A stretch of 64,000 nucleotides of DNA. Origin: Candidatus Latescibacterota bacterium (GTDB lineage: Bacteria > Latescibacterota > UBA2968 > SICM01). The position numbers and the translations under genes are program-made. Under the pieces are notes generated by a model. The model worked only from the letters and a program-made list of their open reading frames with translations. It searched no databases and was not told where the DNA came from. The stretch is taken from the NCBI GenBank assembly GCA_965217865.1, contig CBDCJO010000002.1, forward strand, positions 4,512,001 to 4,576,000. Direction: 5' to 3'. Every line of letters starts with the position of its first letter. Position 1 is the first letter of the stretch. This document shows, one piece after another, positions 1 through 64,000 of this stretch.

Positions 1-1015
1 CAAATGAGACGCCAAACCCGGGACGATCTCCCAGCCTGACCGTGCCGTTACGGATCTCGGGCTGGCCTTCGATCCAAGACATCCAGGGCCTGCCCGACTC
101 GGCCAGGGGTGACGGGTCCACCGCCGCGATCGCGTGAAGGGCCCAGACTTCCGACCCGCGATGGGGACAGATCCGAAGACCGTATCGACCGGCCATTTTA
201 TAGAGGTTTAGTAGCTGGGTCAACCCCCCGCACCAGCAGACATCCGGTTGTAAAACCGCGTGAAGGCGTCGTTGCATGAGTTCTTCAAAGGCAGAGGCAA
301 CAAACTTATGCTCCCCGCCCGCGATCGGAATCGGGCATTCCCGGCTCAACCTGTCATAACCGTCCAGGTCGATCGGGGGAAGGGGCTCTTCGAGCCACAT
401 CAGGTTATAGTGAGCAATTTTGTCTGCGATGCCAAGCGTTCCGGGTACATCCCACGCCATGAATGCATCCGCCATGAGCTGCCCCTCGGGCCCGATCGCA
501 TCGCGGACGCGTTCCACCAGGTCGACGATCCGATCCGAGGAACGATGGGGATCCAGATTTTTCACGTTGATTTTGACGGCTTTACATCCCGACCGAAGGG
601 CGGCCTCCACACCTTCGAGATCGGACACGGTCGCGTAGGCCGGTATCCTCCGGCCGGATGTTCCTCCAAGCAGTTCGGCAACGGATTTCCCCTGGCTTTT
701 TCCCCGAAGGTCCCATAGTGCCAGGTCCACACCGCTGAGAGCCATCATCGCGAGCCCCTCCGGGCCGAACGGCAGGATATGATGGAACATTCGGGTCCAG
801 AGGCCTTCAACATCGGACGGATCTTTTTCGAGCAGCGCTGCCCGAAGCACGGTCTGTACAACCGACACGCCTGCTGTGCCCCCTCCCCCGACCCCATAAC
901 CGGTCAAGCCTTCTTCTGTATCGACGGCTACCAGGATCTGCCCAAACCAACTCCGCCAGTCCCGGGGTTCCCCCGGAAGATCCGGATGGATCGCTCGCAC
1001 GCCGCTGATTTTCAC
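1..1015 (-). CDS. Mandelate racemase/enolase-superfamily enzyme (L-rhamnonate dehydratase-like), 3' end outside window
   Basis: Hand translation from GTG 1015: MKISGVRAIHP..QILVAVDTEEGLTGYGVGGGG..ALSGVDLALWDLRGK..PHRGSEVWALH; open to the window edge, so absent from the ORF track. Confidence 0.8.
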   Translation of the reverse strand, partial: MKISGVRAIHPDLPGEPRDWRSWFGQILVAVDTEEGLTGYGVGGGGTAGVSVVQTVLRAALLEKDPSDVEGLWTRMFHHILPFGPEGLAMMALSGVDLALWDLRGKSQGKSVAELLGGTSGRRIPAYATVSDLEGVEAALRSGCKAVKINVKNLDPHRSSDRIVDLVERVRDAIGPEGQLMADAFMAWDVPGTLGIADKIAHYNLMWLEEPLPPIDLDGYDRLSRECPIPIAGGEHKFVASAFEELMQRRLHAVLQPDVCWCGGLTQLLNLYKMAGRYGLRICPHRGSEVWALHAIAAVDPSPLAESGRPWMSWIEGQPEIRNGTVRLGDRPGFGVSF

Positions 1016-1222
1016 ACCGAGCCTCTACTTTATCCTTGATAACCGAAAGAGAAATGGTAGATTGACGAGTAAATATTCGAAGATTTGGAGGTGAAAGACT
1101 GGAACGATATGTTGCTCTTGGAGTTCGAAATATGATGAACATCGGGTCAAGGTGCAACTCTCGTTTCTGATTCTCTATCGGTATTTCCCGATGGCTTACG
1201 TCTAACCCAGGAGAGGGTTGAT

Positions 1223-1915
1223 ATGAAATTCCGCTGGATCGTTATCATTCTGGTCGTGGTTGCCGTTATCGGTGGACTGGCCTGGCTGCGCTATTCATGG
1301 CTGGTGGGCAGCGAGAAGAACAGGCTCAGCTATAGCGTCGGGAAGACGATTGGGGACAACCTCAGAAAGGAATCGATGGACCTCAATCTGATTGCCTTGG
1401 GATTCGGCATCAGAGACGCTCTTTCAGGGGATGCGGCGCTGTTGACCCGCGATCAGCATCACCGGATCCAGTCGTCTCTCCAGAGGGACATGGTGGAAAA
1501 GGCGAAGGGAAAGGCCAAACAGATCGGTGAGGCCATGAAACGAGAAAGCGCGGTGTTCCTGGCCGAAAACAAAGAGAAGGAGGGTGTTATCACCCTTGCG
1601 AGCGGACTCCAGTACACGGTGATCAGGAAGGGTTCGGGGGAATCCCCGCGATCGAATGATAGAGTCATCGCACATTACCGCGGCAAGCTGATCGATGGAA
1701 CGGTATTCGACGAATCATACAGCCTGGACCAGCCGACCATCTTTCCGGTCAACGGGGTGATCGCCGGCTGGCAGGAGGCCCTTCAGCTGATGAAGGTGGG
1801 CGCGATGTGGGAGATATTCGTTCCGGCTGAACTGGCCTATGGGGAAAACTCCCCCGGTCCTATCCCTTCGAATTCCGCCCTGATTTTCGAGATCGAGCTT
1901 CTGGGGATTAAGTAG
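1223..1915 (+). CDS. FKBP-type peptidyl-prolyl isomerase (Mip/FkpA/FklB-like) with N-terminal membrane anchor
   Basis: LSYSVG N-domain; SGLQY, HYRGKLIDGTVFDES, VIAGWQEAL, ELAYG, IPSNSALIFEIELL. Confidence 0.92.
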   Translation: MKFRWIVIILVVVAVIGGLAWLRYSWLVGSEKNRLSYSVGKTIGDNLRKESMDLNLIALGFGIRDALSGDAALLTRDQHHRIQSSLQRDMVEKAKGKAKQIGEAMKRESAVFLAENKEKEGVITLASGLQYTVIRKGSGESPRSNDRVIAHYRGKLIDGTVFDESYSLDQPTIFPVNGVIAGWQEALQLMKVGAMWEIFVPAELAYGENSPGPIPSNSALIFEIELLGIK

Positions 1916-1941
1916 AGTAGGGAAAATTCAATATTGATAGA

Positions 1942-3024
1942 TTGGAATTTTTAGTATGGCGGCGGACGATCCTTGATCATCGAGTCCTGAAGGAGCTACA
2001 ACCCTCGTACGGTCTCTTGAGACATTATCGACCCGGGGCAGCAAGGTATCGTTTCACCGCGAAAAATGTCTCCGAGGCCAAAAGGTGGCAACGGGTTAGC
2101 CGAAAGGCACTCGGCGAAACAGTCGGATTTCAGGATCTGCGGCCAAGCCCGCTTTCTCCAATGAGGGTTGAAGAGGTCGACAAGGGGGATTACAAACGTG
2201 AAAAGATCCTGATCCGGACTTCGCGCGATTCTGCCATGCCGGTGTATCTCCTCCTTCCTAAAGGGAAAAAAAGACCGTTGCCGGTCGTTCTGGCATTCCA
2301 CGGACACGGGTATGGCGTGAAGGACATCGTCGGACTCTGGCAGGATGGTGAGGAGCGGGATACACCCGGGGGGTATCAAAAGGATTTTGCGGTCTCCCTG
2401 TGCCGAAGGGGGTTCGCCGTGGCGGCACCGGAGATATCATGTTTTGGCGAAAGGCAGACGGACTTTTCTTATTTGAACGCCGTAATCGGACAGGTCGCAC
2501 CCACAACGTGTACCCATGTTGCTATGTTGGCCTTCCATCTCGGGGGGTCGGTCGTCGGTCTCCGGGTATTTGAAGGAAAACGTCTTGTGGATTATCTACA
2601 GACTCGGAGGGACCTGGATATCACGCGTCTGGGGGCGATGGGGATCTCGGGCGGGGGGATGCACACGTTCTTCTCCACGTGTCTTGACTAGCGGATCAAG
2701 GCATGCGTCATCAGTGGATACTACGCAACCTTCCGCGAAGGGGTCCTGGCGATGTCCCATTGTGCGTGCAATTTTATGCCGGGCCTTCATAAATTCGGTG
2801 AGATCTATGATCTGGGCGGGCTGATCGCCCCCCGTCCCCTTCTGGTCGAGGCCGGGGACTACGATCCGATTTTTCCGATCGGGTCAGTGAAAAAGAGCGT
2901 TGCAAGGACGAGGAAGATCTACAAACTGTTCGGTGCGGAACGCGGCCTGGAGACCGATTATTTCGAGGGGGATCACCAGATCAGCGGAAGGCGGGCTTAT
3001 GATTTTTTGATGGAGAAGATATAG
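1942..3024 (+). pseudogene. Alpha/beta hydrolase (dienelactone hydrolase/acetylxylan esterase-like) split by an in-frame TAG at 2689-2691
   Basis: HGHG and GISGGG nucleophile elbow; reads TCLD*RIKACVISGY and continues in frame into ORF 2752-3024 (D..FP, GDH). Confidence 0.8.
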
Positions 3025-3026
3025 GG

Positions 3027-3085
3027 AATTGGCAAGTTAAAAATGGAAAATGGAAAGTGCAAATTGGAAAGTGGAAAATGCAAAA
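3027..3085 (+). repeat. Degenerate heptamer tract (GGAAAAT-like)
   Basis: aaaatgg aaaatgg aaagtgc aaattgg aaagtgg aaaatgc. Confidence 0.75.
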
Positions 3086-3120
3086 CGCCCCCCCCCTTCC
3101 ATGCCCTCAAGTCGTCGCAG

Positions 3121-4209
3121 TTAAACGGCTCGTCCCTTCGGGGATCCTGATTCACATTCGGATTCAACAGCCGCTTTTAACGCCTTCATGTAACCAAGTT
3201 CCCACGCAAACCCGATGCGCTCGGTGTCGTCTTCGATCACACCGACGGCGTGATCCGGATCGAAGAATCCCCGGTAGCCGTATCGAAAAAAGAGGCGCAT
3301 TACTTCGAGCATATCCAGGTCTCCGGTGTCGAGGAAGTCTTCCTGGTAGGATCCCTGGGTAACGGTTCCACGGGGATTCCGGAAGTGGACACCGAAGATC
3401 TTGTTTTTTTCCAGGAAGTATTCGATCGCGCCCAATGTGTCCTCGCCCATCTCGGAAAGCGTTCCAAGGCAGAGGAGGAGTCCACTGTTGGGACTCGGAA
3501 CAAGGTCCACCAACCTCTTAAGGCCTGCCACGCTGTTCAATACCTGTTCCACCCCCCTGTAATATGGTTCCGGGGGATCGTCCGGATGCGCGCAGACATG
3601 AACTCCGGATTCCTCCGCAACCGGGACGATTCGCTCGTACAGATAGCGGATCCGCTCCCACATCTCCTCCGCTGAAATCTCTCCATATGGCGCCACGACT
3701 TCGGATGGGGCCCGCGAAGCATCTTTCTTTGCCCGTGCGCTGCTATGTGTCAGGAGGACCGCCCCTCCACGCCCAATTCCCCGGTAGTATCTCCCCGGAC
3801 CAGAGCCCCCAAAAAGATCTTCAGGACGCGCAATTGGAACGCCGGGAAGGTCCGGCCACCATGTGCCAAGGGAGCGCCAGGGGGTCAGGTTGTAAAAGAC
3901 GATAGGGACACCGACCTTTCCCACCGTACGGATCGTGGCGGAGATTCCTTCAATTTCCTGATCCCGTTCGGGCTTCCCGGAAAGGACCGCGGCGGTCCCG
4001 GTGTGGGGAATGCGGAGTACGAAGAATTCAAGTCCCTGGGATTCGATGTTGCGCTTTAATTCCGCCAATTCATCCACCGTTGGATAGCCGCGATCGTTGT
4101 ACCCGGGGATGACCTGAGCCTCACACGTTATGCCGTCTGCCCCCATCTGTTTCGCGAAGCGCAGCTGCTCCTCTTCCGGACGGTCCCCGACGTCGAAGCC
4201 AATCTTCAC
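3121..4209 (-). CDS. Mannonate dehydratase (UxuA)-family protein
   Basis: IVPVAEESGVHVCAHPDDPP, NSGLLLCLGT, VHFRNPRG, EDFLDTGDLDM, PDH. Confidence 0.8.
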   Translation of the reverse strand: MKIGFDVGDRPEEEQLRFAKQMGADGITCEAQVIPGYNDRGYPTVDELAELKRNIESQGLEFFVLRIPHTGTAAVLSGKPERDQEIEGISATIRTVGKVGVPIVFYNLTPWRSLGTWWPDLPGVPIARPEDLFGGSGPGRYYRGIGRGGAVLLTHSSARAKKDASRAPSEVVAPYGEISAEEMWERIRYLYERIVPVAEESGVHVCAHPDDPPEPYYRGVEQVLNSVAGLKRLVDLVPSPNSGLLLCLGTLSEMGEDTLGAIEYFLEKNKIFGVHFRNPRGTVTQGSYQEDFLDTGDLDMLEVMRLFFRYGYRGFFDPDHAVGVIEDDTERIGFAWELGYMKALKAAVESECESGSPKGRAV

Positions 4210-4250
4210 ACCTAACCCCCTGCGCCCCCTTCCCTAAAGGGAAGGGGGAT
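4210..4250. repeat. REP-like palindrome
   Basis: cctaaccccct..ccccttccct aa agggaagggg; similar to 44533-44562 and 47168-47231. Confidence 0.5.
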
Positions 4251-4476
4251 ATCGTCCTTCATAGTGGAAAAAGTCAAGCAAACGATTATTTTCAATCTGC
4301 GCTTTTCGGCTCGGTCCCAGCCGCCTTCTGGCGGCGAAAAATTGGAATCTTTGTTCGTGGATCGGAAAGGCCGAGATGCGTGGATCGTGGTTCGTGACTC
4401 GGGGATCGGAAAGGCCGTCGACGGTATCCTATCAAAAAACCTTTGATCATTCCTCAAAAAATCGGATAGATCATTA

Positions 4477-4620
4477 ACGAATCACGAATCACGAATCACG
4501 AATCACGAATCACGAATCACGAATCACGAATCACGAATCACGAATCACGAATCACGAATCACGAATCACGAATCACGAATCACGAATCACGAATCACGAA
4601 TCACGAATCACGAATCACGA
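4477..4620 (+). repeat. Perfect heptamer tandem repeat (ACGAATC) x ~20.5
   Basis: Directly visible; overlaps the stop of the 4Fe-4S gene. Confidence 0.98.
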
Positions 4621-6071
4621 GTGGGCCCATCGAAGTATCCCGGCGCCATGAATTGCTTACGCGGTCCATAGGGTTCCGCTCGACCCAAGGCCTCGACGAA
4701 TGCTTTCAGGGGTAGATCCGAATCCGGATATCGGTCCCTCCAGGTGGCGCCGTTTTCCAGTTTCAATACCCCGCGGGGACAGACGGCCGAACAGATCCCG
4801 CATCCCACACAGGAGGACCGCACGATATTCTCCCCTCGTTGGGCGTAAGCCCGCACGTCGATGCCCATTTCGCAATAGGTAGAGCAGTTTCCGCACGACA
4901 TGCACTGCCCCCCGTTGGTCGTGATGCGGAACCGGGAGAAGAAGCGCTGGAATATCCCCAGGATGGCGGCCATCGGGCATCCGAACCTGCACCAGACGCG
5001 GCTGCCGAGAATCGGGTAGAACCCCACCCCGATAACCCCTGAAAACAAAGCGCCGATGTAGAATCCGTACCAGCGGGACATCGGACCTGAGATGCTTCCG
5101 AAGACAGCTCCGTGCGTGGTGGCGTCGACCCAGAGGACAATGGTTGTCGCAGTAACAAGAACGAGAACGGAATATATGATGCTTCGCTCCACTTTCCACG
5201 AGCGGGTGGATTTGCTCGAGAGCTGGCGGAAGGGATCGCCCAAGGTCTCGGCGAGACCCCCGCAACCGCACACCCAAGAACAGTACCAACGTTTGCCGTA
5301 GAAAAAGGTCAGCACGGGCGTGGCGGCGAAAGAAGCAAGGGCACCCCAGAATACCATGAAAGTTCCGAGGGCGCCCGGATGGCCCGTGAGCTGGGAAACC
5401 GTCGAGGGGAACAGATATTCAGGCTTCAACGGCCAGAAGTAAGTGAAGTAAAACTCCGGCTCGTTGAAGCTCTTGAGGATCTGGGGTATCAGAAATGCAA
5501 AACCGAGCTGAAAGAACATAACAGAGGCCGTACGGATGAGCTGGTAGCGATTGTGACGGTATTTCATAAACATCCTGGTGCCGAATACCAGGATGGCGAG
5601 GGTGTAAAGAAACCCGTAAAGGAACCAGCGGTCCGCTCGAGCGCCCGTGAGTGCACGGGAAAGGGGATCCATCAGGCGGACGGCGCGCTCCAGATTTTCC
5701 GGCCACCAGTAGAGGACCACGTAGAAGCCCGTGATGACGATACCGAGACTCCAGGCTATATGGCCCCGGGCAGATGTGCTGCTGAATGTGATGCCGTCAT
5801 TCTTAATCCCCGGTTCCGTGTCCTTGTATTCGAACCATGAGACGCCTGCGCTTCCAAGTACGATCAGGCCGAAACTCAGAACCAACCCCAACCATGTTCC
5901 GGAGAGGGGGCCGCCTGACAGGACAAACACCAGAGCGAGGAGACCCAGTGACACCACGGCAATGGAAGCCATCTTACCGGCCTTCATCGGGACTTCGGCC
6001 TGCGTGGACGGTTCTTCGAATCCGAGGGTTTCTTCTTCGAACTCGTAATCAAGGACACCGGCATCCATCAT
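4608..6071 (-). CDS. Membrane 4Fe-4S binding protein (polyferredoxin, NapH/YccM-like)
   Basis: Multiple TM segments, RWYCSWVCGCG, RVWCRFGCP, CMSCGNCSTYC, CVGCGICSAVCP. Confidence 0.88.
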   Translation of the reverse strand: MMDAGVLDYEFEEETLGFEEPSTQAEVPMKAGKMASIAVVSLGLLALVFVLSGGPLSGTWLGLVLSFGLIVLGSAGVSWFEYKDTEPGIKNDGITFSSTSARGHIAWSLGIVITGFYVVLYWWPENLERAVRLMDPLSRALTGARADRWFLYGFLYTLAILVFGTRMFMKYRHNRYQLIRTASVMFFQLGFAFLIPQILKSFNEPEFYFTYFWPLKPEYLFPSTVSQLTGHPGALGTFMVFWGALASFAATPVLTFFYGKRWYCSWVCGCGGLAETLGDPFRQLSSKSTRSWKVERSIIYSVLVLVTATTIVLWVDATTHGAVFGSISGPMSRWYGFYIGALFSGVIGVGFYPILGSRVWCRFGCPMAAILGIFQRFFSRFRITTNGGQCMSCGNCSTYCEMGIDVRAYAQRGENIVRSSCVGCGICSAVCPRGVLKLENGATWRDRYPDSDLPLKAFVEALGRAEPYGPRKQFMAPGYFDGPTRDS

Positions 6072-7339
6072 GAGATCTGCTCCTTGAGGGTTCCGACGAT
6101 TTCGGCTTCGTAATGTCGAAAAAACTCCGGGTCGAAATTCGCCTCTTCGAGATTTTCAATGACGTCGGCAACAGGCCGTCTTTCCGCTATCCAGGAATCG
6201 CACACCTGATGCCGGTAGCGAATGCCCATCAGGTTGAGGCCTATGACACCTTCTTTGGTGTAGACGATCCTCACTGAATGGCGATGATTTGGGTGCTCCC
6301 AGATAAGGTTCCGCTCATCTTGAATTCCCATGTTCACCTGGCCGTAAACCTGGTACTCAAGGTCGAAAAATTTGGCAGAGTTGAACCAGATTCCGGGGTC
6401 GTAGGACCAGCTCTCACCCGCAAGCACATCTCCGACAATCTCTCCCTGTTTTTTTCCCGTGTACCAGACCTGCTGGATCAGGTTTCGGCCGCCGTTCTCA
6501 GTCCGAATCTCGGCACAGTCGCCGGCCGCGTAGACTTCAGGCATGCTGGTTCGGAAACTTCTATCCACCAGGACCCCCCGATTCGTCTCGATTTTGGTGT
6601 CCTTCACGAGATCGATGTTGGGAGAGACCCCCGCCGTGAGTCCCACCAGCTCGCAATCGATGCGTTCCTCTTTATCCGTAATCACAGCACATGCCCGGCC
6701 GGTCCCGTCGTCCACGATCTCTTTCAGGTTGGTCTTTAGTTTAAGCCCGATTCCCTGATCGCGGATAACTCGATTGATCATCCGCGATTCCTCTCCGGGT
6801 ATGATGTTATCCCAGAAGGATTCTTCACGAACCAGGAAGGTGACGTGAATATTTCGGGAATGGAGCATCTCCGCCAGCTCGATGCCGATCAACCCGCCCC
6901 CAACGATGACGGCGTGGCGGGTGGTTTTCACGTTTTCGTAGAGGGTTCGAAGATCACGCAAGTCGTATAGACTCTGGACGCCGTCGAGATCCTGGCCCGG
7001 CCAACCGAATTTGTTGGACTTCGAGCCGGTCGCGATGAGAAGTTTGTCGTAATCGAGGGTGTTGCTTTTATGGAGCCGAAGGCGTTTTCGGTCCGTATCG
7101 ATTCCCGTGACCCAGTCCCTGTGTAGATCCAATCGATTTTTCGGCCAGAAATCGTCTTCGAATGGCTTCGTGGACTTATAACTCATGTGGCCCATAAAGA
7201 TGTACATCAACGCGGGCCTGGAGTAGTGGTAGCTGGACTCTCCCGAGATGATGGTTATCCGCCAATCGGGATGTTTCTCACGGAGGCGGATCGCGGCCGT
7301 TACGCCTGTCACTCCGTTGCCGATGATGACGACGTGCAT
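6068..7339 (-). CDS. FAD/NAD(P)-dependent oxidoreductase (pyridine nucleotide-disulfide family)
   Basis: IIGNGVTG, LLIATGS, VGGGLIGIE, VYAAGDC. Confidence 0.9.
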   Translation of the reverse strand: MHVVIIGNGVTGVTAAIRLREKHPDWRITIISGESSYHYSRPALMYIFMGHMSYKSTKPFEDDFWPKNRLDLHRDWVTGIDTDRKRLRLHKSNTLDYDKLLIATGSKSNKFGWPGQDLDGVQSLYDLRDLRTLYENVKTTRHAVIVGGGLIGIELAEMLHSRNIHVTFLVREESFWDNIIPGEESRMINRVIRDQGIGLKLKTNLKEIVDDGTGRACAVITDKEERIDCELVGLTAGVSPNIDLVKDTKIETNRGVLVDRSFRTSMPEVYAAGDCAEIRTENGGRNLIQQVWYTGKKQGEIVGDVLAGESWSYDPGIWFNSAKFFDLEYQVYGQVNMGIQDERNLIWEHPNHRHSVRIVYTKEGVIGLNLMGIRYRHQVCDSWIAERRPVADVIENLEEANFDPEFFRHYEAEIVGTLKEQIS

Positions 7340-7351
7340 GGGGACCTCAAA

Positions 7352-7476
7352 GAAATTGACGATTGAAGATTTTAGATTGAATATTGAAGATCAAAAGGAT
7401 CCATAGGACCACAAGAAATCCCTGAGTTGTTTAAATATTCAATTTTCCGATATTCAATCTTCAATTTATTCAATTT
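7352..7476. repeat. Inverted pair of degenerate heptamer tracts (GATTGAA / TTCAATC)
   Basis: aaattgacgattgaagattttagattgaatattgaagat ... aatattcaattttccgatattcaatcttcaattt; right arm matches the reverse complement of 61997-62040. Confidence 0.7.
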
Positions 7477-7645
7477 GGGTTATATATATATATCGATGTC
7501 GGTCGTCAGTCAAGAGTTCCGTTGTAAAAAACGGTTCCAGGACTGAAGGTGCAAAAAAATGAGGGTTGAACCTGGGACTTTTCTTTTTTATATTGGGGTT
7601 TCTTTTAATCCCGATAGACCAAGCCTATAATGGCATCATCACGAG

Positions 7646-8668
7646 GTGCTGACTTCCGTGTCCCCATTTAACCGGTTTTTGCTTTCGCTTGGCCTTATGA
7701 TTCTGGTGTTTATCGGAGGAACCCTGGGCTATACTCTGGTTGAGGGATGGACCACGTTTCAGTCGTTCTACATGACGGTGATCACAGTGGCCACCGTTGG
7801 ATTCCAGGAAGTCGAGACCATGTCACCGGGGGGAAGGTGGTTCACCGTTGGATTGATCATCTTTGGAGTGGGGGCAGCAGGATATGCCATCAGCAGTCTG
7901 ACGGCCTTAATCGTAGGTGGTGAGATTCAGGACATCCTCAAGGGGCGTAAAATGGAGTCAAATATAGCGAAGCTGAACGACCATTTCATTATCTGCGGCG
8001 GGGGTGTTGTGGGCAAGGAGATCGCTCAGGAGTTTCAACGGGCAAAGGTGCCTTTTGTCGTTGTTGAGCATAATCTGGAAGCATCGGATATGATCGGTAC
8101 CCCCGGTGTCCTTTTCGTGGAGGGGGACGCGACAGACGATGAAACCCTGATTCGGGCAGGAATCGACCGGGCTAAAGGATTGATCAGCGCACTTCGACAC
8201 GATCCGGATAACGTTTTTGTGACCCTCACGGTCCGCCAGCTCAACTCCGAACTTTTGATCGTTTCACGAGCCAGCGAACAGGGAACCGAGAGCAAACTTC
8301 TCCGAGCCGGGGCTGACAGGGTGGTCTCACCGTATCAGATCGGGGGACGACGAATGGCTTTCGCAGCCATCAGACCTTCGGTGGTCGACTTTCTGGACGT
8401 CCTGACGGGACACGACGACCCGCTTCGGGTGGAGGATATTCAGATTGATTCCGGATCGGCCCTCGTGGGAAAACAGATCCGGGAGACCCCGAATATCTGG
8501 GAGAAAACCGGGGTGATCGTGCTGGGTATCCAGGGATCGGGGGGTCTACATCACGTGGCCACCCCGGACGAACACCTTGCGGCCAGGAAGATCAATGAGA
8601 ACGATATCCTGATCGTGCTGGGAAATGATTCCCAGATCAATCGCCTGAGAGAGATCGCTCAGGGATGA
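7646..8668 (+). CDS. Potassium channel-family protein (2TM pore + RCK/TrkA-N and TrkA-C)
   Basis: YMTVITVATVGF pore helix, IICGGGVVG, GDATDDETLIRAGI, RAGADRVVSP. Confidence 0.9.
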   Translation: MLTSVSPFNRFLLSLGLMILVFIGGTLGYTLVEGWTTFQSFYMTVITVATVGFQEVETMSPGGRWFTVGLIIFGVGAAGYAISSLTALIVGGEIQDILKGRKMESNIAKLNDHFIICGGGVVGKEIAQEFQRAKVPFVVVEHNLEASDMIGTPGVLFVEGDATDDETLIRAGIDRAKGLISALRHDPDNVFVTLTVRQLNSELLIVSRASEQGTESKLLRAGADRVVSPYQIGGRRMAFAAIRPSVVDFLDVLTGHDDPLRVEDIQIDSGSALVGKQIRETPNIWEKTGVIVLGIQGSGGLHHVATPDEHLAARKINENDILIVLGNDSQINRLREIAQG

Positions 8669-9972
8669 AACCCGCCCTCCCCGTCATTCTGAGCGGTGTC
8701 GTGATGGGGGGCTGTTTCCTCGGGATGGCCGTTGTCGGCGATCTTCGTCTTCGGGTTCCTGCATTCTTATCCCTCCATTTTGGTGCCTTCGGCGTTTATC
8801 TCCTTGCCCTGATCTGGATCCACTTCAGGAAAGGCCATACCCATCACCTTGTCTGGATCGTGGCCTTCGGACTTCTGTTCCGGGCTGCTCTCCTGTACAG
8901 CCCGGCGACGTTATCCGATGACGTTTATCGATATCTCTGGGACGGGCGGGTCCAGTCTTACGGGATAAATCCTTATCTTTATCCCCCTGAAGCCCCGGAA
9001 TTGGAGTCGATCAGGGATGGGCTCCACCCAAAGATCAACCATCCTGAAGTCTCGACGATCTATCCCCCATTTTCGGAACTGGTCTTCCTGATCGCTTACC
9101 TGATCTTGCCCGGTCCGATCACGTTCAAGGTACTTTTTACGCTGTTCGATCTCGGTACCGCTTTCCTGCTTTTTCGCCTCTTAAAGAGGCGGGGTGTTCC
9201 CCAGGAGGCCCTGATCGTATACCTCTGGAACCCGCTTGTGGTGGTGGAGGTGGCTGGAAGCGCGCACCTGGACGCCATGGCCATCTTCTGGATGGTCGGG
9301 GCTTTGCTCTGGGTTGAGACGGATAAGCCTCTCCGAGCATCGGCCGCGCTTGGGCTGTCGATCCTGTCGAAGCCGTTCGCACTGGCCCTGATTCCGGTGT
9401 TTTGGGGGAGGATTGGGGACCGGAGGGGGAGGCTTGTATTCCTGCTTGTTCCCGTAATTCTGGCAGCGGGCGCCCTTTCCTACGCAGCAGCGGGGGAAGG
9501 ATTGTATGCCGGACTCCGGACATACGCCGCGCATTGGGCGTTCAATGACGTGTTATACCGGTACATCGCTGACGGCCTGGGATCTCAAAGGCTGGCGAGG
9601 CTGGGGATTGTCGTACTCTTCGGCCTGGGTGCAATCGGTCTTGGAGTCCGGAGGGTCGATCCCGTCACGGCCGGATTTATCCTTACGGGCGCATTCATTT
9701 TGCTGACACCCACCCTTCATCCGTGGTACGTCCTGTGGATGATCCCCTTTCTTGTCTTTCGGGAGAGTCCGGCTTGGCTGTACCTGACGGGAGCCGTTTC
9801 CCTTTCATACCACGTTCTCATTCGGTATGTCGGGGAAGGCATCTGGGTCGAGGCCGATTGGGTAAGATGGGTAGCGTATGGAGTTTTCGGTTTGCTTATC
9901 GTGGGGGAACTGGTGTGGAAATGGAAAATGAAAAGTGGAAAATGGAAAATGGAAAATGAGAGTGGGTTGTAA
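8665..9972 (+). CDS. GT-C membrane glycosyltransferase (GT87/DUF2029-like)
   Basis: LSDDVYRYLWDGRVQ..GINPY, TIYPP, WNPLVVVE, HPWY; the C-terminal tail KWKMKSGKWKMENE is encoded by a heptamer tract (9918-9960). Confidence 0.85.
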   Translation: MKPALPVILSGVVMGGCFLGMAVVGDLRLRVPAFLSLHFGAFGVYLLALIWIHFRKGHTHHLVWIVAFGLLFRAALLYSPATLSDDVYRYLWDGRVQSYGINPYLYPPEAPELESIRDGLHPKINHPEVSTIYPPFSELVFLIAYLILPGPITFKVLFTLFDLGTAFLLFRLLKRRGVPQEALIVYLWNPLVVVEVAGSAHLDAMAIFWMVGALLWVETDKPLRASAALGLSILSKPFALALIPVFWGRIGDRRGRLVFLLVPVILAAGALSYAAAGEGLYAGLRTYAAHWAFNDVLYRYIADGLGSQRLARLGIVVLFGLGAIGLGVRRVDPVTAGFILTGAFILLTPTLHPWYVLWMIPFLVFRESPAWLYLTGAVSLSYHVLIRYVGEGIWVEADWVRWVAYGVFGLLIVGELVWKWKMKSGKWKMENESGL

Positions 9973-9975
9973 GGC

Positions 9976-10671
9976 CTATCTCACGTGCGGATATAGTTTG
10001 GACAGGCGTTCCGGGGAGACGGAGAGGCTGTGGAGGACTTTGAGCAACCACATCAGAAGTATCGTTCTAAAGATCCCGCAGCGTTCCCACCTCCGCGAGG
10101 ATGTGACGGCGTATGCAGGCAACATGACGAAACGGCCAATCCTCGTAGCCCTCAGGCAAAACTCCGAGTCCTCGAAGATCGGCAGGATCGGAAAGCCGCC
10201 TAATTGATCGAAAACCCCTCGGCGTACAAAGACGGCCTGATCCCCGTAGGTGATGTTCAAAAAGCGAGAACGCCACGTGGAAATGATGCCGATCCACGCG
10301 TAGATGGCGCCTTCACCTGCGATTCGCAATCGAAACCGTCCTCCGACAACCCGGGGGTCTTCTAGGGAACGGAGAATCAGGCGAAAGGCATCGTCCGGCA
10401 GTCGCGTGTCGGCGTGGAGGAACAAAAAGACATCTCCTGTGGCCACGCCAGCTCCCGCGTTCATCTGAGCCGCCCGTCCGGAGCCTGCACGTGTTGCAAT
10501 CAAACGGACTCCGGGCATCTCTCTGACCCTGTCGGATGTGCCGTCGGTACTTCCACCGTCAACGACGATAACCTCGGAGCAGTCCGGGACGTTAGCCAAA
10601 GGTTTGAGACAATCTGAGATGATCTCAGCCTCGTTCAGCACCGGTATGATGGCGGATATTTTTTTCATCAA
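9976..10671 (-). CDS. GT2 glycosyltransferase, TIGR04283-like (arsenosugar/rSAM-selenodomain associated)
   Basis: IIPVLNE, VVDGGSTD, GRAAQMNAGA, FLHADT, YGDQAVFV, FED, TSSRRW. Confidence 0.85.
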   Translation of the reverse strand: MMKKISAIIPVLNEAEIISDCLKPLANVPDCSEVIVVDGGSTDGTSDRVREMPGVRLIATRAGSGRAAQMNAGAGVATGDVFLFLHADTRLPDDAFRLILRSLEDPRVVGGRFRLRIAGEGAIYAWIGIISTWRSRFLNITYGDQAVFVRRGVFDQLGGFPILPIFEDSEFCLRATRIGRFVMLPAYAVTSSRRWERCGIFRTILLMWLLKVLHSLSVSPERLSKLYPHVR

Positions 10672-10804
10672 GGCGAATATAAGTCAGAACAGCCGAGGGT
10701 CAAAATCCGGAGATCGGAAAGGCCGTCGATCGTGACTCGTGACTCGGAAAAACCTATCGATACAAATCCTTGACTGCTCCTCAAATTATTCGCATCGTTT
10801 CTTA

Positions 10805-10933
10805 ACGCACCACGCACCACGCACCACGCACCACGCACCACGCACCACGCACCACGCACCACGCACCACGCACCACGCACCACGCACCACGCACCACGCA
10901 CCACGCACCACGCACCACGCACCACGAACCACG
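10805..10933 (+). repeat. Heptamer tandem repeat (ACGCACC) x 17 plus a variant unit
   Basis: Directly visible. Confidence 0.98.
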
Positions 10934-10952
10934 GCATTCAAGGAGGTCGGCT

Positions 10953-11714
10953 ATGAAGCTCGGGCTGGTGACGTATAACCTGGCGAAGGATTGGGACATT
11001 CCAACCATCATCAAGAGGTGCACGGAAACCGGATTTGAAGGGGTGGAACTCCGGACCACCCACGCTCATGGTGTGGAGGTGACCCTTGGAGCCGAGGAGA
11101 GGCAGCGGGTTCGAAGGCAGTTCGAGGACTCGGGCGTTAAGCTTGTGGGTTTGGGAAGCATTTTCGAGTACCACGCGGCCGAGCCGGATATCCTTAGACA
11201 GAATATCGATGGGACGAAGGAATTCTCCCGGCTCGCCCGGGACTTGGGCGTTCCCGGTGTGAAGGTGCGCCCGAATGCCTTTCCGGATGGGGTTGGTCAC
11301 GAGAAAACCATTGACCAGATCGGGGGGGCCCTTCGAGAGTGCGGAGCGTTCGCGAATGACCTGGGGGTAGAGATCCGGTTGGAGGTTCACGGCCCTGAAA
11401 CCTGTAAACCGGAAAACATACGAAAGATGGTCGATGCTGCGGACCAAGAAAATGTGTTCGTCTGTTGGAACTCCAACCCCCAGGACGTCGTGGATGGGTC
11501 GGTCAGGCAGAGCTTTGAGCTCTTGAAACAGAAGGTTTCTCTGGTCCATATCAACGAGCTCCACAGCGTCTATCCGTGGAAGGAGCTTTTCGAACTCCTG
11601 AAGGGAATCGGCTATGATGGTTACTGCCTTGCTGAGATCCCTGAAAGCACGGATCCTGAGCGGGTTATGAACTATTACAAGGCGCTGTTCAAGACTATGA
11701 GCGGGGATGTATAG
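10953..11714 (+). CDS. Sugar phosphate isomerase/epimerase (xylose isomerase-like TIM barrel)
   Basis: GFEGVELRTTHAHGVE, VKVRPN, IRLEVHG, WNSN, LVHINEL; AGGAGG RBS. Confidence 0.85.
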   Translation: MKLGLVTYNLAKDWDIPTIIKRCTETGFEGVELRTTHAHGVEVTLGAEERQRVRRQFEDSGVKLVGLGSIFEYHAAEPDILRQNIDGTKEFSRLARDLGVPGVKVRPNAFPDGVGHEKTIDQIGGALRECGAFANDLGVEIRLEVHGPETCKPENIRKMVDAADQENVFVCWNSNPQDVVDGSVRQSFELLKQKVSLVHINELHSVYPWKELFELLKGIGYDGYCLAEIPESTDPERVMNYYKALFKTMSGDV

Positions 11715-11716
11715 GA

Positions 11717-12583
11717 ATGGTAATACGAATTGATGGGAGGGACGCCGGCCCCGGCGTCCGTAAACATCCAGGTCTTTATGGTAAGGGGTTTGCTGATTCC
11801 CATGGGATCAAGGGTTTGATGGTTTTCAGGGCTGACCGCCTTCGGCCTCCTGATCCTGGCCACGCTTTCGTATATCAGCGGTTTCTATTCCCTCGGGCTT
11901 CTCGTCTCATCCGTGACATCCCGGGCATTTACGTCGATTACGGCCCTCGTTGCGGTATGGGTGGGAATGACGGTGGCGGTGCCGAACCTGAGTCCCTATA
12001 TCGCTCGTAGTCTGATCAACCTTCCCACGGTTCAAGAAGTGGAAAGGGAGAAGTGGGCTGTGGCGGAAGAGGGAGACCGGGTAAGGGAGGAGCGAGGACG
12101 GGAGTATCGAAGCAGAACAACCGATTCGGATGTCCAGCAAGGGGTCGTGCACGCGGAGTTATGGAGGGACTTCCTCCTCGGGGTTGCTAGGGACCAGGAG
12201 CAGATCCAGTCTGAATACGAGAGGGCCCTGGACCGACAGGTCCGCGAGCGGTCTGGCTGTCAAGGCTGTCTCCCACAGCATCGTTGGTCTATGCGACGGG
12301 TGAAATTACGGACACGGGTTTAGGTGATATGCGGCGTTTCCGAAAGGCGCTTCAGTCATACAGGGTCGACTTCGTCAATTATGCCGAAGACAAATGGGTC
12401 GAGACCAGACGGAAGGGGAATAATCAGATTTCCACGATGGATTATCCCAGGTTTTTCTACAAACGTCCCGGACTTGCGGAACGGTTGGAGCAAGCTATGC
12501 TCGATCTTGGGATGCTTACGGTCTGGAATCTTCTGTTCTTCACGGCAGCATACGTAGGGTTTCTGCGATATGATGTCAGATAG
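11717..12583 (+). pseudogene. Frameshifted, 5'-truncated ABC permease (paralog of 12758-14149)
   Basis: Fragments in different frames: ..ALVAVWVGMTVAVPNL.., ATGEITDTG, and C-terminus FTAAYVGFLRYDVR matching FSVAYVRFLFYDVR. Confidence 0.7.
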
Positions 12584-12757
12584 AACGTTCCAGGTTCCAA
12601 TGCGAAGTCGGAATAAATTCAAAGGTCGAGAGTACGGATTCAAGAGCCAAAGCTATAGGATTCGTGTCAAAAAACCAACTTAGTGGCTATTAATCTATGG
12701 AGTTACGTGCCGTCCATCGAATGACCAGGGACTCTCGACCCCGGACTGAATTTTGAT

Positions 12758-14149
12758 ATGCTTTTTCAAATCATCCACAAGGAAGTCCTGCTCCATTTGA
12801 AAGAAGCCCGGTTCGTATGGGTGGCCGGGCTTTTTTGCGGGCTTGTGCTCGTGGGATTTTTTCTGGTTGGCCGGGACTACACAGAGAGACACAAGGCCTA
12901 CCAGGCAAATGTCATGGCCGAGCGGAAACAGCTTCTTGCCGTGGACCCGGGGGCCTCCAAACGGGATCAGGTCTACACCCTGATGAACGAGCGGGGTGTG
13001 TATGCCTTCCTCCTCCCCCGTCCCCTGGGTCCCTTCGCCTCCGGACTGGAGCCGGTTGCGCCGACCCAAGTCCACGCCCTCGACCGATGGTCCTGGAGTC
13101 GTCAGGCCAGCGAGGCTTTTTACCGGAATCCCCTTCTCTCACTGTTTCCACGACCCGATTTCATATATATCGTTGGATCGATTTTGAGCCTGGTCGCCCT
13201 GTTTTTCACCTTCGATGCAATCTGCGGTGAAAAGTCGAGCGGGACGCTGAAATTGATGCTGTCATCCGGGATCAGCAGAGACCAGCTCCTGATCGGCAAA
13301 TGGGTGGGGACAATGCTGACCCTGGTTGTTCCGTTCCTTCTATCGACTGCCCTTGGCGTGGGGATACTCCTGTTGATGGGTCGAACGCAACTGGATCATG
13401 CCGGGCTTCTCCGGATTGCTGGGATCCTGTGTTTCGCCGTTGTCTACCTATCCCTGTTCGTGACATCCGGTCTGGCGATCTCGGTATTAGTACGAAGGCC
13501 ATCCTCCGCCCTGCTGATCTGCCTGACTTTCTGGGTGGGGGTAACGTTCGTATTTCCCCACCTGTTTGCGGGCTTGGGTAGAATTCTTTCCCCCACACCC
13601 ACCTTTCAGCAGGTGAGGATGCAAAAAAGGGCGGTGGACTCCGAGTTGAACCGCGCGAACCAGCGCCTGGCCAAACAGGCCGCGAACTTCGGATGGTCAG
13701 ATGAAGACAGAAACCGACGTCAGGAGGTTTTAAAGAAGGAAGCAGAGGCAAGAAAGGAGGAAATCCAACAAACTTACACGCGCCGGCTCGATCGGCAGAT
13801 CCGGCTCAGCCAGGCCTTTTCACGAATCTCCCCCGTGGCCTGTCTGACCTATGCGGCGGCCGAACTGGCCGGGACCGGCATGGGTTTCTACAGCCGGGTC
13901 TATCAGGCGTTCGCGCAGTTCAAGGAAGGTTTCGGGAAGTACGCACGGCGAATGAAACAGGAGGCCGAGGCCGGTCGGCTGAAGGCCGATTGGCTGAGCG
14001 CGGAGGAGATCCCGGCCCTTACGGTTGCGGATCAGGGACAGGACATGGGATTTGGGAGCGTCGCAACGGAATTGCTCGTCCTTATCCTGTTTCAGGCCGG
14101 GGCATTTTCAGTGGCATATGTGAGGTTCTTGTTTTACGATGTAAGATAA
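12758..14149 (+). CDS. ABC-2 type transporter permease
   Basis: IIHKE start, FDAICGEKSSGTLKLMLS, LLIGKW, RISP, YDVR end. Confidence 0.85.
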   Translation: MLFQIIHKEVLLHLKEARFVWVAGLFCGLVLVGFFLVGRDYTERHKAYQANVMAERKQLLAVDPGASKRDQVYTLMNERGVYAFLLPRPLGPFASGLEPVAPTQVHALDRWSWSRQASEAFYRNPLLSLFPRPDFIYIVGSILSLVALFFTFDAICGEKSSGTLKLMLSSGISRDQLLIGKWVGTMLTLVVPFLLSTALGVGILLLMGRTQLDHAGLLRIAGILCFAVVYLSLFVTSGLAISVLVRRPSSALLICLTFWVGVTFVFPHLFAGLGRILSPTPTFQQVRMQKRAVDSELNRANQRLAKQAANFGWSDEDRNRRQEVLKKEAEARKEEIQQTYTRRLDRQIRLSQAFSRISPVACLTYAAAELAGTGMGFYSRVYQAFAQFKEGFGKYARRMKQEAEAGRLKADWLSAEEIPALTVADQGQDMGFGSVATELLVLILFQAGAFSVAYVRFLFYDVR

Positions 14150-14253
14150 CTCGATGTCACGCCGAATCGGGTTACACAATGGCATGGGGCGCTCCTTCTG
14201 TGGGTTTGTGATTCCCAGGATACCACTGGCTCTCAGACGAGATATTTGGGCGT

Positions 14254-14291
14254 CTGTCTGAGCCCTGTGGCATCCCACAGGGCTCAGACAG
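14254..14291. other. Perfect 17-bp inverted repeat hairpin
   Basis: ctgtctgagccctgtgg-catc-ccacagggctcagacag. Confidence 0.85.
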
Positions 14292-14393
14292 GTCCTCGAG
14301 GAAGGCCTGTGATAGATCCACGGGCCAACTATTGACGGGACCGGGAGCGCCCCTTAATTAATACCAATTATTGTCCACAAGATGATTAACGAT

Positions 14394-14992
14394 TAGAGTC
14401 TACAGTATGACTTCTACGCAAGAAGCGTACATCTTTTTGGTCGCGGCAGAGTGAAACGAAACCCGCGATAGGAGTGGGTCTGAGAAAGATCCTCAGAATA
14501 GACGCATTACCTTAGAGATAAGGCAAGACAGGATAGATTGGAGAGGCTCGGTGTTCGGGTGCTGCGATTTACTGACGGGGATGTTAAGCAGAATCTCGAA
14601 GGTGTGCTGCATGGGATTCGGAATTGGATAGATGAGAATGGGATATGACCCATCCCGCCCCGGCTTAAGTCACGCCGGGGCACTCCTCCCGGGAGAAAGA
14701 TCCTCAGATAGACGCATTACCTTAGAGATAAGCCAAGACAGGATAGATTGGAGAGGCTCGGTGTTCGGGTGCTGCGATTTACTGCCGGGGATGTTAAGCA
14801 GAACCTCGAAGGTGTGCTGCATGGGATTCGGAATTGGATAGATGAGAATGGGATATGACCCACCCCACCCCGGCTTAAGTCACGCCGGGGCACCCCTCCC
14901 GGGAGGGGATTTAGAGTCTTCAGTATGACTTCTACGCAAGATGCGTACATCTTTTTGGTTGCGGCTGAGTGAAACGAAACCCGCGATAGGAA
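14394..14992 (+). repeat. Composite A-B-B-A repeat; B carries a DUF559-like endonuclease C-terminus and a palindrome
   Basis: A 14394-14473 ~ 14911-14991; B 14483-14693 ~ 14694-14904; B translates LRDKARQDRLERLGVRVLRFTDGDVKQNLEGVLHGIRNWIDENGI*. Confidence 0.85.
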
Positions 14993-15312
14993 AAGGGAGC
15001 CAAATAGGATTTTAACTGAAAAGGTATTTAATAGGGGCACCTGCCTTGTAGGCCCGTTGGTGGGCGATTATACGGGGTTACCGTCGTGGGGACGAGGTGC
15101 CCCTTTTTTATTATTGATTAGCCATATCAAGCTCTCTATTTTACCGAAGGACTGTGATACCTGGAAAACTATTCTTAGATGAGCCAGTTTTGGGTTATAT
15201 TCATTACTCCTCAAACGGATTCAATCCCCGTAATATCTACCCACCCCTGAATGACCAATGAGGTTTTCTTTTCCCTGCTTTACCGCTAATCCAAATCTCT
15301 ATTGGAGTCCAA

Positions 15313-16056
15313 ATGATCGGGCGGATTATCAGGAAAGAAATTCTTTCTAACCTTTCAAGTCCTACCTTTTTAATTACGTGCCTCTTCTGTTCTGGCCTTA
15401 TCCTGTTGAGCATCTACACCGGGCTGCGAAGCTTTAGCGATCAAGTTTCAGAATACAGACAGACGGAAGCACTTAACCGGCAGATTCTGGGTGAACAGGT
15501 ATTTCTCTGGCCGAACGTAGGCGGGATGTCAAGGGTGATTTATGACGGGGAATTGGATGACTTGCTGCTTCGTCCGATATCCACCCAGGCGCTTCTTTCA
15601 CTCAGGTCCATAAGCTTTCCAGCAGCTTTGCACGGTGCGATCGGGATTTTCATCATCGTGTACGCGCTTGAACAGCTTCAAATCGTGCCTGGGATCCTGA
15701 CGATTTTAGCCGCGGCCGTTATGCTTTTGTCCGGCGTCGTGATCGTGTACTCCCTGTGGTTCATTTCCATGACCCTGGAGTTCTGGTTCGCCGGGCTCTG
15801 GAGCTGGATGAGCTTTATACCGAATTTGTTTGATTTTGCGAAATATCCGGAGGGGATCTTCACCGGCGTCGTGAGATTCTTGTTTCTGACGATCGCGCCG
15901 GTGATCGTGGTGGCCAACTTTCCGACCCAGACGCTGCTCGGCGAACTGCCGTGGATCAATGCGCTGTGGAGTCTGGTACTGGCAGGCTGTCTATTGATTC
16001 TAAGTCAGCTGCAATGGCGTTTTGCGGTTCGGCGGTATACGAGCGTCGGGTCTTAA
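15313..16056 (+). CDS. Chimeric ABC permease (N-terminus of the 12758 family fused to the C-terminus of an ABC-2/DUF990 permease)
   Basis: MIGRIIRKEILSNL.. then, from ~15500, GELDDLLLRPIS..KYPEGIF..RRYTSVGS. Confidence 0.65.
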   Translation: MIGRIIRKEILSNLSSPTFLITCLFCSGLILLSIYTGLRSFSDQVSEYRQTEALNRQILGEQVFLWPNVGGMSRVIYDGELDDLLLRPISTQALLSLRSISFPAALHGAIGIFIIVYALEQLQIVPGILTILAAAVMLLSGVVIVYSLWFISMTLEFWFAGLWSWMSFIPNLFDFAKYPEGIFTGVVRFLFLTIAPVIVVANFPTQTLLGELPWINALWSLVLAGCLLILSQLQWRFAVRRYTSVGS

Positions 16057-16108
16057 TAGAGCCGCTCCACCAGGTGCCCGCAACATCCTGCATACAACAG
16101 AGATTTTA

Positions 16109-16903
16109 ATGACTCCTTTGTATTTACACCTCATCAGACTCCAGATTCTGAACAGTTTGGCCTATCGGTTCGAGTACTTCTCCTCGATCGGGACGAATAT
16201 CTTTTTCCTGTTCGGCTCGGTTTACCTCTGGAAATCGGCCTACAAAGGAATCGGAAGCGTCTTGGATGTCAACCAGGAACAGATGATCACATATGCCATC
16301 GTGTCCGTGTTGATGACCGCCCTGTTCTCCATTTCGGTAAGCCAGACCCTTTTCACAAAGATCCGTCAGGGAGACATCGCAATCGATCTGATACGACCCG
16401 TAAATCTCATATATACCTGGTTTGCGGAGGATGTGGGGCAGTCCGTCAGTTCGGTTACAAAATTCTGCTTTCCTGTTTTGTTGACCTCGGTCCTTTTCGT
16501 GAAGGTTCCATTGCCGGCCGATTACGTTGCGGGGCTCTTCTTCATTCCCGGCTGCGTGTTCAGCTTCATCATTCTTTGGCAGATCAGCGCGCTTATCGGT
16601 TTGAGTCTGTTCTGGGTGACCGAGTTCGGGAACATCACACAGATTAAAGACATCGTCATACTCATATTATCCGGCAAGCTGATTCCGTTATGGCTGTTCC
16701 CGGGGATCGTACAGGATATATCGAGCTATCTGCCGTTCCAGTATACATTCCAGGCACCCCTTGAAATCTATATTGGAAGGGTTTCCCCTGCCCAGGCCGT
16801 TCACATCTTTGGGATTCAGTGGCTCTGGATCGGTTTATTCAGCTTGCTTATCTGCGTTGTATGGCGACGGGCCCAAAAACGCGTTTTTGTGCAGGGAGGG
16901 TGA
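16109..16903 (+). CDS. ABC-2 family permease (DUF990-like)
   Basis: LAYRFE, IRQGDIAIDLIRPV, SGKLIPLWLFP, LPFQ, VQGG end; ATG 16109 chosen. Confidence 0.85.
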   Translation: MTPLYLHLIRLQILNSLAYRFEYFSSIGTNIFFLFGSVYLWKSAYKGIGSVLDVNQEQMITYAIVSVLMTALFSISVSQTLFTKIRQGDIAIDLIRPVNLIYTWFAEDVGQSVSSVTKFCFPVLLTSVLFVKVPLPADYVAGLFFIPGCVFSFIILWQISALIGLSLFWVTEFGNITQIKDIVILILSGKLIPLWLFPGIVQDISSYLPFQYTFQAPLEIYIGRVSPAQAVHIFGIQWLWIGLFSLLICVVWRRAQKRVFVQGG

Positions 16904-16905
16904 AG

Positions 16906-17721
16906 ATGCTGCTTTCGTTTAGACACCACCTGTCGGTTGCCCTTTTCTTCGCAAAGCTGTCCATTCAACGAAGTCTCGAATATCCCTTTTCGTTTTTCGG
17001 AACAGTCTCATCATTGAGCTTTTCTTATATCTGGATCGGCATGACCCTCAAGCTTCTCGTGGAGAACTTTCAGCCTCTCTCCGGATGGACCTTCCCGCAA
17101 CTCAGTTTTCTATACGGCCTGAGTCTGATCAGCCGGGGGATCATGTCGATACTTTCCTTCCAATCCAGGCAAATAGACGATATGGTGACGCGGGGAGAGT
17201 TCGATCTGTTGCTGTTAAGGCCGTTAAGCGTAACGTTTCAATTCGCAGCGAATAAGATCAATCTTGTCGGCTTGCTCCACGTGTATATCGGGATCGCCTT
17301 CTTCAGCTACGGGGCGGAGCTGGTTGGCTTTGTATGGGATGCCTTCAATACGGTCAAAGTTCTGCTGGTCGTTTTGGGAGCAACCCTGATCTACTGGTCG
17401 TTTTTCACACTCATCAGCTCTGTGGCGTTCTGGACAATGCGCAGCGGGCCTCTTGTGAATGCGAGTCAGGAAATTCTTCGCAGGGGAACTTTCTATCCCT
17501 TGACAATCTACCCCCATTTCCTGCAACTGTTGCTGACGCTGGTGGTTCCGATCGGATTTATAAGCTTCTATCCTTCGTGTGACTTCCTGAACCAAGACGC
17601 CGGCGCCTCTATTCCATCCAATCTTTCTCTGTTAACCCCCGTTGTCGGGGTCGGCATGTTTCTCGCGGCTTTGTATGTCTTCAACCTGGGCTTGAAAAGC
17701 TATGAGAGCGCGGGTTCATAG
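16906..17721 (+). CDS. ABC-2 family permease (DUF990-like)
   Basis: GEFDLLLLRPL, YPLTIYP, YESAGS end; ATG 16906 chosen. Confidence 0.85.
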   Translation: MLLSFRHHLSVALFFAKLSIQRSLEYPFSFFGTVSSLSFSYIWIGMTLKLLVENFQPLSGWTFPQLSFLYGLSLISRGIMSILSFQSRQIDDMVTRGEFDLLLLRPLSVTFQFAANKINLVGLLHVYIGIAFFSYGAELVGFVWDAFNTVKVLLVVLGATLIYWSFFTLISSVAFWTMRSGPLVNASQEILRRGTFYPLTIYPHFLQLLLTLVVPIGFISFYPSCDFLNQDAGASIPSNLSLLTPVVGVGMFLAALYVFNLGLKSYESAGS

Positions 17722-17729
17722 GTGGAACA

Positions 17730-18713
17730 ATGGCCTTGATCGAAGTTCACAATCTGCATAAGGTTTTTAAAGTGACCCGGAAGAAGAAAGGTCTCCTGGG
17801 TTCATTCCAGGGTCTGGTGAGGCCGGTTCGAGACGAGGTGCACGCGGTCAACGATATCAGCTTCAACATCGAAGCAGGTGAAATCGTCGGCTTCATCGGC
17901 CCGAACGGGGCGGGCAAGAGCACTACCATAAAGATGTTGTCCGGGATTCTGTATCCCACCTCGGGTGTTATCACTATAAACGGAATATCACCCCAGGAAA
18001 ACAGAAGGGCCGTTGTCAGGAATCTCGGAGTCGTGTTCGGACAACGAACGCAGCTTTACTGGGACCTCCGTCTGGGGGAATCCTTCGAGCTTTTCAAACG
18101 GATTTACCAGATCGAGGATGCCGTCTTTAAGACCAACGTTGACATGTTATTCGATGTTCTGCAAATCCATGAACTGATCGACATCCCGGTCCGCCAGCTT
18201 TCACTGGGTCAGCGGATGCGGGGGGAGTTGGCCGCTGCTATGTTGCACTCGCCTTCTATCCTTTTTTTGGACGAGCCGACGATAGGAATGGACATCGAAG
18301 TTAAGAGCGCAATCCGGAACTTCATCCTGGATATCAACCGTCTTCGCAAAACAACCGTGCTGCTGACCACCCACGATCTCGATGATGTGGAAGAGTTGTG
18401 TCGCCGGTTGATCATCATCAATAAGGGTCAGATCGTGGAAGACAATCCCCTGGAGGAATTGATCGATCGGATTGCGCCGTACAGGTACCTTCTGGTCGAT
18501 AGCGCGGGCGGGATCGGCGAGTTCTCACATCCACACGCGGAGATCATCAGAGAGAAGGACGATCTCGTCTGGATACGCTTTGTAAAAGAAAGGGTCTCCG
18601 CCTCCGAGCTGATCAATCAACTGTCCCGGCAATGCAATATCAGAGATGTGAGCGTCAGGGAACCGGAGATTGAGGATGTGATCCGGAAGATTTACAAGGG
18701 GGATACAGATTAG
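17730..18713 (+). CDS. ABC transporter ATP-binding protein
   Basis: GPNGAGKST, LSLGQRMR, LFLDEPTIG, TTHD. Confidence 0.95.
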   Translation: MALIEVHNLHKVFKVTRKKKGLLGSFQGLVRPVRDEVHAVNDISFNIEAGEIVGFIGPNGAGKSTTIKMLSGILYPTSGVITINGISPQENRRAVVRNLGVVFGQRTQLYWDLRLGESFELFKRIYQIEDAVFKTNVDMLFDVLQIHELIDIPVRQLSLGQRMRGELAAAMLHSPSILFLDEPTIGMDIEVKSAIRNFILDINRLRKTTVLLTTHDLDDVEELCRRLIIINKGQIVEDNPLEELIDRIAPYRYLLVDSAGGIGEFSHPHAEIIREKDDLVWIRFVKERVSASELINQLSRQCNIRDVSVREPEIEDVIRKIYKGDTD

Positions 18714-18854
18714 GCGTGGGAGTGCCAGATAGCAGGAAACGGCCTTTCTGTGGACCAGTCTTGATTTTGTATCAGTTGGTTATTCATAAATATCAACATG
18801 TTAAGACCTTTTTAAACTATTCGTTGAAAATTTTCCCTTGACAAAGATTCTATT

Positions 18855-18873
18855 TGTAACTATATTTGTTACG
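18855..18873. promoter_or_regulatory. Putative Rrf2 operator TGTAAC-N7-GTTAC
   Basis: tgtaac tatattt gttacg, just downstream of a TTGACA; further copies at 19424-19442 and 19558-19576. Confidence 0.65.
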
Positions 18874-18889
18874 AAACCTGGAGGAAGTT

Positions 18890-19378
18890 ATGAACCCGAG
18901 CAGTAAATTCGTTGTCGCAACGCATATTCTCACGGGCCTTCACGTGGTTAAGGAGCTTCGTGGTATGGACGCCGCAACGTCCGACTTGATCGCGCACAGC
19001 GTGAACACCAATCCCGTCGTGATCCGTCGGATTCTGGGTCAGCTCAAGGGGGCCGGGCTGGTCGATTCGCATCCCGGAGCGAGGGGGGGATTCAGCCTGG
19101 CCAAGTCTGCAGAGCGGATCACCCTTCTCGACGTCTACAAGGCGACCGAAGATTCCTCCCTGTTTCATTTCCACTACAGCGAGCCCAGCCAGATCTGCCC
19201 GGTGGGCAGCACGATTCAGGATGGTCTGAAGGGGGTTTGCAAGGATGCGGAGTCTGCGGTCCAGGATGTCCTGGCTAAAAAGACGCTCGCACAGCTCGTG
19301 TGTGATATGATGGACAATCCGATCTTTCAAACGCGCGTCCGTGAGGCGATCGAAAGCGGAGCCGCACCGGGTTCATAG
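18890..19378 (+). CDS. Rrf2 family transcriptional regulator (YwnA-like)
   Basis: SSKFVVATHIL, SVNTNPVVIRR, GARGGFSLAK, ITLLDVY, CPVG; GGAGG RBS before ATG 18890. Confidence 0.92.
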   Translation: MNPSSKFVVATHILTGLHVVKELRGMDAATSDLIAHSVNTNPVVIRRILGQLKGAGLVDSHPGARGGFSLAKSAERITLLDVYKATEDSSLFHFHYSEPSQICPVGSTIQDGLKGVCKDAESAVQDVLAKKTLAQLVCDMMDNPIFQTRVREAIESGAAPGS

Positions 19379-19381
19379 TTC

Positions 19382-19414
19382 GAAATGCTTCTGGGAAACG
19401 AAGCATTTCTTTTT
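19382..19414 (+). terminator. Intrinsic terminator
   Basis: gaaatgcttc..gaagcatttc followed by a T-run. Confidence 0.7.
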
Positions 19415-19423
19415 GGAATTATC

Positions 19424-19442
19424 TGTAACTTAAAATGTTACA
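19424..19442. promoter_or_regulatory. Putative Rrf2 operator (perfect palindromic arms)
   Basis: tgtaac ttaaaat gttaca. Confidence 0.65.
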
Positions 19443-19601
19443 TAATGACATCCGTCAAGGGCAAATTGATCACGAAAGGAGGTATTCAGATGGACGACTT
19501 GAACCACGAGATCACAGTCTAATCATTCGTCATGAAACGATCTTTTTTTGGTATAATTGTAACTGGCGTAGTTTCGAGATCATCATACAGGGAGGTTTCA
19601 A

Positions 19602-20351
19602 ATGAAGAAGCTTGATGGAAAAGTCGCAGTCGTAACTGGAGGAAACAGTGGCATCGGGTTGGCAATCGCCAAGGCCTTCCGAGAAGAAGGGGCTCTAGTC
19701 GCGATCCTCGGCCGTAATCCCGAGACTTTAGAGAGTGCGTCGAAAGAGCTTGGGAAGGGATCTTTTGCGGTTCAAGGAGATGTGTCGAAGATTAAGGACA
19801 TCGATCACCTTTACGCGGAGACGGTGCGAAACTTTGGCAACATCGACGTGCTTGTCGCCAATGCAGGCATCGGAGAGTTCATTCCGGTCGACAGCGCAGA
19901 CGAATCGCATTTCGACCGTGTGGTGAACATCAACTTCAAAGGTGCATAGTTCACCGCGCAGCGATCTCTTGAATACTTGAATAAAGGCGCTTCGATCATT
20001 CTGACGTCTTCCGCGTTGAACCAGATGGGTTGGCCAGGAACTTCCGTTTACAGTGCAACGAAGGCCGCTGTCCGGTCCCTGGCGCGTTCCTTCTCCGCTG
20101 ATCTGCTGCCAAAAGGCATTCGTGTGAACACGTTAAGCCCCGGACCTATCGAGACGCCGATTTTCGAGAGGCTGGGCTTGCCTCCCGAGGAACTCACGGG
20201 CTTCAAGGCACAGGTGACGGACCAGCACCCGATGAAGCGGTTCGGTCGTCCGGAAGAGATGGCCAGCGTGGCGGTGTTCCTGGCGTCAGACGATTCAACC
20301 TATGTCGTGGGTGCAGACCTGGTTGCGGACGGGGGGATGTCACAACTCTGA
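19602..20351 (+). pseudogene. Short-chain dehydrogenase/reductase split by an in-frame TAG at 19947-19949
   Basis: TGGNSGIG, ANAG, NFKGA*FTAQR, YSATK, PGPIETP all in one frame. Confidence 0.85.
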
Positions 20352-20482
20352 GTATGTTCCGGCGTTGGCTTGCCAAGAAACAGGCCAGACGGATTTCGTA
20401 GAAACGGGTTCACCGGGTGGACGGACCTTGGGTGAGTGATAAATTCTGAGAGGGAGACCAAAGATGTCATCTCAAAAACAAC

Positions 20483-21877
20483 ATGCAGCCGGTGTTCCTC
20501 ACGAGTCTGACGACGGTTGTTGGCTTCTTAAGCATGAATTTCAGCGACGTTCCGCCCTTCCGTGACCTGGGCAATATCACGGCGATGGGCGTGACAGCGG
20601 CATTCGTGTACTCCGTCCTACTCCTTCCTGCGATTATGGCTGTCCTGCCCATCCGGGTGAAGGTTCGAGAGGGCCGGGCGTACGCAATGACGGACCGGTT
20701 CGCGGATTTCGTGATCGCCCGCCGGAGGTCCTTGCTGTGGGGAGCCGCGGTCGCCGTGCTCGTACTCGGGGCCTTCGTTCCGCAAAACGACCTGAACGAT
20801 CAGTTCGTGAACTACTTCGACGAGAGCCTCGCTTTCCGGACGGATACGGATTTCGCGATGGAGAACCTGAGCGGGATCTACCAGATCGAATATTCCGTCG
20901 GCGCGGGACGGAGCCAGGGGATCAGCGATCCGTTGTATCTCGAACGGCTTGAGGCGTTCGCCGGATGGTTCCGGGAACAGCCGGGTGTGGTCCACGTGAA
21001 TACGCTGAGCGAGACGATGAAACGTCTAAACGCCAACATGCACGATGACGACCCTTCATATTACCGGATACCGGAAAATTCCGAACTCTCGGCGCAGTAC
21101 CTGCTCCTGTATGAGATGTCGCTGCCTTACGGGCTCGACCTGAACAATCAGATCAACGTGGACAAGTCCGCTTCGCGGGTCGTTGTGACCGCCGAGAACG
21201 TAACGACCCGGGAGCTTCGCGGCCTGGTCGAATCAGGCGAGGGGTGGTTGTTCAAGCATGCGCCGGACTATATGAACGCGGTCGGGGTCGGCCCCGCCGT
21301 GATGTTTTCCTATATCTCGGAGCGAAACATCAGGAGTATGCTGGTCGGGACACTCCTGGCATTCGGCGTCATAACCCTGGTGCTGATCGTGGCGCTTCGA
21401 AGCACGAAATTCGGTCTGATAAGTCTTTTGCCGAACCTTCTGCCCGCTGTCTTTGCTTTCGGGCTCTGGGGGATCCTCGTGGCTCAGGTGAATCTGGGTC
21501 TTTCCGTTGTGGTCGGGATGACGCTGGGGATCGTGGTGGATGACACGGTTCACTTCATGAGCAAGTACCTGAGGGCGCGACGGGAGAAGCGTCTCGAATC
21601 CAACGAGGCCGTTCGCTACGCCTTCTCTTCGGTGGTAACGTCGTTGATACTGGTCGCCGGATTCACGGTCCTCGCGCAGTCGACTTTCGGGTTCAACGCG
21701 GGGATGGGCAAGATGACGGCGCTGACGGTCGGGTTGGCGCTGCTGGTGGATTTCCTGTTCCTGCCACCCGTGCTTATGAAACTGGACGGCCGTAGGCGTG
21801 CCGTAGTCTTGAAAAGGAAAGTGGAGGCAGAACCTGAGGCGGGGGACCTTGCAACGGTTCCGGCCTTGACGGACTGA
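20483..21877 (+). pseudogene. MMPL/RND family transporter, C-terminal ~60% only
   Basis: Starts mid-protein at QPVFLTSLTTVVGF; GIVVDDTVHF motif; upstream RBS+ATG (20464) is out of frame. Confidence 0.75.
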
Positions 21878-21903
21878 TAACCCCTTCTGAAAGGAGTAGA
21901 ACG

Positions 21904-22818
21904 ATGTTTTTAGAATCCGTTGTGAAGAGATTGGAAGGAATTCCCGGGACGTTCAGACGGGCAGGCGGTTTGAAATCGACCGCAAGCCTTGCAGCCCTCC
22001 TGTTCCTGGTCAGTCTGGGGCTACCCCCTGTGGGGATAGCGGAGGACGCGAATCCCCCTTCCCTCGCGAGCCTTGTTGAACCGATTCGGGACACGATCAC
22101 GCCTGAACAGCGGGGGCTTGCCGTAGCCATCGAGGCGGATGAGAGAGATACGGGGTTCGGTGACTTTATCGCCGAGCTGAAGATGATTCTTATGAACCGG
22201 CACGGTGACAAGAGCACCCGGGTGATCCGCACAAAGACGTTCGAGATGACGGCGGACGGGGACAAGTCGCTCGTGATTTTCGACGAACCCCGCGACGTGA
22301 AGGGGACGGCATTCCTCTCGTTTACCCACAAAGCGGGGAGCGACGATCAGTGGCTCTACCTGCCGGCGTTGAGGCGAGTCAAGCGGATCGCATCAAACAA
22401 CAAGTCGGGGCCGTTTATGGGCAGCGAGTTCGCCTACGAGGATATCACCTCGCAAGAGGTGGAGAAGTACACCTACCGGTTCGTGGGTGAAGAGACACTG
22501 GAAGGCCAGAAGACTTTCGTTATCGAGCGATACCCGGTGGATCCGAAATCAGGATACGTGCGGCAGGTGGTCTGGTACGACCAGGCCCACTTCCGGCCTC
22601 TCCGGATCGCATATTACGATCGGAAGGACGATCTGCTGAAGACGCTGACCTACCACGGCTACCGGTTATACCTGGAGAAATACTGGCGGGCGGACCGAAT
22701 GGAGATGGTGAACCATCAGACGGGCAAATCAACGACGCTGGCGTGGTCGAACTACGTCTTCGCGACGGGTTTGACGGATCGAGATTTCAATAAGAGCAGC
22801 CTGCGGAGAGTCCGGTAG
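21904..22818 (+). CDS. Outer membrane lipoprotein-sorting protein (LolA-like)
   Basis: PRDVKGTAFL, DDQWLYLPALRRVKRI, FMGSEFAYED, LLKTL. Confidence 0.85.
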   Translation: MFLESVVKRLEGIPGTFRRAGGLKSTASLAALLFLVSLGLPPVGIAEDANPPSLASLVEPIRDTITPEQRGLAVAIEADERDTGFGDFIAELKMILMNRHGDKSTRVIRTKTFEMTADGDKSLVIFDEPRDVKGTAFLSFTHKAGSDDQWLYLPALRRVKRIASNNKSGPFMGSEFAYEDITSQEVEKYTYRFVGEETLEGQKTFVIERYPVDPKSGYVRQVVWYDQAHFRPLRIAYYDRKDDLLKTLTYHGYRLYLEKYWRADRMEMVNHQTGKSTTLAWSNYVFATGLTDRDFNKSSLRRVR

Positions 22819-22850
22819 GAAAGATCGTATCTAGCAGGCGCGAGGGAATT

Positions 22851-24047
22851 ATGAAAACCACGAAAGGAAAATATCTCATGCGCTCCGGCCTCCTGATCAC
22901 CTTGTTGCTCGTATCCGTGGTGGGATCTTCCCGGGCGGGGGACTGGTCGGGCTTTGCCGCGATCGAATCCCGGGCCTTTCCCCAATCGCCCCTGGCCAAC
23001 CGGCAGCCGAGTATAGACGTGTCTTTTACCCTGGCGCCGGAGTTCACGACGGTGTGGGGGAACGGCGGGCAGGCTTTGTCGTTCGAGGGATTCCTGAGGT
23101 TGGACCAGAACGACGGAAGGCGGACGCACTGGGACATTCGCGAGCTCTACTGGGAGATGATCGCGGACAGGTGGGAGCTGCGCGCCGGGGTGCATACCGT
23201 CTTCTGGGGGGTTACAGAGTCACAACACCTGGTCAACCTTCTGAATCAGACCGACCTGGTGGAGCGGCCGGACGGCGAGGCCAAGCTGGGTCAGCCGATG
23301 GTGAACCTGACGCTCGTAAATGACTGGGGCACACTCGATCTGTTTCTGTTAACGGGCTTCCGCGAACGGATCTACCCCGGGGGCGACGGCAGGCTGAGGC
23401 CGCCGCTCGAGGTGGGCGATGAAGCGGTCTATGACACCGGAAGACTGAAGCGCCACCTGGGATGGGCGGCCAGGTGGTTCCAAACCATCGGCAGCTTCGA
23501 CGTGGGGTTGTCGCACTTCTGGGGGACCGGTCGGGATCCCGTACTGCGGCCTATCGACGGGGAGCTCCGGCCCCACTATCAACACATTCAGCAGACCGGG
23601 ATCGACCTGCAGGCCATTACGGGTGGATGGCTCTGGAAACTCGAGACGATTCATCGAAGCGGCCAGGGGGACCGGTTTACCGCAATGACGGGGGGATTCG
23701 AATACACGTTTTCTAACTTGAAGAACACCGGCACCGACATCGGCGTCCTGTTCGAATATCTGTACGACACTCAGGGATCGGACGCCCTGACGCCGTTCGA
23801 GGATGACCTTTTCGCGGGGACGAGGATTGCGTTGAACGACGTTCAGAGTACGGAGGTCCTCGCCGGGATGATCGTGGACCGGACGTCGGGCAGTAGCCTG
23901 ATGCTTCTGGAGGCGAGCCGGCGCGTGCGGGATCGGTGGAAGGTGACGTTCGAAATGCGCGGGTTCCTGAGGACATCACCGGACGATCCGCTTTACGGAT
24001 TAAGGCGGGACGGGTACGCGGAGCTGAAGATGTCGCATCATTTTTAG
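22851..24047 (+). CDS. Putative outer-membrane beta-barrel partner of the MMPL/LolA-like pair
   Basis: Signal peptide, DIRELYW, FWGVTES, C-terminal Phe, operon context. Confidence 0.65.
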   Translation: MKTTKGKYLMRSGLLITLLLVSVVGSSRAGDWSGFAAIESRAFPQSPLANRQPSIDVSFTLAPEFTTVWGNGGQALSFEGFLRLDQNDGRRTHWDIRELYWEMIADRWELRAGVHTVFWGVTESQHLVNLLNQTDLVERPDGEAKLGQPMVNLTLVNDWGTLDLFLLTGFRERIYPGGDGRLRPPLEVGDEAVYDTGRLKRHLGWAARWFQTIGSFDVGLSHFWGTGRDPVLRPIDGELRPHYQHIQQTGIDLQAITGGWLWKLETIHRSGQGDRFTAMTGGFEYTFSNLKNTGTDIGVLFEYLYDTQGSDALTPFEDDLFAGTRIALNDVQSTEVLAGMIVDRTSGSSLMLLEASRRVRDRWKVTFEMRGFLRTSPDDPLYGLRRDGYAELKMSHHF

Positions 24048-24068
24048 GCCTCAGGGCTCACATTCCGA

Positions 24069-24362
24069 TTGACATTTTTTCGTTATTTTCTTAGCTTAAG
24101 AAGGCAGTCAGGGTAATCAGGAATTAATTCGAAAAGGAATATTGATACATGACAGGGATCCGGATTACACATTCGTCCTGAAGAGACGTAACGAATTGGC
24201 GGGACAGGTATCCGCTTTCGTTATTCGTTTTCAGGGCCCTTGATTGTATGATCCGGGATCCCTTGCAATCTGATTGATCGTCCAGTATTGTAGAGCCATT
24301 CTCCACCGGATGGTTCTTTTTTTTACCGGCCGCAGGAAGGATCCTGCGGCCTTTTTCTTTTC
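24069..24362 (+). promoter_or_regulatory. Promoter and structured attenuator-like leader of the ABC-F gene
   Basis: TTGACA-17-TAGCTT (24069-24097); short uORFs; terminator-like hairpins at 24292-24324 and 24328-24362. Confidence 0.6.
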
Positions 24363-24376
24363 GGAAAGGATCCTTT

Positions 24377-25990
24377 GTGTCTTTACTGAACGTTTCAGAA
24401 CTGGCTTTTCGACACGTCTCCCAAAGCGAGTGGCTTTTCAAGGACGTATCGTTTGAAATCAATTCGCAGGACCGGATCGGGTTGATCGGTCCCAACGGGG
24501 CAGGCAAGACAACGCTGTTGGGAATCCTGACGGGAGAGCTCGGTCCGAACTCCGGATCGATCGCGATTCGAAAAGGACTTCGGATCGGAACCATTCCACA
24601 GGAAAGCCCGGTCGGGGAATCGGAATCCCTGGAGGAGTTCGTCCTGCGGGCATTTCCGGAAATCCGCAGATTGCGAAAGGAACTTCAAGGCCTGGAACCA
24701 CGCCTGAATGAAGACTCGATAGCGGGTCGATATGCCGATCTGCTGGCCGCCTATGAAAAACATGGGGGATACCGTTCCGAGGCCGACAGCAGGCGTGTCC
24801 TGGACGGACTCGGGTTCGACGATCGGGAGCGTCGGCTTCGGATGGACCATCTGTCGAGCGGACAGCGCGCCCGGGGGCACCTCGCGAAGCTGCTCCTCAC
24901 CCCTGTGGACTTGCTGCTGATCGACGAGCCCACGAATCATCTCGACATCGCTGCCCAGCAATGGCTCGAAAATTATCTCGCCGGATTGGACCTACCTTAC
25001 GTGATGGTCACCCATGACCGGGCGTTCTTGAGCGGATCGACAAACCGAATCTTCGACATTCGACGCGGTGCGCTGACGGTTTTCGAGGGGGGGTTCGTGT
25101 TTTATCGAGAACAGCAAGGCCTTCAAAATCGACAGGCGTGGGAACGCTACCTCGGACAGCAGAGGCGGATCGATGCGGCTCGACAAGCTTCGGAACGGCG
25201 GATGAGACTGGCCCGCAAGATGACCGATACCTCTCCGGGCAAAAGGAGGAATCACGATCCATATGACGACTCATTTTACGCGCGGAAGGCGGGAAAGGTC
25301 CAGCGCACGGCTCGAATCCTCACGGAAAGGGTTGAGCGGGAACCGGAAATCCCGAAACCCTGGGAAGAGGACCCCATCCCGGTGCTTCGTTTTCCGAATG
25401 TCGCCAGGACGGGTGACACGGTTCTCCAGGTTGATTGTTTGTCGAAGTCATTCGACGAAAAGGGGCTGTTTACGGGTCTTAAGTTTTCCGTCCGGCGCGG
25501 ACAACGCCTGGCGATTCTCGGCCCAAACGGTTCGGGAAAGACCACTTTGCTTCGGATTTTTATCGATGAAGAGATTCCTGACGGGGGCGAGGTAAAATTC
25601 GGGGCCCAGGTTAAAATTGGATACTTTGCACAGGAAGGGTCAAACCTCGACCCGGCGTTATCTCCTGTTGCCATCTGTAAGGCCGTTCACGGGGATGAGA
25701 CGTGGGTGAGGACGATTCTGGGTTGTTTGAAGGTGCGGGGAGAACAGGCGAATCAGCCGGTCGGAACGATGAGCGGTGGGGAGCGAGGCAAGGTCGCACT
25801 GGCTCGTCTGCTTTTGAGCGGCGCGAATCTTCTCCTTCTGGATGAACCGACGAATCATCTGGACCTCGAAGCCCGGGAAGCGGTTGAAGGAACGCTTTCC
25901 CAGTTCCCCGGGACAATCCTCTTCGTCTCCCACGATCGGTTTTTTATCGAGGCCCTCGCGGATCAGGTTATCGATATAGGTGTCGACTGA
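24377..25990 (+). CDS. ABC-F family ribosome-associated ATPase
   Basis: Two NBDs (GPNGAGKT/LSSGQ/DEPTNHLD and GPNGSGKT/MSGGE/DEPTNHLD), no TM segments, long linker. Confidence 0.92.
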   Translation: MSLLNVSELAFRHVSQSEWLFKDVSFEINSQDRIGLIGPNGAGKTTLLGILTGELGPNSGSIAIRKGLRIGTIPQESPVGESESLEEFVLRAFPEIRRLRKELQGLEPRLNEDSIAGRYADLLAAYEKHGGYRSEADSRRVLDGLGFDDRERRLRMDHLSSGQRARGHLAKLLLTPVDLLLIDEPTNHLDIAAQQWLENYLAGLDLPYVMVTHDRAFLSGSTNRIFDIRRGALTVFEGGFVFYREQQGLQNRQAWERYLGQQRRIDAARQASERRMRLARKMTDTSPGKRRNHDPYDDSFYARKAGKVQRTARILTERVEREPEIPKPWEEDPIPVLRFPNVARTGDTVLQVDCLSKSFDEKGLFTGLKFSVRRGQRLAILGPNGSGKTTLLRIFIDEEIPDGGEVKFGAQVKIGYFAQEGSNLDPALSPVAICKAVHGDETWVRTILGCLKVRGEQANQPVGTMSGGERGKVALARLLLSGANLLLLDEPTNHLDLEAREAVEGTLSQFPGTILFVSHDRFFIEALADQVIDIGVD

Positions 25991-26163
25991 AAACAAGCTT
26001 TTGTTTATTCAACGAGTTAGGTTCGTTTACCGGACGTCCGGAAAATTGTGTCGGCCATAAGGGGTCTCCAAATCAAAAGAAGCGTTTACGAGGGAGGAGG
26101 AGTTATTTATCTTTAGATCGGAATAGGTCCAACCTGTCCATCAACCGAAGGATTAACCCTTAT

Positions 26164-26766
26164 ATGCAATTGATTCTGATTCGACACGGAGAATCGATGG
26201 ATCAAACCCGAAAAGTGCTCTCGGGTCAGGCCACATGCGCGGGTCTTTCCGGCCGCGGTTTTCAACAGGCACGAGTTTTGGCCGATCGCATTCGGACCAC
26301 AGGCGAATTCAACGCGTGTCAGGATTTCCTCTGCAGCACGGTGCGAAGAGCTCGTGAAACCGCTGAAGTGCTGATGGATGCTTTGCCGGTTTCGTCGTAT
26401 CAAGAGGATAGGGACCTGTGCGAAATTCTTTTCGGGGAGGCGGAGGGTCTCACGCAGGAGGCCTCCGGAGCCAAATACGGTATGTCAACGCCAACCGGAG
26501 GAGAGAGCTGGAGGGCGTTCCGCGACCGGGTGGGCTCCACGCTGGATCGGTATTCCGAACGGTTCGGAGGTCGAACGGTGGTTGCGGTGACTCACGCCGG
26601 ATTCGTCCTGGCCTCTATGATCGAACTGTTCGGTGGACCCGAAACCAGGGCCTGGTTGGATCCTTCGAACACGGGAATTACGGAGTGGTACCGGTCCGAA
26701 GGGAAGTGGACGCTTGTTAAGTATAACGACTTTTCTCACCTTTGTATGGTGAATGGAGAAGGTTGA
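26164..26766 (+). CDS. Histidine phosphatase family protein
   Basis: LIRHGES, RARETA, GGES, VTHAG. Confidence 0.9.
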   Translation: MQLILIRHGESMDQTRKVLSGQATCAGLSGRGFQQARVLADRIRTTGEFNACQDFLCSTVRRARETAEVLMDALPVSSYQEDRDLCEILFGEAEGLTQEASGAKYGMSTPTGGESWRAFRDRVGSTLDRYSERFGGRTVVAVTHAGFVLASMIELFGGPETRAWLDPSNTGITEWYRSEGKWTLVKYNDFSHLCMVNGEG

Positions 26767-26775
26767 AAAAGCTCC

Positions 26776-27670
26776 TCAGCTAAGATCGTAGATTGCGTCA
26801 AATCGCTTCCCGGTTTCAACCAGGGTTACCGGGACCTGGGCGACCTCCTCGATTTTATCGATTAACCCCTGGACTCTGGGGGTTATTTTCAATTTGTCCC
26901 GAATATCCGGATCGAGATGATCGCAAAAGGTCAATGCGATTTGGGTGGGACCGTTCAACATCACCGCTTCCTCGAGATGATCCCAGGAAATTCCGCTGGA
27001 TTTCTTCCTGCGGCGTCCGGTCCTCACTCCGAACTCCGCGATGTTTCGGGCATCCTGTTCCTCTTCGGATATTTGAAAAGGAAGCGGTCCTCCGCCAACC
27101 CGGGATGGAAGGGCTTTTACGACGAGTATAACCTCCTTGATATATCTCCAATTCAATCCTACGTCGTCGGCCAGGGCGGCTGTGGTACAATTATCAGAAG
27201 TGCTATAGGGATAGTCTCGGGTTAATGCCAGAGAGAGAAACGTCAAACGGAATTCCGCCTGCGCGACGCCCGTGCCGCTTTGCGTCGAGCCGACTTCGTG
27301 CCGCAAGTGGTTATCCAATTGCTCCTCCTTCCTGTGTTTCGGCAGGATGACGGGGCACCGGAAGTCAACCCGGGCGCGTTTTGAGGTTCCGAACTCTTCG
27401 TCAAACTCGGTGATTTCATTCAGGAATATCTCGGGATCCACCGCCACCCCGCTTCCAACCCGAAGTTCCCCACCTGCAAGGATTCCGGCCATCGGGATCT
27501 GGGTGAGTCTTTATCATTCTTTTGGCATCCAGGTACAGGCTATGTCCTGCATTCGTTCCCGTTCCTGCGCGGACACAAATATCGGCTTTATCCCTCTGTG
27601 CCAGATATGACGCTACTTTGCCCTTTCCCGAATCACCCCAGAACGCATCGACAATAATAGTTGCTCCCAC
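26776..27670 (-). pseudogene. purA: Adenylosuccinate synthetase (short, archaeal-type) with a frameshift and an internal deletion
   Basis: GTG 27670 ..FWGDSGKGK..NAGHS; frameshift near 27500; VGSTQSGTG joined directly to LSLALTRDYPYSTS (EGxQG segment absent); SRVGGGP, EFGVRTGRRR. Confidence 0.8.
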
Positions 27671-27775
27671 TGTATCACCTCCATTTGTGAACAGTTTTCT
27701 AAGCCGACCGATAAAATAAACCATTTCTTACATAAGTAAAATTGATTATATTTATTATGTTGATAAGGATCGCTT

Positions 27776-28648
27776 ATGAATATAAATCAGTTTCGGGCCT
27801 TTTGTTTTGTTGTCGAGGAGAAAAGCTTCAGCCGGGCAGCCAGGCGGATGTTCGTGAGCCAGCCCGCTTTGAGCATGCAGATCAAATCCTTAGAGGGCGA
27901 GTTAGGAGAACCTCTCTTTGATCGAAATAACAGAATGGTTCTCCTGACGGATGGAGGCGAGATTTTTTATGAACATGTAAAACGCATTTTTGAGGAGATC
28001 GATTCAGCCCGCCATCAGATTGATGAAATCCGGGAACTTTCCCGGGGACATCTCAGGATTGCTTGCAGCGACACGGTGAGCAAATATTATCTGCTTCCGA
28101 TTCTATCCGATTTTTTGGATAAACATCCGGGAATTGAGCTCACGGTTCATAATAAGACCACTCAGCAGATCGTTAAGCAGGTGCTCGATATGGAGGTGGA
28201 TATCGGGTTGGCCACCATGCCGGTTTCCCACGTTCAACTTTCCGAAAAGCCGATTTTTGGATATCATGATGTGGCGGTCTGTAAACCTTCTCATTCCCTT
28301 GCAAAGCGGTCGGCGATCGACCTTATGGGGCTCAGCCAGATTCGATTGCTTTTGCTGGAACCGGGAACAAAAAGCAGGTCGCTTATCGATCAGGCTTTCA
28401 TAAATTCGGGATGCGCTCCGGGATCTGTGATGGAACTTGGGAGTGTGGAGGTCCAAAAGGATTTTGCGAAAATCGGTTTGGGGGTTGCGATCGTTCCGGA
28501 CTTCGCGGTTGGTGGAGAGGCAAAAGATGGGACCCTTTCCGTGCTCAAGATAAAAAATGTCCCCAAGCGGCAGGTTGGCACGGTGATTCGAAAAACGCGG
28601 TCTCTATCCCTTGCGGCTAAAACTTTCCTTGCGAAGTTAGGTAAATGA
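27776..28648 (+). CDS. LysR family regulator, divergent from purA
   Basis: SFSRAARRMFVSQPALSMQIKSLEGELG HTH. Confidence 0.95.
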   Translation: MNINQFRAFCFVVEEKSFSRAARRMFVSQPALSMQIKSLEGELGEPLFDRNNRMVLLTDGGEIFYEHVKRIFEEIDSARHQIDEIRELSRGHLRIACSDTVSKYYLLPILSDFLDKHPGIELTVHNKTTQQIVKQVLDMEVDIGLATMPVSHVQLSEKPIFGYHDVAVCKPSHSLAKRSAIDLMGLSQIRLLLLEPGTKSRSLIDQAFINSGCAPGSVMELGSVEVQKDFAKIGLGVAIVPDFAVGGEAKDGTLSVLKIKNVPKRQVGTVIRKTRSLSLAAKTFLAKLGK

Positions 28649-28809
28649 ACGTCCTATGGGCTTCCGGTGCCAGGCAGAAAACAGAAAAAATGGCCGGTAC
28701 CCCATAAAAAATGGGCACCGGCCGTCTCACAGTTTCGCTTCATGCAAAAGCTGCCTGAAGCCCTATGACAGCAAGGGCTATGATTTCAAGATTGCAGACT
28801 GAATGAATC

Positions 28810-29391
28810 TTAGAACTCTGCAGGAAGTGTTTGCAGCCTCTGCTGCAGGCCTTGGATCTCCTGATCCAGTGCCGTAAGTACTTTTGTGCTCCTACAGCGC
28901 GTATAGAGCAGTCCCGGAAGTTCTACCCTAAGGAGGTCCTCAATTATAATGAGATCCTCAACAGGCATTAGCCCGATTGTCTCCCCCTCTTCTTGTTCAA
29001 GGTCACCGATTGCAGTAGAACCTCCGTCTACAACATGGTCACTTGGCGCCTGTGTCCCGCCTTCCCCGCCTGAGCCCGAGGTAGACGGCCACCAGAGCGC
29101 TTGCAGGGCCTCTGTGACTATCCGCTTCTCAGACTCGTCGGCCTGGTCCATATACTGCTTGATCGCCATAAAGAGATCCTGTGTGCTCATCAATAGGTCC
29201 AACCTGGCATTTAGATGCGTCCTGTGAGCGTTCAGGTTGTTTTGGAAGACCTCCAGCAGAGGCCCAGGCACAGAGGCGGGCTTTGGTAGCGGAATGGGAA
29301 GTAAGCCGGGCTGCTGTGCAGCAGCAGACGCCGACATCCCGCAAAGTAAGACCACCGATAGAAGTACGTGTTTGTACCGGTAGATAAACAT
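28810..29391 (-). CDS. Hypothetical secreted protein
   Basis: AGGAGG RBS before ATG 29391; signal-peptide-like start ..MSASAAA; no family recognised. Confidence 0.5.
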   Translation of the reverse strand: MFIYRYKHVLLSVVLLCGMSASAAAQQPGLLPIPLPKPASVPGPLLEVFQNNLNAHRTHLNARLDLLMSTQDLFMAIKQYMDQADESEKRIVTEALQALWWPSTSGSGGEGGTQAPSDHVVDGGSTAIGDLEQEEGETIGLMPVEDLIIIEDLLRVELPGLLYTRCRSTKVLTALDQEIQGLQQRLQTLPAEF

Positions 29392-29412
29392 TGCAATATC
29401 CTCCCTCCTTAG

Positions 29413-30938
29413 CAGCCTGTTGAAAAAGTGCATTTATGCCAAGATGACTGTTGTCTTTCCTTGTGGTTTGGTCCTATGATATATCAGGTTCAAACTGAGA
29501 AGGGAGGACGAGCAAATGGCAATGGGAAAACGAGGACGACAGAGACAGGAAAACCTGTTCATCGCATCGAACACTTTGGTGAAATCTCCGGGTCATCCGT
29601 TCTACGAGAAGCTGAATCAGGTATTGGGGGCGAACGGCTTCGACGAGTTCGTCGAGGGGCTTTGCCAGCGGTATTACGCTCCTCATATGGGTCGCAAGGG
29701 CATTCCGCCCGGGGTTTATTTTCGGATGCTTTTGATTGGGTATTTCGAGGGACTTGATTCGGAACGTGGGATCGAATGGCGTGTATCTGACTCGCTGACG
29801 TTGCGCCGGTTTTTGGGGTATGCCCTTGACGAACAGACCCCGGATCATTCCAGCCTGTCTCGCATCCGGCATCGGCTTCCCTTGGAAGTTCACGAAGCGG
29901 TTTTCAAGTGGATCCTGAGGGTCTTGTGCAAAGCGGGTCTGGTGAAGGGGAAGACGTTGGGCGTGGATGCTACGACACTGGAGGCCAACGCCGCGATGCG
30001 CAGCATTGTACGCCGTGACACGGGTGAAGGCTACCAGGCATTCCTTGAGAATCTGGCCAAGGCCTCGGGCATTGAAACGCCTACCCGCGAGGACTTGTCC
30101 AAGATCGATAAGAAGCGACCGAAGAAGGGATCGAACCAGGACTGGGAGCACCCGCACGACCCGGATGCCAAGATCGCTAAGATGAAGGACGGTCGCACGC
30201 ACATGGCGCACAAGGTGGAGCACGCGGTGGATCTGGACACCAATGCCATTGTGGCAGTGGCGTTGTCGGGAGCAGATGAAGGAGATACCGAGTCGTTGCC
30301 CTGGACGCTGCTCGAGGCGCCGCTCAATCTCAAGCAGGTCGCGAAGGACGAAAAAGCTGCCAAACGTTTGCACAGACAGCGTATACGGGAGGTGGTTGCG
30401 GACAAAGGATATCATAGCAACGATGTATTGACCAGTCTGAAGCAAGGCGGCATCCGGAGTTACATTTCAGAACCGGATCGGGGACGCCGCAAGTGGAACG
30501 GCCGACGAGATGAGCAGGCCGCGGTATATGCGAATCGACGCCGGATCAAGGGAGATCGCGGCAAGGCCTTGCGCCGAAGTCGTGCAGAACGGGTGGAAAG
30601 AACCATCGCTCACACATATGATACCGGTGGCATGCGCAGGTTGCACTTGAGAGACCGCGGCAATATCCTCAAGCGTTTGCTGATCCACATCGGGGGCTGC
30701 AACCTGGCTCTGCTCATGCGCAAAGTGATGGGCGTAGGTACTCCGAAGGCCCTCCAGGACCTGGCCAAGGCCTTGCAGCGTCTACTGCTCGTCCTACAAT
30801 CACGTTTGCTGCCCTCGGTCACCTTTTTAACCTCTTATCAGCGTCTCCTGCTCAATCTCCTTACCTTGATTTATCTGACCCGCACTCCAGGCGTCTTTTC
30901 CGTTTATGTGCGTTGAAAGGTAGTTCTTCAACGGGCTG
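29413..30938 (+). mobile_element. Insertion sequence (IS5/IS1182-like)
   Basis: Terminal IRs cagcctgttgaaaaa (29413-29427) and ttcttcaacgggctg (30924-30938); TTAG target duplication at 29409-29412 and 30939-30942. Confidence 0.9.
29516..30916 (+). CDS. DDE transposase (DUF772-like N-domain)
   Basis: GRKGIPP, PDHSSLSR, VDATTLEANA, VADKGY, RAERVER. Confidence 0.92.
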   Translation: MAMGKRGRQRQENLFIASNTLVKSPGHPFYEKLNQVLGANGFDEFVEGLCQRYYAPHMGRKGIPPGVYFRMLLIGYFEGLDSERGIEWRVSDSLTLRRFLGYALDEQTPDHSSLSRIRHRLPLEVHEAVFKWILRVLCKAGLVKGKTLGVDATTLEANAAMRSIVRRDTGEGYQAFLENLAKASGIETPTREDLSKIDKKRPKKGSNQDWEHPHDPDAKIAKMKDGRTHMAHKVEHAVDLDTNAIVAVALSGADEGDTESLPWTLLEAPLNLKQVAKDEKAAKRLHRQRIREVVADKGYHSNDVLTSLKQGGIRSYISEPDRGRRKWNGRRDEQAAVYANRRRIKGDRGKALRRSRAERVERTIAHTYDTGGMRRLHLRDRGNILKRLLIHIGGCNLALLMRKVMGVGTPKALQDLAKALQRLLLVLQSRLLPSVTFLTSYQRLLLNLLTLIYLTRTPGVFSVYVR

Positions 30939-31352
30939 TTAGGGATGAAAAACTGTGGAACCGAAAAAATACTTCTGAACCAGGAAACCGAACCGGAATC
31001 CTCCCTCATAAGGTTGAACAACTGTGGCGTTGGTCGTCCGAAACTTTAGATTGGGTCGTCTATTGTCCCGGAAAAGGAGACGTGGCAATGGAGCCACTTT
31101 TTCTCACATTTACTTCTAAATCGGTTTTTGCCTTAAATAAAGGCTGTGACAGTGATTACCATCCTTAAAAAATATAATGCAGGAGTGTCTGATCCACAAC
31201 TCAAATTGGGTCGTCAAAATTGGTTCGGAAGAAGGCTTCCCACCAAAGACGGTTTCTGTTGGGCTTGATTTATAACCTATGATTTGCTATCTTTACTGAA
31301 GGGAATTGTAGATCATTACAGTATTGAGCTCAAAATAGCAGGGATTTAAACC

Positions 31353-31481
31353 GTGATCAAAGGCCGCCGGATATTTCGTATTTTCTCGATTTCAATCACA
31401 GTCGACACAAACGGATTCGTGCGTTCTAATCCGAATCCAAATCGAGATAATTCCGGCACCCAACGGCGGGATCGTTTATGA
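31353..31481 (+). CDS. Asn-rich leader peptide 1 (aspS attenuator)
   Basis: GTG 31353 (or 31419): ..GFVRSNPNPNRDNSGTQRRDRL*; AGGGA upstream. Confidence 0.7.
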   Translation: MIKGRRIFRIFSISITVDTNGFVRSNPNPNRDNSGTQRRDRL

Positions 31482-31512
31482 CCTTGAGTCGATAGGTTTC
31501 TTCTAAATCCCA

Positions 31513-31550
31513 ACCCGCCGTTGAGTTCTCAACAGCGGGTTTTGTTTTTG
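31513..31550 (+). terminator. Attenuator terminator 1
   Basis: acccgccgttga-gttc-tcaacagcgggt plus T-run; 5' arm is complementary to 31461-31470 in the leader. Confidence 0.85.
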
Positions 31551-31581
31551 TAAACACCGATATAGAAAGAGTAAAACAGCG

Positions 31582-31716
31582 ATGATCAACAACCTTACAA
31601 GTATCAGCCAAGTCATAATAATGAAGCCCACCGGTTTCAGTGCCCGCCTGAATCCCAATCCTAATTCGAACTTCGATAATTGTGCCATTCGGCGGCGGGC
31701 AGGACCGTGGTTCTGA
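31582..31716 (+). CDS. Asn-rich leader peptide 2 (aspS attenuator)
   Basis: MINNLTSISQVIIMKPTGFSARLNPNPNSNFDNCAIRRRAGPWF*. Confidence 0.72.
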   Translation: MINNLTSISQVIIMKPTGFSARLNPNPNSNFDNCAIRRRAGPWF

Positions 31717-31742
31717 TCAAATCAAAACTTGAGTCCGAATCC

Positions 31743-31782
31743 AGCCCGTCGTTGTTCCGAGCAACGGCGGGCTTTTTGTTTT
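31743..31782 (+). terminator. Attenuator terminator 2
   Basis: agcccgtcgttg..caacggcgggct plus T-run; 5' arm pairs with 31690-31700. Confidence 0.85.
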
Positions 31783-31804
31783 CCACAGATAGGAGGATAA
31801 AACC

Positions 31805-33118
31805 ATGAAACGCACTTTGATCTCTGAACTTCCCGGTAAAACCGGACACGCGGTTACCGTTATGGGATGGGTACATACCATCCGAGACCAGAAACGTATG
31901 GTCTTTCTCATCGTAAGGGACCATACGGGCTGCGTCCAGACGGTGCTTGAGAAGGCGCAAAACCCGGAGCTGGCGGAATCCCTTGCTGGCCTGACCCGCG
32001 AGTCCGTTGTCAGTCTTTCGGGAGAGGTGAGTAAAAATCCGCAGGTCAGGCTCGGCGGTATCGAGATCCGGCTGAGCCATCTCCGGATTGAGAACCTGGC
32101 AGCGTCCCCTCTGCCGATAGATCCTTTTTCATCTTCGCTACCTGGACAGGATCTGCGGCTCGACTGGCGACATCTGGATCTGCGCCGTCCCGAGAATCAG
32201 CACTTCTTCCGAATTCAGACTTCCCTCGAGCAGGCGATGCGTGAATTCTGGGCTACGGAGGGTTTCATTGAGATCCATACACCCAAACTGATGGGCAGCC
32301 CAAGTGAGTCCGGAGCCGAGCTCTTCGAGCTTGCGTATTTCGAAAATCGGGCCTATCTGGCTCAATCGCCCCAGTTCTATAAGCAGATGGCCATCGCGGC
32401 CGGCCTGAACCGGGTCTTTGAGATCGGCCCTGTCTTTCGGGCGGACCCGTCTTTCACCTCACGGCACACAACGGAATTCACGAGCGTTGACGTGGAGATC
32501 GGCTGGATCGAGTCTCACGAGGAGGTGATGGCCTTTGAGGAGCGGTGGTTGTCATATGTCATCGAAGTTCTCCAGGAAAAACACGGAAAGGAGGTCCGCG
32601 ATTTATTTGGCAGGGAGGTTATCGTCCCGGTCGTGCCTTTTCCCCGTATCAGTATGGAAGAGGCGACTCAACTCTTAAGCCGTGAGGGTTATGATGGTTC
32701 GCCGACCGGCGATCTGGACCCGCATGGTGAGCGATTCCTGGGTGAATACTTTCGCCGCGAGCACGGCCACGAATTTGTATTCGTCACGGACTATCCAGCG
32801 GAAGTGCGTCCATTCTATCATATGCGGCACGAGACGGAGCCGAGGCTCACCCGAAGCTACGATCTTCTCTGGATGGGCCTTGAGATAACCACCGGTGCTC
32901 AGCGGGAACACCGTCTGAATCCGTTGATCGCTCAGGCAAGGGAGAAGGGTTTGGGCACGGAGGCCATTCAGTTCTACCTGGATTTTTTCAAATATGGATG
33001 TCCGCCTCACGGGGGCTTCGGGCTGGGCCTGGCGCGGCTCTTAATGATCCTGCTGGACCGTCCCAATATCCGGGAGACGACGTTTCTGCCCCGTACACCC
33101 AACAGGCTTCATCCGTAG
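31805..33118 (+). CDS. aspS: Aspartate--tRNA(Asp/Asn) ligase, short non-discriminating type
   Basis: GWVH..RD OB fold, LAQSPQFYKQM, FRAD..SRH..EF, GAQREH, PPHGGFGLGLAR; 437 aa with no GAD insertion. Confidence 0.9.
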   Translation: MKRTLISELPGKTGHAVTVMGWVHTIRDQKRMVFLIVRDHTGCVQTVLEKAQNPELAESLAGLTRESVVSLSGEVSKNPQVRLGGIEIRLSHLRIENLAASPLPIDPFSSSLPGQDLRLDWRHLDLRRPENQHFFRIQTSLEQAMREFWATEGFIEIHTPKLMGSPSESGAELFELAYFENRAYLAQSPQFYKQMAIAAGLNRVFEIGPVFRADPSFTSRHTTEFTSVDVEIGWIESHEEVMAFEERWLSYVIEVLQEKHGKEVRDLFGREVIVPVVPFPRISMEEATQLLSREGYDGSPTGDLDPHGERFLGEYFRREHGHEFVFVTDYPAEVRPFYHMRHETEPRLTRSYDLLWMGLEITTGAQREHRLNPLIAQAREKGLGTEAIQFYLDFFKYGCPPHGGFGLGLARLLMILLDRPNIRETTFLPRTPNRLHP

Positions 33119-33269
33119 TATTTCTACGGCGCACCGGACACTGGTGATAGCTATAAAATTGGATGATCTAAGTGAATGGTCAACTCGGGGTCTTATTGCT
33201 TGACATTGCATGAGGCGTTTTTGATATATTAGTCAGCCCACTTCGATTTTAGGATGAGGCCGGGCAAAT

Positions 33270-34496
33270 GTGCCTGCTAAAGGTGTGATGTCAGAAGACG
33301 AAAAAAGCCTTCCTATGTCCGAGACGAAAAACACGACAACCGATGTTGATCGGCTCCAGCAGCGAAACCGGGAGCTTTCGATCCTGAACACGATTGCCAA
33401 AGCGCTCAACCAATCCGTGGACTTGGACCAGGCTCTGAGCGCGACCCTTTCGGAGGTGGCTGAACTGCTGGACCTGGAAACCGGGTGGATCTGGCTGCTG
33501 CACGAAGCGTCCGATGAGTCCTACCTGGCGGCGTCACAAAACCTCCCCCCTGCGCTTGCGGACAACCCTCACCTGATGGAAGGACGGTGCTACTGCCTGG
33601 ACACCTTTCGAAACGGGGACATGAAGGGCGCTGCGAACGTCAATGTGGTGACATGCAGCCGGCTCCAGAACCTGGTGGAAGGCACCGACGGGCTCCGCTA
33701 CCACGCCAGCATCCCGTTGTATGCGCAAAAAAAGAAGATGGGTGTGCTCAACGTGGCCAGCAGGACATGGCGGAAACTCTCTTCTGAGGATCTCCAGCTG
33801 TTGAATACCATCGGGGATCTGCTTAGCATTGCGGTTGAACGGGCGCGGCTGTTCGATCAGAGCGTCCAGTCCGGGGCCGCTGATGAACGCTACCGGCTCG
33901 CCCGTGAACTCCACGACACCCTTGGGCAGGGTCTCGCCGCAACGCTTTTGAAACTGGAAACCGTGGATGCCCTTTTAGAAGGGGGGTCCGATCCGGACGA
34001 GATCCACAAAGGAATACGCCAGACGATGGAACTGACACGCTCCAACCTGGAGGAAGCGCGCCGCTCCGTGCTCGACCTTCGGGCGGCCTCTCTGGAGGGC
34101 CGTACGCTGGCCGAGGCGTTCGCCTCTCTGGCGGAAGAGGTGTCGAAGAAAGGGGATATCGATATCGGTTTCGAGGCGACGGGGGGAAGCCGTCCCCTTC
34201 CCGTTCGGTTCGAATCGGGGCTTTATCGGATCGCCCAAGAGGCTTTGAACAATGTCGTCCAACACGCAGGCGCCAGTCGTGCTTCGCTTCGGCTTGTCAC
34301 CGCGCCGGAAAGGGTAAGGCTCTTTGTTGAGGACGACGGATGCGGCTTCGATCCGTCCGGGATTTCCGGTGACGGCCACGGGTTGATCGGTATGAACGAG
34401 AGGGTAAAGCTGCTGGGGGGCAGGATACGTCTCGACAGTCGTCCCGGGAAGGGCACGCACATCGAAGTGGCTGTTGCACTGGAGGGTGGACCTTGA
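33270..34496 (+). CDS. GAF-domain sensor histidine kinase (HisKA_3)
   Basis: ERYRLARELHD, QEALNNVVQHA, DDGCGF, GLIGMNER. Confidence 0.92.
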   Translation: MPAKGVMSEDEKSLPMSETKNTTTDVDRLQQRNRELSILNTIAKALNQSVDLDQALSATLSEVAELLDLETGWIWLLHEASDESYLAASQNLPPALADNPHLMEGRCYCLDTFRNGDMKGAANVNVVTCSRLQNLVEGTDGLRYHASIPLYAQKKKMGVLNVASRTWRKLSSEDLQLLNTIGDLLSIAVERARLFDQSVQSGAADERYRLARELHDTLGQGLAATLLKLETVDALLEGGSDPDEIHKGIRQTMELTRSNLEEARRSVLDLRAASLEGRTLAEAFASLAEEVSKKGDIDIGFEATGGSRPLPVRFESGLYRIAQEALNNVVQHAGASRASLRLVTAPERVRLFVEDDGCGFDPSGISGDGHGLIGMNERVKLLGGRIRLDSRPGKGTHIEVAVALEGGP

Positions 34497-35128
34497 GCGA
34501 AGAGAAAATACGCATTCTGGTCGCGGACGATCACCCGGTTGTACGCGAAGGTCTCATCGCTATTCTCGGGACGCAGCCGGATTTCGACGTGGTCGGCCAG
34601 GCGGGGGATGGAGAGGTGGTAATGGGGCAGGTCGCTTCGCTCCGGCCGGACATCCTGCTGCTCGATCTTGAGATGCCGGGGGTCGACGGTGTGGAGACGC
34701 TTCGACGCCTGAGGGCGTCCGACGCAGAGGTTCGTGCTATTGTCTTTACGGTCTTCGACACCGATGAGCGGATTCTGAGTGCTGTCAAGGCAGGGGCGCG
34801 GGGCTACCTGCTCAAGGGCGCTCCGCGTGAGGAGATCTTCAACGCCTTGCGTGTGGTCCATCAGGGGGGCTCGCTCCTCCAGCCGATCGTGGCCTCAAAA
34901 CTGATGGATCACATCGACAGAGGCGAGCCCGACGCCCTTACCCCGCGCGAGCTTGAAGTGCTGGGTCTGATTGCCCGGGGGCTCCTGAACAAGGAGATTG
35001 CGGACAAGCTATCGATCACCGAGCGAACCGTAAAGTTCCACGTGAGTTCGGTTCTGGCCAAGCTGGACGCCGGAAACCGCACGGAGGCCGTTTCAGTGGC
35101 TGTAAAAAAAGGACTTATTCAAAGGTAA
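34493..35128 (+). CDS. NarL/LuxR family response regulator
   Basis: ADDHPVVREG, LLDLEMP, LTPRELEVL, TVKFHV. Confidence 0.95.
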   Translation: MSEEKIRILVADDHPVVREGLIAILGTQPDFDVVGQAGDGEVVMGQVASLRPDILLLDLEMPGVDGVETLRRLRASDAEVRAIVFTVFDTDERILSAVKAGARGYLLKGAPREEIFNALRVVHQGGSLLQPIVASKLMDHIDRGEPDALTPRELEVLGLIARGLLNKEIADKLSITERTVKFHVSSVLAKLDAGNRTEAVSVAVKKGLIQR

Positions 35129-35318
35129 TTCGGAACAACCCGGCCGATAGGACAGGTCCATACCTGGCCCTTTTTATAGGACGATGTCTGACCCTCCGTA
35201 CGATGCGGGGGGCTTTTTTTATCGGTATATTTGAATTGAAAATTAATGGGGATGTGGCAAAGAGACGGTATGCCATCTAGAGGACGATCGTTGGTCAGTA
35301 TATTTAAAGGAGGACGTT

Positions 35319-35720
35319 ATGAGCGGCCAGGTAGAACACGCAAATATCAAGGTTCGGGACATCGATGAGACGGTGAACTTTCTAACAACTGCCCTGCCGA
35401 ACTTCAAGGTTCGGGGGGGCAGTGATGAGCCTTCCAAGAAATGGGTTCACATCGGAACGGAATCGACTTACTTAGCCCTGAATGAAGACGGAAGAGGCAC
35501 ACAGAAGCAGGGGCCCGGTCTAAACCACGTTGGCTTCGTCGTGGATGATACGGATGCTGTTCGGGAAAGATTGGAAAAGGCGGGATTTAAGGAGGGCTAT
35601 GTGCCGGAAACCCATCCCCACAGGAGACGCGTCTACTACCTGGATGGCAGTGGTACAGAATGGGAATTCGTACAATACTTCTCAAACGATCCGGCTGAAC
35701 GCAACGATTATACGAGGTAG
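35319..35720 (+). CDS. VOC/glyoxalase family protein
   Basis: EHANIKVRD, LNHVGFVVDD, EWEFVQY. Confidence 0.85.
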   Translation: MSGQVEHANIKVRDIDETVNFLTTALPNFKVRGGSDEPSKKWVHIGTESTYLALNEDGRGTQKQGPGLNHVGFVVDDTDAVRERLEKAGFKEGYVPETHPHRRRVYYLDGSGTEWEFVQYFSNDPAERNDYTR

Positions 35721-35902
35721 GTTGGATATTTCGATCCAACCAATTGCAGCCCCCGTTTAATGATTGTATTGCTTTTGTTCCTTAGAACTGGCACCTATGT
35801 GTTCCACCTTCGTCGATTCATCCTGCTGAGGGGTAGATTTTGAATACATTCCGAATTTGAAGCGGTTGAGTTTTCAGTCCCAATGAGTAGGGAGGCAAAA
35901 TC

Positions 35903-37345
35903 ATGCCGAACCAGCCAACAGATAGTGTCCGGTTCAGGCCAGATATCGAGCCATATGTCCAGCTTATGGAAAGGACACCAAGAGAGGCCTGTGTGCCGAC
36001 GGTGGTCGAGCAGCTACGACGTGGATTGACTTACCGGCAGTTCTTGGAAGCACTCATGCTGGCGGGTATCCGAAAAAGCAATTCAGGCCACGAAGTATAT
36101 CTGGTCCACGCGGCTCACCAAATGAGTCTGGATGCACGGCACGAAGACCGACTACTGCCTTTGTTTTGGGCTCTGGATTCCTTCAAGCGACAACAGGAAG
36201 CACTCCCGGCTCCACCCATCTCTTCCCTGAAGGGGAACCTACCGCCTCAGGAAAAGGCGCCAAGAGAGTTTCACGATGCCATTCGTCAATTTGACAGAGA
36301 GCGATCCGAGCTGGCAATCATTGCACTGGCAAGGAGCAGAGGTCCGGAGCACGCCATACAACACTTATGGCATTACGGAGCCCGTGATTGGGACAGCATC
36401 GGTCACCATGCAATAGCTCTAGCTAACTGCTTCCGGACTCTTCAGGCGATCAATTGGAAGCACGCAGAGCCGGTATTACGCTTCGTGATTCGCCATCTGG
36501 TAGGTAGACCAGAAAACCAATCCTACTACCCAAATGTATCACGCGCAAAAAGGGGATTCGAGAAGCTTGAACACGCATGGGACCATGCTGGATCAGCTCC
36601 CGAGGCCACGCTGGAACTCTTTGCTGTGATGCGAGAAGGAGAAGTAGATGAAGCCTGCGAATTAGCCAGCGGGTTGTTGATCGGCAATAGGGCCACTGCT
36701 GGTGCCATATGGGATGCGGTCCATCTCACGGCAGGCGATTTGATGGTACGCTTCAATGACGAAAGTCGGCTTTGTACTCGCCCTCTGCACGCAAATACTT
36801 CGGCAAACGCTCTCCACTATTCCTTTCGTAACAGCAATGATGATGAAACCCGTCTGTTGATTCTGCTGCAAGCTGTCGGATGGATAGCAGAGTTCACCAG
36901 AGTTGAGAAGTTTAGAGGGAATTTGAGGGATCTCAACATCACACAGCTTCCCAGTGTCGAGACTCCACAATCTCAAGAGGCCGCCGTCGAAGAGATATTT
37001 GCTCTCTTATCATCAGATGCGAAATTTCCGAAAGGCAGTGAAATGGGTGGAAACCCAGCCAACCGGGCGGGACAAGATAAAGCCATGCCAAAAGCTTTGA
37101 CATTATCTCAAAGGCACCCAAATCCGCAGATCTTCTTTGAAGAAGCAAGGCGACTGCTATTTAGGAAGGCAACATACAATGCACACAACTATAAGTTTCC
37201 TGCTGCAATCTTTGAAGACTACGAATTGGTGAATCCAAAGTGGAGGCCCCATATTCTGGCCACATCTGTAAATTGGCTTTACGGCTGTCAAAGTCCGTAT
37301 TCGCCTGTTTATCTGCAGGTGAGTGATTCCCTCAATGAATTGTGA
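35903..37345 (+). CDS. Hypothetical helical protein with repeated His motifs
   Basis: 480-aa ORF with RBS; HEVYLVH, GHHAIALAN, LHANTSAN, AHNYKF. Confidence 0.65.
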   Translation: MPNQPTDSVRFRPDIEPYVQLMERTPREACVPTVVEQLRRGLTYRQFLEALMLAGIRKSNSGHEVYLVHAAHQMSLDARHEDRLLPLFWALDSFKRQQEALPAPPISSLKGNLPPQEKAPREFHDAIRQFDRERSELAIIALARSRGPEHAIQHLWHYGARDWDSIGHHAIALANCFRTLQAINWKHAEPVLRFVIRHLVGRPENQSYYPNVSRAKRGFEKLEHAWDHAGSAPEATLELFAVMREGEVDEACELASGLLIGNRATAGAIWDAVHLTAGDLMVRFNDESRLCTRPLHANTSANALHYSFRNSNDDETRLLILLQAVGWIAEFTRVEKFRGNLRDLNITQLPSVETPQSQEAAVEEIFALLSSDAKFPKGSEMGGNPANRAGQDKAMPKALTLSQRHPNPQIFFEEARRLLFRKATYNAHNYKFPAAIFEDYELVNPKWRPHILATSVNWLYGCQSPYSPVYLQVSDSLNEL

Positions 37346-37389
37346 GAGGTCAAGGACTCCTATCCCAGGCCTCAATCTCTCGAATATCC

Positions 37390-39309
37390 CTACCCCCGAC
37401 CAATCCCCTCCGCTTTTATCCATTTTTCCACAATTTCCACAATATCCGGATCTTCCTTGACCCCCTCGAATTCCTTGAAATCCTCAAAATAGGCCCGGCA
37501 TTGTCCGCTCGTGACGAACTCTCCCGAGATGCTGCCTAACCGCTCCTTTGCCTCCTTTACACGGTCCAAAGCGAATAAAGATGCGGCGTTGCGGAGGGGC
37601 GCACTGAAGTAGACGTAGTCGATAAGTACGTCGCCCTGACCGTATTGAATCACGGACTCAAAGTATTGGACGGCCTTCCGGTAACGGCCTGTACGGTATG
37701 CGGCTTCCCCGGCATGGGCAAAGGACATCGTGAGGTGCCACCTTTCGTCTTTTGCTTCACGCTGCAAATCTTGATCGTCGGGATTTTCCTTTGTCCGGCG
37801 ATCTAATTTCTGCCAGTGGCCTTGGTGCTTTCCAAGCGCCCAATCCAGTTCATCGAAGGTAGACGATGGATCCAAACCGCCTTCGTGTTCCGCTCTGGCC
37901 ACAACTGAAGCCAGCATGTCGCAGATGTTCGACCAGCGCGCTTTCTCTCCTGTTAGTCCTTTGTGGAAGGGTCCGAAATCGAAGAGTTGTGGATCCTCCT
38001 CTGGAATTGCCTTTAGCCATTCCACAAATCCACAGCCTTCCCTGGCGGCTTTTTCCCACTGCTTCATCTCCAAAAAGATCCGGGAACGAACCTGATGGTA
38101 CAACCTCCTTCCATAGATGGACCAGTTGTCTCCGACGGCCTTCCCCAACTCTTCGATCTGTGACAGGGCTTCTTCAGCAGAACCTATTCGGGGATAGGCA
38201 ATTGTAATGGCGACTGAACACCACAGATGGAGTTTTTCTTGAGGATCCAAATCCTGAGGAAGAAGCGTCCGAGCACGGCGGTGGCACCTGACGACAGCCT
38301 CCAGGTCGTTGGCCCGATAATATCGATCGGTTGCTCTCCTGAGATATGCTATACTTTGTTCCTCGTCGCTTATCCCGTCCGCTGCTTTTTCTAGAAGCTC
38401 CCCGGCTTCGCGAAAGCGTCCAAATCTGGCGTAGAGGCCATCGAGTGTCCATACGAGCCGGTAGTCATTTCCTTCAAGCTGGTAGGCTCTTTCGAGCTCC
38501 CCAAAGGTATCTTTCAACAGGTTTCGGTCCCCGAATTCGGGATCCATCCGCATCAGCTCTCCAACTTCGCTGCTCAAAGCCAGGGCAAGCCCCCGCTGAG
38601 CCTCTGCGTGTCCGGGGTCGGCCTCTACGACTTTGCGAAATTCGTTTTTCGCCGCGGGAAATTTCCCCTCCTCCAGCAGTAGTTTTCCTCTATCAAGCGT
38701 CTTTTTAAAGACTTCCTCCGTAAAATTCTCAGGAAGCTTATAATCGCCAAGGGTCCCGTTCACCATTTTGACCATCCCCTCTTTCAACCGGGTACGGGCC
38801 CGGTAGAGTCTCTGGTTCACACTCTGGGCAGAAATTTCAAGGAATGAAGCGATTTGCTTCAAGGACATCGATTTCAAGTAGAACAGGACAACAACCTGTT
38901 GTTGTGGCCCGGTCAGATGGGCGATCGCATTCAGGACCTGTTGCCGGGTTTCTCGGGAATCCATCTCGCTCTCAGGACTGCTCGAAGAAGAGACGAGCAT
39001 TTCCTCGCGAACCTCATCCAGAGGCGCCGAACGGCTCTGTCGGCGCATCCACATCTTGCATTCGTTGATCGCGATTCGTCGCAGCCACGGTCCGAAGCGG
39101 TCCGCGCGAGGGAGGTCCTGGATCCTCAAGAATGAGGTGATGAAGGCCTCCTGTGCGGCATCTTCGGCAGCGTCGAAGTCCCGGGTATAGGCAGCGCAGA
39201 GCCCGAAGACCGCGTAGCGATATCGGTTTATGAGCTGCTCAAAGGCGCCGATGTCGACAAGGAGGAAGGCCTCAACGAGTTGTCCATCCGTTTTTTTGGG
39301 ATTTTTCAT
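37390..39309 (-). CDS. ECF sigma-70 factor with a long TPR-like C-terminal extension
   Basis: AEDAAQEAF, FGPWLRRIAIN, VNQRLYRAR, then helical repeats; ATG 39309 chosen. Confidence 0.85.
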   Translation of the reverse strand: MKNPKKTDGQLVEAFLLVDIGAFEQLINRYRYAVFGLCAAYTRDFDAAEDAAQEAFITSFLRIQDLPRADRFGPWLRRIAINECKMWMRRQSRSAPLDEVREEMLVSSSSSPESEMDSRETRQQVLNAIAHLTGPQQQVVVLFYLKSMSLKQIASFLEISAQSVNQRLYRARTRLKEGMVKMVNGTLGDYKLPENFTEEVFKKTLDRGKLLLEEGKFPAAKNEFRKVVEADPGHAEAQRGLALALSSEVGELMRMDPEFGDRNLLKDTFGELERAYQLEGNDYRLVWTLDGLYARFGRFREAGELLEKAADGISDEEQSIAYLRRATDRYYRANDLEAVVRCHRRARTLLPQDLDPQEKLHLWCSVAITIAYPRIGSAEEALSQIEELGKAVGDNWSIYGRRLYHQVRSRIFLEMKQWEKAAREGCGFVEWLKAIPEEDPQLFDFGPFHKGLTGEKARWSNICDMLASVVARAEHEGGLDPSSTFDELDWALGKHQGHWQKLDRRTKENPDDQDLQREAKDERWHLTMSFAHAGEAAYRTGRYRKAVQYFESVIQYGQGDVLIDYVYFSAPLRNAASLFALDRVKEAKERLGSISGEFVTSGQCRAYFEDFKEFEGVKEDPDIVEIVEKWIKAEGIGRG

Positions 39310-39430
39310 GAGTGCACTCAAATCATTAATGCACGAGGGATGCAAAATATAACGCTGAAGTGGAAATATTTTAGGGAAAGGCGAATCTGTATCATTTTTT
39401 CCTTGCAAATTCCTAAGAAATTAATTACAT

Positions 39431-39446
39431 TACTAATTAATTAGTA
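39431..39446. promoter_or_regulatory. Putative BlaI-type operator
   Basis: Perfect palindrome tactaattaattagta upstream of the BlaI-like gene. Confidence 0.6.
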
Positions 39447-39508
39447 GATAGGCCTGTGATAAAGTCTTTCGGAAACATCCAGGTCCATTAACCGGAGAAT
39501 CTCCGCAT

Positions 39509-39916
39509 ATGAAGAAAAGAATTGAAAAAGGCCTGTCGAGGGTCGAGTGGGAGATCATGGATGGCGTCTGGAAATTTCCCGACCGCGTAACGGTCCGAGA
39601 GGTTCACGGCTGTCTCTATCCAAAAGGGCAGAAGGCATACACAACCGTTCAGACGATCATGAACATTCTGGTCGAAAAAGGGTATTTGACCAAAGAGAAG
39701 ATCGGAATGGTAAACTTCTATCTCCCGACTACGTCACAGAAGGAGATGGCGCACAAGGAGGCCCGGTCCTTAGTGTCCAGGGCTTTCGATGGTTCTTTTT
39801 TCGCCCTGGCGAACTATCTTGTGGACTCAGGATCCCTTTCACAGAAAGACTTAAATCTTCTTAAAGGCCTAATCGAGGCGAAAGAGAGCGAAGGAAAGGG
39901 TAAAGGAAGGAGTTAA
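39509..39916 (+). CDS. BlaI/MecI/CopY family repressor
   Basis: LSRVEWEIM..W, AYTTVQTIMNILVEKG, FDGS. Confidence 0.92.
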   Translation: MKKRIEKGLSRVEWEIMDGVWKFPDRVTVREVHGCLYPKGQKAYTTVQTIMNILVEKGYLTKEKIGMVNFYLPTTSQKEMAHKEARSLVSRAFDGSFFALANYLVDSGSLSQKDLNLLKGLIEAKESEGKGKGRS

Positions 39917-39917
39917 G

Positions 39918-41618
39918 ATGGATACGGTCCGACAGTTTTCCGAAGCCTGGATGCCGATTTTCGGGATCCATATGCTCGAGATCTCCGCCTTCATCCTCCT
40001 GGTGTGGATAGTTGATCGCTTCGTGAGATTGGATACTCGCCTGCGGTATCTGCTCTGGCTTTTGGCCCTGGTGAAAGTGTTCGTTCCTCCCGTTTTCTCT
40101 TTGCCAATGCTCACTCTAGAGCCGAACGCGTTGCCTGCACAAATCTCATTCCAGGCGATTGGTGTGAATCTCTCAGGATCTCAATTTTCACACGAAGCGA
40201 AGCGTTTTTCGCTATCCTGGTTTGTATTGATTACCTGGATGGCGTCCGTTCTCACTTTAGCTGGAATGGCGGTATTTCAAAATGTCGCCTTGCGACGACG
40301 CCTTCGGAATGGTATACCTGTCGAGATTCCGACCTCATACCTGCCCACCCATTCGTCCCAAACGGGTTTGCAGATCTTCACCGTCTGCACGATTCAGTCC
40401 CCGGTCCTTGTAGGACATCTCCGGCCCCGGCTCTACCTGCCGGAGGAATGGAAGACCTGGCCACATCTCCAACTTCGGGGGGTTCTCTCCCACGAAATTG
40501 CCCACCTCCGATTCTCTGACCGTTGGGTGATTGTCCTGCAGGCCCTTGCGCACATCCTCTTCGGGTTGAATCCTTTGGTTTGGTTGTTGTGTTCCCGTCT
40601 GGCATACATTCGTGAGCTCCGGTGCGATGAAACAGCCATCGAGGAATTGAACATCGATCCTGTTGACTATAGCAAACTGTTGTACGCCTTCATCCAGAAG
40701 CAGGTCCACGGGACTTTTCCAGTGACCACCGGAATCTCCTTTTTGGACAATCATCGTGCAATCCTTAAACGGTTTCACCACCTGCTTAATTTTCAAAAGG
40801 CCACGCGATCCAGGAAATCGTGGCACCCATTTACCCTGGTTATTCTGGCACTATTTATCTTTCCGTTTTCCGTGAAGGGGCGTGAGGAGAATCTAAAATC
40901 ACAAGACGATCTTCCCAAACGTGGAGAGTTCGTGCCTGTGGATACACAACCAATGCCCATATCTAAGCCTGCGGTAAAGTATCCGGAATCTGCGCTCAGG
41001 GACAGCATTGAAGGTGTCGTTTTTATTCATGTCCTGGTCGGAAAGGACGGTAAAACCCGTCAGGTAGAGGTAATCAGGGGTCCTGCCATCTTTCATGAGG
41101 CCTCCATCGCGTCGGCCGAAGCGATGGTCTGGGAACCGGCCACTCATAAAGGAGATCCGATCAGTGTTTGGATAGCATATCAAATCAGATTTAAATTTAG
41201 ATCTGATGGTTCTCCTTCTGCGATGGGGAGTGAGCGACCATCTAATTTCCTTAATCGAGGACCGGCCATTATGGTAGAGACGGAATCCGGCGATTCGATT
41301 CATGTAGATAAAATAGATAAAATGCCGTCACCGATCGGGAGTCCCAAACCCGTGTATCCGGAGTCAGCAATTAAAGACAGTCTGAATGGGCTTGTTGTCA
41401 TTCAACTCCTTGTCGGCAAAGATGGGCGGGTAAAAAAAACCAGGCTGCTCGAGGGAGAGGAACCATTCTCTAGCGCGGCGATCGAAGCAGGCAAAAAGTC
41501 TATCTGGGAACCTGCAATATATAAAGGAAAACCGGTGGGGGTGTGGGTCGCATTTCCGATTAGGTTTATAATGAGCCAAAGTAAGCAACGGGGGGTTATC
41601 CCACCCAACGGGGATTAA
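39918..41618 (+). CDS. M56 (BlaR1-like) peptidase with two TonB C-terminal domains
   Basis: RYLLW, HEIAH, FGLNPLVW, RELRCD; two YPESA..G.V....VGKDG repeats. Confidence 0.88.
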   Translation: MDTVRQFSEAWMPIFGIHMLEISAFILLVWIVDRFVRLDTRLRYLLWLLALVKVFVPPVFSLPMLTLEPNALPAQISFQAIGVNLSGSQFSHEAKRFSLSWFVLITWMASVLTLAGMAVFQNVALRRRLRNGIPVEIPTSYLPTHSSQTGLQIFTVCTIQSPVLVGHLRPRLYLPEEWKTWPHLQLRGVLSHEIAHLRFSDRWVIVLQALAHILFGLNPLVWLLCSRLAYIRELRCDETAIEELNIDPVDYSKLLYAFIQKQVHGTFPVTTGISFLDNHRAILKRFHHLLNFQKATRSRKSWHPFTLVILALFIFPFSVKGREENLKSQDDLPKRGEFVPVDTQPMPISKPAVKYPESALRDSIEGVVFIHVLVGKDGKTRQVEVIRGPAIFHEASIASAEAMVWEPATHKGDPISVWIAYQIRFKFRSDGSPSAMGSERPSNFLNRGPAIMVETESGDSIHVDKIDKMPSPIGSPKPVYPESAIKDSLNGLVVIQLLVGKDGRVKKTRLLEGEEPFSSAAIEAGKKSIWEPAIYKGKPVGVWVAFPIRFIMSQSKQRGVIPPNGD

Positions 41619-41757
41619 TCAAAAATCCGCGTCTAAAACAAGCGTAGAGCTCTTCAGCGGATGGGACCGCGAAATTTTCACGACGTACCCACAAGTAGCT
41701 TATCAATTTAACAATTTGCACTTTCCATTTTTCATTCTGCATTTCCCTTCCTCCCTC

Positions 41758-42567
41758 TCAACTCCCAGTCGACTGATAGTGCCGCACACCCACCTTCCAC
41801 GCCTGCAGCGCCCCGATCAGGAAAAGAAAACCCACCAGAGGTGCTATCCATCCGAGAAATGACGGCATGCCTAGCGGATCCTGCCGGTCCATGATCGCCA
41901 ACCCGGGAAAGTAGTTTGCGAAGGCCAGGGGTACCCCATAGGTAAAAAACTTCCTGAACCACGATCGGTAAATGGAGAGGGGGTATTGTGCGGATTCCAC
42001 GCCCCCATAGGTGAGGGTGTTCATGATCTCAAGGGTTTCCGTGGTCCAGAACGCAAGGATGGCCTGGAGAACCATCAGGGCGTAAAAGAAGCAAGCCCCC
42101 CCGAAGACTGTTGAAACCGCCAGCCCGATCTTAAGCGGTGTCCATACAATCTCAAGCTCCGACGCGGCCCATATGAGGACCGCTACGCCTTGAAGCAGTC
42201 TTCCTATTCTGCGGACCACCAATTCTTTCCCCGCCAGTTGGAGTGTGGTGCTCCTGGGTCTTAAAAGAAGACGGTCGAAGTCCCCGGCCTTGACCATATC
42301 CCCAAAGGTATCGAACCCGCGGCATGTCGCGTCGGCCAGAGCAAACGACACGTTCACAATCCCATAGAACAGCGCCACTTCCTCCAATGCCCATCCCGCG
42401 AGACTTCCGAAACGGTCAAAAAGGGCCAGGATGCCCAGGAATTCAACCCCGGTCGCCAGGAACTGTCCGATCGACTGCATCACGAAAGAGGCGCGGTACT
42501 GCATCTGGCCCCGAAAGGAGATTCCAATGTATCGAGTATAGAGCCGAGCTGCGTTCAGCATCTTCAT
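41758..42567 (-). CDS. ABC-2 family permease (DUF990-like)
   Basis: GDFDRLLLRP, YPLSIY, YQSTGS end; ATG 42567 overlaps the upstream stop. Confidence 0.85.
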   Translation of the reverse strand: MKMLNAARLYTRYIGISFRGQMQYRASFVMQSIGQFLATGVEFLGILALFDRFGSLAGWALEEVALFYGIVNVSFALADATCRGFDTFGDMVKAGDFDRLLLRPRSTTLQLAGKELVVRRIGRLLQGVAVLIWAASELEIVWTPLKIGLAVSTVFGGACFFYALMVLQAILAFWTTETLEIMNTLTYGGVESAQYPLSIYRSWFRKFFTYGVPLAFANYFPGLAIMDRQDPLGMPSFLGWIAPLVGFLFLIGALQAWKVGVRHYQSTGS

Positions 42568-43355
42568 CCTCCTTGAACAACCAACCGGCGCGTACCCCGT
42601 GCCAACAGGCGGTGACCCAGTAGGATCAGCCCGAGGGACCAGGCGACCTGGTGCGCGAGCACGGATGCGGCCTGAGAAGGCGGAATGTGTCCTGAATAGA
42701 GACGGAAGGGTAGATCCACGAGACCCCGGAAGGGCATGAACGCGATGATGGTCTGGGCCCAGTCCGGGAAGAATGGCAGCGGAACGAGCATCCCCGAAAG
42801 CACCCATAGGGCACTGGGAAGAAGATGCTGGACTCCGTCTCCCGAGATCGTCCACAGGAGGGAGATGTTGATCAGAGTCGACAAGGCGCAGCTCAAAAGA
42901 AGCGCTCCTGCGCTTGCGACAATCCAGGCAATTCCAGCGGACCAGGAGTCCGGGGGCTGAAGGCCCAGGAATACGCCTGCCACCAGGAACAGGGGGAGGG
43001 CGCGCAGGAGTGTGGGTGCGGTTCTGTTGGCCAAGGACCGGGTGAACCAGTAGGCGTAGAGACCCACGGGCCGCAGAAGCTCATACACGACTGTGCCCTC
43101 GCGAACCATGGTGCGTCTATCCCTGTCAGCGTTCCAGGGAAGCATTCCGAACAGGGCCTGCCCGAGCCAGATGTAGGTGACGACGTCCGGATAGGCCATC
43201 GGCTGGGTGGCCGATGACGAACGGTAGAAGGCATCGAAAATCATCACGCGTATGAGCCCCCAGAAAAGCTGGGTGCCGCATCCGGCGATCGCCGCACCCC
43301 GATACTGAAGGAGGGTCCGAAACCTTGTGCTCACGAGTGACCAGTAGGATTTCAT
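42564..43355 (-). CDS. ABC-2 family permease (DUF990-like)
   Basis: LQYR, GTVVYELLRP, SGMLVPLPFFP, VQGG end. Confidence 0.85.
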   Translation of the reverse strand: MKSYWSLVSTRFRTLLQYRGAAIAGCGTQLFWGLIRVMIFDAFYRSSSATQPMAYPDVVTYIWLGQALFGMLPWNADRDRRTMVREGTVVYELLRPVGLYAYWFTRSLANRTAPTLLRALPLFLVAGVFLGLQPPDSWSAGIAWIVASAGALLLSCALSTLINISLLWTISGDGVQHLLPSALWVLSGMLVPLPFFPDWAQTIIAFMPFRGLVDLPFRLYSGHIPPSQAASVLAHQVAWSLGLILLGHRLLARGTRRLVVQGG

Positions 43356-44335
43356 CCTTTTTCCTCTTCATAAAGACGTGCGATGATCTCCTCGATCGGG
43401 GGGTTCTCCACGAAGAGATCCTGAATCGCATAGTTCGCCGCGATTCGACCGATCAAGGCCGCTGCGGAGACGCGACATGGGTCGAAACTCAGGTGAACCC
43501 GGTGGCCCTCCCGGCGGATCACGCTTGCGTCCGGGTCAACGATTTGCTGGCTTTCGTCGACGAGGTCCACGGTCAGCCATCTCTCCCGGGTGACTCGCGA
43601 CCGGAGGTCCTCCAGCGTGCCGTCGGAGAGGACTTTTCCCCCGCTGATCACGAGGACCCGTTCGCAAAGGGTTTCGATATCGTCCATGTCGTGCGTCGTT
43701 AGGATCACGGTGACGCCGCGCTCTCGGTTGAGCTTCTTGATGAAGTCCCGCACCGCGAGCTTGGACACGGCGTCCAGGCCGATCGTGGGTTCGTCCAGGA
43801 ACAGGAGTGTGGGCGCGTGCAGAAGGGAGGCGGCCAGGTCGCAGCGCATCCGCTGTCCGAGGCTGAGCTGGCGCACCGGGACGTTCAGGAGGGGTTCCAG
43901 GTTCAGCAAGGCGATCAGCTCGTCTCGCGCCCGGACGTATTGACCTTGGGATACGCGATACACGTCGCGGAGCAGGTCGAACGATTCGATGACGGGAAGG
44001 TCCCACCAGAGCTGTGTTCGCTGACCGAAGACCACGCCGATCTCCCTCACGGTCGGGATCCGTTCCTTCCACGGTGTTCTGCCCAGGACCTCGCAGCGGC
44101 CCGAATCGGGAACCAGGATTCCGGAAAGCACTTTCACGGTTGTGGACTTCCCCGCTCCGTTCGGACCGATGTAACCGACCAGCTCCCCGGGGTTCAGGGA
44201 AAAGGAGACCCGGTCGAGGGCGCAGACCACACGATGGCGACGATGGACCACACCCCGAATCGCCCCCCACATACCCGGATTCCTTTCCGGGATGCGGAAG
44301 GTTTTGACAAGGTCTTCGACGAGGATGAGTGACAT
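43352..44335 (-). CDS. ABC transporter ATP-binding protein (paralog of 17730)
   Basis: GPNGAGKST, LSLGQRMR, DEPTIGLD. Confidence 0.95.
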   Translation of the reverse strand: MSLILVEDLVKTFRIPERNPGMWGAIRGVVHRRHRVVCALDRVSFSLNPGELVGYIGPNGAGKSTTVKVLSGILVPDSGRCEVLGRTPWKERIPTVREIGVVFGQRTQLWWDLPVIESFDLLRDVYRVSQGQYVRARDELIALLNLEPLLNVPVRQLSLGQRMRCDLAASLLHAPTLLFLDEPTIGLDAVSKLAVRDFIKKLNRERGVTVILTTHDMDDIETLCERVLVISGGKVLSDGTLEDLRSRVTRERWLTVDLVDESQQIVDPDASVIRREGHRVHLSFDPCRVSAAALIGRIAANYAIQDLFVENPPIEEIIARLYEEEKG

Positions 44336-44509
44336 TGCGTTCCTTTCTTTGCAACACGTTAGAATGGGTCTCCGTCTGGAGACGGCCCTTAACGATTCAT
44401 GTCCTTCCTATCGAGGCCTTTGTTTCTCTCAACCGCAACCAAAAAAAGTCCCAGTACCTTACAGTTGAAATTTCTGGAATGCACAATGATATTTTGGTAT
44501 GCCGTTGTG

Positions 44510-44811
44510 CCCTCTCACCCCGACCCAGACCCACCCCTAAATCCCCTCCAAGGAGGGGACTTCACCAATCCCTTGGTGCCCCGGATGACTTAAGCCGGGG
44601 CGGGGTGGGTCATATCCCATTCTCATCTATCCAATTCCGAATCCCATGCACCACACCTTCGAGATTCTGCTTAACATCACCGGCAGTCTCTGAGGTAATG
44701 CGTCTATCTGGGGATCTTTCTCAGACCCACCCCTATCGCGGGCTTCGTTTCACCCAGCCGCAACAAAAAATATGTAAGCATCTTGCGTAGAAGTTGTAAC
44801 GTTAGACTCTA
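44510..44811 (-). repeat. Inverted, internally deleted A-B copy of the 14394-14992 repeat plus a REP-like palindrome
   Basis: Reverse complement reads tagagtc..acttctacgcaag..gtgaaacgaa.cccgcgatagg..atgttaagcagaatctcgaagg..gggatatgaccc. Confidence 0.85.
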
Positions 44812-44849
44812 TATTTCTAATCCCCAAACCGCATTCTACAATCCCAAAT

Positions 44850-45128
44850 GATAATCCGGCGGTCCCCTGATTCGGTCGGGACCTGCCGGACAAAAAACAA
44901 AAAACCCGCCGTCGATTTGATCTCGACCGCGGGTAGTAGCCAACGTACCGGACTCACCCTCGAAGGGGCGTCCAAGTTTAAGCTTCCAGGGCAGCTTAAG
45001 CTCAACCTGGAAGCCTAGTATTACCGGTATTGTGTCTCTGGGTCTCTTCAGGTGCAGGTTCAATCCCCCTCTCTAAAATCGGATTGTTCCTCGGAGTTAA
45101 ATATAGGTATCACGGCTACGGGGGTCAA
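44850..45128 (-). ncRNA. Candidate structured RNA or leader of unknown family
   Basis: TTGACC-17-TATATT promoter (45128-45100), hairpin 44982-45014, terminator 44902-44934 with U-tract, extra hairpin 44854-44890. Confidence 0.45.
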
Positions 45129-45146
45129 GTAAAATTTAGAACTTCC

Positions 45147-46927
45147 TCAAACCCCCGAAACGGACGCGCGAATGACGGCCTTTCCCTTTTTGAGTCCTCT
45201 GACGAGGCCGGCCTGGGTGACAAAGGCAATCGTTGGGTCACTGCTCTCCCACACAAACTTGCCATTGGATTTGACGGTAAACGATGCTTTGTCTCCGACA
45301 GGGAGGAAATAGGGCCAATCCATCTCTCTTTTCCTGATCTTCTTTTTCAGTTCACTTGGTGTGGGTCCCCCAAATATTTTCAGGACATCTTTGTGGACGT
45401 AGATTTTCGCCCCCGTCCGCATGGCCAGAGCGATGGAATCGCTGGGCCGGGCGTCGAGCCGTTTCACAGTCTTCTTCCTGCGGAAGGCGTTGAAGGCAAA
45501 AAAGGTACTTTTGTGGCATAAATCGATAATCGTCTCTTCGTGTGTGATTTCAAACCCGTCCAAAATCGCTTTCAACAGATCGTGCGGCCAGTCCCGGGCC
45601 GGACCGTTTTTCTCAGTTTTCCTTCAGGCGCTCCCGACAGGTTTATCGGAAGTGCGGCCGCACAGGCCCTCCCTTCATAATTGCCAATAGCAATGGGCAG
45701 GTGAATCCTTTGTGCCCTGTCCGACAACCAGATTAAGGGGTCTGGTCTATCTGTTTGCATAGAGAATCCGATCGGATAAACATGCATGAGTTTCCGTCGG
45801 TCCGACAGGCCGCGAATTCGCGCTCGTTCACTGGGGGGGTTCCAATCATCACGCGACTTCCCCCCCTTTCTTCGTTTCGGGGTCACGTAAATTTTAAACC
45901 GGACCTCTTCAATTTGGCCGCCGGTGCGGCGGACCGTTGCGCAGGATGACGCTTCGCCGAGCTGGATCATCGCGGACTGTTTTGTGGTTTCTTCGAGGAG
46001 CCTTTGGTCCACGTAAACCGGTGCGTCGAAACGGACCGCCATAGCAAGTGCGTCACCGGGATCAGCTTCGTGGGTTACGGAGTGATTGCCCCTGCTGAAT
46101 GTTGTTTCCGCACAAAAGCGCTTTCTCACCTTTGTTATGCCGATGCCGTCCAGAATAATTCCAAATGCGTCGCAGATCCTCTGGAACATATCGTAAGTGA
46201 TTGGACGAGGGGGTGGATCCTTATGGCGAGACAAGTAAAAGTATATCCCGGCACCCTGAAAGCCGCTGATTTCAACAGGAAAGCCCCGACGTTTGTGGTC
46301 GTGAAGGTAAAGTGAACTGGTGAATGGCTGGTTGACCCAGTCGACCACGACTTTTCGGAAGTTTGACGGGAGTTTGTTGGCGTCGAACATGTCACGGGCC
46401 ATGTCGATCATCTCCTTTTTGAGCTTTCTGCGGGCGTCGGAAAGCCGGCGCTTGACCGTGCCGACCGGGACGTCGAGAAAGTCTCCGACTTCGTCGCAGG
46501 TGTAGCCGTTGATATAATAGAGTGTAACGGTTTCGCGGTGAATGTCCGAAAGGGAGGCGATCGCCCCCTGGATGCGCCGGTGAAGGGCTCTACGGTCGTG
46601 CTCATCAGCGGAATGGGAATTACCGGGTGTTACTCCGTCCAGGGGGATGGTTTCACGGCGATTCCGGATCAAGTCCCGGGAGATGTTCAGGGTGATGGTA
46701 TAGAGCCAGCTTGGGAACCGATCGGGTGAGTTCAGCCCATCCAGCCGGCGGTAGGCCTGAACAAATGCCTCCTGGGCTATGTCCTGGGCGTCGTGAAAGT
46801 TGCCGACCTGAGCGTACGCGGCCCCATAGACGGCGTCCTGATATCGGTCGACCAGCCCGCCGAAGGCCGCTGTGTCTCCTGTCAGCGTCCGTCGAATCAA
46901 GTCCGGATCGGGGTCGGAAGGGATCAT
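45147..46927 (-). pseudogene. ECF sigma factor fused to two bifunctional-nuclease (DUF151)-like domains; frameshift near 45590
   Basis: DAQDIAQEAF/TVKRRLSDAR; RPITYD..DPGDALAMAVR; second domain LPIAIG..E, continued in another frame as HDLLKA..DARPSDSIALA, then an Ig-like VWESSDPTIAFV stub. Confidence 0.75.
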
Positions 46928-47167
46928 AACGATGATCGTTATCTGTCCGTTGAAGGCTTATTGTATAGACGTAAAGTATGGTGAGAAAGGTTCAGTCCCA
47001 AAGCAAAAAAATCGTCGTTGAATGCAAGTCGGCGCTGTGGGATCGCCCGGGGCCTCGCGGGTCGTAATCGGTTAACCGATGCCGTTGACCCCTCTATTGC
47101 GGCCTTCGTATCGCTCAGCTTGAACCACCTCGATCCGGAAGGCGCTATAATTTTTGGAACGTCGTGC

Positions 47168-47231
47168 TCCCTCACCCCGCCTCGCAAGCTCGGCACCCCT
47201 CTCCCGGGTGCCGGGAGAGGGGATGAGGGCG
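47168..47231. repeat. REP-like palindrome
   Basis: ccctcacccc..cccctctcccgg gtg ccgggagagggg atgaggg. Confidence 0.6.
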
Positions 47232-47306
47232 TCCAGGAGATCGATAGCAAAAAGGCCAGGAGTTAAAACTCCTGGCCTGAAATATTTCCCTTCAAACCTG
47301 ATGGGC

Positions 47307-47874
47307 TTAACGACTCAGGAACATTGTATTCGATTCAGTCTTCATCCACGTTCCATCGTTAAATATCCATTCATGAACCTCAACCCTTCCGGGGAAATCT
47401 TTCACCATCCTGAGAAGCTCTTCTTCGGAAGGCAGTTTTTCCTTTCGGCCTCCGTGGGTTTCGTAATCCGAAACCAGCTTTGCTTTTGTTTGAGGGGCCA
47501 ATCGCCGCACCCGGACACTGACGAACCTGGAATCGTTGCGTTGTTCAACGTTAAAGACCTCAATGATTTCGGAACCGCGGTTTGACCATATTCTTCCGGT
47601 ATACATCCCCGGATCGATCCGGATAACCTGAGTGTTCATCTTTTCGATCACGCTCAGAACGCGCTTCAACCTCACAGACTCCGGATATCGCTTCAGAGAA
47701 CGGAAATCTGTCATAGAGGCCCGTTCGATCCACGAACTGAACGCGTTGACATAGTTGTGGTTCCGGGTAATATGCAACAATTTCCGGGGATTCTCCGTCG
47801 GTGGTTCCTCCGGATGTCTTCGAGAAAACGAGGATTAAAAGGAGGAGGGGGAATACGGATTTTGGCTTTATCAT
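47307..47874 (-). pseudogene. Hypothetical secreted protein, apparently frameshifted near 47780
   Basis: Signal-peptide ORF from 47874 overlaps a second-frame ORF ending at 47307; terminator hairpin 47250-47279 follows. Confidence 0.4.
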
Positions 47875-48243
47875 TTTTTTCAGAAGTAAGAATGAAATAA
47901 GGATGATTGTTTGTGTAAGGACGTTCCAGCCTCTTACATGGTTTCAAACAAAGTTCGGATTTCGATTTTTACCCTCGATCTAGACCCGCGTCGCGAGACT
48001 GATTTTAAGCCCTCAGCCTTTTGATGAGGTGCGATTAATATAAAAGAGGGGCTGCCGCAAAGCAGTCCCTCTTTTAATCTCCCTGTAATTAACATACAAA
48101 AATTTCTCTCAAAAGTCAAGTTAAATAGTCATATAAGCTATAAATAAATCAATCACTTATAGTAATTTTCTTGTTGACTTTGCCGTTCTTTTTGACTATT
48201 TTAATTCTTTCTGAAGATTCAAGTTTAGACCAGGTCAGTTAAA

Positions 48244-50472
48244 ATGGTAAAAATAGCTGTAAATAAAGAAGATATGGACATTGAGGCCAGAGTCGAGGCG
48301 TACCTCGGGCCGGATGAGCGGCTTCTTCTCCTAACGGATTCGGATATCCAGGAGGACGGCTCTTTCGGTCAGAGGTGGCTGGCGGTCACCAGTGAACGGA
48401 TTATGACGGTTTCCCAGGATGGAAAAATCGATCCTCCGGATTCCGGCCTGCGGTTGGAAAATTTGAAAAGTGTGAACGCCACGCCCCTCGTTGGCCAGAT
48501 CGCCCTCGAGTTGGAAACGGACCATCGTAAGGTCGAGTTGATGCGATGCACGAATTCCCTGTCGGGTAAATTCGGCAGGATTGCCAAATCATTAACGGAG
48601 GCGTGTAAAGACGGGGAGGACCCTGTCTTCGACCTGGAGGAGGAGGAGGTAAAGCGGTGTCCGGAATGCGGCCGGTTACTTCCCGAGGCTGGGGGATTTT
48701 GTCCGTCCTGCCTGAAGAAGGGCAAGGTGTTGGCGCGATTTTGGAAATACATGAAACCGCACTGGCCCAAAGCGGGTCTGGTCAGCCTGTGCATCATTCT
48801 CGGAACGGTCCTCGCGTTGGCCCCTCCCTATCTGATCAAGATCCTGGTTGATGATGTGCTGATGGGTGAAGGGGGAACGACTCTCCTTCTAATTCTGGTC
48901 GGCGGCCTGGTTGGATTGCACCTTGCGTCGACGTTGTTGGGAATCGTCCGGGGTAGACTGTCTGCTTGGCTGGGTTCGCGCATCGTACATGACCTGCGAT
49001 TCGAATTCTATCAGGCTATCCAGGGTTTGAGTCTGCGAAGGTTCGATAAAACCCAGACGGGTTCGCTGATGTCAAGGCTAACAGGCGATACCGGGATGCT
49101 GAATTTTATCTTCGCGGATCTCGGAACCCTGATCATCCCCAACCTCCTGCAGCTGGTGGGTATCTGTGTGATGCTGTTCGTGTTGAACTGGAAGCTTGCG
49201 CTGTTGGTTTTGATCCCCACGCCGGGGGTGGCGCTAACAAGCCTCTGGTTTTACCGCAGGCTCCGTGGAACCTACCACCGGGTGTGGCAGCGGCGTGCCA
49301 AGATGAGCGCCCGGGCGAATGATACCATCTCGGGTATACGGATTGTGAAGGCCTTTACCCAGGAGCCTTCGGAGATCCGGCAATTCGGGGACAGGAGCGT
49401 AGAGGTGTATCAGGCAATGGCCAAGGCGGAGAGCATGTTCGGGACCGCCTTTCCGATCATCTCATTCGTGACGATGCTGGGGAGTTTCCTGGTGTGGTAC
49501 TTCGGCGGGCTGGGGGTGATGGACGGTGATCTTAGCTTCGGGACCCTGATGGCCTTTCTCGCATATCTGGGCATGTTTTATGGTCCCCTCCAGATGTTGA
49601 TACGATTCAGCGACTTTATGAATCGTGCCTTTACAGCAGCTCAGCGGCTTTTCGAGATAACCGACTCGGATCAGGAGGTCTACGAAGATCCAGAGGCGCA
49701 GTCCCTGGATGCACCTCCGATGGGTGCCTTCCGGTTTGAGAATGTCGAGTTCGGATACATCAAGAGCAACCCTGTGTTGAAAGGGGTGGATGTGGAGGTG
49801 CAGGCCGGGGAGATGATCGGTCTTGTGGGTAAGTCCGGCGCGGGGAAGACGACCCTGACCAATCTGATCTGCCGGTTCTACGATGTGGATGCGGGGACTA
49901 TCTTCCTGGACGGAGTGGATATTCGAAAGATCAAGCTGAGGGACCTTCGCAGGCACATTGGTATCGTACCGCAGGAATCCTTTTTGTTCAATGGCACGAT
50001 AACTGAAAATATCGGATATGCCAGACCGGAAGCCAAGAAGGAGGAGGTTATCCGGGCGGCGATTGCAGCCAATGCCCACGGGTTTATCATGCGCTTTCCG
50101 GATGGGTATGACACGCGGGTCGGCGAGCGGGGGGCACGGCTCTCGGGCGGGGAAAAGCAGCGGATTGCGATTGCCCGCGCCATCCTGCACAATCCGAGGA
50201 TTCTTATCCTCGATGAAGCCACATCCTCTGTAGACACAGAGACCGAAGAGCTGATTCACGAGGCCTTGATACGCCTGGTGAAGGGGCGAACCACTTTCGC
50301 GATCGCCCATCGGCTTTCCACCTTGAGGAACGCGAACCGGCTTCTGGTTGTCGAGGATGGGAAAAAAGCGGAATTCGGCACCCACGAAGAGCTTTTGGAC
50401 CAGAAAGGCATATACCATAAGCTGGTCGAGATGCAGTCCAGACTGGCTGCTATCACGGTCGTCGGAGGATAG
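48244..50472 (+). CDS. ABC exporter (fused TMD-NBD) with an N-terminal extension and Zn-ribbon
   Basis: CPECG..CPSC; six TM segments; GKSGAGKT, LSGGEKQR, LDEATSSVD, IAHRLST. Confidence 0.92.
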   Translation: MVKIAVNKEDMDIEARVEAYLGPDERLLLLTDSDIQEDGSFGQRWLAVTSERIMTVSQDGKIDPPDSGLRLENLKSVNATPLVGQIALELETDHRKVELMRCTNSLSGKFGRIAKSLTEACKDGEDPVFDLEEEEVKRCPECGRLLPEAGGFCPSCLKKGKVLARFWKYMKPHWPKAGLVSLCIILGTVLALAPPYLIKILVDDVLMGEGGTTLLLILVGGLVGLHLASTLLGIVRGRLSAWLGSRIVHDLRFEFYQAIQGLSLRRFDKTQTGSLMSRLTGDTGMLNFIFADLGTLIIPNLLQLVGICVMLFVLNWKLALLVLIPTPGVALTSLWFYRRLRGTYHRVWQRRAKMSARANDTISGIRIVKAFTQEPSEIRQFGDRSVEVYQAMAKAESMFGTAFPIISFVTMLGSFLVWYFGGLGVMDGDLSFGTLMAFLAYLGMFYGPLQMLIRFSDFMNRAFTAAQRLFEITDSDQEVYEDPEAQSLDAPPMGAFRFENVEFGYIKSNPVLKGVDVEVQAGEMIGLVGKSGAGKTTLTNLICRFYDVDAGTIFLDGVDIRKIKLRDLRRHIGIVPQESFLFNGTITENIGYARPEAKKEEVIRAAIAANAHGFIMRFPDGYDTRVGERGARLSGGEKQRIAIARAILHNPRILILDEATSSVDTETEELIHEALIRLVKGRTTFAIAHRLSTLRNANRLLVVEDGKKAEFGTHEELLDQKGIYHKLVEMQSRLAAITVVGG

Positions 50473-50474
50473 GG

Positions 50475-50660
50475 AAAGGCAGTAGCAGTGGCAGGTGGCA
50501 GTAGCAGGAAAACCGTGAGACGTCAGAGGTGAGACGGGGGAAAGCAGTTGCAGGTGCCAGCAGAAGGAAAGGCAGGGGCCAGAGGTCGGAGGTCAGAGGC
50601 CAGGGAGTCAAAACCGCTAGTCAGAAGTTGGAGATCGGGAAGGCGATAGGGAAAAACCGG
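50475..50660 (+). repeat. Purine-rich mosaic of degenerate heptamers
   Basis: gcagtag/gcagtgg, gtgagac, agaggtc/agaggcc units; blocks shared with 61715-61835 and 63950-64000. Confidence 0.7.
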
Positions 50661-50661
50661 G

Positions 50662-51200
50662 ATGGAAGAAAAAACGCCTGAAGGGATCGACTCCGCTGTT
50701 AAGGAACCGGATTACGAGTTCCTGGATCCGAAAAAAAAAAGCTCCGTCTGTTTCGGGCTGGCTCCGGCCGGCTCAGGCTTACAGTTGAGGGAGACCGTTC
50801 CTACCCGGAAGTGAAGGTCGTACGGGCATTTCCTCTCTCCGACTCCGACCATTACATCGGTTTTCTGGACAGGAAGGACAGGGTCATCGGGCTGGTGATC
50901 GATATTAAAGAATTTGAGCCCGACCCAGGAAAGATCGTCGTTGAGGAACTGGATCGACGTTACTTCACCCCCGACATCGAGCGGATCTACAGCTTAAAAG
51001 AGGAATTCGGCGTGATCTATTTCGATGCGGAGACGAACTATGGAAGAAGGCAGTTTGTAGCAAAGGGGATCAGGGATTCGATGGAGGAAATGGGGGACGG
51101 AGAATTGTTGTTAGCGGATGTGGACGGGAATCGCTATAGAATTATAGATTGGCGTCGGATGGATGTTCGATCCAGGATGCTGCTGGAAAGAATCGTGTGA
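50662..51200 (+). pseudogene. DUF1854-like protein, frameshifted at an A10 run (50731-50740)
   Basis: MEEK..FLDPK then the -1 frame KLRLFR..VKVVRAFPLSD..ELDRRYF..ETNYG..DVDGNRY. Confidence 0.75.
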
Positions 51201-51362
51201 GTCTTTTTGAAAGAGAATTCTTCCTCAAATAACTCCCTATTTTTAGCCTTTTGGATAAGTTTTTTCTCTTGTTATATTAAGACAAATTAGATATATTGTC
51301 CGCTGACTGGCCTGGGGAAAAAACAATAAACTAAAGCAGGGAAGCAGCACCAGTCTATAAGT

Positions 51363-51416
51363 CGCCTGCTTATACTTTCGGTCTGATCGAAGGTATGGGC
51401 GGGCGTCTTTTTTTTC
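51363..51416 (+). terminator. Leader terminator upstream of the methyltransferase cluster
   Basis: cgcctgcttatactttcg..cgaaggtatgggcgggcg plus T8. Confidence 0.7.
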
Positions 51417-51442
51417 CGTCCTCGTCTCTTTATGAGCCCACT

Positions 51443-52261
51443 ATGAGCAGATTCGGAGGCTATGAAGACCAGCCTTTCTTGGCTGAGCTTTACGACAGCG
51501 TCCCGGGCTACTCCGGCCGGCGGGATCTCGAGTTCTACGTCAACTTCTGTCGTTCGGCAAATGGCAAAGTTCTGGAACTTGGATGCGGTACCGGGAGGGT
51601 ACTGATTCCGGCTGCCGTTGCCGGAACCGATATCGTGGGGTTGGACCTCTCCCCTTACATGCTGGCTAAGTGCAAGGAGAAGCTGTCCGCACAACCGGAA
51701 GCGGTGCGGAGTCGTGTGAGGGTCCTTCAAGGCGACATGACGGACTTTCACCTGGAAGACAGGTTTTCCCAGGTGATCATTCCGTTCCGGCCTTTCCAGC
51801 ATCTGGTGAACCTTGAGGACCAGCTCGGATGTTTGAGGTGCGCCAACGCTCATCTGAACATGGGAGGCAGGATCGCATTCGACCTTTTCCAGGTCAATTT
51901 CCGAAAGATCGCCGATCCCGGGAGAATGGAGGAACAGGAGGACCTGCCCGAGTTTGAACTCCCGGACGGCCGAAAGCTTCGCCGCTGCAACCGGGTCACC
52001 GCCACGCATCGGTCCGAGCAGTATAATGATGTCGAGTTGATCTACTACCTTACGGGTACTGACGGGATGGTTCAGCGTCTTGTACAGACTTTTCCCTTCC
52101 GCTACTTCTTCCGGTACGAAGTCGAGCACCTCTTAGCTCGATGCGGGTTCAGCATTTTGGAGCTTCATGGCGACTTCGACGGGTTGCCCCTGGAGGAAAA
52201 TTCGCCGGAGATGATTTTTATTGCCGAGAAGATAGAAAATGTCGTTCAGGATGGTAAATGA
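51443..52261 (+). CDS. Class I SAM-dependent methyltransferase
   Basis: VLELGCGTGR, GLDLSPYML, QGDM; ATG 51443 chosen. Confidence 0.9.
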   Translation: MSRFGGYEDQPFLAELYDSVPGYSGRRDLEFYVNFCRSANGKVLELGCGTGRVLIPAAVAGTDIVGLDLSPYMLAKCKEKLSAQPEAVRSRVRVLQGDMTDFHLEDRFSQVIIPFRPFQHLVNLEDQLGCLRCANAHLNMGGRIAFDLFQVNFRKIADPGRMEEQEDLPEFELPDGRKLRRCNRVTATHRSEQYNDVELIYYLTGTDGMVQRLVQTFPFRYFFRYEVEHLLARCGFSILELHGDFDGLPLEENSPEMIFIAEKIENVVQDGK

Positions 52262-52362
52262 CGGAAACGTCTTCGATAGGGAGCGTCGAAATCGTGAAGG
52301 TATAGTTGGGCGTCTATTTCATTTGTTATCCATCTCTTGATTGAGTGGAGACAGTATGGCCA

Positions 52363-53070
52363 ATGACTGAGCCTATTTACCGGTATACCGGGGCTGACCA
52401 TCCACAAGCTTATGAGTACTTGAATGTATGTACGGATCCCGACCAACTGGTAGAAAAGCTGATGTGGAATATCGCTCCCTGGGCCGGCCGGGTGTTGCTC
52501 GATCTTGGCGCGGGATCCGGCTTCCACGTTCCAAGGTTTTCCGAGAAGGCCGATCGTGTCATTGCCGTTGAGCCCGACCCGAAACTCCGACAACAGATGT
52601 TAATGCGCTTTAAGCAGGATTCTACAGCCAGGGTAAACGTGATAGCGGGGTCGGCCGAGTCGATATCCCTCAGGGATAACAGCATTGATGTCGCTCAAGC
52701 AAGGTACGCCTACTTTTTCGGTACTGATGATTGTCTTCCGGGGATCTCTGAAGTCAGGCGCGTTATGAAACCCGGCTCCCACTTCTTTATCGTGGATGTT
52801 ATTCCGGGATACGGGAAATGGGGTGAAATTGCCAGAGAGGCTTATCCGAAGGTGTTCACGCACGACTACCATCAAAAACATTCTTCCTTTTTCACACGTA
52901 ACGGCTTTACGACTCACGAATTGGAGGCGGTGTTTCGGGCCCCAAGTAAAGAAATTATGCGAAAAGTTTTTGAAATGGATTTCCCGCACAAGGCCGAAGC
53001 GTTTATTGAAAAAGTGGATGCTCTTGAATTAGGGTATGGAATCGCAGTCTATCATACCCAAAAAGAATAG
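52363..53070 (+). CDS. Class I SAM-dependent methyltransferase
   Basis: LLDLGAGSGFH, AVEPD, GSAESI, RVMKPG. Confidence 0.88.
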   Translation: MTEPIYRYTGADHPQAYEYLNVCTDPDQLVEKLMWNIAPWAGRVLLDLGAGSGFHVPRFSEKADRVIAVEPDPKLRQQMLMRFKQDSTARVNVIAGSAESISLRDNSIDVAQARYAYFFGTDDCLPGISEVRRVMKPGSHFFIVDVIPGYGKWGEIAREAYPKVFTHDYHQKHSSFFTRNGFTTHELEAVFRAPSKEIMRKVFEMDFPHKAEAFIEKVDALELGYGIAVYHTQKE

Positions 53071-53080
53071 TCAACTTGTA

Positions 53081-53890
53081 ATGGAAAATCAGTGTCTCGC
53101 AGATGAAGAAGTCAGCTCTTTCGAAGAATTAGGCTATGTCCATCTTTCACAGGCTTTTCCTCCTGAGTCCGCGCTGACAATGCAGGAATTCATGTGGACC
53201 CAGCTTAAGCAGTTAAGCGGTATCGACCGAACCGATAGCGCCACCTGGAAGAAACCGTGGCGGGGACTCAACAAGACCGGACGCCACGGAATCTACAAGG
53301 ACGTCAACAGTCCTCGTATGCTCGGGGCTGTTGACCAACTTCTGGGGCCGAGAACTTGGACCAAGCCCGCGGGTTGGGGTGGTTTTCTAGTCTCTTTTCC
53401 ACAGGACACGGACGAACCGTGGGATGTGACCACCAAGCAATGGCATTGGGACGGCGATCCGGGAAGTCAGGTCGATGGTCTATCGGGTTTGTTCATCTTT
53501 ACTTTTTATTCTCACGTTCTTCCAGGAGGCGGCGGCACGTTGATTGTTGAGGGATCTCACAGGCTCGTCACGGCCTATTTTCGCAATCTGGCACATTATC
53601 ATATTGACCAAAAACAGAAAAAAATAAGGCTCCGCTTCTGTAAATCGCATCCCTGGCTTGCGGAGTTGACGGGCGGAGTGCCGGATTCGAAGGACAGGAT
53701 TCGGAGATTCATGGAAGAGAGGACAATCATCGATGACGTTCCCGTACGAGTCGTCGAACTCACAGGGGAACCTGGCGACGCGGTATTGTGTCACCCTTCG
53801 ATTTTCCACGCCCGGTCCTTCAATCGGGCAGATGTACCGAGGTTCATGCGCGCTGGCGGGGTCGCCAAGAGTAATAGAAAACTTTCTTAG
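53081..53890 (+). CDS. Phytanoyl-CoA dioxygenase (PhyH)-family Fe/2OG enzyme
   Basis: FEELGY, WHWDG, GTLIVEGSH, GEPGDAVLCHPSIFH. Confidence 0.85.
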   Translation: MENQCLADEEVSSFEELGYVHLSQAFPPESALTMQEFMWTQLKQLSGIDRTDSATWKKPWRGLNKTGRHGIYKDVNSPRMLGAVDQLLGPRTWTKPAGWGGFLVSFPQDTDEPWDVTTKQWHWDGDPGSQVDGLSGLFIFTFYSHVLPGGGGTLIVEGSHRLVTAYFRNLAHYHIDQKQKKIRLRFCKSHPWLAELTGGVPDSKDRIRRFMEERTIIDDVPVRVVELTGEPGDAVLCHPSIFHARSFNRADVPRFMRAGGVAKSNRKLS

Positions 53891-53905
53891 CTTTTCAATA
53901 AAGCT

Positions 53906-55207
53906 GTGTCGAACAGCCTCTACTGCACCTACACCAACTACAATGACTACTTCGACCCGGAGTGCGACCTGTCGGAGGGTCAGATCCCTTCCCCTGACTG
54001 GGCGGCGGAGAACTGTATGTACGACGAGAAGGGGGAACTGATCCGGGGTTATCACGAGGCCACCCGGCTACTGCCCAATCTTTACGTAAAATGGGCGAAC
54101 CAGGGAAAGCTGCAAAAGCGATTCTACAACCTTAAAGATTACCGGGAAATTATGCGCGTGAATTCCTTCTTCTTCGATGTGCACGCTAGACTCCCACCCG
54201 TCCACTACTTCGACCAAAAGGGAACCCATTACAGCCCGAGGGATTTTCTAAGACACACCTCAGATCTGTTCGCTCTGGCTCGAGAATACGGGGAAGACGC
54301 CCCGATTTTTTCAAATTGCGGATACGGAGGCGAATGGCACGCAGGTGCGATGGAAGGGGGGTGGGCAAACAACCTGTTCCAGCCGAAGTTTTGGGGGATA
54401 GAGGGGGAGGACTGGGAATATTATCCCAACGTGGATCAGGTGCACAGACCTCATTATATGTCCGTGGGGGCGACAAGGGATAATGGCGAGAAGGAATGGG
54501 ACAACCGGAAAGCCCGGTTCCAACGGCAGGTTGCCCGCAACGTGTTGTTCGGTCGTACGGAGACGATCTATTGCTACTGGCCTACGGACATTAGCAGGTT
54601 CGACACCCGCTTGATGGGCTACTACCTGCATAGTGCTTTTCACCGGATGCTCGGGATGAATGGCATGCGTGAGATCGAGTTCGACGACGGGGATCTCCAT
54701 CGTCAGGTCGTTCATTATGACAACGGCGCTGCGATCTGGGTCAATCAGGGGGATGACGATTGGGTTGTCGACGGACGCAGGCTCAAGGAGGCCTGTTACC
54801 TCATCAAAGGACCGGATTTTCTACAGTATTCCGAAGTTCCAGCAGAAAAAGACTTCATCGTGGAGTTCGTGAAGAGTCCTGATTACTGGCTTTTCGCCTC
54901 TCCGGAAATGCACGACTTTGGTTCCGCTAAGGTGGACGGAGCGTACGCCGTACAGGTGCCCGAACCCGACCGGATCGTGGTCTACCAGATCCGCAAGACC
55001 CACGCCATGATCACCCTGTACCTGCCTGACTTCCTCGGGAGACCCGGGCCATACAGGTTGATGGGGATCCATACGGTTTTCGACGGCAAATCCGTCAGGC
55101 GTAACCCGGATTACGAGATCAGGAAATCTACGGTGGAGGGGGACTACCTCAATTTCGAGCCGTCTCAGGACCCCCACGCATGGCGCTACGAAATCGAGAT
55201 TGAATAG
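53906..55207 (+). CDS. Hypothetical protein, probably the C-terminal part of a larger glycoside-hydrolase-like protein
   Basis: 433-aa ORF with coding-like composition, no RBS, abrupt start; FFFDVH, VHYDNGAAIWVN. Confidence 0.45.
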   Translation: MSNSLYCTYTNYNDYFDPECDLSEGQIPSPDWAAENCMYDEKGELIRGYHEATRLLPNLYVKWANQGKLQKRFYNLKDYREIMRVNSFFFDVHARLPPVHYFDQKGTHYSPRDFLRHTSDLFALAREYGEDAPIFSNCGYGGEWHAGAMEGGWANNLFQPKFWGIEGEDWEYYPNVDQVHRPHYMSVGATRDNGEKEWDNRKARFQRQVARNVLFGRTETIYCYWPTDISRFDTRLMGYYLHSAFHRMLGMNGMREIEFDDGDLHRQVVHYDNGAAIWVNQGDDDWVVDGRRLKEACYLIKGPDFLQYSEVPAEKDFIVEFVKSPDYWLFASPEMHDFGSAKVDGAYAVQVPEPDRIVVYQIRKTHAMITLYLPDFLGRPGPYRLMGIHTVFDGKSVRRNPDYEIRKSTVEGDYLNFEPSQDPHAWRYEIEIE

Positions 55208-55530
55208 TGTCTGGGCGGTGGGGCTTATTGGCGTTTTTGATCCCGGAAATGGTTCCCATAGGGATCAAAAATGAAGCCTTCAGGCCTCAATCGGGATCCT
55301 CAAGATCATACAAAAATAGCCCCGCTGGGAATTGACTCCGTCGGGGCTTGATTTTTTGTGCTTTAAATATCCAAACGTTATTTCATCACAGTATATAATA
55401 TACAAAATCCGGCTTTAAAAGTCAAGTATATAATATTATAAGTTCATAATTAATATTTAGTTACAGTTGACTTTGGCGATCCTCCTACTTATCTTTAGTC
55501 GAAGACGTTCAACCCCCAAAGGAGGATCGG

Positions 55531-56460
55531 ATGGTAAAGGAATTTCATCCCGACACACAAAAGAAATGTGAGTTTTGTGGTGAGGTTATTCCAAAGGTAC
55601 GTTCGATGTCCGTCCGGGACGTGCGCACCTGTGTAAAATGCCAGAAAAAGCTGGAGAAAAACCCATGGGAACTGAAGGATCCGAATCATAGGGAGGTTCA
55701 AAAGCAACAAGATGACGCGGACTTACCCAATTCCTTAGAGCTGCAAGACGATCATGTGAAGGTGGGGGGGTGGTCAAACAGCCTCCTGGAAATGACCTCA
55801 AGGGGGGTCGAACTCAGAACACTTATGGATTCAGGTAAAGTGCGGGACGCGCGCACTTTCGTTCAGCACTTAACTGTTCCGGCGCAAGCTGCACTGGTTT
55901 CTCTGGATCAAAATCCCGAGGAGGTCCTTTCTGTCACCGGAATGACAGATTCAGAACTACCGGCCTACTGTCCGCAGGTTGTGGATTTACTCCCGACGGA
56001 GCTTTTGGCGGACCTGGTTGCCCCCCACACAGAGTACCTGAGGTTCAACATAGAAGTCCTAAAGGCGATGTCACCCAAAACTTTTCGGCGGGTAATGCTG
56101 GAGACCCTGGATCCAATCGATAACCTGGAATATCGCGCCCAAGTGTCCTGGGAGTGGTTAGAGGCATTGGTGGCGATCGATGATCCTAATAAGATCGCAG
56201 AGCTTGTGGGGGACGTCGAAGTGGAGTTGCTTGAAGATGCCATCATTACTCGTTTTGAATATCTTGATATGCACCAAATCGTTGGGGGGGATGTCCCGCT
56301 TTTCCGTATCTTTTCGGAATCCGGAAATTTATCTGTCGATCCAGGGGACTTTTTTAAAGAGCCAAAAACAGCTAAAGTGATCAAAGCCCTTCACGAAGCG
56401 GTACCGGATCTTTTGAACGAAGTCGTACGAGGGGCTTGGGAACGTGCAGGAGAGGTTTAG
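55531..56460 (+). CDS. Hypothetical protein with an N-terminal DksA/TraR-type C4 zinc finger
   Basis: CEFCGEVIPKVR..RTCVKCQ; AGGAGG RBS. Confidence 0.7.
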   Translation: MVKEFHPDTQKKCEFCGEVIPKVRSMSVRDVRTCVKCQKKLEKNPWELKDPNHREVQKQQDDADLPNSLELQDDHVKVGGWSNSLLEMTSRGVELRTLMDSGKVRDARTFVQHLTVPAQAALVSLDQNPEEVLSVTGMTDSELPAYCPQVVDLLPTELLADLVAPHTEYLRFNIEVLKAMSPKTFRRVMLETLDPIDNLEYRAQVSWEWLEALVAIDDPNKIAELVGDVEVELLEDAIITRFEYLDMHQIVGGDVPLFRIFSESGNLSVDPGDFFKEPKTAKVIKALHEAVPDLLNEVVRGAWERAGEV

Positions 56461-58478
56461 GATGGTATGCCGTTAATCGGCACCTGGCTGGGGTGTTTTT
56501 TGAAGAAGTCCTTTCGAGGCTCAAGGACTTTAAGACGATGCTCTGCGGGGTTCTCCATAAAAGCATATATGGGTTCAAAAATGCGATCCCAACTCCAGAA
56601 CTCCTCTCCGAGCCTCATATACTCACGAACCATTTCAGTCCCTTCGGGGACGACCGGATGCATAAGAACCGTAGCCACCCGGACCATATGGAAAGCGTCG
56701 ATCAAGGATCGTCTCCGTAAGGCGGAGTCACAATCGTCATTATATGGCTTTCGTGCGCTCCACCGATGATTGATTTCTCTTATATATGCGCCAGCTATGG
56801 TTATAGCCTGGTGAAACTCATGTTTATACATGGCTTCTTCAAATTCCAGAATCGTTGTTTTCGCTTGCGATAAGATTTCATCACTAATTTCGCCTACCGG
56901 CACTTTTCCATCAAAGAATTTCTGAGCCGTGTAAAAGCAGGATCGAACAGCACGATTGAAAGCGTTGCTTAAAAGATTCCCTTCTTTTAAGACAGGGTCG
57001 CTCTCCTTTTCCCCCGCGTTCGGGTTCAATGGTCTTGGACGAAAACTCATGCTTCGCATTCCGAGTCCCAGACTCAGGAAATGAGCCCTCAGTTGATCCA
57101 CTGTATAGAAGTTGAGGAGGTCTCTTGCCATAGGCGGTTTTAATGCACCGCTGCTGCTGGCTTTTTTGTCGAGGAAAAGAAGGTGTCGATTGGCGACGAG
57201 GTGCGGGATTTGAATTTGGCCCTCGGGAGGGTCTATGGCCGGATGTTTCCCCTGCATTCCTATGAACATTGCAGCCTCGGGGAGGCTATAAAAAAAGACA
57301 TTGTCTTCTCCGATAAACTGGTAAACCTTTGAGTTTTTTGAGCACCACCAATCCCTCCAGTCTTTCTTATTCCCCCCTTGATGTTCTAAATATGCCGCGG
57401 TAAATGGTATTGGCGCCCAGAGCGATTCCGGCCATACCCAGAAAGTCAATCCGGCAAGTCCTTCCAATTCCGGAGCTGGTAAACCCCATTCCAGATTCCC
57501 GGTGAGCCGAAAGGGCACGAGTGTTTTGCCTGTTCGGTACATCACGGAATGCTCGCTTAAAATCGATCTCGCTTTTTCCTTATCTTCGAGGCGGTTAAAA
57601 ACCAATCGAACCGACCTGGCTCTTCCTTCCACCCGGTTGTGGGTGGGGAGTTGATGAACGACCGAGTTCAATGTCTCCACTTGATCTCGTGTCACGTGGA
57701 TAATGGGCGGCTCAAAGTGTTCCTGTATATTTCTGATGATGAAATCCCGCCATTCTCCGAATTCTCTCAAACTATTCAACCATGATTCCAATAGGGTCCG
57801 AAACTCCGGAAGTCTCAGATACCAGTTCGTAACTCCTCGCGTGTGCGGTCTGTCCCCCGTAAGGGTGCTTTTGGGGTCGATAAGGTCTTCCGGTTCGAAT
57901 TGGTGGCCCAGAGAACATTCATCGGCATAAGCCTTTTCAGATCGACATCCTTCTATCGGACAGAGGCCTTGCACTTGACGACCGGTCAAAAACGTTTTCG
58001 CTTTAATATCATAGAACTGAGGCGTGGTTCGCTTTTCCAAATGCCCATTGGCGTGGAGGGTTTCAATCAATAAGGCCCCGAACTCTCGATGAATATCCGC
58101 GAAACGATCGAAACCGGAGGCCGCAAAAAGATTTAAACTGACGTTGTACGCTTCCAGTGTTTCGGTTTGACGCTTGTGGTTGGATCGAACAAAGTCTTCG
58201 AGGCTCCCTTCAAATTCGCCCTGAGCGGTCAACTCCCGGTGTTCTTCGACGATGGGGGAACCGTAACAATCAGTGCCCGAAATAAAAATGACGTTCTCCC
58301 CCCCGATGCGATCACGGAGAAATCTGGCAAATGCGTCGGCGTGCACAAACAGGCCGCCGATGTGTCCAAAATGAAGGTCCTTGTTCCCATAAGGCATCCC
58401 GCAGGTGACAATTGCCCGCTCTGGAAAATTTGGCCTCCCCCGATCTCGAATATCTGACCTTTCTTTTTTTTCCTTCAT
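56457..58478 (-). CDS. Divergent methionyl-tRNA-synthetase-fold class I ligase, specificity uncertain
   Basis: MPYGN..HFGH (HIGH), GTDCYG, Zn knuckle CPIEGC..DECSLGH, WG.P.P, WVW, KASSS (KMSKS), helical anticodon domain; AAGGAG RBS. Confidence 0.85.
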   Translation of the reverse strand: MKEKKERSDIRDRGRPNFPERAIVTCGMPYGNKDLHFGHIGGLFVHADAFARFLRDRIGGENVIFISGTDCYGSPIVEEHRELTAQGEFEGSLEDFVRSNHKRQTETLEAYNVSLNLFAASGFDRFADIHREFGALLIETLHANGHLEKRTTPQFYDIKAKTFLTGRQVQGLCPIEGCRSEKAYADECSLGHQFEPEDLIDPKSTLTGDRPHTRGVTNWYLRLPEFRTLLESWLNSLREFGEWRDFIIRNIQEHFEPPIIHVTRDQVETLNSVVHQLPTHNRVEGRARSVRLVFNRLEDKEKARSILSEHSVMYRTGKTLVPFRLTGNLEWGLPAPELEGLAGLTFWVWPESLWAPIPFTAAYLEHQGGNKKDWRDWWCSKNSKVYQFIGEDNVFFYSLPEAAMFIGMQGKHPAIDPPEGQIQIPHLVANRHLLFLDKKASSSGALKPPMARDLLNFYTVDQLRAHFLSLGLGMRSMSFRPRPLNPNAGEKESDPVLKEGNLLSNAFNRAVRSCFYTAQKFFDGKVPVGEISDEILSQAKTTILEFEEAMYKHEFHQAITIAGAYIREINHRWSARKPYNDDCDSALRRRSLIDAFHMVRVATVLMHPVVPEGTEMVREYMRLGEEFWSWDRIFEPIYAFMENPAEHRLKVLEPRKDFFKKHPSQVPINGIPS

Positions 58479-58522
58479 AAATATCACTCTCCTTAAATCA
58501 AGCTCTCTTCCACTGTGTTTAG

Positions 58523-58564
58523 AAAAACAAAAAACCCGCTGCAGAGTGGAAGTCCACAGCGGGT
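58523..58564 (-). terminator. Attenuator terminator upstream of the MetRS-like gene
   Basis: Minus strand acccgctg..cagcgggt plus U-tract; 5' arm pairs with leader segment 58612-58622. Confidence 0.85.
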
Positions 58565-58600
58565 CGATGTTCGAATTGTTGATTAAATTATATCAAATTA

Positions 58601-58738
58601 TCATAAAATCTCCCGCCACGGAATCCCTTTTTGGACCTGTTGCTGCTGGAACTGGATACCTTCAAAGAACACCCCAGGTATCCATTTGGTTAACATTGCG
58701 CTTTCAGGAATCGATGATCCGTAGCGGTGAACCGACAT
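58601..58738 (-). CDS. Gln-rich leader peptide
   Basis: MSVHRYGSSIPESAMLTKWIPGVFFEGIQFQQQQVQKGIPWREIL* (alternative ATG 58696); 6 Gln in 8 codons. Confidence 0.72.
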   Translation of the reverse strand: MSVHRYGSSIPESAMLTKWIPGVFFEGIQFQQQQVQKGIPWREIL

Positions 58739-58786
58739 TTGGTCTATCTCGTCATCTGATTTAAATGGTTTTTCTACTCTGATCCT

Positions 58787-58815
58787 ACTTTAGGCGTTTT
58801 TAACTGTTATGTCAA
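58787..58815 (-). promoter_or_regulatory. Sigma70-type promoter for the leader and synthetase
   Basis: TTGACA-17-TAAAGT on the minus strand. Confidence 0.7.
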
Positions 58816-59155
58816 GGGATTTTACAAGGTAGAGTATAAAAAAGGGGCACCGTCGCTCACACAACGGCAATGATTATCTGACGTCATATCTCAGTCTTGG
58901 CGGGAATACGTTGAGAGAGGAATAAGAAGGTAACCCGGAGGAGCGTCCCAAGGAGACTTCCGAAGGAAGCGAAGCGACTGAAGGGCAGACACGGTGTGAA
59001 GATTCGGGGTATCATCATTGATGACGCAAAATTCGGTATGTTTCAGTCGTGACCGGAAAGCTGATGTAAGCCCATTTGCAGTGCAAGAACCCAAAGGGGT
59101 GAATGTGGTGATCAAAGCTTTGTTGTTACACGCAGTTTTGGGGTTGTCGCCTCTC

Positions 59156-59936
59156 TCAGATTTCCACGCGTTTCTCAAACAGCCAGAGCCCGGCAAAGAG
59201 AAGAACCGTAGACGCCAGGAACGGGTAAGCCAGATGAGACAGCTGCATCACACCTTTCATGGACCCTTCTGCCCAAAAACCCACCGTGTTGTATCTGCCC
59301 AGGAAGCTCAGGGAATCGACAGCGGTTGTGTAAGATCGGGCATAAAGGTAAATCATACCGCCAAAGAATGTAAGCGCCGCCAATCCCTGAAACCGACGCA
59401 CAGAAAATTTGAGCCCCTCCATCGCCGTAACCAGGGCCAGCAGAAGCATCATATACAACAGAAACGGCACAACGAAAACAACGCATAGATCGATCAGAAA
59501 GCCAGAGATCTGGCCAAAGGAAGCCGTGGACAACTCGGGGTTTAGTTTCGTCAATTTGCCTTCTTTCATCAAGAGCAGCACCATACTCCCGGCAGCAATC
59601 ATCCACAGAATGAATCCATTGATCAGTGCTACGGCGTATTTGCAAATCACGGTCACCCAGCGGTTAACGGGTAGCGAAAACCAGAGATAGTGTGTTTCTG
59701 ACTTGAACTCCGAAGAAAATGACCGTGCCAGCAGAAACGGTGGAACGATAACGCAGGCTACAAAACCCAATACAAAAGGCAGGACAACCCATCCTCCACC
59801 ACTTGCCCCGGCCAATTCGGGATCAAAAAGATACCACCCTATAGATCTGGAGCGCCACGAGCGCGATCACCAGAAAGGCCAGCAGGTAGGCGCTGTCCTT
59901 CCACTCCTTAACATAAAGTGCGACCCAGGTTTTCAT
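59156..59936 (-). pseudogene. ABC permease (YtrC-like), frameshift near 59840
   Basis: MKTWVALYVKEWK.. then, in another frame, YLWFSLPVNRWVTVICK..LWLFEKRVEI. Confidence 0.65.
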
Positions 59937-59961
59937 ATCCATACCCTCCGCCTACGGCCCA

Positions 59962-60654
59962 TCAATAAGCAACGGTTTCAAAAATCTCTTCCAGTGACTT
60001 ACCCTGTTCCTCGCGCACCTGATCCATATTTCCCGAAAGCGCGATCTCTCCGGCCTTCATAAACACCAAATCTTCGATAAACGCTTCGATTTCGGTTACC
60101 AGATGCGACGTCAGAAACATCGTCTGAGCGTCAAACCGAAACTCATTAAACAGCCCCTGGAGTATTCTTCGCCGTGACGGCGGATCGATTCCGGCAAACG
60201 GCTCGTCCATCAGCACCAGATCGCTCGACCAGGAGAAGGCAGCAACCACTTTCAGCCGCCCTTGTTGCCCGCGTGAAAGCGTGCCGATTTTCTGATCTTC
60301 GGGCAAATTCATGAACTTCAGCAATTCACGAGACTTATCCATATCCCATCCTGGATAGAACGCCGACAGAAACTCGAGCTGTTCCACCCCCCCCATCCAC
60401 TTGTAAAACGGATCTACCTCAGGCAAAAAAGCCACACGGCGCCGGGTTTCAACCCCAACGGGCTGCCCGTCCAGCAAAACGGTGCCCTTGCTCGGACGCG
60501 TAACGCCTGCAAGAATGCGAAACAGCGTGCTCTTCCCGCAGCCATTCTCACCCAAAATGCCCAACACGCGCCCCGTTTCCGCCCTCAACGAGATATCGCG
60601 CAATGCCCAGGTTCCGGGATATCGCTTCCACAGATCGCGAATTTCGACTTTCAT
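59962..60654 (-). CDS. ABC transporter ATP-binding protein (YtrB-like)
   Basis: GENGCGKST, LSRGQ, MDEP, TSH. Confidence 0.92.
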   Translation of the reverse strand: MKVEIRDLWKRYPGTWALRDISLRAETGRVLGILGENGCGKSTLFRILAGVTRPSKGTVLLDGQPVGVETRRRVAFLPEVDPFYKWMGGVEQLEFLSAFYPGWDMDKSRELLKFMNLPEDQKIGTLSRGQQGRLKVVAAFSWSSDLVLMDEPFAGIDPPSRRRILQGLFNEFRFDAQTMFLTSHLVTEIEAFIEDLVFMKAGEIALSGNMDQVREEQGKSLEEIFETVAY

Positions 60655-61028
60655 GACAGCACCCCCTTGATCTCGTCGAGTATGCGCGCTACCTGATGCG
60701 CGTTCAACCCCAATTCCTGGATCTCGGTCACAAAACTTTCCACCGCAGCCTCTGCCAACCCCTCCCGCTCGGTTTCGACGCGCTCAGGCGTTTCGGTCAC
60801 AAACGAACCCTGCCCGCGTCGGGTAAACACAAACCCCTCGCGCTCCAGTTCCGAGTAAGCCCGTGCAATCGTGTTGGGATTGACCCCCATCTGCAAGGCC
60901 ATCTCCCGAACCGAGGGCAATTTCTCCCCTGGCGGATACCTCCCACGCACGGTGCGCTTCTTGATCTCCGCGATGATTTGAAGGTAAATCGGCCGATTTG
61001 GATCAAATTCAAAAGTCTGCACGGCCAT
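60651..61028 (-). CDS. GntR family regulator (YtrA subfamily)
   Basis: PIYLQI, LPSVRE, VNPNTIARAY, RRGQGSFV; 125 aa. Confidence 0.93.
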   Translation of the reverse strand: MAVQTFEFDPNRPIYLQIIAEIKKRTVRGRYPPGEKLPSVREMALQMGVNPNTIARAYSELEREGFVFTRRGQGSFVTETPERVETEREGLAEAAVESFVTEIQELGLNAHQVARILDEIKGVLS

Positions 61029-61055
61029 TGGCCTCTTTCAAAAATATAACTGTTT

Positions 61056-61081
61056 TAGTGTCATAATTAAATAATACACTA
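61056..61081. promoter_or_regulatory. Putative YtrA-type operator
   Basis: tagtgt-N14-acacta inverted repeat in the promoter region. Confidence 0.6.
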
Positions 61082-61454
61082 ATACGAAAACAATGTCAAC
61101 AATTTTTCTTAAAAAATCCCTCCAGCATAACCGCGGAATGGATAAACAACAATTCTACAACATGTTGTAAGAAACACTCAAATATGAACCAGTAATTTCC
61201 GGTTAGGAAATCGCAGACAGTGGGGGCGCAATATTTATGCCACCCAATACCAGACCTATACTATTTGCAATAGGCGGTGAAATTACAACATGTTAAGTTT
61301 TGAAGCATACTGGGGATAAAGAAATGTGAGACATGGATGTTACACCGTCGAGGAATTCACGGCTCAGCCTTGGTGGGAAAATGCTGGGGGCTTTGTATGA
61401 GTAAGCAACAAGCCAAACCATATTTACATCAAATTCCCGTGCTCCTAAACGACA

Positions 61455-61983
61455 TAAGTAATTGCGCATAATGCCAAGATTCGTTATCTTTGTTTTGACG
61501 TGAAAAAGCTCACGATATCTGATACAGAAAGTGTCATCCTCGCGCTACAAGATGAGATCCGAAGGTCTCCGGAGTCTCGCTTTGGCCATCGGCTGCATGG
61601 CATTTTGCTGGTTGCTCAGGGGAACAGCGGTCGGGAGGTAAAACCATTCAGCCCATCCCCACCGGAATACAGAATACAGAAGACAGGAGCCAGAAGAAGA
61701 CCTAAAAAAGAGAGGGACCAGAGGCCAGAGGTCAGAGGCCAGGGAAAAGCAATGGGTCGGAGGTCAGGGGCCATGGAAAAGAACCGTGAGACGGGAGATG
61801 TGAGATGTGAGACGGGAAAGGCAGGGGCCAGAGGAGTAGGACACTTCCCATCCCCACCGAGAATACAGAAAACAGAAGATGACCTAAAAAACCGAGGGGT
61901 CATAGTCAGGGAAAAGGAAAATCATGAACTCAGTCTGTGGGCAGGTTGAACCGAACTGTCCGGAAAATATGCGCAATTACTTA
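61455..61983 (+). mobile_element. Internally deleted IS630-like element (MITE-like)
   Basis: Perfect 16-bp IRs taagtaattgcgcata / tatgcgcaattactta with TA ends; 61500-61640 encodes a transposase-like HTH start (RLHGILLVAQG). Confidence 0.75.
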
Positions 61984-61991
61984 AGACGCTA

Positions 61992-62862
61992 TTATAATTG
62001 AAGATTGAATATTCGGCAAACTGAATATTGGAAAACAGCTACAGACGTATTTGCTGAAAGCGCTGACGCCACGAATGCCCTGGCCTCCTGACCCTCCTTG
62101 GTCCGAAGCTCCGGCGTGTCGATCCCTCTGAGCCGTATGTTCTGCCGGGCCCAGACCCGGAATCCGCAGTCCACGTCCAGCCACAGGGTGTCGCCGTCGA
62201 TCACCCGCTCCACGTAAACCAGGTAGGAGTAAGCGGCCCGTGTATCGGGTACCGTCAAAAGCCTGAAAACCGGTTCCACCTCATCCGGACCGCGAACCGC
62301 CTCCACGAATCTTCGGGAGGTTATCAAGCCGATCCAGCGGCCTTTCGAGTAGGATGGCGAACCCCAGATCCAGGCGCAGCCCTTCCCCCCGGAGCTTCTA
62401 TCAGCCGGTAGGTCGAAAGCTGTCCCCGCTTGGCCCGGAGTCGTGCCGCAGGCCTCTTTTGCGGTTGCTTAACGGTCTTCTCAGGGAGAGAACCGGCCTG
62501 GTCTGGACGGCCAGTTCCCGGCTGCTAAAAGCGTGTCTATCTGATTTATAGAAAAAGAGATACTGTTTATCATCCGATGTGAGTTTTATCAGCCTTCGGT
62601 AGTGCATCCAGGTCAATTTTGAACGCGCGCGCAGAATTGGAAAGGACCGGTGGAACCGAAGAGATTCATACTAAATCCTCTCGCTGATTCCTACGGCCTT
62701 CGCCAGCCGGGGAACCAACTGTTTTCCGTATTCCGCCCGGTCCTTATTTGCAAGCAAATGCGCCTGGATCAAGCCCCCAACCTCCCAGTAGGTCCTGGCC
62801 TTTTCCCGCTCCACGGCCTGACGGGCCCTTTCATTGCCCTAAATACGTTTAGAAGAACACAT
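61992..62862 (-). pseudogene. Fragmented DUF1016-N-like plus thermonuclease (SNase) gene
   Basis: Fragments YWEVG..RAEYGKQLVPRLA, LTWMHYRRLI, VERVIDGDTL..IRLRGIDTPE. Confidence 0.65.
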
Positions 62863-63001
62863 TGAAACCTGTGGCTCGCGTGTTCGTGGAAAGAGCGAGC
62901 ACCTATTTTTCTTAGGGGTTTGGATTACTTATATTTATATATAAGGGCTTCAGGAAATCAGCACTGCAGAATAAAGAATCTTTCCGACTGAGGACGGTTT
63001 T

Positions 63002-63463
63002 ATGGCGACCTTCGAAGCTCTGATCACGATCGACGCGCCTGTTCAGGACGTCTGGAAGGCGTTATCGGATATCGGCTCGATCCACAGGTGGAACCCCGGC
63101 GTTGTATCCTCCTACGTCAACACGGATCAGGAGGCAGGCGTTGGTGCGGGCCGGCGCTGTTATCTTGGGGGCAAGAACTATCTGGATGAAAGGGTCGTGG
63201 CGTGGGAGGACGGCGAACGTCTGACGATGCGAATCATCGGCACAAACCTCCCGTTCAAGACGGCGGACATTCGTTTCACTTTAAACGTGGAGCACGATTC
63301 CACGGTGGTCAAGGTCTCGCCCGATTATGAGCTCAAGTTCGGTCCGATGGGAAAGCTTATCGATCTTCTCTTTGCTCGTAGATCTTACGCGAAGGGTATG
63401 AATGACCTGCTTGCGGGGCTCAAGGACTATGTTGAAGGAAAGACACAGGTGCCGGCCGAGTGA
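63002..63463 (+). CDS. SRPBCC/polyketide cyclase family protein
   Basis: IDAPVQDVWKAL..WNP, GVGAGRRC, LAGLKDYVE. Confidence 0.88.
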   Translation: MATFEALITIDAPVQDVWKALSDIGSIHRWNPGVVSSYVNTDQEAGVGAGRRCYLGGKNYLDERVVAWEDGERLTMRIIGTNLPFKTADIRFTLNVEHDSTVVKVSPDYELKFGPMGKLIDLLFARRSYAKGMNDLLAGLKDYVEGKTQVPAE

Positions 63464-63575
63464 GGGAATGGATATATCCCTCAGATTTTTTGATGATAAC
63501 AGGCCCCGCAGGCCAACTGATTTGAGTTTACGAATGGCAGTATCTTTTTTCCCGTCAGGAAGGAGGCGAACATAG

Positions 63576-63899
63576 ATGGTAAAAGACAATTCTTCGTGGG
63601 GTGAAAAGCGAAAACATCCGCGGATCGAGATTGAACTTCCGGTTCTGGCACACGTGGAAGGGGAAAAGAAGGAGACCGTGATTTCGCAATTGGTGGACAT
63701 CAGCGCACACGGCATGCAGCTCAAGATGGCCAGTTCCGATTTCGAAACCCTCCAGACAGGTTCAAAACAGGAAGGTAAGAACAACCGTTTTGAAATCCGA
63801 CTCACTGCCCGGCTTTCGTGGGTCATGCCGGATGAGCAGGGGTTGTTCAAAACAGGGTGGGAGTTCAACATCGTGGACGATGAGGAACGGATCGGATAA
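63576..63899 (+). CDS. PilZ domain protein
   Basis: EKRKHPR (RxxxR) and DISAHG (DxSxxG); AGGAGG RBS. Confidence 0.85.
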   Translation: MVKDNSSWGEKRKHPRIEIELPVLAHVEGEKKETVISQLVDISAHGMQLKMASSDFETLQTGSKQEGKNNRFEIRLTARLSWVMPDEQGLFKTGWEFNIVDDEERIG

Positions 63900-63904
63900 C
63901 AAAA

Positions 63905-64000
63905 CCCGTGGATCGTGATTCGTGAATCGGGGTTCGGAAGTCGGGGTTCAAAGGTCAGGGAAAAGTAGTAGCAGTGGCAGGAAAACCGTGAAACGTCAGA
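63905..64000 (+). repeat. Heptamer mosaic related to 4379-4410 and 50498-50528
   Basis: cgtggatcgtgattcgtgaatcgggg.. and agcagtggcaggaaaaccgtgaaacgtcaga. Confidence 0.7.

Follow-up and report, generated by a model that had tools for sequence, protein, structure and literature searches.

Tandem asparagine/aspartate leader-peptide attenuators probably control an extra non-discriminating aspartyl-tRNA synthetase gene in Latescibacterota

Classical transcription attenuation is represented among the aminoacyl-tRNA synthetase genes by pheST, and attenuators before synthetase genes were reportedly surveyed by comparative genomics by the Lyubetsky group in 2010. Tandem T-boxes are among the switches that read the same signal in series. 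Same-ligand tandem riboswitches (e.g. tandem TPP) are described in excerpts of PMC9481103 as giving steeper responses. In the trp attenuator, basal read-through is set by release at the stop codon (excerpts of PMC1183508), and the paired elements mgtM and mgtP sense different signals (ATP and Pro-tRNA), are not described as homologues and work without intrinsic terminators in the excerpts of PMC3641672. With respect to arrest peptides, Arg-Ala-Gly-Pro (RAGP) is reported to arrest the ribosome in SecM and in Bacillus subtilis YwcI while Gly occupies the P site, but stalling was not seen with most of the natural RAPP-like sequences assayed (excerpts of PMC10987492); RAGP is also a weaker core than RAPP or RGPP (excerpts of PMC12992588). 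The terms 'synthetase', 'attenuat' and 'terminator' are absent from the available main-text passages of PMC12992588, as are asparagine and aspartate terms from those of PMC4833913 and PMC2965389. Our literature search, in which subscription journals were poorly covered and supplements lay outside, found no description of Asn/Asp or of same-signal tandem leader-peptide attenuators.

The window analysed here is a 64,000-nucleotide stretch of a Candidatus Latescibacterota genome (G000; contig CBDCJO010000002.1, positions 4,512,001 to 4,576,000). Upstream of an extra non-discriminating AspRS (ND-AspRS) gene it contains what is probably a tandem leader-peptide attenuation system for Asn/Asp, with two homologous modules in series (Table 1). 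The first-pass annotation of the window had proposed two such modules, each with a leader reading frame (uORF), an antiterminator strand made of Arg codons and a U-tailed terminator, and all of these parts are confirmed where it had placed them. A contig of the public run X2 covers positions 31109-32069 with zero differences, and an assembly artefact is therefore excluded.

Table 1. Features of the tandem leader and the downstream gene (positions in the window)
Feature	Position	Strand	Basis
Promoter-like TTGATT, 17 nt, TATCTT; predicted to serve both modules as their one promoter	31265-31293	+	sequence
Shine-Dalgarno-like AGGGA, 8 nt 5' of uORF1 start	31340-31344	+	sequence
uORF1, module 1 leader peptide, 42 aa, GTG start, without RAGP	31353-31481	+	ORF; counterparts in G036 and G077
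Module 1 control codons N P N P N R D N, last Asn = codon 33	31428-31451	+	
Module 1 antiterminator strand (segment 2)	31461-31470	+	pairs with 31514-31523
Terminator 1, intrinsic (hairpin + U tract)	31512-31550	+	-17.6 kcal/mol, z -3.9; kept in G036 and G077
Weak Shine-Dalgarno-like purine run for uORF2	31564-31571	+	sequence
uORF2, module 2 leader peptide, 44 aa, ATG start	31582-31716	+	ORF
Module 2 predicted segment 1, candidate pause/anti-antiterminator hairpin, pairs with segment 2	31641-31648	+	minimum-energy fold
Module 2 control codons N P N P N S N F D N, last Asn = codon 33	31651-31680	+	
Module 2 antiterminator strand (segment 2), within Arg-Arg-Arg-Ala codons	31690-31700	+	pairs with 31744-31754
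Arg-Ala-Gly-Pro codons, candidate SecM-type arrest motif	31696-31707	+	
Terminator 2, intrinsic, U-tailed	31743-31782	+	-24.2 kcal/mol, z -4.7
Shine-Dalgarno AGGAGG of the ND-AspRS gene	31791-31796	+	sequence
Extra archaeal-type non-discriminating AspRS gene, 437 aa	31805-33118	+	NCBIfam above cut-off

The promoter-like site at the head of the leader matches the consensus at 8 of 12 positions, which is under the scan threshold; TTGACT-17-TATCTT precedes module 1 in the related genome G036, and TTGACG-17-TATCTT is found at the g10 tandem leaders described below. The Shine-Dalgarno position of uORF1 holds AGGAG in both G036 and G077, and that of uORF2, weak in this genome, holds a strong AAGGAG in G077. 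The uORF1 peptide carries ...SNPNPNRDNSGTQRRDRL and the uORF2 peptide carries ...LNPNPNSNFDNCAIRRRAGPWF. Given an Asn frequency of 0.030 in the genome, four Asn among eight codons have p ~5e-5 and five among ten have p ~5e-6, each calculated per window of codons. The duplex 31461-31470/31514-31523 of module 1, formed with the 5' arm of terminator 1, has an energy of -22.3 kcal/mol, and in module 2 the 5' arm of terminator 2 (31744-31754) is complementary to 31690-31700. None of 200 shuffles was as good as either terminator hairpin, while the antiterminator folds stand out less clearly from shuffles (z = -2.3 and 4/200 for module 1; z = -1.7 and 9/200 for module 2); the entire leader has a folding z of -4.6. 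The pairing of segment 1 with segment 2 in module 2 is not better than shuffles (z = -0.6), and similar pairing is predicted in several relatives. A genome-wide scan reduced 2222 terminator-like hairpins to 107 candidate rows, and the combination of a strong hairpin with a complementary strand of 10-11 nt was found at few places, among them both modules and a Gln leader in the same window. The gap between terminator 1 and uORF2 is only ~30 nt. A weak promoter-like match at 31594-31622, inside uORF2, is unconserved, and three such matches were found where 1.5 are expected by chance.

The downstream gene product is identified as aspartate--tRNA(Asn) ligase by NCBIfam (PRK05159, 505 > 353; TIGR00458, 422 > 368), and its nearest named homologue, with 74% identity, belongs to a Ca. 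Latescibacterota genome. At E <= 1e-75 the gene is present in 33 of the 168 genomes of the phylum, 27 of them in this class. The same genome, which is 96% complete, also encodes AsnRS, bacterial AspRS, GatA, GatB, GlnRS and GluRS, so that the ND-AspRS gene is a spare synthetase here. GatA and GatB, the two GatCAB subunits covered by the search, lie above their family cut-offs. AsnA has no match in this genome, but five AsnB-family genes are present, and Asn synthesis therefore need not rely on the ND-AspRS. A T-box (RF00230) is ruled out as the regulator: no Rfam family, T-box included, matches in the window or at 20 aspS-family loci, and the same search does detect a T-box at the Bacillota locus L170. 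An IS1182-like transposase (29516-30916, plus strand), below its family cut-off, lies ~330 nt 5' of the promoter-like site; the element has more copies in the genome, its end forms a junction in public contigs, and it has no evident part in attenuation. Further upstream, an adenylosuccinate-synthetase-like gene (26776-27724, minus strand) is split into two frames (27416-27724 and 26776-27492) by a frameshift or a sequencing error.

Our survey of relatives took in the DNA preceding the gene at every one of the 27 class loci and at five of the six loci outside the class. An Asn/Asp-rich uORF followed by a terminator is found at 26 of the 27 class loci, as a single leader in 21 and as a double one in five (G000, G036, G077, G040 and G100), and at none of the five out-of-class loci. 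G001 has no adjacent leader; its gene closes an operon whose head, 2.6 kb away, bears a related leader with other codons. The two g18 doubles (G040 and G100) are weaker, since their module 1 is scored at 10.3 bits (E = 0.84) or not matched by R1, a covariance model built from module-2 leaders only, and the first hairpin of G100 has merely -9.9 kcal/mol. R1 also gave no match at 18 AsnRS-like, five out-of-class and 79 other-phyla aspS-family loci, and by eye no leader is seen above asnS, bacterial aspS, gltX or glnS of this genome. An exact degenerate pattern had two matches in metagenome contigs, one being a true single leader (L139) and the other a chance match. Short NNN leader peptides occur before the same ND-AspRS gene in Pleomorphomonas and Agrobacterium records (L123 and L133); these alphaproteobacterial leaders have a hairpin without clear U tract and are unmatched by R1. 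Intact module-2 leaders also stand before a frameshifted aspS copy in G081 and G096 (L140 and L186), and in G016 (L143) before no long ORF within 500 nt.

The control codons were compared in 13 representatives (genus g4 reduced to three, g18 excluded), numbering from the Pro/Ala that precedes Ile as codon 0. Codon -5 is Asn in 12 of them and codons -4 and -3 are Asp/Asn in 11 each, while the Ile (13/13) and Pro (12/13) just 5' of RAGP are conserved with synonymous change. Interleaved Pro codons characterise the G000/G077 clade; genus g4 reads NNNDDNN. The earlier idea that the interleaved Pro codons tune pausing finds no echo in the relatives, where most single-module leaders are NNNDDNN-like and lack such Pro codons. 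In genera g13 and g21 (L046, L047, L049 and L050) codons for His and Tyr stand among those for Asn and Asp in the control regions, and every one of the four kinds is NAY. Such codons are read by queuosine-bearing tRNAs, and the mixture may mean either that neighbouring codons have drifted into one another or that the leaders respond to tRNA modification.

The RNA helices of the leader are conserved together with these codons. In 14 module-2 leaders, 94.8% of cells in the antiterminator helix and 96.8% in the terminator helix are paired, with two-sided changes at 3/11 and 5/11 pairs, respectively, and slid controls pair in 25-60% compared with 95-97% for the true helices. The covariation score was matched by 1/500 shuffles for the antiterminator and 0/500 for the terminator, in a test that leaves kinship uncorrected and has few rows (14). 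For module 1 there are three rows, and hence the exclusivity of its antiterminator and terminator is indicated by conservation alone. We also modelled the ribosome with one fixed footprint length (RNA free from the base 13 nt beyond the A site) and equilibrium folding. With the A site on the control codons, the predicted antiterminator pairing is 0.87-1.0 in module 1 and 0.88-0.99 in module 2 (codons 26-33), and it falls to 0 from codon 35 or 38, respectively; the last Asn, codon 33 in both uORFs, marks the edge of the modelled sensing window. The proposal of Asn/Asp attenuators before the ND-AspRS gene, with uORF conservation and covariation to be expected upstream of aspS in relatives, is supported (26/27 class loci; covarying helices in 14 leaders; codon positions that fit the footprint model). 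Judged by its sequence, the locus has the leader ORF with ribosome-binding site, matching control codons, mutually exclusive hairpins and suitable codon placement of a ribosome-mediated transcription attenuator, while its pause hairpin (segment 1 with segment 2) is a candidate in module 2.

In the mechanism that we propose, a shortage of Asn-tRNA, and of Asp-tRNA through the conserved Asp codons, would open both gates. When the ribosome stalls at an Asn or Asp codon, as far along as codon 33, it would leave segment 2 free to capture the 5' arm of the terminator, giving read-through, while a ribosome beyond codon 34-35 would cover segment 2 and let the terminator form. Because the transcript must pass each gate, read-through would approximate the product of the two, and doubling would give lower basal expression and a steeper response; on this analysis, the two modules would sharpen the response. 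Doubling is nevertheless dispensable, since 21 of the 26 genomes manage with a single module. The RAGP of module 2 would slow or hold the ribosome on segment 2 and so remove the leak from early stop-codon release. The upstream footprint of a ribosome is roughly 12 nt, from which we infer that a ribosome with Gly41 in its P site would cover segment 2, and since stop-codon release causes the basal read-through of trp, a hold at RAGP would tighten repression. The induced enzyme would supply Asp-tRNA(Asn) to GatCAB, an established pathway, and would also charge tRNA(Asp), its specificity being suggested by the family match.

RAGP ends 24 of the 26 gene-proximal leaders, and the g18 pair has WRPP and RRHP in its place, with Pro kept. 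The RAGP leaders make use of each of the four Ala codons and each of the four Gly codons. Parsimony reconstruction on 15 leaders along the quick-tree topology gave 13 changes in the RAGP codons, all 13 at third positions, compared with 3, 5 and 5 across the three positions of the codon that follows. Pairwise codon differences in A-G-P amount to 122 synonymous and 0 non-synonymous, and those in the next three codons to 15 and 191. According to these substitutions, RAGP is conserved as a peptide. For its Pro, 12 of 13 leaders use CCG; ARAGORN reports two tRNA-Pro(CGG) genes in this genome (G000:C2:3367250 and C2:5240534). The stop codon follows the Pro of RAGP after 1-4 codons or is absent before the terminator (G036), and an offset of 9 nt between segment 2 and the stop was found in 13/34 other leaders and in 0/12 RAGP leaders by a noisy automated measure. 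The pattern I-x-x-R-A-G-P matched in 76 of the 168 genomes of the phylum, and 20 matches away from known loci comprise two Asn/Asp leaders (G081 and G016) and 18 non-leaders; among these 20 loci, no RAGP leader was found before other genes. The GG of the Gly codon is common in related Pro-less leaders (RDGA, RDGS and RDGL) and often pairs locally, so part of the constraint on RAGP may act on RNA. On balance, the chances that the RAGP of module 2 is a functional ribosome arrest seem about even.

Module 1 is likely to be a tandem duplicate of module 2 that arose in the ancestor of the G000, G036 and G077 gene clade. R1 matches module 1 at full length in G077 (44.7 bits), G000 (40.9 bits) and G036 (25.5 bits), and it finds partial matches in a Met leader (25.5 bits) and the Gln leader (22.5 bits) of this genome. 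The module-1 cores of G000 and G077 share 31-33 of 49 nt with module 2 of the same two genomes, as against 15-28 with the other 15, while the core of G036 shows no preference for module 2 of its own clade (26-28 versus up to 29 elsewhere). In a quick IQ-TREE tree, in which some distant rows are probably AsnRS, the ND-AspRS genes of the three genomes form one clade (SH-aLRT 99) apart from g18. These genes are just 69-74% identical, and their genomes belong to two families; nevertheless, all three genomes have retained the Shine-Dalgarno sequence, open frame, Asn codons, segment 2 and near-invariant terminator of module 1. Duplication with retention fits: the modules are homologous, kept in three genomes, ~30 nt apart and placed behind one upstream promoter-like site. 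The suggestion that module 1 is left over from a deleted gene is not borne out, given its homology with module 2 and its intact state in G036 and G077.

Leaders of the same design are widespread in the class, as R1 matched 74 of 132 class genomes. We inspected 40 further loci around the best R1 matches outside the already known loci, and in most of them the uORF codons fit the next gene; a few are without clear uORF or match. For instance, Ile/Leu/Val codons precede ilvB, Lys/Thr/Asn/Asp codons asd, Lys codons lysS or a lysS-like gene, Thr codons thrS, Trp codons trpS and Asn/Asp codons a bacterial-type aspS copy. Mixed Val/Leu/Asn codons stand before valS and Met codons before a second metG. 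That control codons follow the function of the gene throughout the lineage had been anticipated, and these pairs (ilvB, valS, asd, lysS, trpS, thrS and the second metG) strengthen that notion. The second metG copy (G000:C2:4200765-4202198, minus strand; L031) has a Met-codon leader peptide (MGMSM) and a terminator. Leaders of this design also stand before ABC-transporter ATPase genes and a GNAT-like gene (L178 in G001, L192 in G112, L195 in G111 and L179 at G000:C2:4924993-4925116), and the G001 operon ends with the ND-aspS gene.

Moreover, tandem leaders occur before the bacterial-type aspS copy at 11 g10 loci and in G160; tandem Asn/Asp leaders are thus found before two AspRS types. The g10 tandems were recognised by two terminators ~170 nt apart, with the gene seen in 10 and both uORFs read in four (L182-L184, L193, L196, L202, L203, L209, L211, L213 and L215; L217 is G160). 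Their first uORF may be leaderless, as its start lies ~8 nt behind a promoter-like -10 box. Other tandems precede ilvB (G001 and G002), asd (G125) and a lysS-like gene (G114). Those at ilvB (L181 in G001 and L180 in G002) are clearly duplicated Ile/Leu/Val leaders, in which module 1 ends with RDGA-stop and module 2 with REGP-stop; the asd tandem (L191) consists of Lys/Thr/Asn leaders and the lysS-like one (L190) of Lys/Asn leaders. In four of the five tandem systems the second module ends with Pro. A wider reading, advanced here tentatively and with somewhat less than an even chance of being right, is that stacked same-signal attenuators form a recurrent steep switch in Latescibacterota (at least five genes), to which the last aspS module adds an RAGP clamp whose arrest means OFF. 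If true, this would represent a hybrid of starvation attenuation and SecM-type arrest, and a ribosome-based counterpart of pseudo-cooperative tandem riboswitches.

The competing accounts differ in what they ascribe to RAGP and to module 1. Both modules could be plain classical attenuators whose RAGP causes no arrest and is fixed by RNA needs, namely segment 2 pairing and a local GGNCC hairpin, together with an ancestral Pro-before-stop ending; this account departs from our best explanation in the role of RAGP only, and it falls just short of an even chance. Consistent with it, the Arg and Ala codons lie within segment 2, where an Arg-to-Gln change improves pairing, small local GGNCC helices are seen in several leaders, and the endings of related leaders, in matching register, are REGP-stop, WDGP-stop, RERP-stop or RDGA-stop; the prevailing CCG codon and the lack of RAGP in both g18 leaders point in the same direction. 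However, all Ala and Gly codons are used, and the 13 codon changes proceeded without any first- or second-position step though the pairing partners vary. The drift or loss of the stop codon behind the Pro, and the 9-nt offset missing from the RAGP leaders by the same noisy measure, likewise argue against this account.

That module 2 alone regulates, with module 1 a neutral or decaying duplicate or a lost-gene leftover bypassed by leak or an internal promoter, seems unlikely. Single leaders do prevail, terminator 1 is weaker than terminator 2 and a promoter-like match lies in between, but that match is within chance and unconserved inside uORF2, the parts of module 1 are preserved across considerable divergence of the genes, and tandems recur before four other genes. 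Similarly improbable is that the modules read different signals (e.g. Asn-tRNA in module 1 and Asp-tRNA, Pro/EF-P status or general elongation rate in module 2) and form an AND gate like mgtM/mgtP. Module 2 of G036 does hold more Asp, His and Pro (3 N, 3 D, 4 P), the g13/g21 leaders often contain His codons and RAGP is confined to module 2; against this, both modules are dominated by Asn in G000 (N4 D1; N5 D1) and G077 (N4 D1; N6 D2), and in each tandem at ilvB, asd and g10 aspS the codon type of one module returns in the other. Our preferred reading remains two homologous gates for the same Asn/Asp signal.

The first-pass annotation had compared the locus with a Gln attenuator at 58.6 kb as an internal control. 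That leader is real and shares the design (window 58601-58738, minus strand), but it is no simple control, because its gene (56457-58487, minus strand) encodes a divergent protein of MetRS fold that scores under every metG cut-off, and the true glnS sits elsewhere in the genome. The protein has KASSS in place of KMSKS and is one of three MetRS-family proteins encoded in the genome. The Gln leader is shared by one of three class orthologues (G097, L162), and a T-box with CAG at the specifier position precedes one of five Bacillota orthologues scanned (L170:1033-1319). Homologues had no match in sets of 5 and 25 Bacillota genomes, matches in larger sets were 2/301 and 5/31, and the family as a whole has over 5000 matches. 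These leaders suggest that the MetRS-fold family may be a Gln-tRNA enzyme; since the gene is not glnS, the Gln leader supports Gln control of this family and not control of a known enzyme. In this way leaders can decode gene function, the design pointing to glutamine for the MetRS-fold enzyme of the window.

With this locus, classical attenuation would gain Asn/Asp as a signal and would reach into an uncultured phylum. Natural single and double forms of one attenuator make sensitivity and basal leak directly testable, and the leaders suggest a new use of the RAGP arrest motif outside protein export. As in the E. coli trp and Salmonella his attenuators, cognate control codons lie just 5' of segment 2, with an overlapping antiterminator and a competing terminator. 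In contrast to classical attenuators, the signal is Asn/Asp, two modules stand in series, the leaders have 42-44 aa and the target is a spare ND-AspRS; furthermore, module 2 ends in an RAGP that is conserved as a peptide, and in some cases its frame meets no stop codon ahead of the terminator. Salmonella mgtCBR resembles the locus in having two uORF-operated attenuators in one leader, mgtM and mgtP (excerpts of PMC3641672), but the modules described here are homologous, rich in the same amino acids and each equipped with an intrinsic terminator. The closest parallel in logic is with pseudo-cooperative tandem riboswitches, in which independent terminator switches for the same signal in series are expected to steepen the dose-response (excerpts of PMC9481103); unlike these and tandem T-boxes, the sensor here would be a translating ribosome without aptamer, in line with the lack of any Rfam match. 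Finally, a C-terminal R-A-G-P conserved at the peptide level within a uORF recalls SecM, YwcI and RAPP-like arrest peptides (excerpts of PMC10987492 and PMC12992588), although, unlike in SecM and YwcI, the region upstream is Asn/Asp-rich with no evident localisation signal, the motif overlaps the antiterminator and the predicted effect of an arrest would be OFF.

Follow-up and report, generated by a model that had tools for sequence, protein, structure and literature searches.

The minus-strand gene at positions 56457..58478 of the window, the 64,000-nucleotide stretch of Candidatus Latescibacterota DNA analysed here, likely encodes a glutaminyl-tRNA synthetase (GlnRS) of subclass Ia that evolved from a methionyl-tRNA synthetase (MetRS) of the E. 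coli/archaeal type. Its 673-residue product was assigned to a class Ia synthetase family with MetRS fold by open reading frame, profile and structure model. This family likely represents a second, independently evolved GlnRS, derived from MetRS and misannotated as such; its members are named methionyl-tRNA synthetase or class I tRNA ligase family protein in databases. The predicted enzyme would use ATP to activate glutamine, which it would then load onto tRNA-Gln directly.

The accepted routes to Gln-tRNA-Gln are a GlnRS of subclass Ib, or a GluRS together with an amidotransferase. If the proposed function is true, a new synthetase family joins the core translation set, a natural MetRS has switched amino acid as well as tRNA, and gut and rumen clostridia without either known route, including some with genomes of 0.8-0.9 Mb, are accounted for. 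Many MetRS annotations would then be corrected, and the family could offer a scaffold for an orthogonal synthetase as well as an essential enzyme restricted to certain lineages. A published description of a MetRS-derived family of this kind was not found by full-text searches of the open literature, though an earlier mention is possible.

Protein family and fold

The ATG at 58478 was preferred as start codon over a GTG at 58487 because the motif AAGGAG lies 10 nt upstream of the ATG. Pfam recognized PF09334 as the sole domain, and the subclass Ib GlnRS models PF00749 and TIGR00440 did not match the protein; PADLOC found no match. A C-terminal tRNA-binding domain was not detected by Pfam, as the preliminary description had noticed, yet its absence is not diagnostic, since the source genome's own MetRS (L001) sits in a frame of 510 aa. 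The structure was predicted with a pLDDT of 88.7, and its superposition on MetRS, proposed earlier as a check, returned the MetRS fold with a Z score of about 35: 35.3-35.7 against E. coli MetRS by VIA (rmsd 2.4-3.0 over 469-527 residues) and 33.8-35.7 for whole-chain matches to MetRS structures (PDB 1QQT, 1F4L, 1RQG set). The Rossmann catalytic fold, HIGH motif and CP insertion of the subclass Ia MetRS fold are present, residues 19-666 align to MetRS, and helices 495-621 form a helix-bundle anticodon domain in the model. Identity to MetRS is about 20-25%. In a quick-search tree, which had a long family stem (4.36) and included few long-type MetRS, the family was the sister group of long-type MetRS (SH-aLRT 98). 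The predicted protein is not a housekeeping MetRS, because it scores below the cut-offs of the metG models (233.8 vs 587 for NF001100, 179.7 vs 336.35 for TIGR00398) and because 49 of the 50 carrier genomes have a canonical metG above cut-off, and the source genome has two.

Signature motifs and amino acid pocket

Residue conservation was counted in 198 family members aligned with MAFFT, with D52, H301 and the like given in E. coli MetRS numbering. All motifs quoted in the preliminary description are present in the 673-aa frame and kept across these members; judged from this alignment, the changes are family traits and not drift. The HIGH motif reads HFGH (residues 36-39; 58362..58373, minus strand), with both histidines in 197/198 members. 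The single zinc knuckle has the ligands C173, C178, C188 and H192 (57903..57962, minus), each conserved in 197/198, and would bind zinc. D52 and W253 are retained in all 198 members, and H54 is replaced by Tyr in 191.

Y260, H301 and W305 form the methionine pocket of MetRS. An alignment of these positions had been suggested as a check, and the equivalents were not conserved. In the segment GEDNVFFYSLPE (residues 390-401; 57276..57311, minus), the three substitutions read earlier by eye all held: K295 is Glu or Gln in 197/198 members, H301 is Tyr in 198/198, and the W305 position is Glu in 155 and Gln in 42. I297 is replaced by Asn, which is not diagnostic because canonical long-type MetRS also has Asn there (GKDN in L095, L097 and L107). 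The pocket wall facing the side chain is rebuilt as WPESLWAP (residues 349-356; 57411..57434, minus), which keeps W253 and lacks Y260. The earlier reading of this segment as an insertion with Y260 changed to Phe stood in part: Phe plus insertion is the register given by MAFFT and phmmer, whereas profile-profile HHalign places WPESLWAP on WLDAPIGY ungapped with 2/2 templates, so that A256 becomes Ser, P257 Leu and Y260 Pro. In the aligned sequences Y260 is thus lost whichever alignment is used. The equivalents of N391 and R395 are invariant in the MAFFT alignment. The resulting polar pocket (S352, Y397, E/Q401, no Arg) may bind the amide of glutamine.

The replacement of KMSKS by KASSS (residues 439-443; 57150..57164, minus) proved to be general, with K439, S442 and S443 each in 198/198 members and the second Lys gone in all; K438, just before the motif, occurs in 190/198. 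The anticodon site is likewise altered, as had been proposed: the column of W461, the anticodon-reading Trp of MetRS, has no conserved Trp among the 198 members. The extra insertion seen before the WG.P motif is real. It is specific to the family, comprises about 60 aa (residues ~258-318; 57525..57707, minus), and is predicted to fold as beta-alpha-beta-beta-alpha-beta, similar to ferredoxin, ACT or RRM domains; a fold search gave top Z scores of 8.8 and 8.1 to two unrelated proteins, which share a common arrangement only. The insert would contact tRNA, and together with the rebuilt helical domain it may read tRNA-Gln.

A predicted glutamine leader upstream of the gene

Upstream, on the minus strand, a short open reading frame with a run of cognate codons precedes an intrinsic terminator, as in a leader-peptide attenuator. 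The predicted leader of 31 codons (58601..58696) has six Gln codons (15, 17-20 and 22); an in-frame ATG at 58738 would extend it to 45 codons. It is the sole one with QQQQ (a Gln run of at least four) among the 45,968 short ATG frames of the genome. A sigma-70-like promoter (TTGACA, 17 nt, TAAAGT; 58787..58815, minus) is predicted from 10/12 consensus matches. By folding, a terminator-like hairpin with 13 pairs and an energy of -20.5 kcal/mol lies at 58523..58565 (minus), ahead of a U tract, and a predicted antiterminator segment in leader codons 26-29 (58612..58621, minus) pairs at 10/10 positions, G-U included, with the terminator 5' arm (58563-58554). A ribosome stalled at the Gln codons would keep the segment 58621-58612 available for blocking the terminator, and the gene would be on when Gln-tRNA is scarce, backing up the resident GlnRS. 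As isolated helices, antiterminator and terminator have similar energies (-21.2 vs -20.5 kcal/mol), and when the full leader is folded at equilibrium, the terminator persists (pair probability 0.98-1.0), also if a ribosome occupies the Gln codons; hence the predicted switch would have to be kinetic. Rfam and ARAGORN found neither an RNA family nor a tRNA in the window, and the gene therefore has no T-box there.

Close relatives seldom possess the gene (2/61 genomes). A contig of a relative strain covers the leader (one sample, depth 5-12) and has nine substitutions in the 96-nt frame, which spare the start, the stop and all six Gln codons, and no indel; the terminator stem is unchanged and one antiterminator base differs. 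The sparing of the Gln codons (P = 0.14) was not counted as support.

Glutamine specifiers in homologues

Among 108 genes scanned, Gln leaders occurred in just two other independent contexts, the distant homologues L013 and L151/L152, which have their own, unrelated Gln leaders and terminators. Other homologues are preceded by T-boxes. In a stem I alignment, 23/23 specifiers were CAG (13) or CAA (10), and the CAA of L192 brings the readable T-boxes with a Gln specifier to 24/24, a count that leaves out L019, L037, L086 and L148, where an antiterminator and no stem I was found. The CAR frame is the only one that yields a single amino acid across the aligned specifiers; metG control leaders had AUG in the specifier column in 2/4 cases. 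From these RNA elements, the family is predicted to be regulated by tRNA-Gln charging. Gln is among the least common T-box specifiers in TBDB (PMC7778990), and the Gln column of a T-box regulon table is empty in the rows examined (PMC3766115, supplement 2).

Distribution and complementarity with glnS and gatB

The family is widespread and occurs in Bacillota, Actinomycetota, Planctomycetota, Spirochaetota, Latescibacterota and others. Its main profile was drawn from 151 genomes of one clostridial family (that of G102); the family of G072, with nine genomes, was too small for one. The gene was present in 27 genomes, glnS in 47 and both together in none. The 34 gatB-less genomes consisted of 27 with glnS and seven with the family gene, leaving none without either; thus, the family is present in all seven genomes that have neither glnS nor gatB, and gatB is kept by 20 of the 27 carriers. 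Kin among these genomes, and among those of the replicate below, are not independent, and Fisher values overstate the pattern in both sets. In a class-wide replicate of 78 glnS-less genomes, the family occurred in six of the eight without gatB and in 16 of the 70 with it. The exceptions were G403, whose glnS is broken at an N gap, and G471, in which all three routes are absent; most assemblies are drafts, and such absences may be artefacts. In clostridia without gatB and glnS, the family member alone would supply Gln-tRNA-Gln.

Across 50 carrier genomes, glnS co-occurs with the family in 16 and gatB in 34, and asnS was found in 5/5 carriers checked. In each of eight carriers, a single class Ib enzyme and no amidase/GatA were found; three of these are genomes of 0.8-0.9 Mb that retain a separate metG. 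In the source genome the gene is an accessory copy, because glnS, gatB and two metG above the cut-off are also encoded. The family is therefore not always a replacement of the known routes, given the co-occurrence of glnS here and in the 16 carriers.

The commonest neighbour among 80 loci was gltX (seven neighbours annotated), upstream of the family gene in 9/80 loci and, in a second count, in 9/15; the order gltX-glnS occurs in 3/10 glnS loci. No recurrent neighbour of the cupin or N-hydroxylase type stood out among the 80 loci, with seven neighbours annotated. For the family, the Gln regulation, the glnS/gatB profile and the gltX linkage shared with glnS point to tRNA-Gln. The leader, the homologue T-boxes and the complementarity are all independent of the pocket, and they bear out the non-methionine, glutamine-tied reading first proposed.

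Alternative functions

Four other functions were considered. The enzyme might take Glu-tRNA-Gln from a non-discriminating GluRS, adenylate the side-chain carboxyl and amidate it, thereby replacing GatCAB and not GlnRS. Such an indirect route fits the gltX linkage and the occurrence of the family in gatB-less, glnS-less genomes, and synthetase paralogues acting on amino acids off the tRNA, such as HisZ and YadB, are known (PMC7373986). We consider it improbable, since the family excludes glnS (0/27) and not gatB (20/27), which is the pattern of a GlnRS substitute, and since D52, which binds the alpha-amino group, is invariant. Moreover, the signal for T-boxes and leaders is uncharged tRNA-Gln, and amidation does not use this up. 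The long GluRS type occurs in 5/8 family-only genomes, also in glnS genomes, and in 0/10 gatB-only genomes, a small and related sample, which also argues against this route. The Arg equivalent to R350 of the E. coli GluRS was tried as a marker to separate discriminating from non-discriminating GluRS and proved uninformative, being also found in 9/11 sequences from gatB-only genomes.

A role as a tRNA-Gln-related accessory factor, in editing, modification or sensing and without aminoacylation for translation, would agree with the missing second Lys of KMSKS and with the co-occurrence of glnS in 16/50 genomes and the source genome. It is nonetheless quite improbable: it leaves unexplained both the carriage of the family by 7/7 genomes without a known route (6/8 in the replicate) and its retention in genomes of 0.8-0.9 Mb, and PyrN adenylates despite a similar motif loss.

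A glutamyl-tRNA synthetase specific for tRNA-Gln, like GluRS2, would supply GatCAB. Control by uncharged tRNA-Gln, gatB in 34/50 carriers and the ability of the MetRS fold to bind Glu (PyrN) speak for it; it would, however, be harmful or useless in carriers without gatB and amidase, and where PyrN holds the Glu carboxylate with two Arg, the family has Y397, E/Q401 and no conserved Arg, which makes this function highly unlikely. A divergent, still methionine-specific MetRS (e.g. an inhibitor-resistant copy) with incidental Gln signals, as fold, database names, the invariant N391 and R395 equivalents (MAFFT) and the lack of a metG match in carrier G064 might suggest, is scarcely credible given the loss of H301, W305, Y260 and W461, the 24/24 Gln specifiers with no AUG, metG in 49/50 carriers and a glnS/gatB pattern left unexplained.

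Comparison with known systems

A subclass Ia GlnRS, as preferred here, shares with the long-type MetRS of E. coli and P. abyssi (PF09334, TIGR00398) the fold, HIGH motif, D52, W253, CP knuckle and helical anticodon domain. In contrast to MetRS, it lacks the second Lys of KMSKS together with Y260, H301, W305 and W461, adds the ~60-aa insert and is under predicted Gln instead of Met regulation. Leader-peptide attenuators of the trp, his and pheST type consist of a short ORF with a cognate codon run and overlapping antiterminator and terminator; the leader in the window has a cognate run and predicted overlapping structures as well and differs in its Gln specificity. The homologue T-boxes resemble the RF00230 class in AG bulge, GNUG, specifier and UGGN bulge.

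MetRS-like domains of the PyrN type (PDB 9L8V, 9VQ4) share the MetRS scaffold, an altered specificity, GxDN and a degenerate KMSKS. The hydrazine synthetase PyrN adenylates Glu, binds its carboxylate through two Arg and has the motif KFSTG, also without the second Lys (bioRxiv 10.1101/2025.08.22.671884). Encoded in biosynthetic clusters, PyrN works with a cupin partner to acylate a hydroxylamine, whereas the family lacks the two Arg and is under tRNA-Gln control, and Pfam found no cupin domain on the 673-aa protein. The GluRS2/GluGlnRS of the H. pylori type is likewise dedicated to tRNA-Gln; GluRS2 belongs to subclass Ib and requires GatCAB (PMC3927822, PMC7373986), whereas the MetRS-derived family is present where gatA/gatB were not found.

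In the survey of PMC3927822, all of 366 bacterial genomes fall into five groups, every one of which has GlnRS or gatCAB, and Table 1 of AARS Online lists one GlnRS family, of subclass Ib (PMC11580382). With the latter (glnS) the family has in common the predicted product Gln-tRNA-Gln, the complementation of gatB absence and a possible position downstream of gltX; GlnRS reads its anticodon with a beta-barrel, whereas the family combines a subclass Ia fold with a helical anticodon domain.

Sequence and predicted structure of the synthetase

The synthetase gene (58478–56457, minus strand) is an open reading frame encoding a protein of 673 amino acid residues. Its sole Pfam assignment was PF09334 (202.7 bits), and in an NCBIfam search it fell far below the cut-off of every MetRS model. 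The nearest solved sequences were the MetRS of P. abyssi and E. coli. An AlphaFold model (pLDDT 88.7) resembled MetRS over its whole length in Foldseek and in VIA (Z about 35, rmsd 2.4–3.0 against E. coli MetRS). The best 120 homologues listed, with 60–92% identity to the synthetase, carry generic names. In a quick-search tree of 55 sequences, with two long-type MetRS left out, the family was monophyletic on a long stem (SH-aLRT 100), with the long E. coli-type MetRS as its sister group (SH-aLRT 98).

The motif changes claimed in the preliminary description are real and near-uniform across 198 aligned family members. With E. coli MetRS supplying the numbering, the catalytic core (HIGH, D52, W253 and D296) is retained, H54, K295, H301, W305 and the second lysine of KMSKS are replaced, and W461 has no conserved counterpart in the alignment. 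We take H301, W305 and Y260 to be residues of the Met pocket and W461 to be the anticodon tryptophan. The preliminary reading of the pocket wall, an insertion with Y260 changed to F, varies with the alignment method; the HHalign register is ungapped, with A256 replaced by S and Y260 by P. The predicted fold of an insert of about 60 residues is a small domain of beta-alpha-beta-beta-alpha-beta topology (pLDDT 78.5), for which a fold search returned generic, ferredoxin/ACT/RRM-like matches only.

Genomic setting

The genome also encodes two canonical MetRS, one GlnRS, one GluRS and GatB, and a canonical metG was found in 49 of 50 carrier genomes picked from 80 family loci. The synthetase is not the MetRS of the cell. 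One of the two canonical-scoring MetRS (locus L001, G000:C2:4201113–4202186, minus strand) may itself be atypical because its frame is short (510 aa) and HVGF replaces HIGH. The synthetase gene is patchy, occurring in 2 of 61 related genomes, and a GC content of 0.47–0.50 at 55000–58999 of the window, versus about 0.55 for the contig, is consistent with a patch gained by horizontal transfer. A convergent ORF (55531–56460, plus strand) overlaps the synthetase gene by 4 nt; its 309-aa product has an N-terminal DksA/TraR-like C4 zinc finger, matched at scores below curated cut-offs, and no domain was assigned to the rest of the protein. Upstream lie genes for a GntR-like regulator, an ABC ATPase and a permease (61028–59156, minus strand). 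These end in their own terminator-like hairpin (58869–58848), so the synthetase gene is apparently transcribed as a unit of its own.

Glutamine leader and T-boxes

On the minus strand, a sigma-70-like promoter (58815–58787), a 31-codon leader ORF with Gln at codons 15, 17–20 and 22 (58696–58601) and a terminator hairpin of 13 pairs followed by a U tract precede the gene. The genome has 45,968 short ORFs that begin with ATG. In 701 of them one residue occurs four times in succession, and the only such stretch made of Gln is that of this leader. Leader codons 26–29 can pair with the 5′ arm of the terminator (isolated helices, −21.2 kcal/mol for the antiterminator vs. −20.5 kcal/mol for the terminator). 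In the putative attenuator, stalling at the first Gln codons of the run would keep this segment clear of the ribosome, and a ribosome at the leader stop would cover it. Against attenuation, the terminator persists at every ribosome position tried when the full transcript is folded at equilibrium. Two distant homologues, L013 and L151, have different leaders, each combining QQQ with a possible antiterminator and a terminator (−14.1 vs. −19.2 and −24.3 vs. −17.1, respectively); the 300 upstream bases of L151 are identical to those of locus L152. A scan of 108 genes revealed no Gln leader at the remaining loci.

Rfam was applied to 15 loci and detected a T-box 5′ of the family gene in three. Stem I alignment of all loci with an antiterminator yielded 23 readable specifiers (13 CAG, 10 CAA), with stem I not found in four further such loci. 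Locus L192 added another CAA. Because many loci are related, the 24 specifiers are not 24 independent events. The CAR frame reads Gln exclusively and neighbouring frames read mixed amino acids; the same column in metG control leaders gave AUG in two of four and was unreadable in two. Excerpts of the TBDB paper place Gln among the least common T-box specifiers (PMC7778990). One Herbinix assembly holds two family copies (L064, L074), each with its own CAA T-box. At the Herbinix-type loci L059, L060, L064, L074 and L081 a YneA-like LysM gene lies directly upstream of the T-box, and four of them have a divergent gene, LexA-like by sequence reading. Outside Bacillota, a T-box on the Latescibacterota contig of L013 (1470–1135, minus strand) reads UUC (Phe), and one upstream of the family gene on an Atribacteria contig (L032) has a Gln specifier.

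Distribution relative to glnS and gatB

The strongest evidence for a Gln role is the gene presence/absence profile, drawn from draft genomes related to one another. Of the 50 carriers, 34 have gatB, 13 have neither gatB nor glnS, and 16 have glnS, a co-occurrence shared by the present genome that limits a replacement reading. Among 151 genomes from the taxonomic family of R. albus 8 (completeness requested at least 95%), the synthetase family gene occurred in 27, glnS in 47 and gatB in 117, with no co-occurrence of family gene and glnS. The 34 genomes lacking gatB comprised 27 with glnS and seven with the family gene, leaving none uncovered.

At class level glnS was present in 139 of 220 scored genomes, and the family gene was scored in 78 of the 81 glnS-less ones (three genomes met before were excluded, and G353 had no score). 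It occurred in six of the eight lacking gatB vs. 16 of the 70 with gatB. One of the two exceptions, G403, carries a glnS that is interrupted by an assembly gap; in the other, G471, no glnS, gatB, amidase or family member was found, which may reflect a gap in the assembly or a further route. Eight closely examined carriers had one class Ib enzyme each and no amidase domain, and asnS was present in all five carriers tested. Three of the eight have genomes of 0.8–0.9 Mb that retain the family gene and metG; the family gene is presumably essential where it stands alone.

gltX lies upstream of the family gene at 9 of 80 loci and at 9 of 15 loci of a second set, and upstream of glnS at 3 of 10 glnS loci. 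A longer clostridial GluRS type with a PRKD motif (loci L125, L128, L132, L177–L180, L203 and L207–L218) was found alongside glnS or the family gene. None of 10 gatB-only genomes had this type, a possible marker of a discriminating GluRS.

Proposed function

The Gln leader, the CAR T-boxes and the glnS/gatB profile support the initial proposal of a Gln-linked, non-Met enzyme. Their simplest account, and on this genomic evidence a quite probable one, is that the MetRS-derived enzyme would attach Gln directly to tRNA-Gln. An amidating enzyme is improbable, as the family gene is mutually exclusive with glnS and not with gatB in the 151-genome set. Still less probable is a tRNA-Gln-specific GluRS, which fails in carriers without an amidotransferase; moreover, the synthetase lacks the Arg residues that, in the preprint excerpt, bind Glu in the MetRS-like PyrN (bioRxiv 10.1101/2025.08.22.671884).

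Comparison with known systems

Direct glutaminylation by a MetRS-derived enzyme would add to the two routes to Gln-tRNA-Gln named in the available part of a review (PMC7373986). Likewise in excerpt, AARS Online gives a single GlnRS family, subclass Ib (PMC11580382), and a 366-genome survey reports no group in which GlnRS and gatCAB are both missing (PMC3927822). No description of the family was found in searches of openly accessible full texts, and it likely represents a new aminoacyl-tRNA synthetase family. The synthetase shares its build with MetRS but failed the MetRS tests, and it would share its predicted function with GlnRS while standing outside the glnS family.

Follow-up and report, generated by a model that had tools for sequence, protein, structure and literature searches.

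A glutamine-codon leader upstream of a MetRS-fold protein predicted to provide a third bacterial route to Gln-tRNA

Introduction

A 64,000-nucleotide stretch of a Candidatus Latescibacterota genome (the window) carries a gene for a protein resembling methionyl-tRNA synthetase (MetRS) behind a short leader ORF rich in glutamine codons, raising the question of which amino acid this enzyme handles. The accepted routes to Gln-tRNA are GlnRS, or GluRS together with an amidotransferase, and the class I and class II LysRS enzymes are a precedent for non-orthologous synthetases. Leader peptides that control termination through the ribosome are well known from trpL, hisL and pheM-pheST of E. coli. Searches of openly accessible articles turned up no account of a MetRS-like GlnRS.

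Results

Architecture of the leader

The preliminary description had placed a promoter, a leader ORF (uORF), a Gln run, an antiterminator strand, a terminator and a ribosome-binding site upstream of the gene, and all of these elements were confirmed at the positions claimed, as follows.

58787..58815, minus strand: sigma-70-type promoter-like site, TTGACA-17-TAAAGT (10/12 consensus matches)
58601..58738, minus strand: 45-aa leader ORF (uORF), a predicted leader peptide, seen in the sequence and free of indels in a relative
58631..58654, minus strand: Gln control codons 29-36 (QFQQQQVQ), a Gln density unique among the short upstream ORFs of the genome
58612..58622, minus strand: antiterminator strand, forming 11 bp with the 5' arm of the terminator in the model of a ribosome stalled at the Gln run
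58523..58565, minus strand: intrinsic terminator, 13-bp stem (58565-58533) and U tract
58489..58494, minus strand: ribosome-binding site of the synthetase gene, AAGGAG, seen in the sequence
56457..58478, minus strand: P0001, a class I synthetase of MetRS fold (673 aa, ATG at 58478) and predicted glutaminyl-tRNA synthetase

Codons 29-36 of the uORF read CAG TTC CAG CAG CAA CAG GTC CAA, giving six Gln in eight codons, and Met occurs only at codons 1 and 15, in agreement with the earlier statement that there is no Met run. A short uORF with clustered control codons, as in an attenuator, lies between the promoter-like site and the gene. The ribosome-binding site of the uORF itself looks weak. The duplex between the antiterminator strand and the terminator 5' arm includes 3 G-U pairs among its 11 bp.

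The elements differ in how far they depart from chance. Within 1.5 kb there are 3 promoter-like sites as good as TTGACA-17-TAAAGT, where shuffled sequence gives 1.7 +/- 1.3; taken alone, this site is within chance. Among 5,972 short ORFs taken genome-wide up to 450 nt upstream of long ORFs, this uORF alone exceeds 4 Gln per 8 codons (binomial chance ~1e-6 per ORF). The antiterminator duplex is modestly unusual, being equalled in 6 of 200 dinucleotide shuffles, and the folding energy of the whole leader is unremarkable (z -1.39). Rfam gave no relevant family for the window leader, only two chance matches, and no match to the T-box family RF00230.

Folding models with the ribosome stalled or at the stop codon behave as an attenuator requires in the window and in two homolog loci, L116 and L047, predicting mutually exclusive antiterminator and terminator with ribosome position deciding; the antiterminator pairing of L116 (48/200) and of the metG leader described below (33/200) lies within the shuffle range. 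On these models, a ribosome stalled on codons 29-36 would leave 58622-58612 free, and this strand would pair with the 5' arm of the terminator ahead of synthesis of the 3' arm, allowing read-through, while a ribosome at the uORF stop would cover 58622-58612 and let the terminator form. Shortage of Gln-tRNA would thus switch the synthetase gene on.

Relatives of the leader and a sister leader with Met codons

Of 168 genomes from the phylum to which the window belongs, only 4 have the gene, this genome counted, so that the comparison of leaders rests on few loci. In a relative ~87% identical, seven indels are listed and all fall outside the uORF, and the terminator U-G pair at 58542 has become U-A. 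The Gln run is likely, rather than certain, to be conserved there because 9 of the 48 differences are not displayed. The contig of a more distant relative matches 58807-58832 and the Gln-run region with nearly unchanged spacing. The close homolog loci L040 and L117 have no such leader.

The terminator-arm sequence is common to the window, the L116 leader and a metG leader of the same genome. Only two terminators with this arm pattern occur in the genome, and the second precedes a canonical metG that passes TIGR00398. At the position matching the Gln run, the uORF of this sister leader encodes M-G-M-S-M. A genome-wide scan for terminators with uORFs, using a ribosome-site filter, returned 15 candidates and no other clear cognate run, although with this filter it missed the metG sister leader. 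No cognate-codon uORF was seen in the stretches read ahead of glnS, the main metG and the synthetases of Leu, Val, Cys and Ile type.

Leaders of homologous genes point to Gln

Upstream of homologs, T-boxes (RF00230) were matched whose specifiers encode Gln in 12 of 12 readable cases (11 CAG and 1 CAA), read in the frame that TBDB prefers; Gln is also the only amino acid common to both specifier variants in any frame. Nine of the 12 carry a UGGC bulge pairing with G73, which is present in every tRNA-Gln examined, and the other three have UGGU. The accessible parts of TBDB allow wobble between the UGGU bulge and G73, and there Gln T-boxes are among the rarest. Most of the 64 homolog loci with at least 450 nt upstream have no recognisable sensor; 12 have T-boxes and five have Gln uORFs (two of them this locus), while none has a Met-run uORF. 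Asked whether they carry Gln or Met signals, the homolog leaders thus bear out the Gln expectation of the preliminary description, with Gln-run uORFs in two further homolog leaders.

A MetRS fold with a replaced methionine pocket

P0001 (673 aa) has PF09334 as its only domain match, and all of its best matches, by sequence and by fold, are MetRSs (TM 0.64-0.70 at ~20% identity). It nevertheless fails the NCBIfam metG cut-offs (233.8 of 587; 179.7 of 336.35; 51.7 of 598). No match was obtained to PF00749, PF03950 or TIGR00440, and as judged from its sequence P0001 is outside the canonical GlnRS family, whatever its activity. In a tree built by quick search, the family is a single clade, separated by a very long branch from 8 canonical MetRSs. 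Some homologs are annotated at source as methionyl-tRNA synthetase, and the clusters retrieved from the Atlas were all named either "class I tRNA ligase" or MetRS.

We take His301 and Trp305 of E. coli MetRS to form the Met pocket and Trp461 to read the anticodon, with numbering from PDB alignments. The His301 equivalent is Tyr in 178 of 178 family rows and that of Trp305 is Glu or Gln in 177 of 178, and no Trp is found around the Trp461 position in any of the 178. Retained are the Asn391/Arg395 equivalents (177 of 178 rows), the HIGH-type His pair, Asp70 (E. coli Asp52), the Zn-knuckle Cys residues and, in P0001, Trp349 (E. coli Trp253), while the KMSKS loop is degraded to KASSS with loss of the second Lys. 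Asn393, also considered as altering the pocket, was rejected as a specificity change since both P. abyssi MetRS and PyrN have it. The claim of a MetRS-fold enzyme stands, with the Met-pocket residues replaced family-wide.

Distribution alongside GlnRS, GatB and MetRS

The gene is not the only MetRS-like gene of its genomes, a possibility that would have told against the initial proposal: all 29 host genomes have a canonical MetRS (partial in one), and the window genome has two besides P0001. The 29 include G087, whose locus L036 is a C-terminal fragment only; this fragment and the ordinary MetRS-type matches L038/L071 are excluded from family counts. The window genome also has GlnRS, GluRS and GatAB.

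In the class of isolate G070 (201 genomes, completeness filter 90), the gene occurs in 99 genomes and GlnRS in 72, with overlap 0, though Fisher values for this exclusion are overstated because kin are not independent. All 10 genomes without GlnRS and GatB have the gene, and all 30 without the gene and GlnRS have GatB. GatB is retained in 89 of the 99 gene-bearing genomes, which do not strictly need the gene for that reason. The 99/72 split tracks lineage, and its clades are not independent. In the order of G080 (151 genomes), the gene was found in 7 of 11 GlnRS-less genomes versus 3 of 140 GlnRS-positive ones, and these three have CAG T-boxes. The expected absence of glnS thus holds for the 201-genome class, where the two genes never occur together, but not for the window genome.

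Among the sampled genomes without GlnRS and GatB, 14 of 15 have the gene. GluRS, AsnRS and the gene are present, and GlnRS and GatB absent, in isolate G070 and in two genomes that are each essentially a single contig, G243 and G165. The exception, G535, yielded none of the gene, GlnRS and GatB; its assembly is in many contigs, and assembly gaps can produce a state with neither GlnRS nor GatB. The gene immediately precedes gltX in 6 loci, and in L041 it lies behind a short remnant that resembles gltX. It is a fixed single copy in genomes of 0.8-1.6 Mb.

Two candidate markers of the route were tried and rejected, since neither separates the routes when the state is the same in all groups. The GluRS column "Arg358", taken as a discrimination residue, is Arg in 24 of 24 aligned GluRSs, GatB-only controls included, and tRNA-Gln has G73 with U1-A72 (A1-U72 in one) in every group.

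Discussion

Taken together, the leader is probably a ribosome-driven attenuator that would turn the gene on at Gln-tRNA shortage, placed before a MetRS-fold protein that probably attaches Gln directly to tRNA-Gln. Four other explanations were weighed.

The one that survives best, although unlikely, is an enzyme that serves tRNA-Gln but loads Met, as emergency mistranslation at Gln shortage, or loads Glu like GluRS2 for amidation by GatCAB or an unknown amidotransferase. Gln-tRNA sensors would suit it equally well, as would the GatB retained in most gene-bearing genomes of the class, the frequent position beside gltX with the remnant at L041, and the similar length of the Met and Gln side chains. 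The 14 genomes without GlnRS and GatB still require Gln-tRNA, however, and the Met-binding pair is replaced in essentially all rows. Glu loading is further opposed by comparison with PyrN, a Glu-binding MetRS-fold protein which, in the accessible part of its description, has Arg425 at the His301-equivalent with the spacing G-x-D-N-x-x-x-R (10.1101/2025.08.22.671884): Arg or Lys occurs at 397 or 401 in 0 of 178 family rows.

Harder to sustain is that the enzyme is read correctly while the uORF is untranslated or does not control termination, being a relic or coincidence. The weak site before the uORF and the leaderless L040 and L117 would suit this, against a Gln run unique among the short ORFs, a layout recurring in L116, L047 and the Met sister leader, and a relative that preserves the frame and strengthens the hairpin.

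It is very unlikely that the protein is a non-translational, MetRS-like amino acid ligase (compare PyrN and Spb40), with Gln going into a metabolite or cell-wall product and the gene induced simply by Gln status. The anticodon-domain Asn/Arg pair is retained; a scan of 57 neighbour ORFs at selected loci found no cupin or N-hydroxylase; fixed single copies in small genomes and GlnRS exclusion look like housekeeping; and induction at Gln-tRNA shortage fits a maker of Gln-tRNA better than a consumer of Gln. These points outweigh the degraded KMSKS loop, the place of PyrN-C at Foldseek rank 16 (TM 0.60), and the fact that MetRS-fold domains are known to change amino acid and acceptor, with Glu, Gly, Ser, Ala, Tyr, Asp or Asn and non-tRNA acceptors described in the accessible parts of the sources.

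Least likely of all is that the protein has diverged but keeps its specificity for Met, as a spare MetRS that might for instance resist an inhibitor, with a leader sensing Gln as a proxy for nitrogen status: its MetRS best matches, the MetRS annotations and the retained Trp349 and Asp70 would fit, but P0001 is far under all metG cut-offs (234 of 587; 180 of 336) on its own long-branched clade, canonical MetRS is always present, the genome's true spare metG uses Met codons, and GlnRS exclusion would be left unexplained.

Direct attachment of Gln to tRNA-Gln is therefore the reading that we retain. Comparative data suggest that the MetRS-fold enzyme is the sole candidate maker of Gln-tRNA where a genome has neither GlnRS nor GatCAB, and would be an inducible spare in GlnRS-bearing genomes such as this one. 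The suggestion of a route distinct from GlnRS and from GluRS plus GatCAB is thus supported, with charging a prediction, though here the enzyme would act as a spare beside GlnRS and GatCAB and not as the main route. In our judgement an unannotated, widespread MetRS-descended family is probably a glutaminyl-tRNA synthetase and a third Gln-tRNA route: the sole one in gut and vaginal Coriobacteriia and in small-genome Clostridia without GlnRS and GatCAB, and elsewhere a Gln-starvation spare wired to Gln T-boxes or Gln-codon attenuators.

If so, this would be an undescribed third bacterial way to Gln-tRNA and a rare finding, a MetRS-derived, non-orthologous synthetase for a standard amino acid. It would account for genomes that seem to have no means of translating Gln codons, and many proteins now annotated as "methionyl-tRNA synthetase" or "class I tRNA ligase" would have to be renamed. 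It would also offer a natural case in which one scaffold was re-specified for both amino acid and anticodon, of use to studies of synthetase evolution and genetic-code engineering. The Gln and Met leaders paired in one genome are a ready-made controlled comparison.

Comparison with known systems

Like trpL, hisL and pheM-pheST, the leader has a control-codon run in a short uORF, alternative antiterminator and terminator, and an intrinsic terminator before the gene, and like the pheST attenuator it would control a synthetase gene. It differs in its Gln codons, its length (45 aa) and a two-helix switch with no clear separate 1:2 pause hairpin.

P0001 shares with MetRS (P. abyssi 1RQG, E. coli 1QQT/1F4L; PF09334) the Rossmann core, the Zn knuckle, the helix-bundle anticodon domain and the equivalents of Asp52, Trp253, Asp296, Asn391 and Arg395. 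It departs from MetRS in His301 to Tyr, Trp305 to Glu/Gln, Leu13 to Met and loss of Trp461, in WPESLWAP for W-x-D/E-A-P-I-G-Y and KASSS for KMSKS, in an insertion of ~60 aa after the knuckle, in having no C-terminal tRNA-binding domain, in scoring below every metG cut-off, and in a leader with Gln, not Met, codons.

With GlnRS (TIGR00440), and with ND-GluRS or GluRS2 plus GatCAB, it shares Gln-tRNA-Gln as the predicted product. Adjacency to gltX, as for glnS in G062, and a distribution exclusive with GlnRS in one class are further likenesses to GlnRS, from which it differs in its MetRS-type scaffold in place of the Glx scaffold. The gene does occur in genomes of the kind "one GluRS, no GlnRS, no GatCAB", a combination missing from the five groups that Dasgupta and Basu (2014; PMC3927822) set out in the accessible part of their paper.

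The hydrazine-synthetase domains (PyrN-C, PDB 9L8V/9VQ4; Spb40/Tri28) likewise re-tune a MetRS scaffold and alter the KMSKS loop. Those domains belong to biosynthetic clusters, where they work with a cupin partner on hydroxylamines; the present family has no cupin among the neighbour ORFs scanned, only weak sequence similarity to them (E ~1e-12), no Arg at the PyrN Arg425 position, and tRNA-sensing leaders. Clostridial homologs of the gene use the Gln-class T-box (RF00230) with specifier CAG or CAA; in the window, which differs in having no T-box, the same signal is apparently read through ribosome stalling.

Leader of the synthetase gene

The preliminary description had claimed a complete attenuator ahead of the MetRS-fold synthetase gene of the window, and all of its elements were located in the sequence:

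58815-58787, minus strand: promoter-like site
58738-58601, minus strand: uORF of 45 codons
58565-58523, minus strand: 13-bp hairpin with a U tract (terminator)
58494-58489, minus strand: ribosome-binding site
58478 to 56457, minus strand: ORF of the 673-aa synthetase

The Gln run, QFQQQQVQ, occupies codons 29-36 of the uORF, and Met is found at codons 1 and 15 only, in keeping with the earlier statement that no Met run is present. With six Gln residues in eight codons, this uORF stands alone in a set of 5,972 short ORFs that precede long ORFs in the same genome (G000); none of the others has five, and the next densest, six ORFs, have four. Neither the match to a promoter nor the folding energy of the whole leader exceeded chance when taken alone, and an Rfam search of the leader returned no relevant family.

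Folding was modelled from ~13 nt beyond the stalled ribosome, the footprint that we assumed, to the terminator loop. When the modelled ribosome stalls at any point of the Gln run, the 5' arm of the terminator is bound by 58622-58612 (-25 to -17 kcal/mol); once it stands on the uORF stop, no competing pairing was predicted and the terminator forms. In the proposed mechanism, stalling on the Gln run would allow 58622-58612 to capture the terminator 5' arm, and a ribosome reaching the stop would leave nothing to compete, so that termination would follow. Equilibrium folding of the full transcript favoured the terminator in all cases, and the switch must therefore be kinetic. The antiterminator duplex was matched by 6 of 200 shuffles. 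A ~87%-identical contig found in a public run shows amino-acid changes in the first half of the uORF and, within the terminator stem, U-A where the window has U-G. Its seven listed indels all fall beyond the limits of the uORF, and no change is listed in 58587-58675 (9 of its 48 differences are not displayed). We infer that the uORF is translated and the synthetase gene attenuated. The leader is real and very probably acts as a Gln-codon attenuator.

A genome-wide search of G000 with the terminator arm pattern gave two sites, the window leader and that of the shorter canonical metG (L001):

G000:C2:4202528-4202336, minus strand: sister attenuator upstream of the shorter metG, recognised by the shared terminator arm sequence

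The sister uORF carries M-G-M-S-M at the position matching the Gln run and its folding logic is alike; its pairing alone was within shuffles (33/200). So in G000 the two leaders share one design, in which the control codons are Met before a true MetRS gene and Gln before the window's synthetase gene (which, with its homologs, is called the family gene below). The shorter MetRS (about 478 aa) has HVGF in place of HIGH and no C-terminal domain. G000 encodes two canonical MetRSs, GlnRS, GluRS and GatA/GatB, so the family gene is not its sole MetRS. A tRNA-Gln(CUG) gene immediately follows gltX (G000:C1:333979-334052), and tRNA-Sec is also encoded.

The operon upstream in the window (59156-61028, minus strand) resembles a GntR regulator and an ABC ATPase, both named by eye, and an ABC-2 permease, named by domain scan (PF13346). 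A 309-aa ORF (55531-56460, plus strand), with a weak, below-cut-off match to the DksA/TraR zinc finger, is convergent with the synthetase gene, their stop codons overlapping.

Leaders and neighbours of homologous genes

The family is large: of the 7,996 candidates scored, 5,232 had an E value of 1e-20 or lower, a threshold that may admit ordinary MetRSs; the best 120 of the scored candidates are 59-92% identical. A start motif caught 68 loci; 64 of these, among them near-duplicates and the window locus twice, have 450 nt or more of upstream sequence. T-boxes were detected in 12 of the 64, and all 12 specifiers are Gln (11 CAG, 1 CAA). TBDB takes as specifier the bases 2-4 counted back from the end of the specifier bulge; the Gln frame is the one preferred by that rule, and in other frames the CAG and CAA variants give differing amino acids. 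The antiterminator bulge is UGGC in nine of the 12 and UGGU in three, found by T-box search:

L185:3555-3811: Gln (CAG) T-box with UGGU bulge
L186:3559-3814: Gln (CAG) T-box with UGGU bulge
L187:622-877: Gln (CAG) T-box with UGGU bulge

Two further Gln-run leaders were found, each with a terminator: that of L047/L048 (uORF NQQQF), whose hairpin is unrelated to the window's (0/200 shuffles as good), and that of L116 (VQQQP), whose hairpin is related (48/200). No Met-run uORF occurs in the 64 leaders, and the motifs used detected no sensor in the remaining 47. Gln-rich uORFs and Gln-specific T-boxes, the signals first suggested for homolog leaders, therefore occur in a minority of them.

gltX lies directly downstream of the family gene at L023, L024, L035, L058, L063 and L070, several of them close kin. 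At L041, pairwise comparison revealed a short gltX-like 5' remnant (1404-1502; E 2e-5) that separates ispDF from the family gene, as though the latter had replaced a copy of gltX at that site. At L017 (5029-6919), the family gene is followed on the same strand by two genes, one for a methyltransferase and the other for a tRNA thiouridylase of mnmA type, an enzyme that modifies U34 of tRNA-Gln/Glu/Lys. Alkaliphilus serpentinus, with GlnRS and GatB, retains only a C-terminal fragment of the family gene (L036:3001-3153). In two T-box hosts, G064 and G062, a further MetRS-family gene, of archaeal/E. coli type and bearing a KISTS motif (L169 and L171, respectively), brings the MetRS-fold genes to three per genome with the main metG.

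Distribution relative to the known routes to Gln-tRNA

Canonical MetRS is present in all 29 host genomes (one partial), as anticipated. GlnRS, the direct route, occurs in 5 of them, GatB, marker of the indirect GluRS + GatCAB route, in 17, and neither in 12, mostly assemblies of unknown completeness. The class to which G070 (Fannyhessea vaginae) belongs, Coriobacteriia, was sampled evenly for 201 genomes, of which 99 have the family gene, 72 have GlnRS and none has both. Ten of the eleven genomes without GatB carry the family gene and one carries GlnRS; all 30 genomes with neither gene have GatB. G243 and G165, essentially single contigs, resemble G070 in encoding GluRS and AsnRS, with no GlnRS or GatB. 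In the order of G080 (uncultured Clostridia, 151 genomes), the family gene is found in 7 of 11 GlnRS-less versus 3 of 140 GlnRS-positive genomes. GatB is also absent from five of the 11, four of which have the family gene; the fifth, G535, lacks all three yet passes the 90% completeness filter, reflecting an assembly gap or another route. Pooled, the two samples contain 15 genomes with no known route, and 14 of these have the family gene. As the lineages are not independent, these counts represent few evolutionary events, not hundreds.

The suggested absence of glnS held in part: the two genes do not overlap in the sample of the G070 class, but GlnRS is present in G000 and in three carriers of the G080 order. 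Of the T-box host genomes, seven were tested and each has GlnRS; in G342, a Gln uORF occurs with no GlnRS. The pattern fits an inducible spare beside GlnRS and an unregulated sole enzyme elsewhere, G342 being the exception. Neither the GluRS Arg358 column nor tRNA-Gln acceptor identity discriminated between routes. Among members of the G070 class that lack both GlnRS and the family gene, G097, G091 and G100 encode another long ORF of the GlxRS family (L089-L091), possibly GluRS2.

Dasgupta and Basu 2014 (PMC3927822) divide 366 genomes into five groups, none of which is without both GlnRS and GatCAB, and Wels 2008 (PMC2494555) reports the amidotransferase in all species without GlnRS. Our literature search, covering mainly open-access papers and largely at the level of listings and abstracts, found no description of the MetRS-fold family.

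The synthetase and its likely function

PF09334 was the sole domain match of the synthetase, which scores below every metG cut-off. Its structure was modelled with confidence (pLDDT 89, pTM 0.90), and the model matched MetRSs at ranks 1-15 (TM 0.64-0.70) and PyrN-C at rank 16. A quick tree separated 28 family members from 8 canonical MetRSs by a very long branch (support 100). Residues were surveyed in 178 aligned rows, near-duplicates included, against E. coli MetRS. Catalytic-side His36, His39, Asp70, Trp349 and Asp392 of the synthetase are kept; the position of E. coli His301 is Tyr in every row, and those of Trp305 and Leu13 are Glu/Gln and Met, respectively, in 177. KASSS stands in place of KMSKS. 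The Asn391 and Arg395 equivalents are kept in 177 rows, and that of Trp461, the C34-reading Trp, is absent throughout. Its loss would fit an enzyme able to take tRNAs with either a CUG or a UUG anticodon, and a polar pocket that has no Arg at the replaced positions would favour an amide over a thioether or carboxylate.

The family enzyme probably works as a glutaminyl-tRNA synthetase, as first proposed. That it instead loads another amino acid onto tRNA-Gln is unlikely, and a non-translational ligase or a spare MetRS is very unlikely.

Hydrazine synthetases show that the MetRS scaffold can change its amino acid (10.1101/2025.08.22.671884), but no cupin occurs among the 57 neighbouring ORFs scanned at selected family loci. 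The family enzyme is set apart from MetRS by its pocket and the cut-offs, and from GlnRS by its fold.
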